Assembly (NCBI GenBank): GCA_963692865.2
Contig: CAXXHI010000003.1
Coordinates: 1-50,489 of the forward strand
DNA from: a bacterium
Lineage (GTDB): Bacteria; UBA8248
DNA length: 50,489 nt
Reading direction: 5' to 3'
Shown: piece after piece, positions 1 to 50,489 of the stretch
Layout: every line of letters starts with the position of its first letter
Numbering within the stretch: position 1 is the stretch's first letter
Program-made: the position numbers and the translations under genes
The notes under the pieces: generated by a model
Seen by the model: only the letters and a program-made list of their open reading frames with translations
Told to the model about the DNA's origin: nothing
Databases searched by the model: none

Positions 1-69
1 TTCCGGAAAGGAAGCGGCGTGTCCCGCTCCCGCCCCGATGAAGCGGGATTCGGCTCAGGAGGCCCCACG

Positions 70-3000
70 ATGAGATTTCCGAGACGAATGGTTTTGACCG
101 CACTCATCCTTTCGCTGGCCGGCGTTCTGTCCGGCGCGCCCGCCGCCTTCGCGCAGGATTGCCCGCGCCCGTCGGGCGTCGCCCCGAATCCGCTCGAAAC
201 CCCGGACGTTACGGCCGCCCAGGCGGCGGCGAACCCCACGGCCGCGAACCTCAAGGCCTTCGCCCCTGGCGGGGAAAGACCTGATAGCGAGTTCCAGGAC
301 GTTTCCTGCGAATTCATACGTCCAGTGTCTTTTCAAGAATCATTCGAACTGGAACTCCGGCTCCATCTACGTCACGGGCCTGACTCCGGACGGGAGACTG
401 CTCTTTCACCCGAACAATGCGAATCTCGGGGGCAGGCGGCTCAACCCCGCCCTTTGGGGACAGATCGCCGGCGCGGCCGGTTTGACTCAAAGGGGTTTCA
501 GCAATCCGGACGGCGGCGCTTTGCCGGGAGGCGGGCATGCGGTCGGTTATATAGACGGCTTTTCCAACTTCCCGCACATCGTGGTGGCCGGCCTCGATAT
601 CGAGGAATCCAGCCTGATGAAGGAAGTCCTCGACCCGGGCGCCATCCCGGCCGTAACGGCCAGGGACGTGGTGGACCGCGCGACGCTCAAGGCCTTCGTG
701 AACGGGGCGGGGACTTTCATGGGAAACTTCTTCCGTGACCGCAGCAACACCTTTTCAAAACTGAGGAGCGTCTTCAGGACCGAGCATTGGAGGCACGGCG
801 AAATCTACCTGTTCCTGATGGATGAAAGCGGCTATACGTTCTTTCACGGGGGGGATCCGGGGCGATACGAACTCGCCACCCCTACGGACACCTTGCGGGA
901 CGTCGTCACCGGCAAGCTGATCCTGCCGCAGATCATCGAGGCGGCGAAGAAACCCGGCGGCGGCTTCGTGCAGTACTATTTCGACAACCCCGACGACGAC
1001 ACCGACAGCGCCGACGTGCCGAAGGTGACCTTCGCCCGCAATCTCAGGAATGAAGTTACTGGAAATTCATTCATCATCGGCGCGGGGATCTACAGGGATC
1101 CGGGCGGCGTGTCGGAGGACGTCTGCCAGCGTCCGTCGGACGTCGCGGTGAATTCGCTCGAGACTCCGGACGTTACGGCCGCGCAGGCGGCGGCGAACCC
1201 CACGGCCGCGAACCTCAAGGCCTTCGCCCTGGCGGGGAAACGGTATCTGGCGAGCGTTCGTCCGGGGCCGGAATTGGTGTACAGCGGGTGCCTCCTCAGG
1301 AATGAGGGGCCCTGGAAGGCAGGCTCCAACTACGTCGTCACCATGACCACCGACGGCAGGGTGCTCTTGCACTCGGGGAATATGGCCTTGAGCGGCAGGC
1401 CGCTCAAGGCCGCCGTCTGGAGGGCGATAGCCGCCGCGACCGGCGCGGCCGCCCTGGGAACGACGGGCGCCTTCGGGAAACCGGACGGAGGCGCCCTGCC
1501 GGCGGAGGTCGGCGGCGGCTACGCCGTCGGCTTCAAGCGCACCCAGGGAGGCGCCACGTTCATCCTGGTCGCCGGCCTCGACATCGGGAAATCCGACCTC
1601 GCGCCGGAAACCGTCGACCCCGGCAATCCGCCGATCCGGGCCGATCAGGTGGTGGACCGCGCGACGCTCAAGACCTTCGTGAAAGGAGCGAAGGACTACG
1701 TCCTCCAGCTCTACAGGACCGAAGGCCGCAGCGCCTTTTCGAAGGCGAAGAGCGTCCTCCGGGACCCGAAAGGCCCCTGGCGGAGCGGTCCCGTCTATCT
1801 CTTCATCATGGAGACCACCGGCTACACGATCTTCCACGGGGCGTTTCCGGACAAGTACGAACTCCAGACCCCGACGGCCACCCTCAGGGATCAGGTCACC
1901 GGCGATCTCATCCTGCCGCAGATCATCAATGCGGCGAAGAAACCCGACGGCGGCTTCGTGAAGTATTATTTCGACAACCCCGACGACGACACCGACAGCG
2001 CCACGGTCCCCAAGGTGACCTATGCGGTCCGGCACGTCATTCGTGCTACGCGGGCGGACGGCAGCACGTTCGAATACCCGCTCATCTTCGGCGCGGGGAT
2101 CTACGGCGATCCGGACACGGTGTCCGAGGACGCCTGTCCGCGCCCGCCGGGCGTCGCGAAGAACCCGCTGGAGACCCCGGGCGTCACGGCCGCCCAGGCG
2201 GCGGGGAGCGCGGAGAACCTCAAGGCCTTCGCCCTGGCGGGGAAACGGTATCTGGCGAGCGTCCGCGTTGGGCCGGAATTGACGTACAGCAGGTGCCTCT
2301 TCAGGCATGAGGGGCCCTGGAAGACCGGCGCCACCTACGCCGCCACCATTTCCCTCGACGGCAGGGTGATCTTTCACTCGGGCAATATGGCCTTGAGCGG
2401 CAGGCCGCTCAAGCCCGCCGTCTGGCGGGCGATAGCCGCCGCGACCGGCGCGGCCGCTCTTCAAACGACGGGAGATTTCGGGAAGCCGGACGGCGGCGCC
2501 CTGCCGCCGGAGATCGGCGGCTACGCCGTCGGCTTCAAGCGCACCGTCGGAGGCGGCACGGGCATCCTGGTCGCCGGCCTCGACATCAGGGAATCACAAC
2601 ACCTCGCGCCGGAAACCGTCGACCCCGGCGATCCGCCGATCCGGGCCGACCAGGTGGTGGACCGCGCGACGCTCAAGACCTTCGTGAACGGAGCGAAGGA
2701 CTACGTCCTCCAGCTCTACAGGACCGAAGGCCACAGCGCCTTCACGAAGGCGAAGAGCGTCCTCCGGGACCCGAACGGCCCCTGGAGACACGGCCCCGTC
2801 TACCTCTTCATCATGGAGCCCACCGGCTACACGCTCTTCCACGGGGCGTTCCCGGACAAGTACGAGCTCCAGGCCCCCACGAATACCCTGCGGGACGCCG
2901 TCACCGGCAAGCTCATCCTGCCGCAGATCATCCAGGCGGCGACCGCCAACCCCGACGGCGGCTTCGTGAAGTATTATTTCGACAACCCGGACGACGACAC

Positions 3001-5605
3001 GGACAGCGCCACGGTCCCCAAGGTGACCTATGCGGTCCGGCACGTCATTCGGGGGCAGAGGCAGGACGGCAGCGCGCTCGAATACCCGATCATCTTCGGC
3101 GCGGGGATCTACGGCGATCCGGGCGCGGTGTCCGAGGATGTCTGCCCGCGCCCGCAGGGCCTTGCCGGCAACCCCCTCGCCACTCCGGGCGCAACCGCGG
3201 CTCAGGCGGCGTCGGGCGGCGACAATCTTCGCGCCTTCGCGCTGGCGGGGAGAGACTATTTCAACAGCATCACGACGCCGCAGGGGTTGGCCTACGCCGG
3301 ATGCCTCATCAGGAACGAGGGGCCTTGGAAGTCCGGCAACACCTACATCGCCGCACTGACGCTCGACGGCAGGGTGCTCTTGCACGGGCAGGACATGTCG
3401 ACGGGAGGCAGGCCGCTCCAGGACGCGGTTTATGGGGGCATTCTCGGCGCGCTGGGAATCGCCGTCTCCGACCCGGACGGCATACCCGCCCAACTGGCTG
3501 AGGTGTTCAGAACCCGCGCCTTTCCGAGGCCGGACGGCGGCGCTTTGCCGGGAGGCGGCTACGCCGTGGGGTACTTCGGCGACAATGTCCCCTACATCCT
3601 GCTCGCAGGCCTGGACCTTCAGAAAGCGGATTTCAAGGAAGATACCGTCGACCCCGGCGACCCGGACGTTAGCGCCGACGAAGTGGTCGACCGAGCCACA
3701 CTGAAACGATTCGTGAACGGGGCGGTTGACTACCTGCTGGAGCTCTACCGGACGAATCCGGCCGGAACCCTCGGAATCGCGAGAAGCATTCTGAGACGAC
3801 CGCCCTGGAGAAGCGGCCCCACCTATCTCTTCGTGATGGAAGAGAGCGGCTACACGCTCCTTCACGCCGGGTTCCCGGACAGGTTCGAGTTCCAGACGCC
3901 GACGCAAATCTTGCGAGACCAGGTGACCGGCGATCTCATTTTGCCGCAGATCATCGAGGCGGCGAAAGCGGGAGGCGATGAGGGCGCCTTCGTCCAGTAT
4001 TATTTCGACAATCCGGACGACCCGAACGACGATTTCAACACACGCAAGGTGACTTACGCGCGTCTGCTGACATTCTCCGTTCCGGGAGGCCAATCGGTAT
4101 CCTACATCGTCGGCGCGGGCATCTACGGGGATGAGGGTTTGGTGTCGAAGGAGAGTGTGGCGGCGGCGAGGGGCTGGCTGGCGCGCTTCGGCCGGGCTGC
4201 GGCGGGCCAGGCGGTGGAGATGATCGCCGGCCGCATGAACGCCCCCGCTCCGAGCGGGGCGAAGATGACGCTCGGCGGGCAGACGGTGAGCCTCGATGAG
4301 GATTCCGAGCGTCTCCTGATGAAGAAAGGCGCGGGCTTCGTCTCCTTCGCCCAGGACGGCGGGGGTTCCGGCGGCCTCGCGCGCTTGAGGGCCGAGAACC
4401 GGCTGACGGGGCATGGCGCCCCGGAGACCTACCGCGAGACGACGGTGAGCGAACTCCTCTCGGGCGGTTCGTTCCACCTGGCCTCGGCGAAGGACGCCGG
4501 GGAGGCGGCCGGCCGCTGGTCGATCTGGGGCCGCGGGTCGCGGACGAGCTTCGAGGGCGGAGAGGCCGCTATCGAGGGCGACGTGACGACGGCCATGCTG
4601 GGGATGGACTACGAGAAGGACAGCGTCCTCATGGGCCTCGCGCTCTCGCGCGCCACGGGCGAGGGCGGCTTCGAGAACGGGGGCAGCGGCGAGATGGAGG
4701 CGACGCTCACGAGCGTGCACCCCTACCTGCGCTACCGGGCGAACGAGCGGCTCTCGATGTGGGGCATCCTGGGAATGGGCCAGGGAGAGATGACGCTTAA
4801 GGTGGAGGAGAAAGACGTCGAGAAGAAGGTCGAAGCCGAGACCGACATCGAGATGCGCATGGCGGCGTTCGGGCTTCGGGGAGAACTCGCGAAGACGGGC
4901 GGGTTCGACCTGGCGGTGAAGTCCGACGTCCTGGTGGCGCAGACGGACGCGGACGCGGCGGACGGTATCGAGGCGCTCTCGGCGGAGACGACGCGGCTTC
5001 GGGTGATGCTCGAGGCCTCGCGCGAGGTGGCGATGAAGAATGGCGGGACGTTCCGGCCTTCGGTGGAGGCGGGCCTTCGCCACGACGGGGGCGACGCGGA
5101 CGAGGGGCTCGGCGTGGAGGTGGGCGGCGGCCTGCGCTTCACGAACCCGGCCTCGGGCCTCACGCTGGAGCTCAAGGCGCGCGGGCTCCTCGCGCATGAA
5201 GAGGAAGACGCGGCCGACTGGGGCGTGGGCGGCATGATCCGCTTCGCCCCGGGGAAGGCGGGCCGAGGCCTTGCCCTCACCGTGCGGCCCTCGGTGGGCG
5301 AGACGGCGGGCGGCGCCGAGCGGCTGTGGGGCATCGAGGACGCCTCGCGCCTGGCGAAAGGGGAAGTCGGGGACCCCGACCCCCGCGTGCGCGCGGAGGT
5401 GGGCTACGGGCTGGACGCCTGGGGCGGCCTGCTGACGCCCTACGCGGGCCTTTCGGTGTCGGAGAGCGGCGGCGGCGCCTACCGCCTGGGCGGTCGCTTC
5501 AGGATGGGCGAACGCCTCAGCATGAGCGTCGAGGGCGACGTGCGCGAGCGCGAGGACGACGACCCCGTCCACGGCGTGGCGCTGCGCGGCTCCCTGCGCT
5601 GGTAG
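70..5605 (+). CDS. Autotransporter with four tandem double-Cache-like passenger repeats (one +1 frameshift at 263-266; ~1,844 aa if corrected)
   Basis: AGGAGG at 57-62 precedes ATG 70. Signal peptide MRFPRR..AAFA|QD. Removing one C at 263-266 joins this frame to ORF 482..5605. The repeats carry sCache_2-like motifs (YLFIM..GYT.FHG..P, D.VTG.LILPQII.AAK, GGFV.YYFDNP, KVTYA). The C-terminal region has a WLARFGR linker helix, amphipathic beta strands and a terminal W. Confidence 0.8.
160..4137 (+). repeat. Four intragenic ~1-kb tandem repeats
   Basis: Units begin at Cys codons 160, 1124, 2135 and 3143 (CxRP...L[E/A]TP) and end in GAGIY. Units 2 and 3 share long near-identical DNA stretches. Confidence 0.95.
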
Positions 5606-5646
5606 GGGGGAAGGGAAACCTCCCGTAGAGGCCAGGGGGTCCCACC

Positions 5647-5740
5647 GTAGGGGCCGCATATCATGCGGCCCGCCTTGTGGAGGCGAAAATCAGGGTCGCA
5701 TGATATGTGTGGGACAACCCCGAGGAGGGGTTGTCACCTA
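5647..5740. repeat. GTAG-type REP doublet
   Basis: GTAGGGGCCGCATATCATGCGGCCC ... GGGTCGCATGATATG..CCTAC; the same motif recurs at ~8838-8922 and ~39406-39476. Confidence 0.75.
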
Positions 5741-5822
5741 CAAACAAATTGTTTCTCTCCGGCTTTTTCAACACCCCCTCCCCGGTCGGGATTGATCCTC
5801 CACCGCTCTGACAAGGCCCCTC

Positions 5823-6863
5823 CTATGCGGGAGGCATCACGAGGGCGGCGCGTCCGGTGACGCGTCCCTCTCTCAAGCGCTCGTGCACGAGGTTGGCTTC
5901 TTCGAGCGGGTAGGTCTCGCTCACCAGCGGCCACACGTCGCCGCGCGCCGCGAGTTCGAGCGAGTCGACGACCTCCTGCCGGGTGGCGTAGCGGCTGCCC
6001 ATGATCTGCTGTTCCTCGCGGAGGAGTTCACGCGGGGAGAAGGGGAAGCGCTCTATCCGGTTCGCTCCCATGGCGAGGAAGCGCCCCCCCTTGCCGAGGC
6101 CGCGCAGGCCGCCCTCCACCCCTTCGGCGGTGCAGACGAAATCGACGACGACGTCGGCGCCCGCGCCCCCGGTCAGGTCTCTGAGCGCCTCTTCGAGATT
6201 CTCCTGCGAGGCGTCCACCGTGTCGTGCGCGCCCACGTCGCGGCATTTGCCCAGCTTGTCCGCCGCGATGTCCACGGCGATGACGCGCGCGCCCGCCCAG
6301 CGGGCCATCATCACCATGTGGATTCCCACGCCGCCGCCCGCGCCCACCACGGCCACGTTCTCCATGGGGCGAACGCCCGCGTGGCGGATAACTTTATACG
6401 GCGTGGCCACGGCGTCGCAGATGACGCTCACCTCGGCGGGGTGCGCCCGGTAGTCCAGCCCCTCGGGCAGGGGGATGAAGCTCCTGGCGGGCAGCTTGAC
6501 ATATTCGGCGTAGCCGCCGTCCATCCGGCGCCCGACCTGGCCTGCGAGATTCTCGCACAGGGTCTCGCGGTTCACGCGGCACCAGCGGCAGCGCCCGCAG
6601 GTGAGGTAGTAGTACGCCGTCACGGCGTCGCCTTCGGTGAGCCCTTCCACGCCCGCGCCCACCTGGGTGATCTCGGCTGCGATCTCGTGTCCGATCACGA
6701 GCGGGAAATTCCCGCCCATGCGGCCCGTCCGGGTGTGTTCGATCGTGAGTCCCGCGCCGCAGGCCAGCACGCGCGCCACGGCCTCGCCCGGCCCCGCTGC
6801 GGGAATGGGTCTCTCCTCCAGGACGAACGGAGCGCCCGCCTCCGCCAGTACCATCGCCTTCAT
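5823..6863 (-). CDS. Zn-dependent alcohol dehydrogenase (MDR family)
   Basis: MKAMVL start with GGAG RBS; GHE motif, CxxCxxC..C structural Zn site, GAGGGVG nucleotide-binding loop. Confidence 0.92.
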   Translation of the reverse strand: MKAMVLAEAGAPFVLEERPIPAAGPGEAVARVLACGAGLTIEHTRTGRMGGNFPLVIGHEIAAEITQVGAGVEGLTEGDAVTAYYYLTCGRCRWCRVNRETLCENLAGQVGRRMDGGYAEYVKLPARSFIPLPEGLDYRAHPAEVSVICDAVATPYKVIRHAGVRPMENVAVVGAGGGVGIHMVMMARWAGARVIAVDIAADKLGKCRDVGAHDTVDASQENLEEALRDLTGGAGADVVVDFVCTAEGVEGGLRGLGKGGRFLAMGANRIERFPFSPRELLREEQQIMGSRYATRQEVVDSLELAARGDVWPLVSETYPLEEANLVHERLREGRVTGRAALVMPPA

Positions 6864-6963
6864 GTCGTCTCCCGCCATGTGTGGAGTGAAAGTGTTCCGG
6901 TGAGTTTAGTGCATCTCACCCGGATGGGGTATTGCGCGGGGAACGTAAACCGTTCCGGCTTCG

Positions 6964-7956
6964 CTAGTCGGTTCGGATGTCTTTCGCCCACTCGCGGTTG
7001 GCCGCGTACCACTCCACCAGATGCGCGAGGCCCTCCGCGAGCCTCACGCGGGGCCGCCAGCCCAGGAGCCTCTCCGCCTTCTCGACGTTCGCCCACGTGG
7101 CATCGACGTCGGCGGGGTTGCGTTCCTCGTAACGGATACGGGCTTTCTTCTCCGTGAGGGCCTCGATGCGGGCGATGGCCTCGTTCAGGACGACGGGCTC
7201 GTCCGAACCCAGGTTGACGACCTCGTAAGAGAGCGGCCTGGTGGCCGCGATCGTGCCCCTCGCGATGTCGTCCACGTAGGTGAAATCGCGCGACTGCGTT
7301 CCGTCTCCGTAGACGATCACGGGCCTTCCCTCGGCTATCCACTGCGTGAAGCGGAACAGGCTCATGTCGGGCCGTCCGGCCGGGCCGTAGACGGTGAAGT
7401 AGCGCAGCACGCTCACGTCGATCCCGAACAGGTGGTGATAGGTGTGGCAGAGCGCCTCGGCCGCTTTCTTGGAAGCCGCGTAGGGCGAGAGAGGCCTGTC
7501 GCTCGGGGCGTCTTCTCGAAAAGGCGCGGGCGCCTCCTCCCCGTAGGCGCTCGAGGTGGAGGCGAGGACGAACTTCATGACGCCGAAATCCCTGCACAAC
7601 TGCAGCAGGTTCAGCGCGCCCGTTACGTTCGTCTCGAAATATGCCCAGGGGTTCTCGATGGATTGCCTTACGCCTGCGCGCGCGGCCAGGTTCAGGACGG
7701 CGTCGAACGGCGGCGCATCGCCTCCGGCGTTTTCCTTGAACAGCGCGCGCAAGAGTTCGAGACGGGTCACGTCCATCCGGTGGAAGACGAATCCCGGGCG
7801 ATCTTTCAAGCGCGCGAGGCGGTAGCCCTTGAGGCGGACGTCGTAGGCGTCGTTCATCTCGTCGGCCCCCACGACGGCGTGGCCCTCATCCAGCAGGAAT
7901 TCGCACACCCTGGCGGCGATGAAGCCCGCGGCGCCCGTGACGAGGTATCTGGCCAA
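6964..7956 (-). CDS. NAD-dependent epimerase, UDP-glucuronate 4-epimerase-like
   Basis: VTGAAGFI, LAARAGVR, YAASKK, LRYFTVYGPAGRPDM, RDFTYVDD motifs. Confidence 0.92.
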   Translation of the reverse strand: MARYLVTGAAGFIAARVCEFLLDEGHAVVGADEMNDAYDVRLKGYRLARLKDRPGFVFHRMDVTRLELLRALFKENAGGDAPPFDAVLNLAARAGVRQSIENPWAYFETNVTGALNLLQLCRDFGVMKFVLASTSSAYGEEAPAPFREDAPSDRPLSPYAASKKAAEALCHTYHHLFGIDVSVLRYFTVYGPAGRPDMSLFRFTQWIAEGRPVIVYGDGTQSRDFTYVDDIARGTIAATRPLSYEVVNLGSDEPVVLNEAIARIEALTEKKARIRYEERNPADVDATWANVEKAERLLGWRPRVRLAEGLAHLVEWYAANREWAKDIRTD

Positions 7957-8231
7957 AACGGATTTCTCCTTGCGACGAACTCGTTGACGGCGACGCCAAG
8001 GCTATCAGGGGCGGGCGGTTCAGGCAAAACGACCAGCGTAAATTCAGGCTTTCCGAAGAAGAAAACCCGACCCTCAAGGGGTTGTTGAAAAACCTGTCCC
8101 TCTCGGATCAACCACGTTTTATCCGTAGGGGCCGTTCGCGAACGGCCCTTCCCGGAGAAGAAACGGGCGCTTCACGAAGCGCCCCCTGTCCTCATTGCGA
8201 GTAAGAGCGTCAGCGCCGCATCAAGGGATAG

Positions 8232-8346
8232 CCCTTCGATACGCCGCCTCCGGCGGCTACTCAGGGTGAGGAAAACAAAAAACACCCTCATCCCGAGTAG
8301 GCCCGCAAGGGCCGTATCGAGAGCCTGCCCTGAGCCTGTCGAAGGG
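8232..8346. repeat. REP-like palindrome pair (CCTCATCCYGAG..GTATCGA / TTCGATACG..CTCAGG family)
   Basis: Near-identical units recur at 42567-42605 and 42638-42675. Confidence 0.75.
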
Positions 8347-8406
8347 GACGCGGGAAAACGGCCTTCCCGTCCCCCTTGTCGTTAACCCCCGAACCCCCCC
8401 TTGTCA

Positions 8407-8718
8407 GGGGCTGTTGAGAAAGTCCCGCAAAAGGAGCGTACTGAATTTCACTCCCCCCTTGAGGGTCGGGCTTCCCGAGGGGAAAGCCCGACGAAGAGGC
8501 CGAGTCCTTTGGACGAAGGCCGATTCGGTGGGGGGCAAATCTCGTTTTGCGCCATTCCGAATAATACCCCCCACCAGTTCGCTTTCGGGCTTACGCCCTC
8601 AGCTCACTGACTCCCCCTCAAGGGGGGAGTGAATTTCCCCTCTACTTGTTCGACAATAGCCCTCAAGAGGTGAGTCAATTCATAAGCGCATGTCGATTGA
8701 GACTTTTTCAACAGCCCC
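8407..8718. mobile_element. MITE-like element, 312 bp
   Basis: TIRs GGGGCTGTTGAGAAAGTC / GACTTTTTCAACAGCCCC (17/18 match); 5-bp direct repeat TGTCA at 8402-8406 and 8719-8723. Confidence 0.75.
8448..8632. repeat. Hairpin repeat family with TCACTCCCCCCTTGAGGG..CCCTCAAGGGGGGAGTGA ends, copy A
   Basis: Inverted ends; related copies at 41554-41749 and 42251-42923. Confidence 0.8.
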
Positions 8719-8776
8719 TGTCAGGGGGGGCTTTTTTCACCCCTCGCCGTGGGCATTGCTTTTACCCCCCTGACAA

Positions 8777-8969
8777 GGGGGTGTTGAAAAACCCCTCCTC
8801 GCTCGGATTGACCACCGCCGTCATTGTCGTTTCTATTGTAGGGGCCGCATATCATGCGGCCCGGCTTTTTCGCCTTCACAATACGGGTCGCATGATATGT
8901 CGGACATATATGTCCGACCTACGGGTAAAACGTGGTTGATCCGAGAGGGACAGGTTTTTCAACAGCCCC
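8777..8969. mobile_element. MITE-like element, 193 bp, carrying a GTAG REP doublet
   Basis: TIRs GGGGGTGTTGAAAAACC / GGTTTTTCAACAGCCCC (16/17); 5-bp direct repeat GACAA at 8772-8776 and 8970-8974. Confidence 0.75.
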
Positions 8970-9272
8970 GACAAGGGGGGACAGGGGGGTTGGTTTTGTA
9001 GGGAAAGGCCCCCGTGCCTGTCCTGACGCGCCCTCCAATCAGGGACAACCACGGGGGGTTGTCCCTACGATTCCTGAATCGAAGATATCCCGCACTCCGT
9101 TAAAACACGGCCCGTGCTTGAAATCCGCGGCGCAATCCGCAATGGTTGGTTTGATATGGGCGAACATATTCTCCATGCGGTTGGGGGAGTAGCCGCTTCA
9201 TGTTTCTCGGGCCGTGTATGGACTTCGTGTCCAGCGAACCCGGTTCTTGTAAAGATTGATTGAGAATCCGAG

Positions 9273-10202
9273 ATGGCGAACGTGTTGGTGACGGGAGGCG
9301 CGGGCTTCATCGGCTCCCATGTGGCGGAAGCCTGCCTGGAAGCGGGCGATTCCGTCTGGGTAGTGGATAATCTCGCCTCTGGCCTCTTGGAGGACGTTCC
9401 CGCTGGCGCGGTTTTTTGCGAGGGCGATGTGGCCGACGCCGCGTTCATGCGCCGCGTGGCGGAAGAGGCGCGCCCCGGCGTCATCCACCATCTGGCGGCC
9501 CAGTCGAGCGTAACGCACAGTCTGGCCGACCCCGTGTTAGACGCGCAGGCGAACGTCCTGGGCACGCTGAGCGTTCTGGAGGCGGCCAGGAACATGGACG
9601 CGCCGCCCCGGGTCGTCTACGCCGCCACGGGCGGGGCGTGCTACGGGGATCCCGAAGAGGAGATTGTGGACGAGAGCCGTCCCCTCGCTCCCGCCTCCCA
9701 CTACGGGATGAGCAAGGTGGCGGGCGAGCGGTATCTCGCCTTCTACGGGGAGCATTTCGGGCTGCCCGTCGCATCGCTGCGCCTCGCCAACGTCTACGGG
9801 CCGAGGCAGCGCGCGACGCTCGACGCGGGCGTGATATCCATATTCGCGGATAAGCTGACGAAGGCCGAGCCCCTCACCCTCTACGGGCACGGACGCGCGG
9901 GGCGGGACTACGTCTATGTGAAGGACGTGGTCGAGGCATTCCTCATGGCGGGGAAGGGAGGCGTGGACGGCGGGGCCTACAACGTCGGCACCGGCGTCGT
10001 CACCGAGGTGGAGACGCTGCTCGAAGTTCTCTGCCGCAGGATGGCCAAAAACCCCGTGAGCATCGCGCGCGCGCCCCTGCGTCCGGGCGAGGTGTTCCGA
10101 ATCGGCCTGGATGCGAGCGCGTTCCAAAGAGACGCTGGCTGGCGGCCCGGCTTCTCGCTCGAGGAGGGAATCGCCGCCTTCCTGGAATCGCTTGAGGTTT
10201 AA
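9273..10202 (+). CDS. NAD-dependent epimerase/dehydratase, UDP-glucose 4-epimerase-like
   Basis: VTGGAGFIGSH, HLAAQ, YGMSK, LRLANVYGPRQ, RDYVYVKD motifs. Confidence 0.92.
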   Translation: MANVLVTGGAGFIGSHVAEACLEAGDSVWVVDNLASGLLEDVPAGAVFCEGDVADAAFMRRVAEEARPGVIHHLAAQSSVTHSLADPVLDAQANVLGTLSVLEAARNMDAPPRVVYAATGGACYGDPEEEIVDESRPLAPASHYGMSKVAGERYLAFYGEHFGLPVASLRLANVYGPRQRATLDAGVISIFADKLTKAEPLTLYGHGRAGRDYVYVKDVVEAFLMAGKGGVDGGAYNVGTGVVTEVETLLEVLCRRMAKNPVSIARAPLRPGEVFRIGLDASAFQRDAGWRPGFSLEEGIAAFLESLEV

Positions 10203-10624
10203 GCCGGCAGGCGGCCATAGACGCGCTCGGGCGTCACCAGCACGGCGACCGCGCCCTGGCCTATCATCGCCTGGTCGTATTCCTCCCAGTCGGGATGGTC
10301 CGAATCCCCGCAGGCGCGAAATACCTCGCGGAACATCACGCGCATTTCCTCTTTTTCGGTGTTCTCGTAGTCGAAGAGTCTGGCCTTGCCCTCCACGCAC
10401 ACCCATGTGCGCCAGTCGGGGGTGACGTAGAGCACCGTGCACCGGGGGTTCCGCCGCAGGTTCCCCAGCTTCACCGACCAGCCGCGCACGATGACGAACG
10501 CGGCGCAGTCCTCATACGCCCCGCAGACGATGACGCTCGATTGCGCCGTGCCGTCCGGCCTCAGGCTCGTGACCACCCCCTTGTGGTTTTTCTCCATAAA
10601 CGGCCTTGCATCTTCGAAGTTCAT
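10199..10624 (-). CDS. Pyridoxamine 5'-phosphate oxidase-like split-barrel protein (PPOX class, possibly F420-dependent)
   Basis: GVVTSLRPDG..Q.S and K..NLRRNPR motifs; GAGG RBS before ATG 10624. Confidence 0.8.
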   Translation of the reverse strand: MNFEDARPFMEKNHKGVVTSLRPDGTAQSSVIVCGAYEDCAAFVIVRGWSVKLGNLRRNPRCTVLYVTPDWRTWVCVEGKARLFDYENTEKEEMRVMFREVFRACGDSDHPDWEEYDQAMIGQGAVAVLVTPERVYGRLPA

Positions 10625-10706
10625 GAGATACCTCGCTAGGAATGAGAGAAACGGATGTTTTCGCCATTGTAGCAAAATTTCTGGACGAACGACGCCATGA
10701 GGAGAG

Positions 10707-11240
10707 ATGCCGATGAGCCGTCTTGCGCCGCTTGAGCCCGAGAACATGCCGCCCCGTCAACGAGATGCGTATGAGGAACTCATCGCCAACCAGCGCGGCG
10801 GCGTGCGCGGGCCTTTCGGCGTCTGGGTGCGAAGCCCCGGCCTCGTCATCGCCCTTCGCGGGCTGATGAAGTTTTATTACGAGGAAAGCGTCATCACCGA
10901 AGACATCCGCGAACTCGCCATCCTCATCACCACGCGCCATATGGGGGCGACCTACGCCTTCTCCGCCCACGAGGCGCAGGCGCTCGACAGCGGCCTTACG
11001 CCCTCCCTCGTGGCCGCCGTGATGGCGCAGGAGGCGCCTGTGGAGGGCACAGAGCTTGAGCTTTGCGTATACAGGTATTGCACCGAGCTGCTCGAAACCA
11101 AAAAGGCGTCGGACGCCGCCTACCGGGAGGCGTTCTCCCTGCTCGGGGAGAAGGGCGTGGTCGACCTCACCGCCCTCGTAGGCTTCTATTCGGCCATCTC
11201 ACTGACGCTGAACGCCTTCGAGATACCGCCCGTTACGTGA
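10707..11240 (+). CDS. Carboxymuconolactone decarboxylase family protein
   Basis: RG.V.GPF..W..SP, RELAIL, H...A...GL, G.VDL..LVGFY pattern; AGGAG RBS. Confidence 0.85.
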   Translation: MPMSRLAPLEPENMPPRQRDAYEELIANQRGGVRGPFGVWVRSPGLVIALRGLMKFYYEESVITEDIRELAILITTRHMGATYAFSAHEAQALDSGLTPSLVAAVMAQEAPVEGTELELCVYRYCTELLETKKASDAAYREAFSLLGEKGVVDLTALVGFYSAISLTLNAFEIPPVT

Positions 11241-11378
11241 GGGAAATTTCATTTTCTGTCATGAACATTAGTAGCAGTTCTGCCCGTCCTTCAGTTGTTT
11301 CCGCTTTTGTCGTCTGGCGGGCCGGAATTTCGCAATTGAGTTAGCGACAAAAAAACGAAAATATAATATCCTTCCAGT

Positions 11379-12722
11379 ATGGCAAGAAAAAGAACACACG
11401 AAATACGAGACCCCATTCATGTTTTCATCAGACTGGATTCTGATGAGAGGAAAGTTCTTGATTCGCCGCCATTTCAGCGATTGCGACATATTCACCAATT
11501 GGCCCTGACATATCTCGTCTATCCGGGTGCGACTCACAAGAGATTCGAGCATTCACTCGGCGTCATGGAGCTTGCAAGCAGGATTTATGATGTCGTGACG
11601 GAACCGGAGAATATTTATCAGGAGTCTGCATCCGTCAGGAACATGATTCCGAAGCATAGGGAGTTTGAGCATCTAAAATGGAGAAGGACGTTAAGACTCG
11701 CAGCGTTATGCCATGACTTGGGTCATCTGCCGTTTTCCCATGCGTCCGAAGCATTGTTGCCGCAGGGTTGGGATCATGAGCGCATGACGATGGAAATCAT
11801 ATTGAGCGAGCAAATGGCGAGCATTTTGGAAGAAATTGGCGTGCAGCCGAAAGACGTGGCGAAATTGGCGATTGGACCGAAGAAATCGAAACCCTATATG
11901 GATGTCGAGCTCGATTATTGGGAGAGCATTTTATCGGAAATCATCACGGGGGACGTGTTCGGCGCCGACAGGATGGATTATTTGCTGCGGGATTCCTATC
12001 ACGCGGGGGTCGCCTACGGGAAATTCGATCATCACCGTTTGATTGACACGATTAGGATATTGCCCAAGCAGGGAACGGATGATTCGCAAGAAACGGATAT
12101 TTCGGAAGAGCCGCATCTGGGTGTCGAGGAAGGCGGATTGGAATCCGCCGAGGCATTGTTGCTCGCGCGATATTTCATGTTTTCACAAATCTATTTTCAC
12201 CCCGTCCGCCTCATTTATGATGAGCATTTGTCGGATTTTTTGAAATCCTGGCTGGAGGGAGGGATGTTTCCGACGGATTGCCGAGGGCATTTGAAGCATA
12301 CGGATAATGAAGTAATATCCGCCATGTTATCCATAGCCAAAGATAAGTCTCACCCCGCCCATTTGCATGCTGACCGAATAATTCATCGGCGGCATTTCAG
12401 AAGTATTTACAGGTCTACTGCGGAAGATAGAAAACTTTCAGGTTTCAAACCTGGCAGGAAAATATATGAAGCTGCTTGCGAGATGTTCGGTGAGGAAAAT
12501 GTGAAGCATATTGAAAGAACTCAAACGAGAAGAATCAATGATTTCCCGGTTCTCGTACAAAGGGCGAGAATTACGGGCGCGTTGAGCGAGAAAGAAACTT
12601 TCTCGGGGGTTCCGCTGGCGTCCTGTGGGCATGTTTTCATTTCATCCGAAATGAGAGGTCGAGCCGGTAACTGGCTCAGAGAAAATAGAGAGAAAATCCT
12701 TTCATCCGTTGAGGGGGGGTAG
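11379..12722 (+). CDS. HD-domain phosphohydrolase, SAMHD1/YwfO-type dNTP triphosphohydrolase-like (copy 1)
   Basis: IRDPIH, FQRLR.I.QL, YPGATHKRFEHSLG, HDLGHLPFSH, HE, DRMDYLLRD and YFH motifs; AT-richer than its neighbours. Confidence 0.92.
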   Translation: MARKRTHEIRDPIHVFIRLDSDERKVLDSPPFQRLRHIHQLALTYLVYPGATHKRFEHSLGVMELASRIYDVVTEPENIYQESASVRNMIPKHREFEHLKWRRTLRLAALCHDLGHLPFSHASEALLPQGWDHERMTMEIILSEQMASILEEIGVQPKDVAKLAIGPKKSKPYMDVELDYWESILSEIITGDVFGADRMDYLLRDSYHAGVAYGKFDHHRLIDTIRILPKQGTDDSQETDISEEPHLGVEEGGLESAEALLLARYFMFSQIYFHPVRLIYDEHLSDFLKSWLEGGMFPTDCRGHLKHTDNEVISAMLSIAKDKSHPAHLHADRIIHRRHFRSIYRSTAEDRKLSGFKPGRKIYEAACEMFGEENVKHIERTQTRRINDFPVLVQRARITGALSEKETFSGVPLASCGHVFISSEMRGRAGNWLRENREKILSSVEGG

Positions 12723-12727
12723 GAGAT

Positions 12728-13267
12728 ATGGAGCGATTGGAGAGAGCCGCTGTTTTGCTGTCTTTGGTTGAGAAACTAAAAGACGGAGACAGTTGGTGCG
12801 GGGAGACGCACGTCCAGAAGAGCACCTATTTTTTACAGAATTTATGGGGTGTCCCGCTGGACCTCGATTTCATTCTCTATAAGTATGGCCCCTTTTCTTT
12901 TGACCTGGGCGATGAAATATCCTGGATGCGGGCGAACGACGTTCTCAAATTGCAGCCGCAGCGGCGTCCTTACGGACCGAAGATCGTGCCTGCTGAAAAC
13001 GCGGAACTCTTGAAGAGAACGTATCCGAAACAAATGGAGCGGTATGCCGATGAGGTTCAAAAGGTCGCGGATGAATTCGCCTATATGGGCGTGGCGACCC
13101 TGGAGAGATACGCGACGGCGCATTACGTCTCGCAAAATTACGAAGAAGTGGGCGAAGGCGGGATCGCGGCGAAAATCGCCGAATTGAAGCCGCACATCAG
13201 CCATGTCCAGGCGGAGGAAGCCGTCGCGTTTGTTGCTCAGTTAAGAAGCGATTTGTCGGATTTGTGA
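12728..13267 (+). CDS. YwgA-like / DUF4065-related winged-helix protein (copy 1)
   Basis: G.T.VQKSTYFLQ, F.LYKYGPFS..L, LE..AT..Y and KP motifs; starts 5 nt after the HD stop with an AGGAG RBS. Confidence 0.75.
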   Translation: MERLERAAVLLSLVEKLKDGDSWCGETHVQKSTYFLQNLWGVPLDLDFILYKYGPFSFDLGDEISWMRANDVLKLQPQRRPYGPKIVPAENAELLKRTYPKQMERYADEVQKVADEFAYMGVATLERYATAHYVSQNYEEVGEGGIAAKIAELKPHISHVQAEEAVAFVAQLRSDLSDL

Positions 13268-13344
13268 GTGATGCGCACTCGTCTTTTTTGACCAACAAGA
13301 ATCCTTTTCTCTGCGATTAACATAAATGGCCAGCAGGCATGCCC

Positions 13345-14871
13345 TCACTCCGGCGCCCGGCCGCTGCGCTGCGTCATGCCCAGCAGCCTTTCCCGGATTT
13401 CTCCGTTCCATGCGCCCTCGCGCATCCGCCAGACCCAGTTGCCCTGCGGGACGCCGGGGCGGTTCATGCGGCCCTCGTTGCCGAGACCCAGGACGTCCTG
13501 GGCGGGGATGACGGCGAGGGCGGCTTGGGACTTCATCGCCGCGCGGATCATCGACCAGTGGATGTCCTCGGGTTCGCCGCCGAAGGTTCTGAGCGCCGTG
13601 GCGCGCGAGATGGCGAAGCCGGCGGGCGTCTCGTTGCGCAGAATCGGGTCCGCGCCGTGGAACCAGCCGAGAGCCGTGTCGTTGTCGTGCGTGCCGGTGT
13701 AGACCACCGCGTTCTCGGGAATGTTGTGGGGCAGATGGGGGTTGTCCGGGCTGCCGTCGAATGCGAACTGCAGGACGCGCATGCCGGGCAGGCTGAAGCG
13801 ATCCCGCAGCGCGTGAACGTCGTTTCCCACCGAACCCAGATCCTCGGCGATGAGCGGCAGCGCGCCCAATTCCTCCTCCATGGCGCTGAAAAAGGCCTCC
13901 CCCGGTCCCTCGCGCCAGGCGCCGTCTTTGGGTGATTCGGCGCCCGCCGGGATCGCCCAGAAGCGCGCGAAGCCGATGAAATGATCGAGGCGCAAGGCGT
14001 CGAACCGTTCAACGTTCACGGCGAGGCGCATCTTCCACCAGGCGAAATTCTCCCCACGGTGCGCGGCCCAGTCGTAGAGGGGATTCCCCCAGTGCTGGCC
14101 ATCCTGGTTGAAGTAATCGGGCGGCGCGCCCGCATAGGCGATCGGTCGGCGCGCCTCATCGAGTTCGAACAGGTGCGTCCGCGCCCATACGTCCGCCGAG
14201 TCATGGGCGACGTAGATGGGAATATCCCCGATGAGGCCGACTCCTTTCCCGGCGGCGTAGTCCTTGAGGGCGCGCCACTGGCGGTCGAAAAGAAACTGCT
14301 CGAAGCGCGTGTAGCGAACGTTTTTTTCGAACTCGGGATCATCGGGGTCATTGTGCCTTGCATCATCGGGCCATTCCCACCAGGGAGATCCGCCGAAGGC
14401 GCGCTTGAGCGCACGGAACCGCGCGTAATCGGTCAGCCAGCCGGCCTGGGCTTCGCAGAACCCGGAATACGCCGCGTCATTCGTCCCGCCGCCGTTAGAG
14501 AAGACCTCGAACGCCTCCGCGAGCAGCGATTCGTGTACCTGGAGCGTCTGGGCAGGCTCGATATCCCCATCGTCGGGCAGACGATGGTTCTCCAAATTTT
14601 CCGGGGAGAGCAGCCCCTCTTCTACGAGCGCATCGAGCGATATCAGCAACGGGTTTCCAGCAAAGGTGGATGAGGAAACGTAAGGCGAGCCCGTCTCGTC
14701 GGTGGGGCATACGGGCAGCATCTGCCACCAGCCCTGGCCGGAGGATGCGAGCAGATCGACGAACTCGAACGCTCCCGGCCCCAGATCGCCGAAGCCCGCC
14801 TCGCTCGGCAGCGAGGTGGGGTGGAGCAGGATGCCGCTCTTTCTGGCGTGAAGCGGATTCTCGGGGCTCAT
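13345..14871 (-). CDS. malQ: 4-alpha-glucanotransferase (amylomaltase, GH77)
   Basis: SGILLHPTSLP, GDIPIYV..DSADVW, GAPPDYF..GQ.WGNP, R.DHF.GF, IAEDLG, YTGTHDNDT, RMNRPG..GNW motifs. Confidence 0.96.
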   Translation of the reverse strand: MSPENPLHARKSGILLHPTSLPSEAGFGDLGPGAFEFVDLLASSGQGWWQMLPVCPTDETGSPYVSSSTFAGNPLLISLDALVEEGLLSPENLENHRLPDDGDIEPAQTLQVHESLLAEAFEVFSNGGGTNDAAYSGFCEAQAGWLTDYARFRALKRAFGGSPWWEWPDDARHNDPDDPEFEKNVRYTRFEQFLFDRQWRALKDYAAGKGVGLIGDIPIYVAHDSADVWARTHLFELDEARRPIAYAGAPPDYFNQDGQHWGNPLYDWAAHRGENFAWWKMRLAVNVERFDALRLDHFIGFARFWAIPAGAESPKDGAWREGPGEAFFSAMEEELGALPLIAEDLGSVGNDVHALRDRFSLPGMRVLQFAFDGSPDNPHLPHNIPENAVVYTGTHDNDTALGWFHGADPILRNETPAGFAISRATALRTFGGEPEDIHWSMIRAAMKSQAALAVIPAQDVLGLGNEGRMNRPGVPQGNWVWRMREGAWNGEIRERLLGMTQRSGRAPE

Positions 14872-14992
14872 GTGCAAGGCTCATCAGTTCGAAAAGCGTT
14901 TCTCGCAGTCGCTTCATCTCGCGTCGGGCGCGTCGCTTGACTGATCATATCGCATGGGCGGGGCGTATGTTCAAGCTCCGCCGGGTCTTGGC

Positions 14993-16093
14993 CTAGTGTC
15001 CCTCCCCGAGGGGGAGCTTCACGGCGTCGCCTGTGCGGGCCGATTCCTCCATGGCGATGGTCACCTCGAGCGTCTGGCGCGCGTCTTCCGCCGTGGCGAG
15101 GTGGCAGGGGCGCCCCGTGGACAGGTGATCCAGCCAGCTCCTGGTTTCATCGCCGATGGGGCCGTACATGGTGTCGAGCGCCCAGTCGCCGGACGACGTG
15201 CTGCCGAGAAAGACCATCGGCAAATTGTGGTCGGGCACATAGGCGTGCGGATAGCCCTTTTCGGTGTAGAGGATATTCTCCTTGTGGTCCTCATCGAAGA
15301 GCATCACCCCGTCCGTGCCGATGACTTCCAGGCGGATGCTCTGCCCCGCCGTCGGGTACTTCGCGGGAAGCGCGTAGCAGATGCCGAGGTTTACGGTGGC
15401 GCCGTCGGCGAAGGTGATGATCGCCCAGCTCACGTCGTCCACATTGGGATAGCCCGCCTCCTTGAAGACGAAACCGCCTCCCCGGCATATCACCTCCACC
15501 GGCGGGTTTCCCTCCATGAACCAGCACATCATGTCGACCCAGTAGGTGAGCACGTCGAGAACAGGCGTGGCGTCCGCCGAGCGCTTGAGTATCTCGAACG
15601 CCTGCGCCCTGGTGTTGAACACGCGGCCCGTCGCGCCGATGAGCCTGCCCAGGCGGCCCTCCTTGATTTGTTCTTTCCCCAGGAAATAGCGCCGCTTGTA
15701 GCGCATGATGTAGCCCACGTGGAGGTCGGCCTCGTATCTTTCCGCCGCGCTCAAGAGCCGGTCGGCGTCCTCCAGCGTCATGGCGATGGGCTTTTCCACG
15801 AGCACGGGCTTGCCGAGCTCTAAAGCCTGAAGCACCGGCTCCACGTGGGCGAACTCCGAAGTCGAGACGATGACGGCGCCCACGTCGGGATGGGAGATGA
15901 CCTCCTCGTTACTCCCGGACGCCACCTGCGCGCCCATGCGTTCGCCCAGGGCTTTCGCGCGCTCGGGTTCGGCGTCCGAAATCGCCAGAAAGCGAACGGC
16001 GGGGTGCTGCGCCGCGAGGCGCGAGCGGTGCGCGCCGATTCTTCCGGCGCCCACGACGGCTACCCCGAGTTCTTTCCTGTCGAAAAGCGTCAA
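14993..16093 (-). CDS. Gfo/Idh/MocA family oxidoreductase
   Basis: VVGAGRIG and VLVEKP motifs. Confidence 0.9.
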   Translation of the reverse strand: MTLFDRKELGVAVVGAGRIGAHRSRLAAQHPAVRFLAISDAEPERAKALGERMGAQVASGSNEEVISHPDVGAVIVSTSEFAHVEPVLQALELGKPVLVEKPIAMTLEDADRLLSAAERYEADLHVGYIMRYKRRYFLGKEQIKEGRLGRLIGATGRVFNTRAQAFEILKRSADATPVLDVLTYWVDMMCWFMEGNPPVEVICRGGGFVFKEAGYPNVDDVSWAIITFADGATVNLGICYALPAKYPTAGQSIRLEVIGTDGVMLFDEDHKENILYTEKGYPHAYVPDHNLPMVFLGSTSSGDWALDTMYGPIGDETRSWLDHLSTGRPCHLATAEDARQTLEVTIAMEESARTGDAVKLPLGEGH

Positions 16094-16241
16094 CGCGGGC
16101 CTCCTGCATGATGTCGGATGGAAACGGCGCGGACATTCTACGCCGCGCGTCAGCCGCCTTCAATCGGAATGCGGGTGGTAGGGCCTCGTTTGACTGTCCG
16201 GGAATTTTCTTGCGTCTTGCCGGAATCAGGATGGACGCGCC

Positions 16242-17462
16242 TCAAAGAAGCAGGCGGTCGTCCATGCGCGAGCGCGTCAGCACCTCGTGCCCCTCTTCGG
16301 TGATGAGCACCGTCTCCTCGATGCGCACGCCGCCGCCACCGGGCACGTCGGGCACCCAGATGAGCGGCTCGATGGCGAACACCATCCCCGGCTCCAGGTC
16401 GACTTCTTCGGAATCGGGGTCGGGTTCCCCGATGTAGGGAGGCTCGTTGGGCGATGTGCCCACCGCGTGGCCGATGCTGAGCGAAAACCAGTTTTTTCTC
16501 AAGCCGTACTTCTCGCCCGTCTCCCAGATTCGCTCGGCCACCTGCTTGTTCGTGAAACCGGGGCGGGTGCGATCGAGTCCCAACTCCAGCGATTCATGTA
16601 CGGCCGTGTAGATTTCCTTTTGCCGTTTCGAGGGTTTTCCGCAGATCATCGTTCGGGCCACGTCGCCGAAATATCCGTTCCACTGCGCGCCGATGTCGAT
16701 GAACACCAGGTCGCCGCTGCGGATGATCTTGTCGCTCGCGAAGCGGTAAGGCGGCGACATGTGCTCTCCCGAGGCGACGAAGGGGGAGACCAGATGCGCC
16801 ATTTCGCCACCGTAGTGGTGGAGCACCTTCATGGCGTCCGCCGCCACGTCGCACTCGCGCTTTCCCGCCCGCACGCTGTCCATGGCCTCCTCGTTCACGG
16901 CGTCGGCGATCGCGCAGGCCTCGCGGATCATGTAGACCTCCTCGGGCATCTTGTGACGCCGCACCTTGTGCATGAACGAATCGCCGTTCACGAACTCCAC
17001 GTCGCCCAGATGCTTCTGGTAGGCGCTGAACTGGATGAACGTCATCAGGTCCAGGCCCACCCGCTTGCCGATGAGGCCCAGCTCCTCGAAAAGCGGGCGC
17101 AGCGTCTCGCGGATCATCTTGTCCACGAGGGGCTGTTCCTCCATCTTCGCGAGGTGATGGAATTTCTCTATCCAGGGCATGTCGCGCGAGACGCGGGGTA
17201 TCTCGCCCCCGTTGGTCATGATGTGGGCTCTCCCCTCCCTGGGGAGGATGACGGCGTTTCTCGTTCCCTCGCGGTGCGCCAGGAAAGAAGAGCGCATGCT
17301 CGTGAGGTAGCGCACGTTTTCGACCTTCCAGAGGAAAAGTGCGTCGATATCCGCCTCGGCCATCGCCTTTTGCGCCTTGTCCACGCGCTTTTGGCGGAGT
17401 GCGCCCACGTCGACGCGTTCCTCGTAGTCGACGTTGAATTGGCCCCGCGCGAATCCCGGCAT
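16242..17462 (-). CDS. M24 family (Xaa-Pro peptidase-like) metallohydrolase
   Basis: Metal ligands intact: IDIG..GDVAR, GHAVG, AIEP, RIEET. Confidence 0.9.
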   Translation of the reverse strand: MPGFARGQFNVDYEERVDVGALRQKRVDKAQKAMAEADIDALFLWKVENVRYLTSMRSSFLAHREGTRNAVILPREGRAHIMTNGGEIPRVSRDMPWIEKFHHLAKMEEQPLVDKMIRETLRPLFEELGLIGKRVGLDLMTFIQFSAYQKHLGDVEFVNGDSFMHKVRRHKMPEEVYMIREACAIADAVNEEAMDSVRAGKRECDVAADAMKVLHHYGGEMAHLVSPFVASGEHMSPPYRFASDKIIRSGDLVFIDIGAQWNGYFGDVARTMICGKPSKRQKEIYTAVHESLELGLDRTRPGFTNKQVAERIWETGEKYGLRKNWFSLSIGHAVGTSPNEPPYIGEPDPDSEEVDLEPGMVFAIEPLIWVPDVPGGGGVRIEETVLITEEGHEVLTRSRMDDRLLL

Positions 17463-17532
17463 ACCTTTGGTCTCCTCTGGCGGGACGCCCGCGCGGCGCC
17501 CCGAATGCTCTGTATGAAAAAGTGAATCGTTT

Positions 17533-17913
17533 CTAGGGTTCTTCCACCAGCTCGATCACGACGCTATCGGGCGCGATGATGAAGGCAGTACGCGAACCCA
17601 GAACGCCGTCTCCCGGTTTTTTCGTGAAGACGACGCCCGCCTTCTCCAGGCGTTGGGCCACCTCGTCGATGCCTTCCACCTGGATTCCGAAGTGGTGGAG
17701 GCCGCGCCCCACCTCCGCGGTGGAATCGTCCTCGTCGGCCCTTAAGCCGCGAATGCGGATCTCCACCTCCCCGAGCATCACGCTGATGTAGGGGGAGCCG
17801 CGGTATTCGATCTCGGGCGTGAACAACTCGCCGCCGAAGTGGTTGATGTAGAAATCCGCCGCCGCCTGCGGGTCCTTGGCGACGTGGTGCACGTGATGGG
17901 TTCGTGAGGCCAC
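17533..17913 (-). CDS. VOC/glyoxalase family protein
   Basis: HHVH..FY...FG, GLHHFG, F..PD...IELVE motifs. Confidence 0.9.
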   Translation of the reverse strand: MASRTHHVHHVAKDPQAAADFYINHFGGELFTPEIEYRGSPYISVMLGEVEIRIRGLRADEDDSTAEVGRGLHHFGIQVEGIDEVAQRLEKAGVVFTKKPGDGVLGSRTAFIIAPDSVVIELVEEP

Positions 17914-17942
17914 CCTTTTTTCCTCCCTTGTTCTCGATGGGT

Positions 17943-19220
17943 CTAGAGGCCGTCGCCGACGGCGACGTATGCGCCGCCGGGCACGGGGTTTTCATCCTCG
18001 CTTCGCGCGCCCCACTCGCCGGTGATGGCGTACATCGCGCGCACCTTCTTCATGTTGTTTCCGCCGTCGCTGGAGAAGAGCATGTTGTGCGTGTCGCGGA
18101 ACCATTTCTCGAGGAAATTCTCGCGCTGCACGCCCTCGCCCGCGTGAATCTCCATCGCCATCTTCGTCACGTCGCAGGAGATCTCGTGCGCGAAGGCGCT
18201 GGCGGTGAGCGTCATCGGCGGGTCGACGGGAATCTCGTGGCGCATGTCCTGGCGCCACGCCGCGTAGTGCACGTAGGCGCGCGCCGCCTGGATTTTCGTG
18301 TACATGTCGACGAGCTTGATGCCGACCGACTGGTGGTGCGCGATGGGGCGTCCGCTTTGTTTGCGGTTTTGCGCGAATTCGAGCGATTTCTCATACGCCG
18401 CGCGCGCCACGCCAATCTGGCCCGCCGCGTTGATGAGGGCGTCGCCGCGCAGGTGGCGCCGGATATAGGAAACGCCGCAGTTCTCGGGGCCCAGGCGGTA
18501 TTTCGCGGGGATTATCGCGTCCTCGAAAATGATCTCCGCGTTCTGGTTCAGGCGGTAGCCCATCTTGTTGTGCACCTTGCCCATCTTCACGCCGGGCGCG
18601 TCCATGGGCACCATGAGGAGGGAAGCCCCCTGCTCGACGCCCACGTCGGGGTTCGTGCGGACGAACGTGAACATGAGCCGCGCCCAGCCGACGTTCGAGA
18701 TGAAGTGCTTCTTCCCGTTCACGATGTAGTTGTCGCCGTCGAGCACGGCGGTGGTCTGGTATCCGCCGTCCGCCCCGTTGTAGGGAATCTGGTTCTCGGA
18801 ACCGGATATAGGCTCGGTCGTCGCCGTGCCGATCAGGAACGTGGGGTCGCTCACGTACTCGCGCATCCAGTAGTCCGCCAGTTCCGGGTCTCCCAGAAGC
18901 TCGCTCGCGAGGATGTGGGCGATCTTCGTGGAGGAGAGCATGAACCCCGTGGCGCCCCTGTCTCCCCAGGAGATCTCCTCGCCCACGATGCAGTGCGTGA
19001 GCAGATCGTCCACGCCGCCGCCCCCGTATTCCTTGGGGATGCTCATCGTTCTGAGACCCGTCTTGTCGAGTTTTTCGAGAAGGTGGGGCATGTAGGCGCA
19101 ATCGAGCGGGTCTTCCTGATGGTCCAGCTCCAGGCTGATGGGCCGGATTTCATCCCGCGCGAATTCATGCGCTATTCTCTGATATTCTTTTTGCTCATCG
19201 GTCATTCGGTAGTCGTACAT
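17943..19220 (-). CDS. Acyl-CoA dehydrogenase family protein
   Basis: IPKEYGGGG, TEP..GSE, NGKKHFISN, R.Q.G.PI..HQ motifs. Confidence 0.92.
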   Translation of the reverse strand: MYDYRMTDEQKEYQRIAHEFARDEIRPISLELDHQEDPLDCAYMPHLLEKLDKTGLRTMSIPKEYGGGGVDDLLTHCIVGEEISWGDRGATGFMLSSTKIAHILASELLGDPELADYWMREYVSDPTFLIGTATTEPISGSENQIPYNGADGGYQTTAVLDGDNYIVNGKKHFISNVGWARLMFTFVRTNPDVGVEQGASLLMVPMDAPGVKMGKVHNKMGYRLNQNAEIIFEDAIIPAKYRLGPENCGVSYIRRHLRGDALINAAGQIGVARAAYEKSLEFAQNRKQSGRPIAHHQSVGIKLVDMYTKIQAARAYVHYAAWRQDMRHEIPVDPPMTLTASAFAHEISCDVTKMAMEIHAGEGVQRENFLEKWFRDTHNMLFSSDGGNNMKKVRAMYAITGEWGARSEDENPVPGGAYVAVGDGL

Positions 19221-19274
19221 CGGTCTCCTTCCTTCCAGTGATGGGCGGGTCTACCCCGCCGGAGCCATTCGCGC

Positions 19275-20309
19275 CTAGTCGACTTCTTCTAGCACCTCCG
19301 CCACTTCCACGGGCTCGCCGCGCTCCCATGAGCGCATGGCCGCCCACACGGCGCCCAGAACGTGGAGTCCTTCCGCGCCGCCCACCTCGGGCGGGCGGTT
19401 ATCCCGGACGGCGCCTGCGAAATCCTTGAACTCTTCTATCAGGTAATCCTGCCTGGGGTGTTCCTCATAAGGGATCTCTTCGCGCTTCTCCCCGTCTTTG
19501 CGCAGGATTTTGATGCCCTCCCATCTGTCGTGGTAGAGGTTCGCCTCATCCCCGTAGGCGTTCATGAAATAGGTGTAACGCCCGTTCGGCGTGCGCGGGC
19601 TGATGAAGCTCGTCCCCAGCGTGCCGAGCAGGCCGGATTCGAATTCGAACCACACGACGCTCACGTCGGGAATTTCCGATTTTGTCTTTATTTTGCTGAA
19701 CGCCGCGGACGCGCGCTTTATCGGCCCGTAGAGATAGAGCAGGTTGTCCACCTGGTGTATGGCCACCTGGAGCAGCGGGCCGCCGGGGGAGCCTTCCTTG
19801 TACCATTGCCAGTTGTCCGGCGTGTAGTGAAGCCCCCGGTCGTTCGAGTAATTGGTCTCGGCCATCGCCAGGGTGCCGATGGTTCCCTCATCGAGCAGTT
19901 GCTTGAAGAGGCGATGGCCCCTGAGCCATCTCGAACTCGCGCCGACCGCCAGGGTGACGCCGGCGTCCTCACAGACGCGGATCATCTTCTTGGCATCCGG
20001 GATGGAGGCGGCGATCGGCTTGTCGACGAGCACGTGCTTCCCCTGCTCGGCCGCCGCTATCGCGAGTTCGGCGTGCTTGTTGTTGGGCGCCGCGATGACC
20101 ACGGCGTCCACATCGGGATGCCGGACCACCGCCTCGTAGCTCGCCTCCTCCCCGCATGAGAATTTCTCGGTGAACGCCCTGCGTTTTTCGGGCGTTCGGG
20201 TGAAGCACGTGGTGATTTTCATCCCGGGCGTTCTTTCGATATAGGACGCCAGGGTGTTGCCCCAGCGGCCCAGCCCGACCACGGCCACCTTGAGTGGATC
20301 GCTCATCAA
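19275..20309 (-). CDS. Gfo/Idh/MocA family oxidoreductase
   Basis: VVGLGRWG and HVLVDKP motifs. Confidence 0.9.
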   Translation of the reverse strand: MMSDPLKVAVVGLGRWGNTLASYIERTPGMKITTCFTRTPEKRRAFTEKFSCGEEASYEAVVRHPDVDAVVIAAPNNKHAELAIAAAEQGKHVLVDKPIAASIPDAKKMIRVCEDAGVTLAVGASSRWLRGHRLFKQLLDEGTIGTLAMAETNYSNDRGLHYTPDNWQWYKEGSPGGPLLQVAIHQVDNLLYLYGPIKRASAAFSKIKTKSEIPDVSVVWFEFESGLLGTLGTSFISPRTPNGRYTYFMNAYGDEANLYHDRWEGIKILRKDGEKREEIPYEEHPRQDYLIEEFKDFAGAVRDNRPPEVGGAEGLHVLGAVWAAMRSWERGEPVEVAEVLEEVD

Positions 20310-20334
20310 ATTTCTCTCCTCATTCCGTAACGAC

Positions 20335-21240
20335 TCACAACGATTTCAAGCGCGGGTCCAGCACGTTTCTCAGCCAGTCGCCCACCAGGTTCGCCCCCAG
20401 AACCGTCACCGTAATCGCCAGACCGGGCAGGGTGACGACCCACCAGGAGGTGTAGAGGTGCACCTTGCCGTCGCTGAGCAGGCCGCCCCAGGTGGGCGTG
20501 GGCGGCGGCACGCCGAGGCCCAGAAAGCTCAGCCCCGCCTCGATGATGATCATCCGCCCCAGATAGAGCGACGCGATGATGATGACGGGCGCCAGGACGT
20601 TCGGGAGAATGTGGCGGACGATGATGCGGAGATGGCTACCGCCGATGCTCCGCGCCGCCTGGACGAACTCCTGCTCGCGCAGCGTGAGCACCTCGCCGCG
20701 CACGACGCGGGCGTAGATGACCCAGATGCGCATCGACATCACGAGTATGAGCACGACGAGGCTCGGCCCGACGATGGCGATGGTCGCCAGCGCCAGCAGG
20801 ATGAACGGGAACGACAGCACCAGGTCCACGAGCCGCATGAGCAGAAAATCCACCTTTCCGCCGAAATAGCCCGCCACCAGCCCCACGCAGAGGCCGAAAC
20901 ATCCCGTGAGCAAAACGGCGAAAAACCCAACCAGCAGCGAAATGCGCGCGCCGTAGATGAGCCTGCTCAGAAAATCCCGCCCCAGATGATCCGTGCCGAG
21001 CAGATAGATTTGCCGGCCGTCCGACCACATGGGCGGCTTCAAGTTTCTGTCCAGCAGTTGCGCCTGGGGGTCCATGGGCGCGAGCAGCGGCGCGAAGACG
21101 GCCATCACCACCACGGATATCAGGATGATGCAGCCCAGGAGCGCCGATTTATCCTTCCAAAGCGACATCCATACCTTCGGGCGCTCGGGGAGTTCCTCGA
21201 TCTCCACGGAATCCTGAAACATGAGCGCTTGTTCTCTCAT
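20335..21240 (-). CDS. ABC peptide/nickel transporter permease (DppC/OppC-like)
   Basis: LGTDHLGRD..SRL.YGARISL, EAA loop, HILPN, SFLGLGV motifs; ATGA overlap with the upstream permease. Confidence 0.93.
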   Translation of the reverse strand: MREQALMFQDSVEIEELPERPKVWMSLWKDKSALLGCIILISVVVMAVFAPLLAPMDPQAQLLDRNLKPPMWSDGRQIYLLGTDHLGRDFLSRLIYGARISLLVGFFAVLLTGCFGLCVGLVAGYFGGKVDFLLMRLVDLVLSFPFILLALATIAIVGPSLVVLILVMSMRIWVIYARVVRGEVLTLREQEFVQAARSIGGSHLRIIVRHILPNVLAPVIIIASLYLGRMIIIEAGLSFLGLGVPPPTPTWGGLLSDGKVHLYTSWWVVTLPGLAITVTVLGANLVGDWLRNVLDPRLKSL

Positions 21241-22154
21241 TCGTACGTAATCCGCGGATCGAGATAGGCGTAGACGAGGTCCACCGCCAGATTGATGAGC
21301 ACGAACCCCGACGCCAGAAGAAACACGGCGGACTGGACGATCGGGAAGTCGCGGTTCGCGATTGAATCGACCACCAGCCGCCCGACTCCAGGCCAGGCGA
21401 AAACGACCTCGATGATCACGGTTCCGCCGAGGAGAATGCCCAAATCCAGACCCATGACGGTCACGATGGGGATCGAGGAGTTCTTCAGTGCATGAACCAT
21501 GAGTACGATTTTTTCGCTCAGCCCCTTCGCCCGCGCCGTGGTGATGTAGTCCTGGCGCAGCACTTCGAGCATCTGGGAGCGCATGAGCCTCGCGAGCCGG
21601 GCGAGGTGATACGTGGAGGCGGCGAAAGCCGGCATGATGAAATGCTCCCATCCGCCGCGGCCGAAGGAGGGCAGAAGTCCCAGCGTCACGGAGAAGAACA
21701 TGATGAACATGATCGCCAGCCAGAAATCGGGGACCGCCTGCATCAGCACCGTAATGCCCACGCAGCCCTTGTCGTAGGACGAGCCTTCCTTGAAGGCCGC
21801 CAGACAGCCGAAGGGAATCCCGATGAGCACGGCGAAGGCAAAGGCCCCGACCGCCATCTCTATCGTCGCCGGAAAATGTTCCAGAACGAGCCCCATGGCC
21901 GATTCGCCGTGTTCGGTGGATTCCCCGAAATTCCCCTGGAGAGCGTTCGAGAAAAACCGCCCGTACTGTACGTGGAGCGGCTGGTCGAAGCCCATGAGTT
22001 TTCTCAAGTGCTCGATGTCTTCGTGGGTCGCATCGGTATCGAGCATCACCAGAACGGGGTCGCCCGTCATGTGGAGCAGGAGAAACACGATGATCATGAC
22101 GCACTTGAGGAGGACGATTGCCTGAATCAAGCGCTTGACGACATATCCGGCCAT
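21237..22154 (-). CDS. ABC peptide/nickel transporter permease (DppB/OppB-like)
   Basis: DYITTARAKGL, IEVVFAWPGVG, RDFPIVQ, DPRI motifs. Confidence 0.95.
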   Translation of the reverse strand: MAGYVVKRLIQAIVLLKCVMIIVFLLLHMTGDPVLVMLDTDATHEDIEHLRKLMGFDQPLHVQYGRFFSNALQGNFGESTEHGESAMGLVLEHFPATIEMAVGAFAFAVLIGIPFGCLAAFKEGSSYDKGCVGITVLMQAVPDFWLAIMFIMFFSVTLGLLPSFGRGGWEHFIMPAFAASTYHLARLARLMRSQMLEVLRQDYITTARAKGLSEKIVLMVHALKNSSIPIVTVMGLDLGILLGGTVIIEVVFAWPGVGRLVVDSIANRDFPIVQSAVFLLASGFVLINLAVDLVYAYLDPRITYE

Positions 22155-22333
22155 AAAACCACCCAGCGACTAGGAACTGTCTTGTTTCAATACGAGGACG
22201 ACATTCGTCTATCCGCCGGAGGGTCGCGCCCGGCGAAAACCACCCTCCGGCAGGCGGCTTGCGAACGCCTCCGGCCGGGGCGGGTTCATGCCCGCGCCCG
22301 ACCGGAGCTTCGCCTCGAACCAAAGATTTGTAT

Positions 22334-23848
22334 CTACTTCAAGCCGACCTCGGCGGCTATCAGTTTTCCGTCGGCGCGCGGTTTCCAGTCTATCTTCTTG
22401 TTTGCGCCGAAGATGCGGAAAGTCTGATACAGCGGAACGATCGGCACCTTCTCGTGACGCAGAACGCGGGCGATTTCCTGGTATTTCTTCTCCCGCGCCT
22501 TGTTATCCAGCGTCGAGCGCGCGTCGTTGATCATCGCGTCCACGGCCTTGTCGCGGAATCCGCCGTAGGCCGAGCGGCTGCTGATAGCGCCGGCGAACAT
22601 GTGCTCTGCGCTGAAGGCCGTGTTCATCCGCGCCAGATAGTACAGGAACGGTTTTACGTTCTTCTTGTACTTGCCGAAGATGATCTTCTTCATCGCGCCC
22701 CATTCCATCACGCGGACGTTCGCCTTGAGGCCGACCTTCGCCCACTGGCCGGCGATGCCCTCGAGCGCTTCCTTGCCCATCATGAAGCGTCCGCGGGGGA
22801 TGTACACGTCGAAGGAGAATCCCTTCGCGAATCCGGCCTCGGCGAGCAGCTTCTTCGCCTGGGCGGGGTCGTAGGGATAGGGTTTGAGTTCGGGATTGAA
22901 GCCGAAGCTCGCGGGGCCCTGAATGATCGCCACCGATTTGGCGAAGCCCATCATCACGTTCTTGGTGATGGCCTCGCGGTTGATCGCCAGGTTCATCGCC
23001 CTGCGGACGCGCACGTCCATCCAGGGCGCGCCCTCTTTGATCACCATCAGGATGTAGTTGGTGCGCGGCGACTGCTTGGCGATGACGTCCGTTTTGCCGC
23101 TTGCCCGGACGCGGTCGCTCAAGGCCGGAGGCAGGTTGTCGATCACGTCCACGTCGCCGGAGATGAGTGCTGAGACGCGCGTGGTGGACTCGGGGATGAA
23201 CTTCACCACCGCCGTCTTCACCTTCGATTTTCTCCAGGCGTTGGGGTTCGCTTCGTAGATGACCTCCTGGCCCTTGCGCCATTTCTTCATCACGAAGGGC
23301 CCGCTGCCCACCGGGTTGCGGGAGAGATGTTTCTTGTCGTGTTTCTTGTAATACTCGGGCGGCACGATGAAGCCGTAGATCGCCAGAAACGGCGGGAGCA
23401 TGGGGTCTGGTTTTTTCGTGTGAATCCGGACCGTGTGCTCATCGACCACTTCCAGCTTCGCCATGCTCTTGAAGTAGCGGTACTGCCTCGATTTCATCTT
23501 GGGGTCGAGAATCCGCTCGAAGCTGAACTTGACGGCAGCCGCGTTCACGGGATCGCCGTTGCTGAACTTGACCCCCTTCCTGAGCTTGAACTCCCACACC
23601 TTGGGGCTCACCATCTTGTAGCTTTCGGCGAGCTGGTGCGTCATGGAGCCGTCGGGAGCGCGCGCGAGCAGCGTCTCGAAGACGTTCGGGTGGTGCATCG
23701 AAATCGGCAGGGAACTGAAGGTGTGGGGGTCGAACGTCGTCAGTGCGCCGGCCATCCCCAGCACCACCTTCCCCTTGGGCGCCGCTTTCGCTCCCGCGGG
23801 AAGCAGCAACAGCGACAGTACGACCATCCAAAGCCAAAGCCTCTTCAT
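22334..23848 (-). CDS. ABC transporter substrate-binding protein, family 5
   Basis: Signal peptide after a GAGGA RBS; F.LRKGVKFSNG, PVGSGPF, D.RVRRA.N.AI.R, YDPA.AK.LL.EAG motifs. Confidence 0.95.
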   Translation of the reverse strand: MKRLWLWMVVLSLLLLPAGAKAAPKGKVVLGMAGALTTFDPHTFSSLPISMHHPNVFETLLARAPDGSMTHQLAESYKMVSPKVWEFKLRKGVKFSNGDPVNAAAVKFSFERILDPKMKSRQYRYFKSMAKLEVVDEHTVRIHTKKPDPMLPPFLAIYGFIVPPEYYKKHDKKHLSRNPVGSGPFVMKKWRKGQEVIYEANPNAWRKSKVKTAVVKFIPESTTRVSALISGDVDVIDNLPPALSDRVRASGKTDVIAKQSPRTNYILMVIKEGAPWMDVRVRRAMNLAINREAITKNVMMGFAKSVAIIQGPASFGFNPELKPYPYDPAQAKKLLAEAGFAKGFSFDVYIPRGRFMMGKEALEGIAGQWAKVGLKANVRVMEWGAMKKIIFGKYKKNVKPFLYYLARMNTAFSAEHMFAGAISSRSAYGGFRDKAVDAMINDARSTLDNKAREKKYQEIARVLRHEKVPIVPLYQTFRIFGANKKIDWKPRADGKLIAAEVGLK

Positions 23849-23886
23849 CTCGTGTTCCTCCTTTTGGGTAAGAATCAACCAAGCCG

Positions 23887-25029
23887 TCAGAGACAAACCA
23901 GTTCGTCGGTGCTCGTGTTCAGCGGTTCGTAACCATCGTCCGTGACCAGATAGGTTTCACCCCAGAAAATTTGGCGGTTGGGGCCCAGGTTGAACATGGG
24001 GTGCGTCGTCACCACCATGCCCGGCTGCAGCTCTCCCTCCGAGAGCGGCGTGATCATGTAATCGGTAAGGTCCAGGCCCGTCAGATGCACCAGGCCGTAA
24101 GGCCACACCTCGTAGCCGTGTTTTTCGAAAACGTCGTTCATCGCCGTGACCATGGCGACCATCGGTTCTCCCGGCTTCATGCGCTCCAGGGAGGCGTCGC
24201 GCGCCTCGCGCACCACCTGATGGGCGTCGATAAGCCACTTTTCCGCCTCGCCCAGCGCCAGGACCCGCACGATCTGGTTCCAGTATCCACGAACGCGCGG
24301 GGAGATTTCCAGCAGCACGGCGTCACCCTGCCTGATGGGCCTGTCCGTCTGGGGGATGACGTAGCCCCAGGGCGCTTCGCCGCCGTTCGCCATACTCGCG
24401 AGGCCCATCATGTTGAAGTTCTCCGTCCCGCCCTCGGGGATGATCACCCGATCCATCTCGGCGCGCATGTCGAGTTCCGTCACCCCTTCGCGAATGAAGC
24501 CGCACAGGTGATTCCACACCTTATCACCGAGCCGGGCCGCGTGGCGCGACATTTCCACTTCTTCCTCACTTTGCACGAGGCGCAGCTTCCAGACGAGTTC
24601 GCCCGCTTCCACCCATTCTTTCGCGTTCACCTGATCCAGAAGCTGCTGGTGCCAGGCCACGGGGATGATGGCGAGCGAGGAGATTCCGATTCTGGAGTTC
24701 GAGGAGGTGATTTCGTTCAGGTAGTTGCACGCCTGTTTCGGGACGGGGGTGAGCGCCTCGCAGCGCGTGTCGGCGATCCAGCCGTTTCGCAGGGATTCGA
24801 TTCTCTGATTCTCCACCCCCACGAACAGCACGGGTTCTCCCTCGCGCGGGAAGACCAGAATCTGCTGGCCGGAGAACGAGATGAAATTGCTGACGTAGGC
24901 CAGATTGCCCGTACGCGGCCCCTGGCGTCCGCTGTTGCCGTAGACGACGAGAACGTCCAGGCCCTCGCGCTCCATTTCCGCCCTGAGATTCGCGTGGCGG
25001 CGGTCACGCTCTTTGGTCGATAAACCCAA
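23887..25029 (-). CDS. M24-fold hydrolase with non-canonical metal site
   Basis: Creatinase_N plus M24 layout; ligand positions read E/Q/H/H/(G)E. Confidence 0.82.
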   Translation of the reverse strand: MGLSTKERDRRHANLRAEMEREGLDVLVVYGNSGRQGPRTGNLAYVSNFISFSGQQILVFPREGEPVLFVGVENQRIESLRNGWIADTRCEALTPVPKQACNYLNEITSSNSRIGISSLAIIPVAWHQQLLDQVNAKEWVEAGELVWKLRLVQSEEEVEMSRHAARLGDKVWNHLCGFIREGVTELDMRAEMDRVIIPEGGTENFNMMGLASMANGGEAPWGYVIPQTDRPIRQGDAVLLEISPRVRGYWNQIVRVLALGEAEKWLIDAHQVVREARDASLERMKPGEPMVAMVTAMNDVFEKHGYEVWPYGLVHLTGLDLTDYMITPLSEGELQPGMVVTTHPMFNLGPNRQIFWGETYLVTDDGYEPLNTSTDELVCL

Positions 25030-25056
25030 CTTTCCTCTCCTTCGCGTTGCGTACCG

Positions 25057-25824
25057 TTAAAAGATCACCTTACCGCCCGAGACGGCCATGTTCACGCCCG
25101 TCACGTAGGCGGCCTCTTCGCTGCAGAAAAACACCACGGCCCCCCCGACGTCCTCGGATCGCCCGAGGCGCTTCATCGGTATGGCGTCGATATACTCTCT
25201 TTGGTAGTCATCCGAGTGGAGGATGGGCCGCTCCGTTTCGGTGAGGCCCGGAGAGACCATGTTCACCGTGATGCCGTAAGGACCTGCCTCCACGGCCAGA
25301 TTTTGCGAGAAATAGAGCAGTGCGGACTTGACGGCCCCGTAGGAGTTCGTGCGCGCGCGCTTCTCGCCCAGCACGGTGGACAAGACGTTGACGATGCGGC
25401 CCCAGCCCCGCTCCCGCATGCCCGGCAGCGCCGCCTGACAGCAGTGAAAAGCGCCCCTGAGCATCACTTGAATCTGCGGTTCGTAATCCTCCTCCCAACT
25501 CATCTCCATAAAGGCTCTGCCCTTCACCAATTGGCGCGCGTTGTTGACGAGAATGTCGACGCCGCCCATGCGCTTCCCGCATTCTTCGAACATGCGCGCC
25601 ACGTCGTCCTGGCGGCTCACATCGGCCTGAACGCCGAACGCGCCGCCGCCTGCTTCCCGAATCGCGTTGGCCGTTTCGTGCGCCGCCGCCTCGCCCGCGT
25701 GGTAGTGCACGGCGACCGTTGCGCCCTCTTTCGCCAGTGCGTGGGCGATGGCTTTGCCGATGCCGCGCGTAGCGCCGGTGACGAGCGCGGCGCGTCCTTC
25801 GAGCCTCATGCGGAACTCATCCAA
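25057..25824 (-). CDS. Short-chain dehydrogenase/reductase
   Basis: TGATRGIG, VNNA, YGAVK, VSPG motifs. Confidence 0.93.
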   Translation of the reverse strand: MDEFRMRLEGRAALVTGATRGIGKAIAHALAKEGATVAVHYHAGEAAAHETANAIREAGGGAFGVQADVSRQDDVARMFEECGKRMGGVDILVNNARQLVKGRAFMEMSWEEDYEPQIQVMLRGAFHCCQAALPGMRERGWGRIVNVLSTVLGEKRARTNSYGAVKSALLYFSQNLAVEAGPYGITVNMVSPGLTETERPILHSDDYQREYIDAIPMKRLGRSEDVGGAVVFFCSEEAAYVTGVNMAVSGGKVIF

Positions 25825-25914
25825 TTCGTGAGCGAAAAATCATGTATTCCCGATGCCGGTGAAAACAATTCCCGTCCCTGGCGACTTGTATGAAACGAGC
25901 AATTAAGTCTTGAA

Positions 25915-25940
25915 TAATGGTATTGTATTTAATACCATTA
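25915..25940. promoter_or_regulatory. Palindromic operator candidate in the divergent promoter
   Basis: Perfect TAATGGTATT-N6-AATACCATTA in an AT-rich gap between the SDR and GntR genes. Confidence 0.65.
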
Positions 25941-26045
25941 AGGTTCGCAAGCGTTAATTTCGCAAAGAGGGCCATTTCCAACGAAGTTGCGATATGTGAA
26001 ACTTCCGTCTTGCCCCAGACTCGAAACCCGTCGATATTCGAGGAG

Positions 26046-26807
26046 ATGGAAAGCGAGGGAAAAATGTTGGAGCTGAGCGCTGAAAAACCGTTTTCGAACG
26101 AATTCATCCCCTATTACTACCAGATCGCGAATCTCCTGCGCGGCAAAATCGAAAGCGGAGAACTCTTCGCGGGCATGAAGCTCCCGAAGGAACTGGATCT
26201 TTCCAAGCACTTCGGCGTCAGCCGGGTCACACTGCGGCAAGCCCTCGCCATACTGGAGAAAGAAGGTCTCGTGACGCGCGAGCGCCGCAAGGGCACGTTC
26301 GTGAACCACGGGGGCGTGAAATCCAAAATGATTCCACTCACCGGCGTCGTATGGGAGGAGGACGCGGGCGGGGAGAACATGCGGGTCATATCGACGGAGG
26401 AGGTAGACGCATCGGCCATGCTCAAGAAATTCTTCGGCCTGGACGACGGGGAGAAGTTGAGCAGGGTCGAGCGTTTGAGGATGGTGGAGGAAACGCCCCT
26501 TTGCTACGTGATGAACTATTTGCCCCGAGAGCTCGCGAAGGACATCCCGCAAGAAGACATCCGCACCCGCAGCATGCTCCACATCCTGAAGAGTCGGCTG
26601 AATATCCCGCTGGGCAAGATTCAGCAGACGTTCGAGGCGCGCATCGCCGAGAGCGACGTCGCGGCCCATCTTTCCATCGGCGTTCTGGCGCCGGTTTTGT
26701 ATGTGGAAACCTTCGTGCGCAGCAAAAGCGGGGAACCCGTCGAATTCTCTCAAATCTATTACCGCGGAGATCAGCACCGGTACAGAGTGGAACTCGTGAG
26801 CGAGTAG
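26046..26807 (+). CDS. GntR family (HutC/UTRA) transcriptional regulator
   Basis: P.Y.QIA, LP.E..L...FGVSR.T.RQAL, GTFV motifs and a C-terminal UTRA region; start is 26046 or 26064. Confidence 0.93.
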   Translation: MESEGKMLELSAEKPFSNEFIPYYYQIANLLRGKIESGELFAGMKLPKELDLSKHFGVSRVTLRQALAILEKEGLVTRERRKGTFVNHGGVKSKMIPLTGVVWEEDAGGENMRVISTEEVDASAMLKKFFGLDDGEKLSRVERLRMVEETPLCYVMNYLPRELAKDIPQEDIRTRSMLHILKSRLNIPLGKIQQTFEARIAESDVAAHLSIGVLAPVLYVETFVRSKSGEPVEFSQIYYRGDQHRYRVELVSE

Positions 26808-26864
26808 TCCCTCGCGTCTCGTGCTGCGCGCTTTTCCAAACTATCGCTGGATGGGAGGGGCAAG

Positions 26865-27776
26865 ATGCCCAAAAAGAAGAGTACGAAAAGAACCATCGGC
26901 TTCATCGGCCTGGGCCTCATGGGCCAGGCGTTTTCCAGGAATCTCATCGCAGACGGCCATCCCCTCGTCGGAACCGACGTGCTGTCGGGGGCGATGCGCA
27001 AGTTCAGGCGCCTGGGGGGAGAAGCCCTGGAATCGCCCCGCGCCGTGGCCGAAGCGGCGGATATCGTGTTCATCTCGGTTCCCAATTCGAAGATATCCCT
27101 TCAGACCGCGCGTGGGAAAAACGGCTATCTGGCCTGTGCGCCCGAATCCGCGCCGGAGGTCGTGCTCGACACGACGACTTCGGATCCGGAAGACTCGAAA
27201 AAACACGCCGAACTTTGCCGGAAGAAGGGAATACCCTATCTGGACGCCAGCGTGAGCGGCAACAGCGACCACGTGGCGAATCGGGAAGGCTTGTTTCTCG
27301 TGGGCGGGAACAGGAAAGCCTACGAGAAAGTGGCGCCGCTTTTGGAGACGATGCTCTCCGATCAGGTTTACTGCGGGCCGTCGGGCTCCGGCGCCGCGAT
27401 GAAAGTGGTCGTGAACTACATGACCTCCATGGGACGCTGCGTCATCGCCGAAGGCTTAAGGCTGGGGATGCGCAGCGGATTCGGGAAGGATTTTTTGTTC
27501 GACACGCTCAAGAGAAGCCGCGCGGGCGACTCGAGCGGCTTCCATGGTCACGGCGGCATCATGGTGCGGGGCCGCTTTCGCCGTCCCCGGAGCACCTTGA
27601 ACGTCATCCGCAAGGACATCGGGCTCGGCCTCAGGCTGGCCAGGAGGCACGGCGCCGTGACGCCCGTGGGCAACGCATGCGCGCCGCTGTACAGGGAAGG
27701 CGCGCGCGCAGGCAATGGAGAGTTGGACAGCGCGGCCGTGTATCTCTCCTATCTGGATCGGGAGAACAAAAAATAG
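26865..27776 (+). CDS. Beta-hydroxyacid dehydrogenase (3-hydroxyisobutyrate dehydrogenase family)
   Basis: IGFIGLGLMG, LDASVSG, G.GAAMKVVVN motifs. Confidence 0.9.
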   Translation: MPKKKSTKRTIGFIGLGLMGQAFSRNLIADGHPLVGTDVLSGAMRKFRRLGGEALESPRAVAEAADIVFISVPNSKISLQTARGKNGYLACAPESAPEVVLDTTTSDPEDSKKHAELCRKKGIPYLDASVSGNSDHVANREGLFLVGGNRKAYEKVAPLLETMLSDQVYCGPSGSGAAMKVVVNYMTSMGRCVIAEGLRLGMRSGFGKDFLFDTLKRSRAGDSSGFHGHGGIMVRGRFRRPRSTLNVIRKDIGLGLRLARRHGAVTPVGNACAPLYREGARAGNGELDSAAVYLSYLDRENKK

Positions 27777-27853
27777 AACGGCTCGACCGGGCGTTCTCGA
27801 CAGGTGAACGGAGCGCGCCCGCGAGCGGGTCGTCGTCGCTGCGCCCTTTCTGA

Positions 27854-28909
27854 ATGGATGAGGGGCGAGGCGCGGTATTTCAACAACGGGGGTGGCCGTT
27901 GCCGGGTGAAGCGCACGATTCAGCGGATAAAGAATCCACGCTCGTCGTGGTGGGCGACATGGAGGTCGACCGCCCGGAGCCCCGGAACACTTTCTCGAAG
28001 GTCGCCTCGTATCTGAAAGCGGCCGATCTGCGCTTCGGCGGCCTGGAAGCCTCGATGTCCCACCTGGGCGCCCCGGCCAGCGGGAAGATCGTGATGCGCC
28101 ACAGCCCTGAGATGATTCAGGGCTATCTCGAAGGCGGCTTCGACGCCTTGGCGTTCGCCAGCAACCACTGCATGGATTACGGGGTCGAGCCGTTCGTCGA
28201 GACGATGGCGTTGCTCGAGCGAAACGGAATCGCATATTCGGGCGCGGGCCGGAACGTCCAGGAGGCGCGTACGCCCGCCGTCATCGAACGGGGGGGCGTG
28301 CGCTACGGGTTCTTGTCCTACGTGCTGGAACTCCCCCTGGGCTGGGGGGCGGGCCCAACGAAGCCGGGCGTCGCGCCCATCCGGCAGGATGCGCTCTATG
28401 GCCCTCCCTACGTCAACGAGGAGGATTTGGCGGCGATGATCGCCGACGTAGTGCGCGCGCGGCCGAGGGTCGATTTTCTTCTGGCCTCGTTCCACTGGGG
28501 CGCGAGCCAGAGCCGCACGCTCACGCTTTCCCAGCAGGCGTCGGCGCGCGCGGCTGTCGAGGCGGGGGTGGACGTCGTCGTCGGCCACCATCCCCACATC
28601 GTGCAGGGGGTCGAGGTGTATCGCGGCAGGCCCGTTTTCTACGCGCTCGGCAATTTCGTGCTCGATCACGACCACCCGATGTTCCTGCCCACCGCGCGCG
28701 AGTCGATTTGCCTGAAGTTGACCCTGAGAGGCGGAGCGCTCGCCCGGGCGGCGGTATCGCCCGTCTTGATCGAAGCGGACGGCAGCCCCCGGATTCCGGG
28801 GCCCGAGGAGCCGAAATCGGCGGAAATTCTGGGCAAACTCGTATCGCTCTCGGAAAAGCTGGGGACAAGGATCGAGGTTTCCGGGGGCGAGGGGGTGGTC
28901 GCGCTGTGA
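27854..28909 (+). CDS. CapA/PGA_cap family metallophosphoesterase
   Basis: VGD, A.NHCMDYG, FHWG, GHHPH.VQG.E, YALGNF motifs; start uncertain. Confidence 0.88.
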   Translation: MDEGRGAVFQQRGWPLPGEAHDSADKESTLVVVGDMEVDRPEPRNTFSKVASYLKAADLRFGGLEASMSHLGAPASGKIVMRHSPEMIQGYLEGGFDALAFASNHCMDYGVEPFVETMALLERNGIAYSGAGRNVQEARTPAVIERGGVRYGFLSYVLELPLGWGAGPTKPGVAPIRQDALYGPPYVNEEDLAAMIADVVRARPRVDFLLASFHWGASQSRTLTLSQQASARAAVEAGVDVVVGHHPHIVQGVEVYRGRPVFYALGNFVLDHDHPMFLPTARESICLKLTLRGGALARAAVSPVLIEADGSPRIPGPEEPKSAEILGKLVSLSEKLGTRIEVSGGEGVVAL

Positions 28910-28958
28910 ACAGCCGGATTGCTTCCCTCATCGAGCGGCGAACCGCGGGAAATCCATC

Positions 28959-29702
28959 ATGGAGCTGAAGGATAAGATTTTCGTCATCACGGGCGCGGCC
29001 CGCGGCATCGGCGCGGAAGCCGCGCGCCGCTTTTCGGGTATGGGCGGAAACGTGGCGGCCCTGGACGTGGAGGAAGACGGCCTGCGAAGCCTCGAAGCGG
29101 AATCGGGCGGCGAAATCTTGGGCGTGCGCGCGGACATCTCGAACCCGAAGGGCGTCGAGGACGCCTTCGACGCGGCGGCGGCGAGATTCGGCGGCGTGGA
29201 CGTTCTGATCAACTGCGCCGTCATCCGGGGGAACGGCCCCCTGGCGGAGGTCGAGGAAGCCACGATCGACCTGGCGCTGGCCGTGGGCCTCAAGGGCGGC
29301 ATCCTGTGCGCGAAGCGCGCGGCACAGGAGATGAAAAAACGCGGCGGCGGCGCCATCGTCAACATGTCGAGTTTCTACGCGCGCACGCCGGCGAAGGAGC
29401 GCGTGGTCTACGTCGCCGTGAAGGGGGGCGTCGAAGGTCTCACGCGCGCGCTGGCCGTCGAACTGGCGGATTCGAACATCCGCGTGAACGCCGTCGCGGC
29501 GGGGCCGGTGCTGACGAGGCTCAGGGAATCCCAGGGGGAGGGCGACCCCGAAAACCTGGCGGAGCGCTACCGCAAATCCCCCATGGGCAGGTTCGGCCGG
29601 GTCGATGAGGTGCTCGACGCCATCGAGTATCTGGTGACGCCCCGCTCGTCCTTCATGACGGGCCAGGTTCTGGTGCTCGACGGCGGTTTGACCATCGTGT
29701 GA
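28959..29702 (+). CDS. Short-chain dehydrogenase/reductase
   Basis: TGAARGIG, YVAVK, VLDGG motifs. Confidence 0.92.
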   Translation: MELKDKIFVITGAARGIGAEAARRFSGMGGNVAALDVEEDGLRSLEAESGGEILGVRADISNPKGVEDAFDAAAARFGGVDVLINCAVIRGNGPLAEVEEATIDLALAVGLKGGILCAKRAAQEMKKRGGGAIVNMSSFYARTPAKERVVYVAVKGGVEGLTRALAVELADSNIRVNAVAAGPVLTRLRESQGEGDPENLAERYRKSPMGRFGRVDEVLDAIEYLVTPRSSFMTGQVLVLDGGLTIV

Positions 29703-29714
29703 TGTTTTTGGAAG

Positions 29715-29811
29715 TGGCGGGAACGCGTGGGAGTCGAACCCACCGACGAAGTGATTAGCCCCGTCCACTGGATTTGAAGTCCAGGCGGCACACCGGCGCC
29801 GATGCGCTCCC
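29715..29811 (-). tRNA. selC: tRNA-Sec (anticodon UCA)
   Basis: Minus strand reads GGGAGCGC...CTGGACTTCAAATCCAG...GGTTCGACTCC...GCGTTCCC-G-CCA: 8-bp acceptor stem, long variable arm, TCA anticodon (29775-29777), encoded CCA, 97 nt. Confidence 0.96.
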
Positions 29812-29963
29812 ACCAGGAGAATACAACGGCGGGCGTGGCTGCGAAAGCGCCATTGGCATTTGGAGCGCCTCCAAGCCGCGAGGCGGGGGCCGCGCGGCTT
29901 GTACTGGGAGCAGGAACGTCCTAAAAGGGAGCGGAATTCATCGCCATCATAGGAGACAGGAGA

Positions 29964-30866
29964 ATGTCGCAGCGCGTGGGTATCGTGGGCATGGGGCTGA
30001 TGGGCCAGGCGTTCATCAAGAACTTGCGCGAGACGGGCTTCGAGGTGCAGGGCTTCGACGTGGACGCGGCCCGCATGGACGACTTGCGCGAAAAAGGCGG
30101 CCGGCCCGTCGAGACGCCCGCAGCGGCGGCCGGCGGCGTGAACTTCGTCGTCACCTCCCTGCCCACCAGCGGCGTCGCGCGCGAGGCGGTTCTGGGCGCG
30201 GGCGGAATCGCCGAGGGCGCGAAGGAGGGCCTCTACCTGCTCGACACGACGACCTCGCGTCCGGAGGACTCGGTCCGCCTCGCGGAGGATTTGGCCGGGC
30301 GGGGGGTCCGATTTCTCGATTCCGCCGTGAGCGGGACGAGCGCGATGGCGGTAGAGAAGGATCTGGTGGTCATCGCGGGCGGCGAGGCGGAGGATTTCGA
30401 CGCCTGCCGCGCCGTCTTCGCGGGCTTCAGCCGGGCGGCCTACCACATGGGGCCGGTGGGTTCGGGCGCGCGGACGAAGCTGGTCATCAACATGATCCTG
30501 GCGGGCAACCGGCTCGCCCTGGCCGAGGGGCTGATGCTCGGCACGAAGGTGGGCCTCGAGATGGACACCCTGCTGGAGGTGCTCAAGGACGGCGCGTGCT
30601 TCTCCAAGACGATGATCGACAAGGGACCCAAGATGATCCGCGCGGACTACTCGAAGCAGGGCCAGGTGAAGACCTCGCTCAAGGATTCGCGCCTCATGCT
30701 GGAGCAGGGCCGCCTCCACGGCTCGCCCATGCTGCTGACGAACCTGTGGTACCAGGTCGCGCAGATGGCCTACGAGCGGGGCTACGGCGAGGAGGACACC
30801 GTCGCCTTCTTCGAGGTGCTGCGCGAGATGGGCGGCCTGCCTTCGAGGATTGACAATCCCGACTGA
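29964..30866 (+). CDS. Beta-hydroxyacid dehydrogenase (3-hydroxyisobutyrate dehydrogenase family)
   Basis: VGIVGMGLMG, LDSAVSG, G.GARTKLVIN motifs; AGGAG RBS. Confidence 0.92.
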   Translation: MSQRVGIVGMGLMGQAFIKNLRETGFEVQGFDVDAARMDDLREKGGRPVETPAAAAGGVNFVVTSLPTSGVAREAVLGAGGIAEGAKEGLYLLDTTTSRPEDSVRLAEDLAGRGVRFLDSAVSGTSAMAVEKDLVVIAGGEAEDFDACRAVFAGFSRAAYHMGPVGSGARTKLVINMILAGNRLALAEGLMLGTKVGLEMDTLLEVLKDGACFSKTMIDKGPKMIRADYSKQGQVKTSLKDSRLMLEQGRLHGSPMLLTNLWYQVAQMAYERGYGEEDTVAFFEVLREMGGLPSRIDNPD

Positions 30867-31386
30867 GGAGGGAGGGATGGCAGGGGCCGTTCGGGAACGG
30901 CCCTTGCCGGAAGGGCAGACGCGCCGAATTGCGCGGATATGCGGGGAGACGCGCTCAATTCGGCGCAAATGCGGGCAAATGCGCCGCTCGAAAATTTCTT
31001 TGACTCCGTATTTGAGTCGCCTGCGCTCAGGTTTGTATCCATATCCCTTTTATTACAATGACTTGCGCTGGTTTCCCGCGCCCGTTTTTTATCGAAAAAC
31101 CCCGTGAATTTATCCAAATTTATCGTATTTTTCACTAATTTATCGAAATTCACGGCATGGCCGTCGGCGCGCGCCGGTTCCGGCTGATGCGGGTCGGCCC
31201 CGACCGGTAAGGATGCGTTCGCCGTCTTCATTTTCGCCCCGACGCCCGATTCCATGAAAAAGCCTCCGCTCCATTCCGGCCGATACGGGAAAACCGTTTC
31301 CCCGCGCCGCGCGCACGATACCGCAGCACGGGGTTTCGGGGCGTATCGCAATTGCGGGGAAATGCGGGGTCAGACGCGGTTGATGA

Positions 31387-31523
31387 GGGGTTGTTGAAAA
31401 ACCCCTCGTCGGGGGCATTGCCTTTACCCCCCTGACAAGGGGGGGTTGGTTCCGACGAGGACATGTTCAACAACCCTCGTAGGGGCGGACCCGCGTGTCC
31501 GCCCGGCAACCCGCGAGCCGCCC
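31387..31523. repeat. Short TIR-family element plus GTAG REP
   Basis: GGGGTTGTTGAAAAACCCCTCGTCGG ... CCGACGAGGACATGTTCAACAACCC, followed by GTAGGGGCGGAC..GTCCGCCC. Confidence 0.65.
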
Positions 31524-31696
31524 GCGCTCTTCGGGTTGCCGTCGTTCCGGCGTCGTTTCCGCCCGGGGAGGGATCGTTTCCGGCGTTTTTGATGCGTTCG
31601 GGTGAAAATTCACGTTGTTGACAGAGAACAAATAGCGATATAAATCAGAAAAAAATACTCCGTCCCCACCTGATAATGAATGAAATGAGATGATTC

Positions 31697-32977
31697 TTGG
31701 AGCAAGGGAAATTCGAGTTCAGATGCCCGATTTACGGGTTCGTCGCCCTCTCTGAATGGGAGAGGGATATCATTTCCTAGCCGGCGTTTCAGAGACTGAG
31801 GCGCATCGGCCAGCTCGCCTTTACGAACTATGTCTACCCCGGAGCAATGCACACGCGTTTCGAGCACTCGCTCGGCGTCATGCACATGGCGACGATGCTT
31901 TACGACGGGATTGTGGCTTGCTCCAGAGACCTGCTGGAAAGGACGTTCGGATATAACGACGAGGGCCTTGGGCGGCATCGCGCCCTGGTGCGATTGACGG
32001 CGCTCCTTCATGACGTCGGCCATTCCCCGTTTTCGCATGCCGGAGAAGAAATCTTTCCGAGCAAATAGGATTCCGAATCGGGAAAACCGTATGCGCATGA
32101 AGAGTATTCCGCAGCGGTCATACGCAATCGTTTTGCGGATGTCATCGACAGCCATCGCGCGAATAACAATTACGGGTTTACCGCCGATGATGTCGCTGCC
32201 CTTCTGGAAGGAAGCGCAGACACCGAAAGCGCGCTGTTTTGGCGTGGTCTTGTAACGAGCCAGATGGATGCGGACCGGATTGATTACCTGCTTAGAGATT
32301 CTCATCATGCGGGAGTCGACTACGGCCGTTTCGATTGGCGGCGCCTTGTTCAAACCGTCGAGGCGGTTCCGGGTGTGCGAGGCGGGAGTCCGGCCCTCGG
32401 GGTGTCCGAGGGCGGGTTGCACGCGGCGGAAGGCTTGATTCTCGCGCGCTATTTCATGTTCACCCAGGTCTATTTCCATAAAACCCGCGTCGTCTACGAT
32501 CATCATCTCAAGGAAGCGCTCAAGGAAATTCTTCCCGGGGAGCGCTTTCCGCCGCCCACTCCGGATCGCCTTGGTGAATATCTCGATTGGGACGATTGGC
32601 GGGTCTTGGGCGCTCTGAAAAATGGCGAGGGCGGCGAACATGGCCGGCGAATTCTCGAACGGGATCATTGCCGGGAAGTATGGCATACGCCCGAGATGCC
32701 TGATACGAAAGACAAAAAGGAGTTGGCGGAGAAGAAGAGTAAATTGGGTGAACTGCTCGTCGCTGAGATTCCGGCGAAAAAATCCTGGTACAATACAGGA
32801 AGTTCCGATATTCCTGTTTTCACGGAAACTCCCGCTCGCGAGCGAAAACCGCTTTCTTCTTTTTCGTCTGTTGCGAGCAGCATTCAACCGATTCATCAGA
32901 TTCGATTATACGTGAAAGCCGAAGATCGGGAAAAAGCCAATCGGAGGCTGAGAGATAGGGGGAGCGACAATGGATGA
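31697..32977 (+). pseudogene. HD-domain dNTP triphosphohydrolase-like gene (copy 2), interrupted by two in-frame TAG codons
   Basis: One frame from TTG 31697 reads [86 protein letters not shown] at 31778-31780 and 32066-32068; no frameshift. Start codon uncertain. Confidence 0.88.
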
Positions 32978-33530
32978 TTCCGTGTGGAACAGACTGGGCC
33001 TGATTTGCAGCTTGGTTGAGAAGAGCGAAGGACGAGCCGGGCGAACCGCGCTGATGAAATTCGCTTATTTCTTGAAGGAACTCAAGGGCGTCCCGCTCGA
33101 CTACCGCTTTACGCTTTACACCTACGGCCCTTTCGATTCCCGGGTGCTTGATGATTTGAGCTATGCCGAGTTCTTGAAAGGGGTGGAAAGTTCTCTGGTT
33201 CGTTTTTCCGGCGGGTATGGTTATGAGTATTCACTCGCTCCCAAAGGTGAAGAATTAAAGAAGCACGCTCAAGATTTTCTGACGAAATATGATGATAAGA
33301 TTGAGTCGGTGGTCCAAGAGTTCGGCTCCAGGACCGCGGGTGAACTGGAGATGATTAGTACAATCATCTATATAGGCCGGAGCGCCAGAGAGCGGGAATC
33401 TTTCCATTCAATGGATGGACTTTCTCAAAAAGTCGTCGGAGTCAAACCTTACCTCGATTTCGATGATGTCCGTGAGGAAACCGAGAATCTACATGGGCGC
33501 GGATATCTTCAAGCCATTGGCGCGCAATGA
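32970..33530 (+). CDS. YwgA-like / DUF4065-related protein (copy 2)
   Basis: GRTALMKFAYFL..GVPL.Y.F.LY.YGPF, LEMISTI.Y and VKP motifs align with 12728..13267; overlaps the HD stop. Confidence 0.78.
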   Translation: MDDSVWNRLGLICSLVEKSEGRAGRTALMKFAYFLKELKGVPLDYRFTLYTYGPFDSRVLDDLSYAEFLKGVESSLVRFSGGYGYEYSLAPKGEELKKHAQDFLTKYDDKIESVVQEFGSRTAGELEMISTIIYIGRSARERESFHSMDGLSQKVVGVKPYLDFDDVREETENLHGRGYLQAIGAQ

Positions 33531-33673
33531 CGGACAATCTGTTTATGCAGGGGCGGACATAGGTGTCCGCCCGCGCTGCTTCTCCGAAGAGGAGAGCCTG
33601 CGTATTTATCCGTGGGAGTGAGAAGGTGAAAAGGTCATAGGGACGCAGGGGCAACCCACGAGCCGCCCATGAA

Positions 33674-36600
33674 TCAGTCCCAAAGCCAGTCCAAGTCCGA
33701 AAATGCGAGATCTCTCCCGAAGTTCTGTATGTTGTCCCGCACGTTGAGAATCAAGCAGCGGTCATTGCCGCCGTTCTTGATGCCTCTCAGACCTCTGCCA
33801 ATCATCTGGAAATAGAGATTCGGGCTGTAGACCGGACGCGCCACAATGATGGCCCGTGTCTTGGGAGCATCGAAACCCTCACGGAATACCCCATAATTCA
33901 CGAGCGCTTTAATACTACCACCCCGAAATTCCTCTACCACCCTGCGACGTGTTGAAGTCTCCGTTTCTCCGCTCACGGCTCTCGCCTTTATACCTCTCGC
34001 GTTCAAGAGCGCCGCTACTGTCTTTGCGTGCTCAACAGATGTCGCAAAGATGAGAGTGGGCCAATTCGGATTGACATACTTTTCGTATGCTTCGACGATC
34101 CGCTTAGTGCGCTCTGCATCTTCCGCGATACGCGCTTCCACGCTTTGGGGGAGCCACCAGGGAACACGTTGCATTTCCTGCAATTCGTCTTCGTTCAGGA
34201 CAAATTCTCCCCCTTCAATAGTTTCGTGATCGGCGCGTGCGAGTACGCCCATATTTTGTAATTCGCCGATGACATCCTGCGGGTTATCGCTTTCGAACGC
34301 CCCCGCATCCAGCCGATTGCTCCCGTAACGTCTGGCCAGCCAAGCCGTTTCCTCTTCGTTGTATCCACGATATGGCGTTGCGGTGAGGCCGAGAAGAAAC
34401 GGCTCGTTCGCTTCCTGCCGCCGAGTCAAACCGATATCCTGCATGACTGAAGTGAAAGTCGGGGCAATCGATCTATGCGCCTCATCGAAAACGACGAGAT
34501 TAAAATCCGTTAGAAAATCGTACTCTGTGGCCTGATTCAAGAGTCTGGCGTTGAGTGTCTGGATAGTCGCGACGACAATATGGAGATCGCTCGTCGGCAG
34601 GGGTCTGGGCTGCCCGGCCCACATTCTGGAGATACGCAAAAACGACCCATTTGCGCCGATACTATACCAAGCCTGCCGCCATGCTTCGACTGCCTGTTCG
34701 CACAACTCGTCGCGATCCGCGACCCAAAGGATTCCACCTTTGAAAGCGTCATCACGCATCGCTTCGACAATCGCCTGCACCGCGACGCGCGTTTTGCCCG
34801 ACCCTGTGGGCATGCTAATCATGCCGCGCCGTTCGTTGCCGTTTACACGGCCGTTACGGAACATGGATCGTACCTTATCGACGATGTTTCGCTGATAACC
34901 ATGGAGTGGCGGGAGCGAGTAAGGTCCCTCAATTTCGAGAAATGGATCGCGGCGTCGGTTTCGCTCTCCCGCCCATTCGGCCGAGAATCCAAGCGAAAGA
35001 ACAAAATCAATAGCAGGTTTTAGACCGGCCCATTTCTTCGGCGGGTTCAATTGATCCAGAGCCCATCGATATTGTCTCAGAGCGTCCGAGTGATACGTCG
35101 CTATGGCGGCTTCGGCAATATCTACACCAGACAACGTACTATTATCGCTCTCGAGTATGGCGAGCAACGAATTGGGTAAACCCCGGCGGAGATTTTGCTC
35201 TCCTACCGCTTTCAGAAGGCGTGCAGGGTCAGTTGAACATTTCCTTATCTCGGCACGTCGCTCTTCGATTTCTATTCTAGTTTTGTATTGTAATATCTTA
35301 TCAAGTTGATATTCATGGAGTTTCAGGTCCTCACAGACAAGGCGCAGTTCCTTGCGTTCGTCGTCCGTGCGGGCCACATAGATGTTGGGAGCTTGAAAAA
35401 ACCGCTCTGATTCGCTGCCGCCGATAAGAATTTTTTCACAGCGTATGAGTTGATAAGTTTTCCACTGCCAATGTTCGAGGCCAAAATGCTCCTCCAACCC
35501 CGGCCAGATGTCGAGTAGGGGGATCGGGTATTCTTCGCCGATGAGTTCTGGCGTTGGTTCCGCCAGATTGAGCGCTTTCTTAATCTTGTCGGCCTTGGAG
35601 TGATTCAGCAATGTATGCAACGCTGCCGGGTTTTTGGGCTGCGGCCCGAGTGCGTCTGCGAGCGGGACGATACCGTCAGAGGTTCGAACTCGCCCATGTT
35701 CAAGCAACATCTGAAGGGCTGGCGATTCGAAAGGCAATTTTCCATAGGCGTCTTGGGTGTCGTGCCGCATCGTCCACTTCTCATAAGTGGCGTCGAGCGA
35801 CAGCAAGGCATCTGTGTATAACGTCTTGCTTTCCTCGGAAAGAGCGGTTAGGACTCTGAGCGGACCGCTTCCTTTTGTTGATTCAAAATTCAAATGAGAG
35901 CGAAGGGGATTTCTGGGCGAGACTTTTCTGAGGAATTTCTCGCGGCATTCGGACTGGAAGTTCCCACGCTGTAGTTCTGGCCACAAGTCGTATTTCTCGT
36001 GCGGCGCATCTGTCACGCCGAGATTACACAACAGTTCAATGTCAAGTTCATGAAAATCTACGTTCACGGTGGCATTATTATCCCGGCTCCCGTCCCCGGG
36101 GATAATATCGCCGGGCAGCAATACGGCGTGGCGTGGTCGCCAGTCGCCGGATCGCGTCCTCACGTGGAGTTTTAACTTCCAGTCCCTATGCTCGCGAATG
36201 ATGTCATGGGCTATTTCCCCTACTTTGCGTGCCTGCTCCCAAAATTCAGTCCAGGGATTTGTGTTCGCCCCCATGTTGCTATTCAGAACCTTCTCTGCGA
36301 TGAGCCTAAAGATGCTTTCGGGCGATGGTGGTTTTATGCCCAGTTTTTTCAACGCTGCTAACGTGTCCGTGTCTGCCACCAGTCGCCAGTGGACACGTGA
36401 CTCTGGAGGCTCTAGGGAGTGGTGGTCATTGGCTAACTCTTCTGGCAAGAATAGATGTTCGGGGTCCGGCTCCCTCCATTCATCGCTTGCCGTCCGGATA
36501 ATGCTGCCAAGTTTATGCTGTGTTGCTCTAATCTCAGGCGAGATCAGAGCAGCCGTCTGGATAGCCGCTTTAGCAGCTTCAATGATTTTGTCGGGATCTT

Positions 36601-38098
36601 GTTTTCTTGTAAGAGATTTTAGCCATTTGGCGATAGTGGCTCTGGGGACTCCGTCTGCCGTCGAGCTAGGTGGTTCGCCTTCTGGATGAAATAGTCTGTT
36701 GATAGTAGAGAACCGAATGCGTGAGAGAGCTCTATGGTGGAGCCAGTTGGGGGGTCGGTCCGAATACGCCGCCCACCGGTCGAGAGCCTCTCTGTCTTTC
36801 CGGCGGTCCACGGTCAATTCCTTCGGGGGATACGAAATTTCCGAGGTAGCGCGTAGTTTCCCTTTCTGATCCGGGATAACTTCGCGGCCGTAAAGATTGG
36901 AAAACAGGTGTTTGCGAAGCCGGTCAGCCTCTTCTGAGTCACCCGGTTCATGTCGACGGGGCAACGCGTCAAGATGGCGAGCGGGGTCGGTTTGCGTCGT
37001 CAGTTCCGACAATTCGTCGGCGATCATCTTCGCCGCTACCCCGATCATTTCGTTGTTGTATATGCCGGGCAAGAGATTCTGCCGATCCTCATTCGTTTTC
37101 CAAGGCGCGTTCAGAATGCCAGCGACAAGGCTTGCCGTTTTTGTAGGGAAGAAGGCCCAGAATACGCCTGGATCGGTCAAGTGATCGAGTGGCACAGCCC
37201 ACCAGATCGGTACCTCGTCGCCGTCGCCTTGCGAACTTTTATCCGCTTGGGCATTACTCGACAACTGATGGGTGCGTCTGAATAGCTTCCACTTGCTGGT
37301 CGTCTCTCCATCAGTGAGACGATATTCACCATCTACATTTTTGAGTTCTAGAGTTCGATTGAGGATATCCCATGGGCCGTTATCCTTGAGCTTCAATTGG
37401 CGAACGTGCTCGACAAATAAAAGAAACTCCGGCGGGAATTCGCTCATTTGCTCACTGAGGTGGCCGTGCGCGCCGGTTTTTAGCCGAAGACGCACGATGT
37501 TCGTCGCCCAACTCATGAGTTGGCGGAGAATATTGTCCCTCTCGCAATTTTCAACAGGATCGATGGGATCGGCCAAGCGCAGCACCGGATAGTGTTCGGC
37601 ATCCGGCACGACCTGCCGAATGCACTCGCGGGTGCGACCACGATCAAACCGGAACGAACCTGAGCGGCTGAAAAATTCCGGGGAATCGGTGACGCCGAGA
37701 ACAGACTTGAAACCAAGACCGAACCTCCCGATCTGGCTGGCTTCCCGTTTGGGCGACATATTCGAAAACATGAGTGCCGTTACACCGGCCTCGTCGATTG
37801 TTTCTCCATCATCTGCGCAGTAGAGATAAGCCTCGGTCAAATGAATCTCGATACGTCCGCCGCCCGGTTTGCCGGCCAAAGCATCGGCGCTGTTCTGTAC
37901 CAGTTCGAACAACTGGCGATGAGCGTAGCCGCCACGTGTCGTGCCTTCTTCAAGGTTGGCGTGCTCACCCACTAAATGGGGTTGTTCGCCATAGGCACTG
38001 AGGGTTTTTTGCGATTCCTCGGCGATATAGGAACCTAGTTCTCCATCCATTCCGGCCCAATTGACCGTTTGTGTTGGGTCATTCTCATGTTTGAGCAT
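33674..38098 (-). CDS. Sacsin-type GHKL ATPase fused to an SF2 DEAH (ResIII-like) helicase, 1,474 aa
   Basis: N-terminal ELVQNSADA, ADDG, IGRFGLGFKSV; C-terminal MPTGSGKT, DEAH, GLTATP, EGFDAP, QMIGRGLR; GAGGA RBS before ATG 38098. Confidence 0.9.
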   Translation of the reverse strand: MLKHENDPTQTVNWAGMDGELGSYIAEESQKTLSAYGEQPHLVGEHANLEEGTTRGGYAHRQLFELVQNSADALAGKPGGGRIEIHLTEAYLYCADDGETIDEAGVTALMFSNMSPKREASQIGRFGLGFKSVLGVTDSPEFFSRSGSFRFDRGRTRECIRQVVPDAEHYPVLRLADPIDPVENCERDNILRQLMSWATNIVRLRLKTGAHGHLSEQMSEFPPEFLLFVEHVRQLKLKDNGPWDILNRTLELKNVDGEYRLTDGETTSKWKLFRRTHQLSSNAQADKSSQGDGDEVPIWWAVPLDHLTDPGVFWAFFPTKTASLVAGILNAPWKTNEDRQNLLPGIYNNEMIGVAAKMIADELSELTTQTDPARHLDALPRRHEPGDSEEADRLRKHLFSNLYGREVIPDQKGKLRATSEISYPPKELTVDRRKDREALDRWAAYSDRPPNWLHHRALSRIRFSTINRLFHPEGEPPSSTADGVPRATIAKWLKSLTRKQDPDKIIEAAKAAIQTAALISPEIRATQHKLGSIIRTASDEWREPDPEHLFLPEELANDHHSLEPPESRVHWRLVADTDTLAALKKLGIKPPSPESIFRLIAEKVLNSNMGANTNPWTEFWEQARKVGEIAHDIIREHRDWKLKLHVRTRSGDWRPRHAVLLPGDIIPGDGSRDNNATVNVDFHELDIELLCNLGVTDAPHEKYDLWPELQRGNFQSECREKFLRKVSPRNPLRSHLNFESTKGSGPLRVLTALSEESKTLYTDALLSLDATYEKWTMRHDTQDAYGKLPFESPALQMLLEHGRVRTSDGIVPLADALGPQPKNPAALHTLLNHSKADKIKKALNLAEPTPELIGEEYPIPLLDIWPGLEEHFGLEHWQWKTYQLIRCEKILIGGSESERFFQAPNIYVARTDDERKELRLVCEDLKLHEYQLDKILQYKTRIEIEERRAEIRKCSTDPARLLKAVGEQNLRRGLPNSLLAILESDNSTLSGVDIAEAAIATYHSDALRQYRWALDQLNPPKKWAGLKPAIDFVLSLGFSAEWAGERNRRRDPFLEIEGPYSLPPLHGYQRNIVDKVRSMFRNGRVNGNERRGMISMPTGSGKTRVAVQAIVEAMRDDAFKGGILWVADRDELCEQAVEAWRQAWYSIGANGSFLRISRMWAGQPRPLPTSDLHIVVATIQTLNARLLNQATEYDFLTDFNLVVFDEAHRSIAPTFTSVMQDIGLTRRQEANEPFLLGLTATPYRGYNEEETAWLARRYGSNRLDAGAFESDNPQDVIGELQNMGVLARADHETIEGGEFVLNEDELQEMQRVPWWLPQSVEARIAEDAERTKRIVEAYEKYVNPNWPTLIFATSVEHAKTVAALLNARGIKARAVSGETETSTRRRVVEEFRGGSIKALVNYGVFREGFDAPKTRAIIVARPVYSPNLYFQMIGRGLRGIKNGGNDRCLILNVRDNIQNFGRDLAFSDLDWLWD

Positions 38099-38289
38099 GT
38101 TGTCCTCGTGGCAAGGATATTCATGGGAATGATTCATTAAGATAAAATCATTCCCGGTCGCATCCCGCCAACATACCGAGCCTTTCCTCACGTGGCAAGA
38201 TAATTCACGATCATGAAAAACCACCGGGCAACTCGCGAGCCGCCCCTGCGACGGCTTTTCCCTTTTCGCGGGCGAGCCGCAATCCCCCC

Positions 38290-39228
38290 TCAGCCCAACG
38301 CCTTCGGATACGGCTCGAAAAGGGTCTGCGCTTCCAGATATTCCGATCCCAAGCGCGCGGTCCACTCTCGGAGGGTTTCAAGCGGCCCACCCAGCGGGAT
38401 TCTCCCCTCCCGGTATGCTTCGAGCGCGTCGAGAAAGCGTCTTTTTTCTTCATTGGTGATTTTCTCCGATAGATGCCCCATGGCGTGGGTGAGGGCGTTC
38501 ACCCATGAGGCTTGGCCGGGCGTGCGGGCGAGGAGCCGCAAGAGCGCGCTTTCGTAAGCGGAGGCGACCTCGCTGAAGGCGCGTTTATCAAAGTTCGCGG
38601 CGACCCGCCCCATCTCGCGCATGGTCTCCTGATCAAATGCCAGGAACAGGAGTTTGTTCTCCGCGTGGTAGCGGGCGAGGCTGTCGATGCGGCCTGATTC
38701 CCTGGCTTCGCGGAAGGCGGCGAGCGCGAAGATTCTGGTGAGGAAACCCGCGCGAACTTGCCTGTCGTTCAGACCGGCCTCGTCTACGAACGCGAGGGCG
38801 CCGAACGCTTCGAGCGCGGCTCCGGCGAACAGGCCCGGCCCCTGGGCGATTTGCTCATCCGAGTCGGGAGCGGGGAATATCCTGGCGTCGGCGATCGCGC
38901 AGGACGGCGATTTCGCCTTGAGGATAAAGCCGTCGACTTCTTCGAGATTCTCAAGAAACAATCTGGAAAAAGCGTTCATGTCCCGAGTCAGGTGTCTCTT
39001 CGTGCTGGGCTGATAGAGGCGTTTCCTCCCGCCTTGCAGGTGGATTCGTATCGGGTCCCTCGGCGTGCCGAGGCCGATCTCCACCTCGGGGCAGACGGGC
39101 CGGAAGCGCACGTGGGGTTTCAGGCGCTCGACGAAGGATGAGGAGATGCGCTCGCCGTTGTAGCGGCACGCCTCGAACTCCAGGCACTTGCTCACCACGA
39201 CGACGGGTTTGGCGAACGCGCGGTTCAT
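38290..39228 (-). CDS. DUF523 + DUF1722 (YbgA-like; 2-thiouracil desulfurase-related) protein
   Basis: VS.CL...CRYNG, VCPEVEIGLGTPR, ILK.KSPSC, YL..QT.FEPYP motifs. Confidence 0.88.
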   Translation of the reverse strand: MNRAFAKPVVVVSKCLEFEACRYNGERISSSFVERLKPHVRFRPVCPEVEIGLGTPRDPIRIHLQGGRKRLYQPSTKRHLTRDMNAFSRLFLENLEEVDGFILKAKSPSCAIADARIFPAPDSDEQIAQGPGLFAGAALEAFGALAFVDEAGLNDRQVRAGFLTRIFALAAFREARESGRIDSLARYHAENKLLFLAFDQETMREMGRVAANFDKRAFSEVASAYESALLRLLARTPGQASWVNALTHAMGHLSEKITNEEKRRFLDALEAYREGRIPLGGPLETLREWTARLGSEYLEAQTLFEPYPKALG

Positions 39229-39292
39229 CGCCTCTCTCACAAGTTGATGGGCGCGGCGGCGATGCGCATCGTGAGTTCCGGGGCGGCTATTC

Positions 39293-39514
39293 GGGGCTGT
39301 TGAAAAAGCCTCGGCGGAGGGACATGGCTTCTACTCCCCTGATGCGAGAGGGCTTGCCGGGTGACGGGGAAGAGGCGACCCTCCAGCATCAATCGTGCTT
39401 CGCCTGTAGGGGCCGCATATATTCGGCCCATGACGGGCGGCTAAAAAAGGCCGGGTCGCATATATGCGACCCCTACAACCTCCCTGCTGGTCAGAGGAAT
39501 ATTTTAACAATCCC
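39293..39514. repeat. Degenerate TIR-family element containing a GTAG REP doublet
   Basis: GGGGCTGTTGAAAAAG ... TTTTAACAATCCC with internal GTAGGGGCCGCATAT / GGGTCGCATATATGCGACCCCTAC. Confidence 0.55.
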
Positions 39515-39528
39515 ACTTGGGAACCCGC

Positions 39529-41310
39529 CTATTCGTAGTCATAAAAGCCCTTGCCCGTCTTTCTGCCCAGCCAGCCCGCCGAGGTCATCCGCCGCAGGAT
39601 GGGCGGCGCGTAGAACCTCGCCTCGCCCAGTTCTTCGGCCATCGAGTCGGCGACGAAGGTCTGCACGTCCGCGCCCACCAGGTCGATGAGCGTGAGCGGC
39701 CCCATCGGGTGGCCGAGGCCCATGCTGATGGCCTTGTCCATGCTCTCCCTGTCGGCGAGGCCCTCGTCGAACGCATGGGCGGCGTGGTTGAGATAGGGCA
39801 CGAGCAGGCGGTTCACGAGGAATCCCGGCCTGTCCTTCACGGGAATGGGCGTCTTGCCGATGCGGCGGCAGAACGCGACGCCGAACTCGGTGATCTCTGG
39901 CGCCGTCTGGACGGCCTCGATTACCTCGACGAGCCGCATCGCGTAGGGCGGGTTGAAGAAGTGCAGGCCCACCACGCGCTCGGGCGTTTTCGTCTTCGCC
40001 GCCATGGCGGTGACCGAAAGGCACGAGGTGTTCGACGCGATGACGGCGCCTTCTTTCGCGATCTCTCCCAGCTTCTCGAAGAGTTCGAGCTTGGCGTCGA
40101 GGTTCTCGACGATCACCTCGATGATGAGGTCGCAGTCCGCAAGCGCTCCCAGGTCGGTCGAGCCGCCGAGGCGCGCGAGCGTCGCCTCTTTTTGGGCCTC
40201 GTCCATCTTCCCGCGCTTGACCGCGCCGTCCAGGTTCCTGCGAATGCGGGTGAGGCCCGCTTCCAAGGCTCCTGCGTTCACCTCGACCCCGGTTACGTCG
40301 AGTCCCGCGGTGATGCAGACCTGCGCGATGCCCGACCCCATGGCCCCAAGACCGACCACGCCCACTTTTTGCACCGCGTCCGCGATGGGCTGTCCCCGGG
40401 AGAGGTCGCGCTCGTGCGCGGAGTCATCTTCCGGCTCCGCGACGCCGAACAGTCCTGCGGACTTGTAGGTGTAGAACCCCTTGCCCGTCTTCGCGCCCAA
40501 GGATCCTGCGTCTATCATGCGGTCCACCAGCGGCGGGGGGATGTAGCGCGGGTCCTTGAGTTGTTCGTACATCGAGAGCGAGACCGTGCGGTGGATGTCG
40601 AGCCCCTCGATGTCGAGCAGGCGCATGGGGCCCATCCGGTAGCCGAGGCCCAGCCGTACGCCCGCGTCCAGGTCCGCCGGGTTCGTGTAGCCCGATTCGA
40701 TCAAGCGGATGCAGTCGTTCTGGAACGCCACGAGGAAGTAGTTGATCACGAAGCCGGGCCAGTCCTTGACCGTGACGGGCGTCTGGCCGACTTCCTCCAG
40801 AAAGGTGCTTGTCGCGCTTACCGTCTCATCGCTCGTGAGGAGGCCGGGGGCGACTTCCACGAGCCTGTTGAGCGCGGCGGGCAGGCAGAAATGCGCGCCG
40901 ATGGTCTTCGAAGGCCGCCCCGACGCCGCCCCCATGTGGGAGATGGAGAGCGTGCTCGTGTTGGACGCGATGATGGCGCTTCCGTCCAGGACGGCGTTCA
41001 GGCTGCGGAGCAGCTTGTTCTTTTCCTCGCGGTCCTCGGTGATGGCCTCGATCACCAGGTCGCAGTCTTCCAGCCCCGAGAGCGACTCGGCCCGGCTTAT
41101 CCGGCCCAGCATCGCGTCCCTCTCCTCGGGCGAGGTCTTGCCCTTCGCCACGCCCGCGTCCACGAACGAGCGCACCCGGCCCATCCCTGCCTCCATGGCC
41201 TCCGCGTTCGCCTCGAAGACGACCGTCTCCTTGCCGCCCCGGGCGCATACGATGGCGATGTTCGAACCCATCGTTCCCAGACCGGCGACGCCCACCCGTT
41301 TCACTTTCAT
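39529..41310 (-). CDS. Tandem-duplicated 3-hydroxyacyl/3-hydroxybutyryl-CoA dehydrogenase
   Basis: Two complete units, each with G.G.MG, ASNTS, HF, PGF..N, MGP and GxKTGKGFY motifs. Confidence 0.92.
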   Translation of the reverse strand: MKVKRVGVAGLGTMGSNIAIVCARGGKETVVFEANAEAMEAGMGRVRSFVDAGVAKGKTSPEERDAMLGRISRAESLSGLEDCDLVIEAITEDREEKNKLLRSLNAVLDGSAIIASNTSTLSISHMGAASGRPSKTIGAHFCLPAALNRLVEVAPGLLTSDETVSATSTFLEEVGQTPVTVKDWPGFVINYFLVAFQNDCIRLIESGYTNPADLDAGVRLGLGYRMGPMRLLDIEGLDIHRTVSLSMYEQLKDPRYIPPPLVDRMIDAGSLGAKTGKGFYTYKSAGLFGVAEPEDDSAHERDLSRGQPIADAVQKVGVVGLGAMGSGIAQVCITAGLDVTGVEVNAGALEAGLTRIRRNLDGAVKRGKMDEAQKEATLARLGGSTDLGALADCDLIIEVIVENLDAKLELFEKLGEIAKEGAVIASNTSCLSVTAMAAKTKTPERVVGLHFFNPPYAMRLVEVIEAVQTAPEITEFGVAFCRRIGKTPIPVKDRPGFLVNRLLVPYLNHAAHAFDEGLADRESMDKAISMGLGHPMGPLTLIDLVGADVQTFVADSMAEELGEARFYAPPILRRMTSAGWLGRKTGKGFYDYE

Positions 41311-41553
41311 GGAATTCTCCTGTCATTTTTCATGAGCGAGGCGCGTTTCCCCGCGTGGATTTATGAAGTTTCAGACCGCATTCCCGGTATGAAAATTCTT
41401 CGAAGAGGGGCGCTCGCGCATCTTCAAAGTTTCCGTACGTGGGTCTCTTTGTAGGCTTCGCGCCGGATTCTTGTCAATCCGGCCTTGCGGGGGTTGTTGA
41501 AAAAGGCCTGATTCCGTGATTAGGCGCATGTAATCGACAGACGAGAGAACAAT

Positions 41554-41749
41554 TCACTCCCCCCTTGAGGGTCTGGCTTCCCGAGGGGAAAGCCAGACGA
41601 TGAAGCCGAGCGGTTTGTGCGAAGGCTGAATCGGTGGGGGGACGATTCTAAATGAAAAACTCCCCCCACCGGTTCGGTTTCGGGAAAAAAACTTCCTCAC
41701 CTCACCGTCGGTCTTCCCCGAGGGAGACCGACCCTCAAGGGGGGAGTGA
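41554..41749. repeat. TCACTCCCCCCTTGAGGG hairpin family, copy B
   Basis: Inverted ends; interior is homologous (inverted) to 42781-42923. Confidence 0.8.
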
Positions 41750-41827
41750 AATTGAGTGTGCTCCTTCTGTGTACTTCCCCAACCACCCCTTGCAAGTTCG
41801 CCGATCCGGTTTATGATTTTCCCCATC

Positions 41828-42190
41828 ATGAACATCTCGCGCGAGAAGCTGGAGCAACTGATCGAACAAGCCGCGCAGACGGGCGAACCTCTCTCGATGG
41901 AGGGGGAAGACCTCTCCTGGGCGGACCTGGGCGGATGCGACCTCGCCGACGCCAACCTGAGGGGAGCGAGCCTGGTGCGCGCCAATCTCTCGGGCGCCGA
42001 TCTATCGGGCGCGGACCTGCGCGAGGCGGATCTCAGGAACGCCGATCTGGAGGGCGCCGTCCTGCGCGACGCGAACCTTTGCGACGCCGACGTCGCGGGG
42101 GCGAGCTTCCGGGATGCGGATTTGACGGGTGCTGAGGTCGATGGCGTGAACTTCGACGAGGCGATCATCGAGGACGCGCGTTTTCTCTAG
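41828..42190 (+). CDS. Pentapeptide repeat protein
   Basis: Tandem A[DN]Lxx repeats across about 90 residues. Confidence 0.9.
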   Translation: MNISREKLEQLIEQAAQTGEPLSMEGEDLSWADLGGCDLADANLRGASLVRANLSGADLSGADLREADLRNADLEGAVLRDANLCDADVAGASFRDADLTGAEVDGVNFDEAIIEDARFL

Positions 42191-42265
42191 GGGTTGTTGG
42201 CCCTGTTTGCGTGATTCGGCGCATGTAATCGACAGACGAGAGATAAGATGCACTCCCCCCTTGAG

Positions 42266-42775
42266 GGGGCCGTTGAAAAAGCTTCGTGGCAGGGCAAAGG
42301 CAACCCCCTTGAGGGGAAGACCTCATAAAGGCAACCCCCCTACCCCCCTTGTCAGGGCTGTTGAAAACCCTCGATGAGTGAGAGATTGTCGGTATTGCGT
42401 AGGGACAACCCTCCGTGGTTGTCCTCCATCGGACAGGCACGGAGGCCTGTCCCTACGGTCGCCATTCGAGGGGATGTGCAGGGGTCGCCCGATCGGGATT
42501 GACCCACCGCGCGGCATCGGGCTTGGCAGAACGCTTGACGCCCTCATCCCGCGCAAGCGCCCCAAGCCCTCATCCTGAGTAGGCGCGCAAGCGCCGTATC
42601 GAAGGATGGGGCGCATCTCTCCGGCGGACGCGCTTCGCCCTTCGATACGCCGCCTTCGGCGGCTATTCAGGGTGAAGCAGAGCGGCGGGTAGCTCGGGGG
42701 GTGGGAGGTATGACGTGCAAGTGCGGAGAATGCGCCGCGCGCATTTTCCCATTGACGGGCTTTTTCAACAGCCCC
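42266..42775. mobile_element. MITE-like element, 510 bp, nested in hairpin-family copy C (42251-42923)
   Basis: TIRs GGGGCCGTTGAAAAAGC / GCTTTTTCAACAGCCCC (16/17); 5-bp direct repeat TTGAG at 42261-42265 and 42776-42780. Removing it restores the host repeat. Confidence 0.8.
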
Positions 42776-43010
42776 TTGAGGGTCGGTCTCCCTCGGGGAA
42801 GATCGACGGTGAGGGGAGTTTTTCATTTGGAATCGTCCCCCCACCGATTCAGCCTTCGCACAAACCGCTCGGCTTCATCGTCTGGCTTTCCCCTCGGGAA
42901 GCCGGACCCTCAAGGGGGAGTGAACTTCAAGCGTGCGCGCAACCCAAAATTGTTTCCCGGAGATTTTTCAACAACCCCCTTTGGGGGCGCGCGCTGGGTC
43001 CGGCCCCGCC

Positions 43011-44191
43011 CTATTCCTCTCCGCGTAATATGATGGAGACCATCTCCCGCAGGCCGACCGCCTCCACGTTCTTCGCGACGGGGTGGCGCTCCTCGCCCGA
43101 ATAGACGATGAAGGCGCGCTCGGGCTTCACGTCCTCGCAGGCGTGGTGGAAGCCCTTGCCGGGGACCGGGGGAGAGGCCGCGTTTGATCTCGACCGCCCA
43201 CGGACCCCGCCTCCCCGGGAGTTCGAGCACGAGGTCGATCTCCGCGCCCGCCAGGGTGCGGTAGAAGCTCGCCATGGTCCGGGGCGGGGCGACGGCGAGG
43301 AGGTTCTCGATGACGAAACCCTCCCCAGCTCGGCCCCACGACCGGGTGGCCCGCGAGCGCGTCGTAATCCTCGACCCCGAGCAGGGCGTGGACGATGCCG
43401 CTGTCGCGCACGTACGTCTTGGGCGATTTGACCAGCCGCTTCTTGACGTTCGCGTGGAACGGGCGCAGGCGGCGGACGAGGAGCAGGTCGACCAGCAGGT
43501 CGATGTAGCCGGTCACCGTCGGGGCGCTGACCGCAAGCCCCGCGGCCAGCTTCGACGCGTTGAGCAGCGTGCCCTGCCCGTGGGCCAGCATGGTCCAGAA
43601 CCGCTCCAGCGTCTCCGCCGGGATGCGCCGGCCGAACTGCGTCACGTCGCGCTCCAGGTAGGAGCGGATGAAATTCCGCCGGAAGGTCATGCTGTCGGCG
43701 TCGTCGTCGGCCAAAAAGCTGTCCGGGAAGCCGCCGCGCACCCACAGCTCCGTGGCGGCCCGCGCGTCGGGCGCGGCCTCGCTCACGTCGAGCGGGCCGA
43801 GTTCGACGTATTCGATCCGCCCGGCGAGGCTCTCCCCCGATTGGCGGAGCAGGTCGAGCGACGCCGATCCCAGCATCAGAAAGCGGCCCGTTCGTTTCCC
43901 CCGCCTGCGGCCCCGGTCGATCAGGCCGCGCAACTCCTGGAACAGCTCCGGGGCGCGGTGGATCTCGTCGAGGATGACGAGGCGGTCCTCGTATTCGCCG
44001 AGATAGAGCGCGGGGTCGGCGAGTTTCTCCCGATCCGTGCGGGATTCCAGGTCGAGATAGATCGCGTCCGCGCTTTCGGCGATCTCGAGGGCCAGCGTCG
44101 TCTTGCCGACCTGGCGCGCGCCGAGCAGGGCGACGGAGGCCTGTCTGCCGAGCGCTTTCAGTATGTTTTGGTATGATCGTCTGTATATCAT
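43011..44191 (-). pseudogene. AAA_14 ATPase + DUF4143 protein with two +1 frameshifts
   Basis: GARQVGKT, ILDEIH, GSAS, RGGFP, KSPK.Y..DSG motifs. The C-terminus (SWEGFVIEN..FYRT..GAEIDL..VEIK..KGFH) is spread over three frames, with breaks at 43323-43326 and 43161-43172. Confidence 0.85.
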
Positions 44192-44485
44192 CCTTGTAAG
44201 TTAAAACAAACACTTTTAATTTGCAAGGATAATCCAAATTTTTCTTGTAAATTAAAAGTCTAACTTTCATTTTACAAGGATAAACTGTCTTCTCCCGGCT
44301 CGGGGCGAGGCGGGAACGAGGCTCCGGAAGTCATCGGACGGGGGATGGCGCCGGGTTTCAGGCCGGCGAAGTCGTGTGCGGGCGGATCCCCGCCTTGCCC
44401 GGATAGGACCTCTTCAGGACGATCCGGCGGGATATTTGCCAATTATCCTTGTAAATTAAAAGTCAGACTTTCAATTTACAAGGAT
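44190..44485. promoter_or_regulatory. Three copies of a 41-bp AT-rich imperfect palindrome
   Basis: ATCCTTGTAAATTAAAAGTC-A-GACTTTCAATTTACAAGGAT variants at 44190-44230, 44241-44281 and 44445-44485. Confidence 0.75.
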
Positions 44486-44618
44486 AATGGCCTGATTTGC
44501 TGGTTTCTCGGACGCGCCGGGAGAGAAAACGGCGGCGCCACGAGGATGGAAGACGAAAGCGTTATGGTGAAACTGCGCGAGGGAACGGGCTCCGGCGTCC
44601 GTCCGGCTCCAGGGTTTT

Positions 44619-46220
44619 CTAGTCGAACACCGTGTCGTCGTAGTGCGCGGCGTCCACCACCGCCTCGATGACGGTCGGCCCCTCGGCGTCGAAGGCCTCC
44701 TTGAGCGCGCGCCCGAGTTCCTCCGGCGTTCGCGCGCCCACGGCGGGCACGCCGAAGTAGTGGGCGGGCGGCGCCTGGTATTCCTCCGCCTGGAGTTCGG
44801 TGCCGTAGCGGCCGTAATCGCGCCTGTCCTGCTTGACCTGGATGAGCGAGAGCCAGCGGTCGTCCAGCACGACGATGGGGATGGCGAGGCCCATCCTCTT
44901 GGCCACGGCCACCTCGCCGCACGTCATCTGGAAGCACCCGTCCCCGATGAGGGCGACGACGGGTTTATCCGGGTGTGCCAGTTTCGCGGCGATGGCCCCC
45001 GGCAGGCCGAAGCCCATCGAGGACCACCCGTTCGTGATGAGGAACGTGCGCGGGTCGTGCACGGTCCACTGGCTGGCGATCTGGTGCGTGTGCGCGCCCA
45101 CGTCGAAGGAGAGGATTCCCTCCTTCGGCGTCGCCTCGCGCACCACGTCGATGGCCTCATGGGCCGCGAAGTGCGGAACCGCAGGCCGCAGGGCCTTCTG
45201 GAATTTTTCCTTGTGGCGCAAGGCGGCGTCGGAGGGCCACTCGTAGCTGCCGGGCGTCATGTCGTTCATGCGCCTTAGAGAGGCGTCGAGGTCGCCCACC
45301 ACCTCGTGCGCGATATCGACCGAAGCGTCCGCGTCCACCGGGTCGATGTCCACGCTTGCGAGGGGCGCGTCCTTGATCCACTGCTCGTATTCCACCTCGA
45401 CGACGTCGTAGCCGACCCCGAGGATCAGGTCCGCGCTTCTCAGGAACTCGCGCTGCACCTGGCGCTTGCCGCGTTCGATGCACCCTATGGATAGCGGGTG
45501 GTCCTCGTCTATCATCCCCTTGGCCATGGTGGTCGTGGCGAAAGGAAGCTGGTGGCGGTCGATGAAGGCGCGCAGGAGGCCTGGGTTTTCCATCCGCATG
45601 GTCGTGGAGCCCAGAACGGCGACGGGCCGCCTGGCGTTCTGGAGAAGCGATTCGAGTTTCGCGAATGCGCTCTCGGGCGCCGGACGGTGGCGCTTTCCCT
45701 CGGGGAGAGGCGGCGTATCCTCGGTGGCGGGCGCCAGCGATACGTCTTCGGGCAGGTCGAGATGGACGGGGCCGTGCGGCTCGCTCAAGGCGAGGCCCAT
45801 CGCCTCTTCCAGCACGGAGGCGACGCGGCCTTTCCTGAGCGGGAGGCTCGCTTTGGAGATGGGCCGGTAGAGGGTGTGGTGGTCGATGTACATCTGGATG
45901 CGGCGCCCCAACTGGTGCGTGTGCAGGTTGCAGGTGAGGGCGATGAGCGGGGAGCGGTCCAGATAGGCGTTGCCCACGCCGGTCGAGAGGTTGGTGGCGC
46001 CCGGCCCCAAGGTGGCGATGCAAAAGCCGGGCGCGCCCGTCAGGCGGCCCATCACGTCGGCGGCGAAGCTCGCGGAGCCCTCGTGCGCGGTGAGGACGAA
46101 GGTGATCCCCCCCTTGCGCATGGCCTCCAGCATGGGCAGCACGTTTCCGCTCGGGATGCCGAAGCAGTGCGTGACGCCCGCTTCCTTCATGGTCTTGACG
46201 ATCAGGTCCGCGTTGTTCAT
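44619..46220 (-). CDS. Thiamine pyrophosphate-binding enzyme (acetolactate synthase-like family)
   Basis: HE..A.F.A, TLGPGATN, SMGFGLPGA, GDG TPP-binding motif. Confidence 0.92.
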   Translation of the reverse strand: MNNADLIVKTMKEAGVTHCFGIPSGNVLPMLEAMRKGGITFVLTAHEGSASFAADVMGRLTGAPGFCIATLGPGATNLSTGVGNAYLDRSPLIALTCNLHTHQLGRRIQMYIDHHTLYRPISKASLPLRKGRVASVLEEAMGLALSEPHGPVHLDLPEDVSLAPATEDTPPLPEGKRHRPAPESAFAKLESLLQNARRPVAVLGSTTMRMENPGLLRAFIDRHQLPFATTTMAKGMIDEDHPLSIGCIERGKRQVQREFLRSADLILGVGYDVVEVEYEQWIKDAPLASVDIDPVDADASVDIAHEVVGDLDASLRRMNDMTPGSYEWPSDAALRHKEKFQKALRPAVPHFAAHEAIDVVREATPKEGILSFDVGAHTHQIASQWTVHDPRTFLITNGWSSMGFGLPGAIAAKLAHPDKPVVALIGDGCFQMTCGEVAVAKRMGLAIPIVVLDDRWLSLIQVKQDRRDYGRYGTELQAEEYQAPPAHYFGVPAVGARTPEELGRALKEAFDAEGPTVIEAVVDAAHYDDTVFD

Positions 46221-46235
46221 GGAAAATCTCCGGTA

Positions 46236-47279
46236 TCAGGATGACGAATGACGATAAATGTTGATGAGGTCCTTTAACAAAGCCGCGGCCGCGCCGCGCG
46301 GGTCGCTCTTGCCGCCCGCGACGGTGACGCGATCCATCGTATCGCTCGTGTAGGTGATTCCCTTCTCCGCCCCGTCCACGCCCGCCAGGGGGTGATCGGG
46401 CGGGAGAAGCTCGGGCGCGACGCGGGCCGAGACGCGCCCGGCCTCATCCCGCCTCGCGGCGCCCACCAGGCGCATGATTTTGCCCTCCGCGCTCGCGCGC
46501 TCAACCTCGTCGAGAGTGATTCCGGCGATGCCCGTCCGCTCCACGTCCTCAGGTCTAAGGTCCGCCCCCATCGAGACGTTCGCGATGAGCGCGAGCTTGT
46601 TCGCCGTGTCGAAACCCTCCACGTCAAGCGTGGGGTCGGTCTCCGCGATGCCGAGAGCCTGCGCCTCTGCGAGCGCCTCCTCGTAGCTCTGGCCGCGCGT
46701 CCTCATGCGCGTGAGGATGAAATTCGTCGTCCCGTTCAGGACGCCCTCTACCTTAAGAATCTCGGCCCCCGCCAGGCAGGTCTCCGCCACGTCGATGGTC
46801 GGGAGGGCGGCGGCCGCGGCGGCGGATATTTTGAGGCTCAAGTTTTTCTCCCGCGCCAGCCCGGCCAGTTCGCGCCAGGCGCGGATGAAAGGCCCCTTGT
46901 TCGCGCTCACGACGTGCATTCCCCTGGAAAGCGCCTCGCGGATGTGGCTCATGGCCGGCTCGCCCGTGCGGATGTCTGTGGGCGTCGTCTCGATGAGTAC
47001 GTCGGCGCTCGCCGAGCGGACGAGGTCGAGTCCTTGCCAGTCGGCCACAAGGTTCGGGTGCCCCGCGAAGCCGCCCTTTCTCTCGAAGGCGTCGGCGGCG
47101 GCTGCGGGGTCGAGTCCGCCGGGGCAATGCAGGCTCCCGTTCAACTCGCCCACGCCGACGATGATCGCGTCCAGGCCGTAAGCCGTCCGCATGCGTTCTG
47201 ATTTCTCGTGGATGAGTCTCGCGAATTCGCGCCCCACGCGCCCGAACCCGCAAACGATCACTCTAATCTGTTCAGCCAA
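46236..47279 (-). CDS. hom: Homoserine dehydrogenase (short form, no ACT domain)
   Basis: GFGRVG, VVSANK, GVLNGTTNFIL, AETDPTLDVEGFDTANK motifs. Confidence 0.9.
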   Translation of the reverse strand: MAEQIRVIVCGFGRVGREFARLIHEKSERMRTAYGLDAIIVGVGELNGSLHCPGGLDPAAAADAFERKGGFAGHPNLVADWQGLDLVRSASADVLIETTPTDIRTGEPAMSHIREALSRGMHVVSANKGPFIRAWRELAGLAREKNLSLKISAAAAAALPTIDVAETCLAGAEILKVEGVLNGTTNFILTRMRTRGQSYEEALAEAQALGIAETDPTLDVEGFDTANKLALIANVSMGADLRPEDVERTGIAGITLDEVERASAEGKIMRLVGAARRDEAGRVSARVAPELLPPDHPLAGVDGAEKGITYTSDTMDRVTVAGGKSDPRGAAAALLKDLINIYRHSSS

Positions 47280-47694
47280 GCGTCACCCTTTTCGGTTGTT
47301 GATGCGGGATGCTCGGAATTCCCGCCCCTTCATGCCACGCCGGGCGGCGGGCGGTCAACCGGGTGTTTTCACGCGCCTCGTTGCCGAGCGGATGAAACTA
47401 TGAGAAACCTGTTGACCGTTCCACAAATATGATGCGCTTTCAGGATTCACGACGCGAAAGGGGCAATAAGCTGAAAAATATCTCTTCGTCTTGGTCCTTA
47501 GCGGAGTTGTCTCCGATGCTGCAGACATTGAACGGAAATTGCATCAAGGATGAAAGGTCGTCTGTTTGATAACGACTTATGCGCTCATCATCGATGATGA
47601 GGGTACAATAAGGTTTTCTGCACCGTCTTCGAAACGCACCTGACATCTCCCGTCACAAGGATCATCATGTGAAATTCAGACAAGGAGACATGAC

Positions 47695-47916
47695 ATGAAC
47701 AGACGGTTGACCGCTATCGTCGAACGCGAGGGCGATGGATACGTCGCCCTGTGCCCGGAAGTGGATGTCGCCAGCCAGGGAGACACCGTGTCCGAGGCGC
47801 GCGACAACCTGGCCGAAGCGCTCACCTTGTTCTTCGAGACGGCTTCCGCCGGGGAAGTCGACAGACGCCTGCGCAGCGAAGTCTATGTGACCCATATCGA
47901 GGTCGCCGTTGGCTAG
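47695..47916 (+). CDS. hicB: HicB-family antitoxin (short form)
   Basis: TAIVEREGDGYVALCPEVDVASQGDT..EA..NL.EAL.LF motif; AGGAG RBS. Confidence 0.88.
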   Translation: MNRRLTAIVEREGDGYVALCPEVDVASQGDTVSEARDNLAEALTLFFETASAGEVDRRLRSEVYVTHIEVAVG

Positions 47917-47995
47917 GTTGCGCGATCTCCCCGAAATGGCCCTGGACTTCATCTGCGAAACGTATGCCCTCCTCTTATCGTCTATAGCGCGTTGA
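47909..47995 (+). pseudogene. Probable truncated hicA remnant
   Basis: TTG overlapping the hicB stop reads MARLRDL (HicA-like start), then loses similarity and stops after 28 codons. Confidence 0.4.
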
Positions 47996-48112
47996 CATAA
48001 ACCTGTTGGTCTCTTGTTTCTTCTTCTTAGCCGGGCGGCGGGCGGTCAACCGGGTGTTTTCACGCGCCTCGTTGCCGAGCGGATGAAACTATGAGAAACC
48101 TTTTGCTCGTTC

Positions 48113-49120
48113 ATGAACATGCGCTTTCAGGATTCATCTCGCGAAAGGGGAGAAGATGCCGAACTGGAACTCACGGCGGCGTTCGGCGATTACGACCGCA
48201 CCAACATTCTCAAGACGGGCGCGGTGCGCCCGGAGGGCGTGAACCTCAGGGTGCTCTCCCTGCCGCCCACCGAGATTTTCTTCCGCATGTGCAGATACCA
48301 GGAGTTCGACTTGTCGGAGATGTCGATGGGCGCGCACATGTTCCTGCTCGGGCAGGGAGAGAGCCCCTTCGTGGGGATGCCCGCCTTTCCGAGCCGCGTC
48401 TTCCGGCACTCGATGGTCTACGCCAACACGGATTCCGGCGTCGATGCGGTGGCGGACCTGAACGGCAAGCGGGTCGCGATACGCGAATGGGGGATGACGG
48501 CGGTGGTGTGGATCGTCGGCATTCTCGCGGAAGAGTACGGCCTCGACGTAAGCTCGGTGGACTGGGTGGCGGCCATCGAGCCGCGCGTGCCGATTCCCAT
48601 GCCGTCCGGCGCAAGTATCCGCTATATGAAGCCCGGCCGGACGGTATCGAACATGCTCGAATCGGGCGAGGTGGACGGCGCGCTGATCCACCAGGTGCCC
48701 GAGTGCTTCGCAAAGGGCTCACCAAGCGTGAAGCGCCTCTTCCCGGACTACAAGGCCGCCGAGACGGCGTATTACAAGCGAACGGGCGTCCACCCCATGA
48801 TGCACTGCGTCGTGCTGCGCAAGGACGTTCACGAACGAACCCCCTGGGCGCTCGGCTCCATCTACCAGGCCATGTGCGAGGCGCGCGAGAAGACGATGGC
48901 GCTTCTGAGCGACAACGGCGCGCTCTCGGCCATGATTCCGTTTCTGCCCTCGGTAATGGACGAGACGCGCGAGATATTCGGCGATGATTTCTGGCCCTAC
49001 GGGATGGAGGCGAACCGCGCGTCGCTGGAGAAGCTCCTCTCCTACGCCCACGCGCAGGGCCTCACGCCCGGTCTGCTCGAAGTGGAGGAGCTCTTCGGCG
49101 AGAGCGTGCGGAACACCTAG
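48113..49120 (+). CDS. 4,5-dihydroxyphthalate decarboxylase-like protein (periplasmic-binding-protein fold)
   Basis: GDYDRT...G.V.PEG, EIFFRM...EFD.SEMS, FPSRVFRHS, TG.HP.MH, DFWPYG.EANR motifs. Confidence 0.85.
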   Translation: MNMRFQDSSRERGEDAELELTAAFGDYDRTNILKTGAVRPEGVNLRVLSLPPTEIFFRMCRYQEFDLSEMSMGAHMFLLGQGESPFVGMPAFPSRVFRHSMVYANTDSGVDAVADLNGKRVAIREWGMTAVVWIVGILAEEYGLDVSSVDWVAAIEPRVPIPMPSGASIRYMKPGRTVSNMLESGEVDGALIHQVPECFAKGSPSVKRLFPDYKAAETAYYKRTGVHPMMHCVVLRKDVHERTPWALGSIYQAMCEAREKTMALLSDNGALSAMIPFLPSVMDETREIFGDDFWPYGMEANRASLEKLLSYAHAQGLTPGLLEVEELFGESVRNT

Positions 49121-49170
49121 CCGAGCGTTCGGATTCGCTTCATCCGGCGGAACCGCCCGCCGCCGCTGAT

Positions 49171-50489
49171 ATGGAACTCCCCATGGCGTCGGTCCCCAAA
49201 ATTCTCGTAACCGCTCCCTTCCACCATCTGGAATCTTCGCTCGCCTCTCGCGTGCGCGGCTTGGACCGCGGAGACCCGCTGGCGCACAGGCGCGTGGTCG
49301 TCATCTCGAACCGGCTGCGCGACCACGTCCAGGGCGTGCTCGCGCGCGCGGGCGGCTTCGCCGGGGTGGAGGTTCTGGGCATGATCGACCTGGCGCGCGA
49401 GATTGCCGAGCCGCAGCGCGCGCTGGCGGGACTCACGCGGGTTCATCCGGCCATCGCCGAAATCCTGGCGGAAGAAGCGTTCGAGCGCGCGCGGGGGGAG
49501 TTCGCCTTTTATCGTCCCGGTTCCAGAGGATACGGAGAGAGCCTCTGCGCGACGCTGACCGACCTGGCCGAGGCGAATCTCTCGCCCGATGCCCTGAGGG
49601 AGCTTTCCGCGGAAATCCCCGGTCCCGACGCGGAGCGGATAATAAGGGATTTGGCGCTTCTGGCCGAGCGTTTCCAGCACAAGATGCGGGAGCGGAAATA
49701 CTACGACCGCTCCTTGATGTTCCTGACGGCTTGCGAACGGGCGGAAGACGAACCCCCGCGCGTTCCCACCATCTTCTACGGCTTCGCCGAGATGAACGCG
49801 CTCCAGCGCAGGCTGGCGGCGGCCGTCTGCCGCGAGGCGGAGGCGCAAGCCCTGGTTCCCGCGCAAACGGGCGCGCCCGCGTGCGCTCATGCGCGGCCCT
49901 TGCTCGACTGGTTCGAGCGGCAAGGTTTCCGCAGAGAAGAAGCCGGGCCGCTTGCGCCAAGGCCGCTCTCGTGCCTGGCGGCGGCGCTCTTCGCAGGCCA
50001 CGAAGCCGGGCCTCTTGCGGCGGACGCCCTGCGCGTCGTGGCCGCGCCGACGAGGGGCCGGGAGGCGTGGGAGGCCTGCCGGGAGATGCTGCGGGCGCGG
50101 GAGGATTACGAGAGCGATGACGAGATATGCGTCCTGATGACCGAGCGGGGCGGCTACCAGGAATTGTTCGAGGAGACGCTCCACACCCTCGATATTCCCC
50201 GCCGGACGGAAGAGAGGAATCCCTTATCCGAAGCGCCCGCGGCGCGGTTGTTTCTCCTCATGCTCCGCCTGCCTGTGGAGGGCTACCCGCGCGCGGAGTT
50301 GATGCGTTTTCTGGGTGAGGGAGGCTTCAGCGGCTCGCCGGGGTTTAAGGAGTCGGCGCGGCGATACGGATTCGAGGAACTCGCCGCCGACCCCGTCCTT
50401 GCCTCCAGATGGGAGTTTTTCTCGCGGAGCCTGCCTTACCTGAGAGGCGCGGACGCCTGGCTCTCGGCGCTCGATGACGCCCTGGAGGT
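49171..50489 (+). CDS. addB: AddB/RexB-like ATP-dependent nuclease subunit, 5' part (runs off the window; absent from the ORF track)
   Basis: Frame from ATG 49171/49183 reads DPLA..VVVISN, IFYGFAEMNALQRRL, VVAAP..REA, ICVLM..Y..LF..LDIP, as in AddB N-terminal regions. Confidence 0.7.
   Translation, partial: MELPMASVPKILVTAPFHHLESSLASRVRGLDRGDPLAHRRVVVISNRLRDHVQGVLARAGGFAGVEVLGMIDLAREIAEPQRALAGLTRVHPAIAEILAEEAFERARGEFAFYRPGSRGYGESLCATLTDLAEANLSPDALRELSAEIPGPDAERIIRDLALLAERFQHKMRERKYYDRSLMFLTACERAEDEPPRVPTIFYGFAEMNALQRRLAAAVCREAEAQALVPAQTGAPACAHARPLLDWFERQGFRREEAGPLAPRPLSCLAAALFAGHEAGPLAADALRVVAAPTRGREAWEACREMLRAREDYESDDEICVLMTERGGYQELFEETLHTLDIPRRTEERNPLSEAPAARLFLLMLRLPVEGYPRAELMRFLGEGGFSGSPGFKESARRYGFEELAADPVLASRWEFFSRSLPYLRGADAWLSALDDALE

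Follow-up and report, generated by a model that had tools for sequence, protein, structure and literature searches.

Two coupled gene pairs in the window

The window, by which we mean the whole 50,489-nucleotide stretch of DNA that was analysed, carries two cassettes of the same design on the forward strand, each with the gene of an HD-domain protein first and the gene of a small partner protein second. Copy 1 (positions 11379–13267) consists of HD1 and P1, whose genes are separated by a 5-nt gap, and copy 2 (positions 31697–33530) consists of HD2 and P2, whose genes overlap by 8 nt. Sequence identity is 38% between HD1 and HD2 (E 3e-67) and 30% between P1 and P2 (E 5e-19), values which indicate that the copies are homologous and old, and not a recent duplication. 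The composition of the cassettes is foreign to the host, with a G+C content of 0.48–0.55 versus 0.63–0.68 in the flanks and a GC3 of 0.53–0.63 versus at least 0.74 in host genes. A first-pass annotation of this DNA had described the same coupled pair as present twice, in clearly divergent copies that are AT-richer than their flanks; its coordinates for both pairs and its reading of their divergence and composition were borne out by these data.

The same annotation had regarded both copies as pairs dropped between unrelated genes. Copy 1 and P2 are intact, but HD2 is interrupted by two in-frame TAG codons that had been missed. Copy 1 was not dropped into its surroundings recently, as the pair is found at one fixed site in seven related genomes, between the gene at 10707–11240 and malQ, with flanking proteins that are 72–98% identical.

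A consensus scan identified, as a pattern match only, a terminator-like hairpin and T-run on the forward strand at 13264–13292, which overlaps the stop codon of P1 and comprises a 7-bp stem (13264–13282) followed by CTTTTTTGAC. Scans for sigma-70 promoters near both modules gave nothing above the shuffled expectation, and a search for flanking att-like direct repeats around copy 1 found no convincing ones.

The HD proteins

HD1 (11379–12722, forward strand) is an intact protein of 447 aa whose Pfam and PDB matches are those of a SAMHD1/EF1143-type HD phosphohydrolase. The HD proteins scored 33–42 bits against the Pfam HD family (cut-off 22) and 35–38 bits against HD_assoc_2 (cut-off 23.1), the latter match being limited to profile positions 2–109 of 222, and the Pfam search found no known domain in their C-terminal ~100 residues. 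The closest solved relative of HD1 was 2hek (E 1e-52), which has the PDB title "Hypothetical protein", and EF1143 (2o6i, E 3.5e-26) and SAMHD1 (E about 1e-23) were also matched. With a profile of the HD family the PDB matches were stronger, at E 5e-39 for EF1143 and E 1e-34 for SAMHD1, the latter over profile positions 4–352 of 437. Residues H58, H112-D113, H116, H121 and D197 (HD1 numbering) were invariant across 41 sequences and aligned with the RFEHSLGV, CHDLGHGPFSH and D(K/R)xDY motifs of SAMHD1 and EF1143, so that the HD1 family retains all of the metal ligands (H...HD...D) and the catalytic His residues beside them. Based on these matches, which extend over the full length of the HD proteins, and on the invariant motifs, the HD protein is of the SAMHD1/EF1143 type (COG1078, YdhJ), in agreement with its earlier description as dNTPase-like, and is a putative (d)NTP triphosphohydrolase. 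Membership of the Dgt family fails, as HD1 and HD2 scored 19.7–25.9 bits against the PADLOC dGTPase and NCBIfam NF041026/NF003701 models, which have cut-offs of 383–400, and the matches were confined to ~100 N-terminal residues.

The second HD gene, HD2 (31697–32977, forward strand), belongs to a second HD subfamily and has in-frame TAG codons at 31778–31780 and 32066–32068. The residue at the first TAG is Gln in all 11 relatives, and at the second it is Glu, Asp, Asn, Ser or similar in the 11 relatives. TAG is also an ordinary stop codon in the window, terminating 16 of the 34 genes checked, HD1 among them. We therefore consider HD2 to be a nonsense-mutated pseudogene; recoding or readthrough of TAG was ruled out by the same TAG-ended genes and by the Gln, Glu or similar residues of the orthologues. 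The catalytic motifs are otherwise kept in HD2, and its orthologues are intact, including one (P0391, 426 aa) that is 86% identical. No close relatives of HD2 and P2 were present among 80 related loci collected with a P1-type profile. Judged from the sequence, copy 1 looks functional in this window, and copy 2 is reduced to an orphan partner whose enzyme was lost to the two nonsense mutations.

The partner proteins

Both its sequence profile and its fold identify P1 (12728–13267, forward strand; 179 aa) as a free-standing homologue of the C-terminal toxin-binding domain of DarG. P2 (32970–33530, forward strand; 186 aa) is an intact partner of a second subfamily, without the SWCGETH motif found in P1-type proteins, and matched the C-terminal half of the PADLOC DarG model (E 4e-7). 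P1 matched PADLOC DarG at E 4.9e-12 (profile positions 164–322 of 329) and NCBIfam antitoxin_DarG at E 3.2e-10 (positions 170–332 of 338), far below the cut-off of the latter; P2 matched the NCBIfam model at E 3.2e-4. The DarG-profile matches of both proteins begin at position 164–172 and cover the C-terminal half only, and the DarG macrodomain (ADP-ribosyl glycohydrolase) is absent from these 179–186-residue proteins. The partners' N-termini also weakly matched PADLOC PDC-M19A.

The structure model of P1 (pLDDT 95.5) had one significant match in a fold search of the PDB, to chains B and D of 7yk3 (E 3.6e-5, TM 0.69/0.66, probability 1.0), the Mycobacterium tuberculosis DarTG complex. Regulators of the MarR, PadR and PrfA types ranked below DarG and were not significant (E 0.3–1.4, TM 0.16–0.34).

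P1 and P2 matched no Pfam family. The first-pass annotation had likened the partner to DUF4065 (Panacea/SocA-like) antitoxins. Membership of the Pfam Panacea family (PF13274, SocA_Panacea, DUF4065) was ruled out, as this profile found nothing in P1 or P2 at E≤0.01 and matched 1 of 42 partner-family members, at E 0.099. The likeness held at the level of the wider group, in that DUF4065/Panacea is stated to be homologous to the DarG C-terminal domain, which binds and inhibits DarT (PMC13621843, the latter citing Deep et al. 2023). This statement is a weak lead, as is an Atlas neighbour cluster with PF13274 in 13% of its members.

A search with the partner profile of 1.84 billion representatives returned 2983 clusters at E≤0.001, and the best 150 of these were all stand-alone proteins of about 137–263 aa. 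P1 had no relative among 50,697 phage records and one weak match by tblastn among 72,556 plasmid records, in a gene annotated "macro domain-containing protein"; these records thus pointed to no mobile vehicle. One source called homologues of the partner "uncharacterized protein YwgA", a name that is the sole support obtained for the link to B. subtilis ywfO and ywgA drawn by the first-pass annotation. A literature search on YwgA and YwfO found no functional study, and for YwfO a role as a pyrophosphohydrolase was proposed as speculation (PMC4993169). When Panacea-HD pairs and SAMHD1-like anti-phage dNTPases were included, the search found no activity, toxicity, rescue or phage-protection experiment for any member of the family.

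A predicted complex of HD1 and P1

A complex prediction for the pair, which the first-pass annotation had put forward as a check, gave an ipSAE of 0.83 for HD1 with P1 (0.83, 0.85 and 0.81 in three runs) versus 0.01 for the best of three controls, and thus predicts a direct complex. The runs shared at least 81% of their contacts, and the partner had a pLDDT of at least 86. In the calibration of the tool, 116 of 157 solved complexes and 2 of 215 mismatched pairs scored as high as this, counts that hold just roughly because our own alignments were supplied. On the partner side, the predicted interface is formed by conserved motifs (residues 25–26, 47–53, 81–84, 121–126 and 153–156), and on the HD side it includes the invariant residues W181, E244/P245, F389/P390 and P412. 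On HD1, the predicted contacts involve two loops together with the C-terminal region that is specific to the family, away from the metal site.

Distribution of the pair and decay of the enzyme gene

In a scan limited to two peptide patterns, the genomes of 185,579 species yielded 486 confirmed loci. The best 80 of the 486 belonged to numerous bacterial phyla and to several orders of archaea, at 44–56% identity, and many related loci were in methanogenic and methane-oxidising archaea. The computational survey thus showed the spread of the pair to be patchy across bacteria and archaea. An intact HD gene was directly upstream of the partner in 58 of the 80 loci, with gaps of −44 to +19 nt, so that two-gene loci with a spacing of ≤100 nt were found in two or more species. 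With broken genes counted as well, the HD enzyme preceded the partner in 74 of the 80 loci; DarT was not the neighbour.

Nineteen of the 77 informative loci had a partner without an intact HD gene, through deletions, truncations or an IS insertion (seven loci), frameshifts only (six, which could be assembly errors) or the lack of any HD gene (six). These counts showed that the enzyme gene decays repeatedly while the partner stays, an asymmetry that is biased, since the 80 loci were chosen by partner score and the partner is therefore intact by construction.

Defence genes near related loci

Among the 32 loci with full flanks, 20 had a PADLOC match at E≤1e-25 within 6 kb, and PADLOC-matching ORFs made up 51 of the 362 neighbours of related loci versus 1 of 30 ordinary window proteins. 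No defence neighbour was present in the other 12 loci, including all five from Latescibacterota. Co-occurrence with defence islands, which had been anticipated for the pair, was therefore found in the 20 loci but not in these 12, and copy 1 has its fixed site among metabolic genes.

In four of the 32 loci (L015, L021, L050 and L051) the gene order was HmaA-HD-partner-HmaB...HmaC; the window itself is not Hma-embedded. Related pairs were also found beside RM, pAgo, HEC-01 and AbiL genes, and in Methanothrix a site upstream of kdpA carried differing defence genes in three loci (L036, L046 and L047).

Proposed function and alternatives

Nucleotide depletion is an antiviral strategy of humans (SAMHD1) and of bacteria (dGTPase, dCTP deaminase and Clover), and how cells protect themselves from nucleotide-depleting enzymes is a mechanistic question to which this module offers a testable answer in the form of a protein inhibitor. 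The computational analyses showed the homologies of both proteins, the catalytic motifs, the gene coupling, a confident predicted complex and a frequent location in defence islands. We judge it somewhat better than an even chance that each copy is a horizontally acquired, bicistronic, toxin-antitoxin-like module in which an HD dNTPase is held inactive by a bound partner that resembles the DarG C-terminal domain.

In such a module the first gene would encode a SAMHD1/EF1143-type enzyme that most likely hydrolyses dNTPs, and possibly NTPs, and that would starve DNA replication if unrestrained. The second gene would be translationally coupled to the first, and its product, a stand-alone relative of the domain by which DarG binds and silences DarT, would bind the HD enzyme directly and keep it inactive in normal cells, as an inhibitor and not an activator. 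The enzyme would be released when a phage infects the cell or when the module is lost, and the phenotype would be one of defence. More tentatively, and a little short of an even chance, the pair may be an immune module that is widespread in bacteria and archaea but uncatalogued, in which a portable DarG-type domain, freed from its macrodomain and from DarT, gates a SAMHD1-like dNTPase as a protein.

An alternative that we consider unlikely, though of some weight, is that the pair regulates nucleotide pools as a housekeeping function, with the HD enzyme trimming or sanitising dNTPs, the partner serving as its regulatory subunit, and an old acquisition having become an ordinary operon. The literature describes EF1143 and further relatives from bacteria as enzymes of the dNTP pool (PMC3190883, PMC11071499). 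Both genes of copy 1 are under purifying selection, with dN/dS versus orthologues of 0.12–0.15 for HD1 and 0.09–0.20 for P1. Based on the fixed site of copy 1 beside malQ and the 12 of 32 loci without a defence neighbour, a housekeeping role may apply in some lineages. However, the pair has a rare and patchy occurrence (486 loci in 185,579 species, by the two patterns scanned), and its HD gene has been lost repeatedly. The foreign composition and the presence of two divergent copies in one genome, one of them decayed, also argue against an ordinary operon, as do the positions within Hma systems and beside RM, pAgo, HEC-01 and AbiL genes and the varying defence genes at the Methanothrix kdpA site. 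Furthermore, the dS of the module (0.69–1.6) exceeds that of the flanks (0.18–0.90) in the same genome pairs.

Many antitoxins repress their own operon, and P1 and its relatives could mainly be winged-helix, autoregulating transcription factors, or could switch the enzyme on as an activator or sensor in place of inhibiting it. We regard these roles as distinctly improbable. The N-terminal half of the P1 model has a helix-helix-hairpin-helix layout, and regulators do appear below DarG in the fold search. In addition, the predicted interface leaves the catalytic residues uncovered, so inhibition is not self-evident and a sensing or activating role is conceivable. Nevertheless, none of the regulator matches was significant, the sole significant match was to a protein-binding antitoxin domain, and the conserved motifs of the partner fall in the predicted protein-protein interface. 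Retention of the partner after loss of the HD gene, albeit in a biased sample, fits a harmless protector better than an activator.

We think it very improbable that the module works through the chemistry of some other enzyme with the HD fold, for instance a nuclease or signalling-nucleotide phosphodiesterase: the reactions of the HD superfamily are many and different (PMC8177086), HD2 weakly matched the PADLOC Cas3 HD model (E 0.0011), the C-terminal ~100 residues have no known domain in Pfam and 2hek has an uninformative title, but the alignment to SAMHD1 spans ~340 positions with extended metal-ligand motifs beyond H...HD...D, and EF1143, which matches the family profile at E 5e-39, is a demonstrated dNTPase.

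If an HD dNTPase restrained by a DarG-type protein is the correct reading, the module would represent a third safeguard for nucleotide-depletion immunity, beside self-regulated dGTPases and the nucleotide signal of Clover, and the DarG C-terminal domain would be, like Panacea, an antitoxin module that can be reused with toxins unrelated to one another. Orphan partners such as that of copy 2 could then cross-protect against the enzyme of the other copy or against incoming HD modules. For methanogenic and methane-oxidising archaea, in which few defence systems are known, the module would be a further candidate, and it supplies a confident predicted interface, hundreds of natural variants and natural enzyme knock-outs.

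Relation to described systems

The closest precedent of the pair is the HD-Panacea pair of Kurata et al. (2022). Their Dataset S1 lists a predicted PanAT class, pT33/T34, that combines an HD protein (CDD YdhJ) with Panacea/DUF4065 and is marked "notest"; the prediction was based on conserved neighbourhoods, the gaps run from −17 to +23 nt, and the genomes listed are five of Firmicutes and two flagged as spurious (PMC8832971). Both are two-gene operons with the putative toxin first, in which a small antitoxin-like protein accompanies a YdhJ-type HD phosphohydrolase. The first-pass annotation had been unable to assign the module to any named system; a predicted class of this kind was in fact already listed, but its antitoxins score above the Pfam gathering threshold for DUF4065, whereas P1 and P2 do not match PF13274. 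The pair described here also occurs in many phyla and in archaea; these distinctions are drawn from the description in the dataset, and the two may yet be one family.

The partner shares with DarTG the toxin-binding C-terminal domain of DarG, by profile and fold. Unlike DarTG, the pair has neither macrodomain nor DarT, its neighbour is an HD enzyme, and the partner is a free-standing protein of 179–186 aa.

The dGTPases of bacterial defence are members of the Dgt family, and Tal et al. in 2022 reportedly described a single-gene anti-phage dGTPase. To our knowledge, the single-gene dGTPase and SAMHD1 systems have no protein partner. HD1 resembles that dGTPase and human SAMHD1 in its catalytic fold and motifs and in the proposed depletion of DNA precursors. 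In contrast to the Dgt-family enzymes, HD1 and HD2 lie far below the cut-offs of that family and come with a protein partner.

Clover is likewise a defence system of two genes, one for a dNTPase effector and an accessory one that holds the effector back and so limits self-toxicity: CloA, the dNTPase, is restrained by the nucleotidyltransferase CloB via the p3diT signal (Yamaguchi et al. 2025, PMC12265719). By comparison, the partner described here has no features of a nucleotidyltransferase, in that Pfam, PADLOC and NCBIfam gave no match to an NTase family and the fold is that of the DarG C-terminal domain, and it is predicted to bind the enzyme itself.

In 4 of 32 loci the pair has hmaA on one side and hmaB on the other, a nesting shared with the Hma-embedded candidates (HEC) of Payne et al. 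(2024), who used this kind of position to discover defence systems and reported a shortlist of 17 candidates and protection against phage by 7 of 9 tested cassettes (10.1101/2024.01.29.577857). No HEC or PDC model of PADLOC-DB v2 matched HD1 or HD2, and the main text of that report, as available, does not mention an HD domain, a phosphohydrolase, a dGTPase or DarG.

Surroundings of copy 2

Copy 2 adjoins a reverse-strand gene (33674–38365; 1563 aa) that combines a sacsin-type HATPase, with a TmtA/Tiamat-like N-terminus, and a ResIII/DEAD helicase. Its N-terminal 400 residues matched PADLOC TmtA (Tiamat) at E 1.9e-51, which agrees with the earlier description of this neighbour as a defence-type ATPase-helicase. 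The true start is probably near 38136, and the GC3 of the gene (0.57) is like that of the modules. We regard the helicase gene as context of copy 2 and do not imply joint action with the pair.

A 19-nt motif, GGCAACYCRCGAGCCGCCC, was found three times around this second island, at 31505–31523 (forward strand), 33650–33668 and 38227–38245, so that its copies bracket the two cassettes of the island. The three matches compare with 0.15 expected, and three were reached in 0 of 100 shuffles; the motif was absent from all 80 related loci. The sole tRNA found when the edges of the island were checked was a tRNA-Sec (29715–29811), about 1 kb from the island.

Two copies of an HD phosphohydrolase gene and its small partner gene

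The first-pass annotation had proposed that an HD protein and a small protein, encoded side by side at 11379-13267 and again at 31697-33530, form a defence or toxin-antitoxin module, and both gene pairs were found at those coordinates. Copy 1 consists of a phosphohydrolase gene, HD1 (11379-12722, + strand, 447 aa), and a partner gene, P1 (12728-13267, + strand, 179 aa), separated by 5 nt, with GGAG immediately 5' of the P1 start and a terminator-like hairpin 3' of the pair. In copy 2 the corresponding genes, HD2 (31697-32977, + strand, a pseudogene) and P2 (32970-33530, + strand, 186 aa, intact), overlap by 8 nt. As had been noted, the copies are clearly divergent (38% identity between HD1 and HD2, E 3e-67; 30% between P1 and P2, E 5e-19) and AT-richer than their flanks, with the four genes having a G+C of 48-55% against 62% for the window and a GC3 of 0.53-0.63 against at least 0.74 for the adjoining metabolic genes. 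Metabolic genes surround copy 1, which stands by itself in the window; copy 2 shares a low-GC3 island (~30.9-38.3 kb, hereafter island 2) with a gene for a TmtA-like ATPase-helicase.

Overlooked at first, two in-frame TAG codons (31778-31780 and 32066-32068) interrupt HD2. TAG is the stop codon of 16 of the 34 window genes checked, HD1 included, and intact HD2 relatives exist, the closest (P0391, 426 aa) being 86% identical. The first TAG falls where all 11 aligned relatives have Gln and the second where relatives have Glu (as in P0391), Asp, Asn, Ser or similar. These Gln and Glu-like residues indicate that both TAGs are single-base nonsense mutations. HD2 is thus a pseudogene next to the intact P2, and copy 2 has been reduced to an orphan partner; copy 1 looks functional.

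Identity of the HD enzyme

Both HD1 and HD2 matched the Pfam HD domain and the first half of HD_assoc_2. Compared with solved structures, HD1 matched an Aquifex protein (2hek, E 1e-52), the dNTPase EF1143 (E 3.5e-26) and SAMHD1 (about E 1e-23). A profile of 41 HD family members matched EF1143 at E 5e-39 and SAMHD1 at E 1e-34 (profile positions 4-352 of 437), the SAMHD1 alignment taking in extended motifs around the metal ligands. No family member deviates at H58, H112-D113, H116, H121 or D197, and HD2 keeps the equivalent residues. Models of Dgt-type anti-phage dGTPases reached only ~100 N-terminal residues of the HD proteins, far under their cut-offs. The enzyme is therefore of the SAMHD1/EF1143 type and not of the Dgt type. 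The C-terminal ~100 residues of the enzyme matched no known domain.

Some related loci carry, close to the pair, a further HD gene lacking a partner of its own (L046, 7189-8370, - strand; L027, 19107-20009, + strand). The L046 gene encodes a canonical protein with full-length HD_assoc_2 (E 1.8e-73), whereas members of the clade found with partners match the first half of this model only.

The partner resembles the C-terminal domain of DarG

Neither P1 nor P2 matched Pfam, and the Panacea model (PF13274) touched one of 42 partner family members, at E 0.099. Both proteins aligned solely to the C-terminal half of DarG, over positions 164-322 of 329 of the PADLOC DarG profile (E 4.9e-12 for P1, 4e-7 for P2) and, under its cut-off, positions 170-332 of 338 of NCBIfam antitoxin_DarG. 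The sole plasmid match of P1 lay within a gene annotated 'macro domain-containing protein'. An AlphaFold model of P1 from the 42-sequence alignment (mean pLDDT 95.5) had one significant fold match in the PDB, chains B and D of 7yk3, the Mycobacterium tuberculosis DarTG complex (E 3.6e-5, probability 1.0, TM 0.69/0.66), all further matches being at E of at least 0.3. This DarG domain binds and inhibits DarT, according to Deep et al. 2023 as cited in PMC13621843, which also describes DUF4065 proteins as homologous to it. A neighbouring cluster in the Atlas, 13% of whose members carry PF13274, is a weak lead towards such DUF4065-DarG kinship. Conserved motifs of the partner family are SWCGETHxQK, which P2 does not have, LYKHGPFSFDL, PYGP, LERxATA and LKPHI.

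Predicted complex of HD1 and P1

Direct binding of HD1 and P1 was predicted when each was modeled with its own alignment, at an ipSAE of 0.83 (0.83, 0.85 and 0.81 in individual runs), a score of model confidence and not a measurement; the best of three control pairs reached 0.01. At least 81% of contacts were shared between runs, and partner pLDDT was at least 86. In the calibration of the tool, which is only a rough guide to predictions from own alignments, 116 of 157 solved complexes reached this mark, as did 2 of 215 mismatched pairs. We know of no solved complex of an HD enzyme with a DarG domain, so the prediction is unlikely to reproduce a known structure.

The predicted interface comprises conserved family motifs on the partner side and residues 167-183, 240-246, 348-356 and 381-415 of HD1, including the family invariants W181, E244/P245, F389/P390 and P412. 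The metal ligands lie outside it. If the partner is an inhibitor, an effect on assembly or on allosteric lobes would be likelier than plugging of the active site.

Relatives of the pair and history of copy 1

Two peptide patterns of the P1-type family were used to scan one genome from each of 185,579 species. Of the 512 candidate stretches obtained, 486 passed confirmation; the best 80 (L001-L080) were kept. These 80 loci span many bacterial phyla as well as Methanothrix, Methanosarcinales, ANME and Methanoperedens archaea, and outside the window's own lineage their partners are 44-56% identical to P1. The HD gene is intact in 58 loci, where its end lies -44 to +19 nt from the partner start, and is cut by the contig end in three (L017, L023, L052). 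It is disrupted in 13: seven have a deletion, truncation or insertion (L006, L016, L025, L049, L074, L077 and L067, the last with a DDE transposase inside), and six have frameshifts only, which could be assembly errors (L034, L043, L048, L053, L061, L075). Six loci have no HD gene (L047, L058, L060, L069, L079 and L062, in which a 36-residue stub is left). Thus 19 of 77 informative loci have a partner without an intact HD gene, a count biased by ranking on the partner match, through which the partner is intact by construction. These orphan partners mirror copy 2 of the window.

Seven of the loci (L001-L006 and L055) belong to close relatives of the window's organism, and their flanking proteins share 72-98% identity with those of the window. 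Each of the seven has the pair at one site, between a homologue of the 10707-11240 gene and malQ. L006 has lost the 5' half of its HD gene. This one shared site rules out a recent arrival and indicates that copy 1 is an old, vertically kept insertion. HD1 and P1 are under purifying selection (dN/dS 0.12-0.15 and 0.09-0.20, respectively). At synonymous and nonsynonymous sites alike they have diverged more than the genes around them, with a module dS of 0.69-1.6 against 0.18-0.90 for the flanks in matching genome pairs (L001-L005, L055), ~2-4 times that of most flanking genes. The raised dS hints at weaker codon-bias constraint or at allelic replacement at a fixed site.

Elsewhere in the window, two divergently oriented epimerase genes enclose a 1.3-kb stretch (7957-9272) of reduced G+C (about 0.57) that lacks a convincing ORF; in L002, L004 and L005 these genes are separated by only about 170-750 nt.

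Defence genes near the pair

Thirty-eight loci had at least 6 kb on either side of the pair, and setting aside six of the window's own lineage (L001, L002, L004, L005, L006, L055) left 32. The scan took in 362 ORFs, the largest non-overlapping ones up to 6 kb from the pair, and 51 of them matched PADLOC defence models at E<=1e-25, in 20 of the 32 loci; one of 30 ordinary window proteins matched the library, a control that gauges model specificity and is not a matched genomic baseline. The lone control match was an AAA_14 + DUF4143 ATPase (43127-44191, - strand; PADLOC candidate PDC-S01, E 2e-70).

In L015, L021, L050 and L051 (three archaeal, one deltaproteobacterial) the order HmaA, HD, partner, HmaB and, further on, HmaC shows the pair embedded in an Hma system. 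As stated in the preprint of Payne et al. (10.1101/2024.01.29.577857), this arrangement was used to discover defences, and seven of nine Hma-embedded cassettes tested protected against phage. Type I RM genes adjoin the pair in L013, L036 and L039. Other neighbours are Type III RM genes (L045, L070), HEC-01 (L046), a pAgo system (L069), AbiLi (L059), a DpdF-like helicase (L016), DrmD with a reverse transcriptase (L027), BsoBI-type RM (L062) and an MkoC/PDC-S37-like helicase (L077). Methanothrix has the pair upstream of kdpA, and the defence genes alongside differ (L036, L046, L047), the pattern of a variable hotspot.

Speaking against a defence role, the 12 remaining loci of the 32 had no PADLOC defence neighbour within 6 kb at E<=1e-25 (L018, L019, L022, L032, L034, L041, L043, L065, L066, L067, L076, L080), all five Latescibacterota loci among them. 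The first-pass annotation had held that core synteny with no defence-island enrichment would speak against its proposal; synteny was found in part, for copy 1 in the seven relatives, but a lack of enrichment was not.

In Methanothrix and Methanosarcinales loci an NsnB/AriA/HEC-03B-like ABC-type ATPase gene (AAA_15/AAA_21), followed by an unannotated ORF of ~175-205 aa, recurs directly beside the pair (L013 10696-12548, L036 6671-8487, L044 10702-12563, L060 7974-9793, L047 11-1398) and may be a separate two-gene defence candidate.

Relation to known systems

The closest precedent, PanAT class pT33/T34, was predicted by Kurata et al. 2022 (PMC8832971, Dataset S1) and pairs an HD protein (CDD YdhJ) with a Panacea antitoxin. 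As entered there, the toxin comes first, gaps are -17 to +23 nt, the pairs come from five Firmicutes genomes and all carry the mark 'notest'; another two pairs are labelled spurious. Those antitoxins pass the Pfam Panacea model, whereas the partners described here do not. Clover, as described in PMC12265719, combines a dNTPase with a nucleotidyltransferase and is controlled by a nucleotide signal, a control principle different from that of the HD-partner pair. Single-gene dGTPase defences have no partner protein.

The first-pass annotation could not assign the pair to a named system. No model in PADLOC-DB v2 claims it, but a related predicted class had been listed, which makes the concept less novel. 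No experimental work on a pair of this kind came up in the literature searched, a provisional result, as the search covered only a minority of subscription journals and no bioRxiv supplements. The pair is a real finding, better supported than the first-pass annotation could know. We lean slightly towards a toxin-antitoxin-like module, probably defensive, in which a protein of the DarG C-terminal-domain type would bind and restrain a SAMHD1-type nucleotide triphosphohydrolase.

Other features of island 2

The helicase gene (33674-38365, - strand) is a 1563-aa ORF with an N-terminal sacsin-type HATPase region matching PADLOC TmtA (Tiamat; profile positions 9-420 of 1538, E 1.9e-51) and a C-terminal RadD-like ResIII/DEAD/Helicase_C helicase (E 1.6e-34). 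It looks like a Tiamat-like variant with a differing C-terminal half. A start at the listed GTG (38365) would make it overlap the gene next to it, so its true start is probably near 38136.

The window contains three copies of a 19-nt motif, GGCAACYCRCGAGCCGCCC (0.15 expected), all on the + strand and exactly at the cassette borders of the island: before HD2 (31505-31523), between P2 and the helicase gene (33650-33668) and just past the probable helicase start (38227-38245). A GC-rich palindrome accompanies it at 31481-31505 and 33549-33573. None of the 80 related loci has the motif, which may mark a recombination site or a cassette boundary or may be a REP-like element. A tRNA-Sec gene (29715-29811, - strand), identified by ARAGORN and by Rfam RF01852 (76.7 bits), lies between two dehydrogenase genes some 1 kb to the left of the island.
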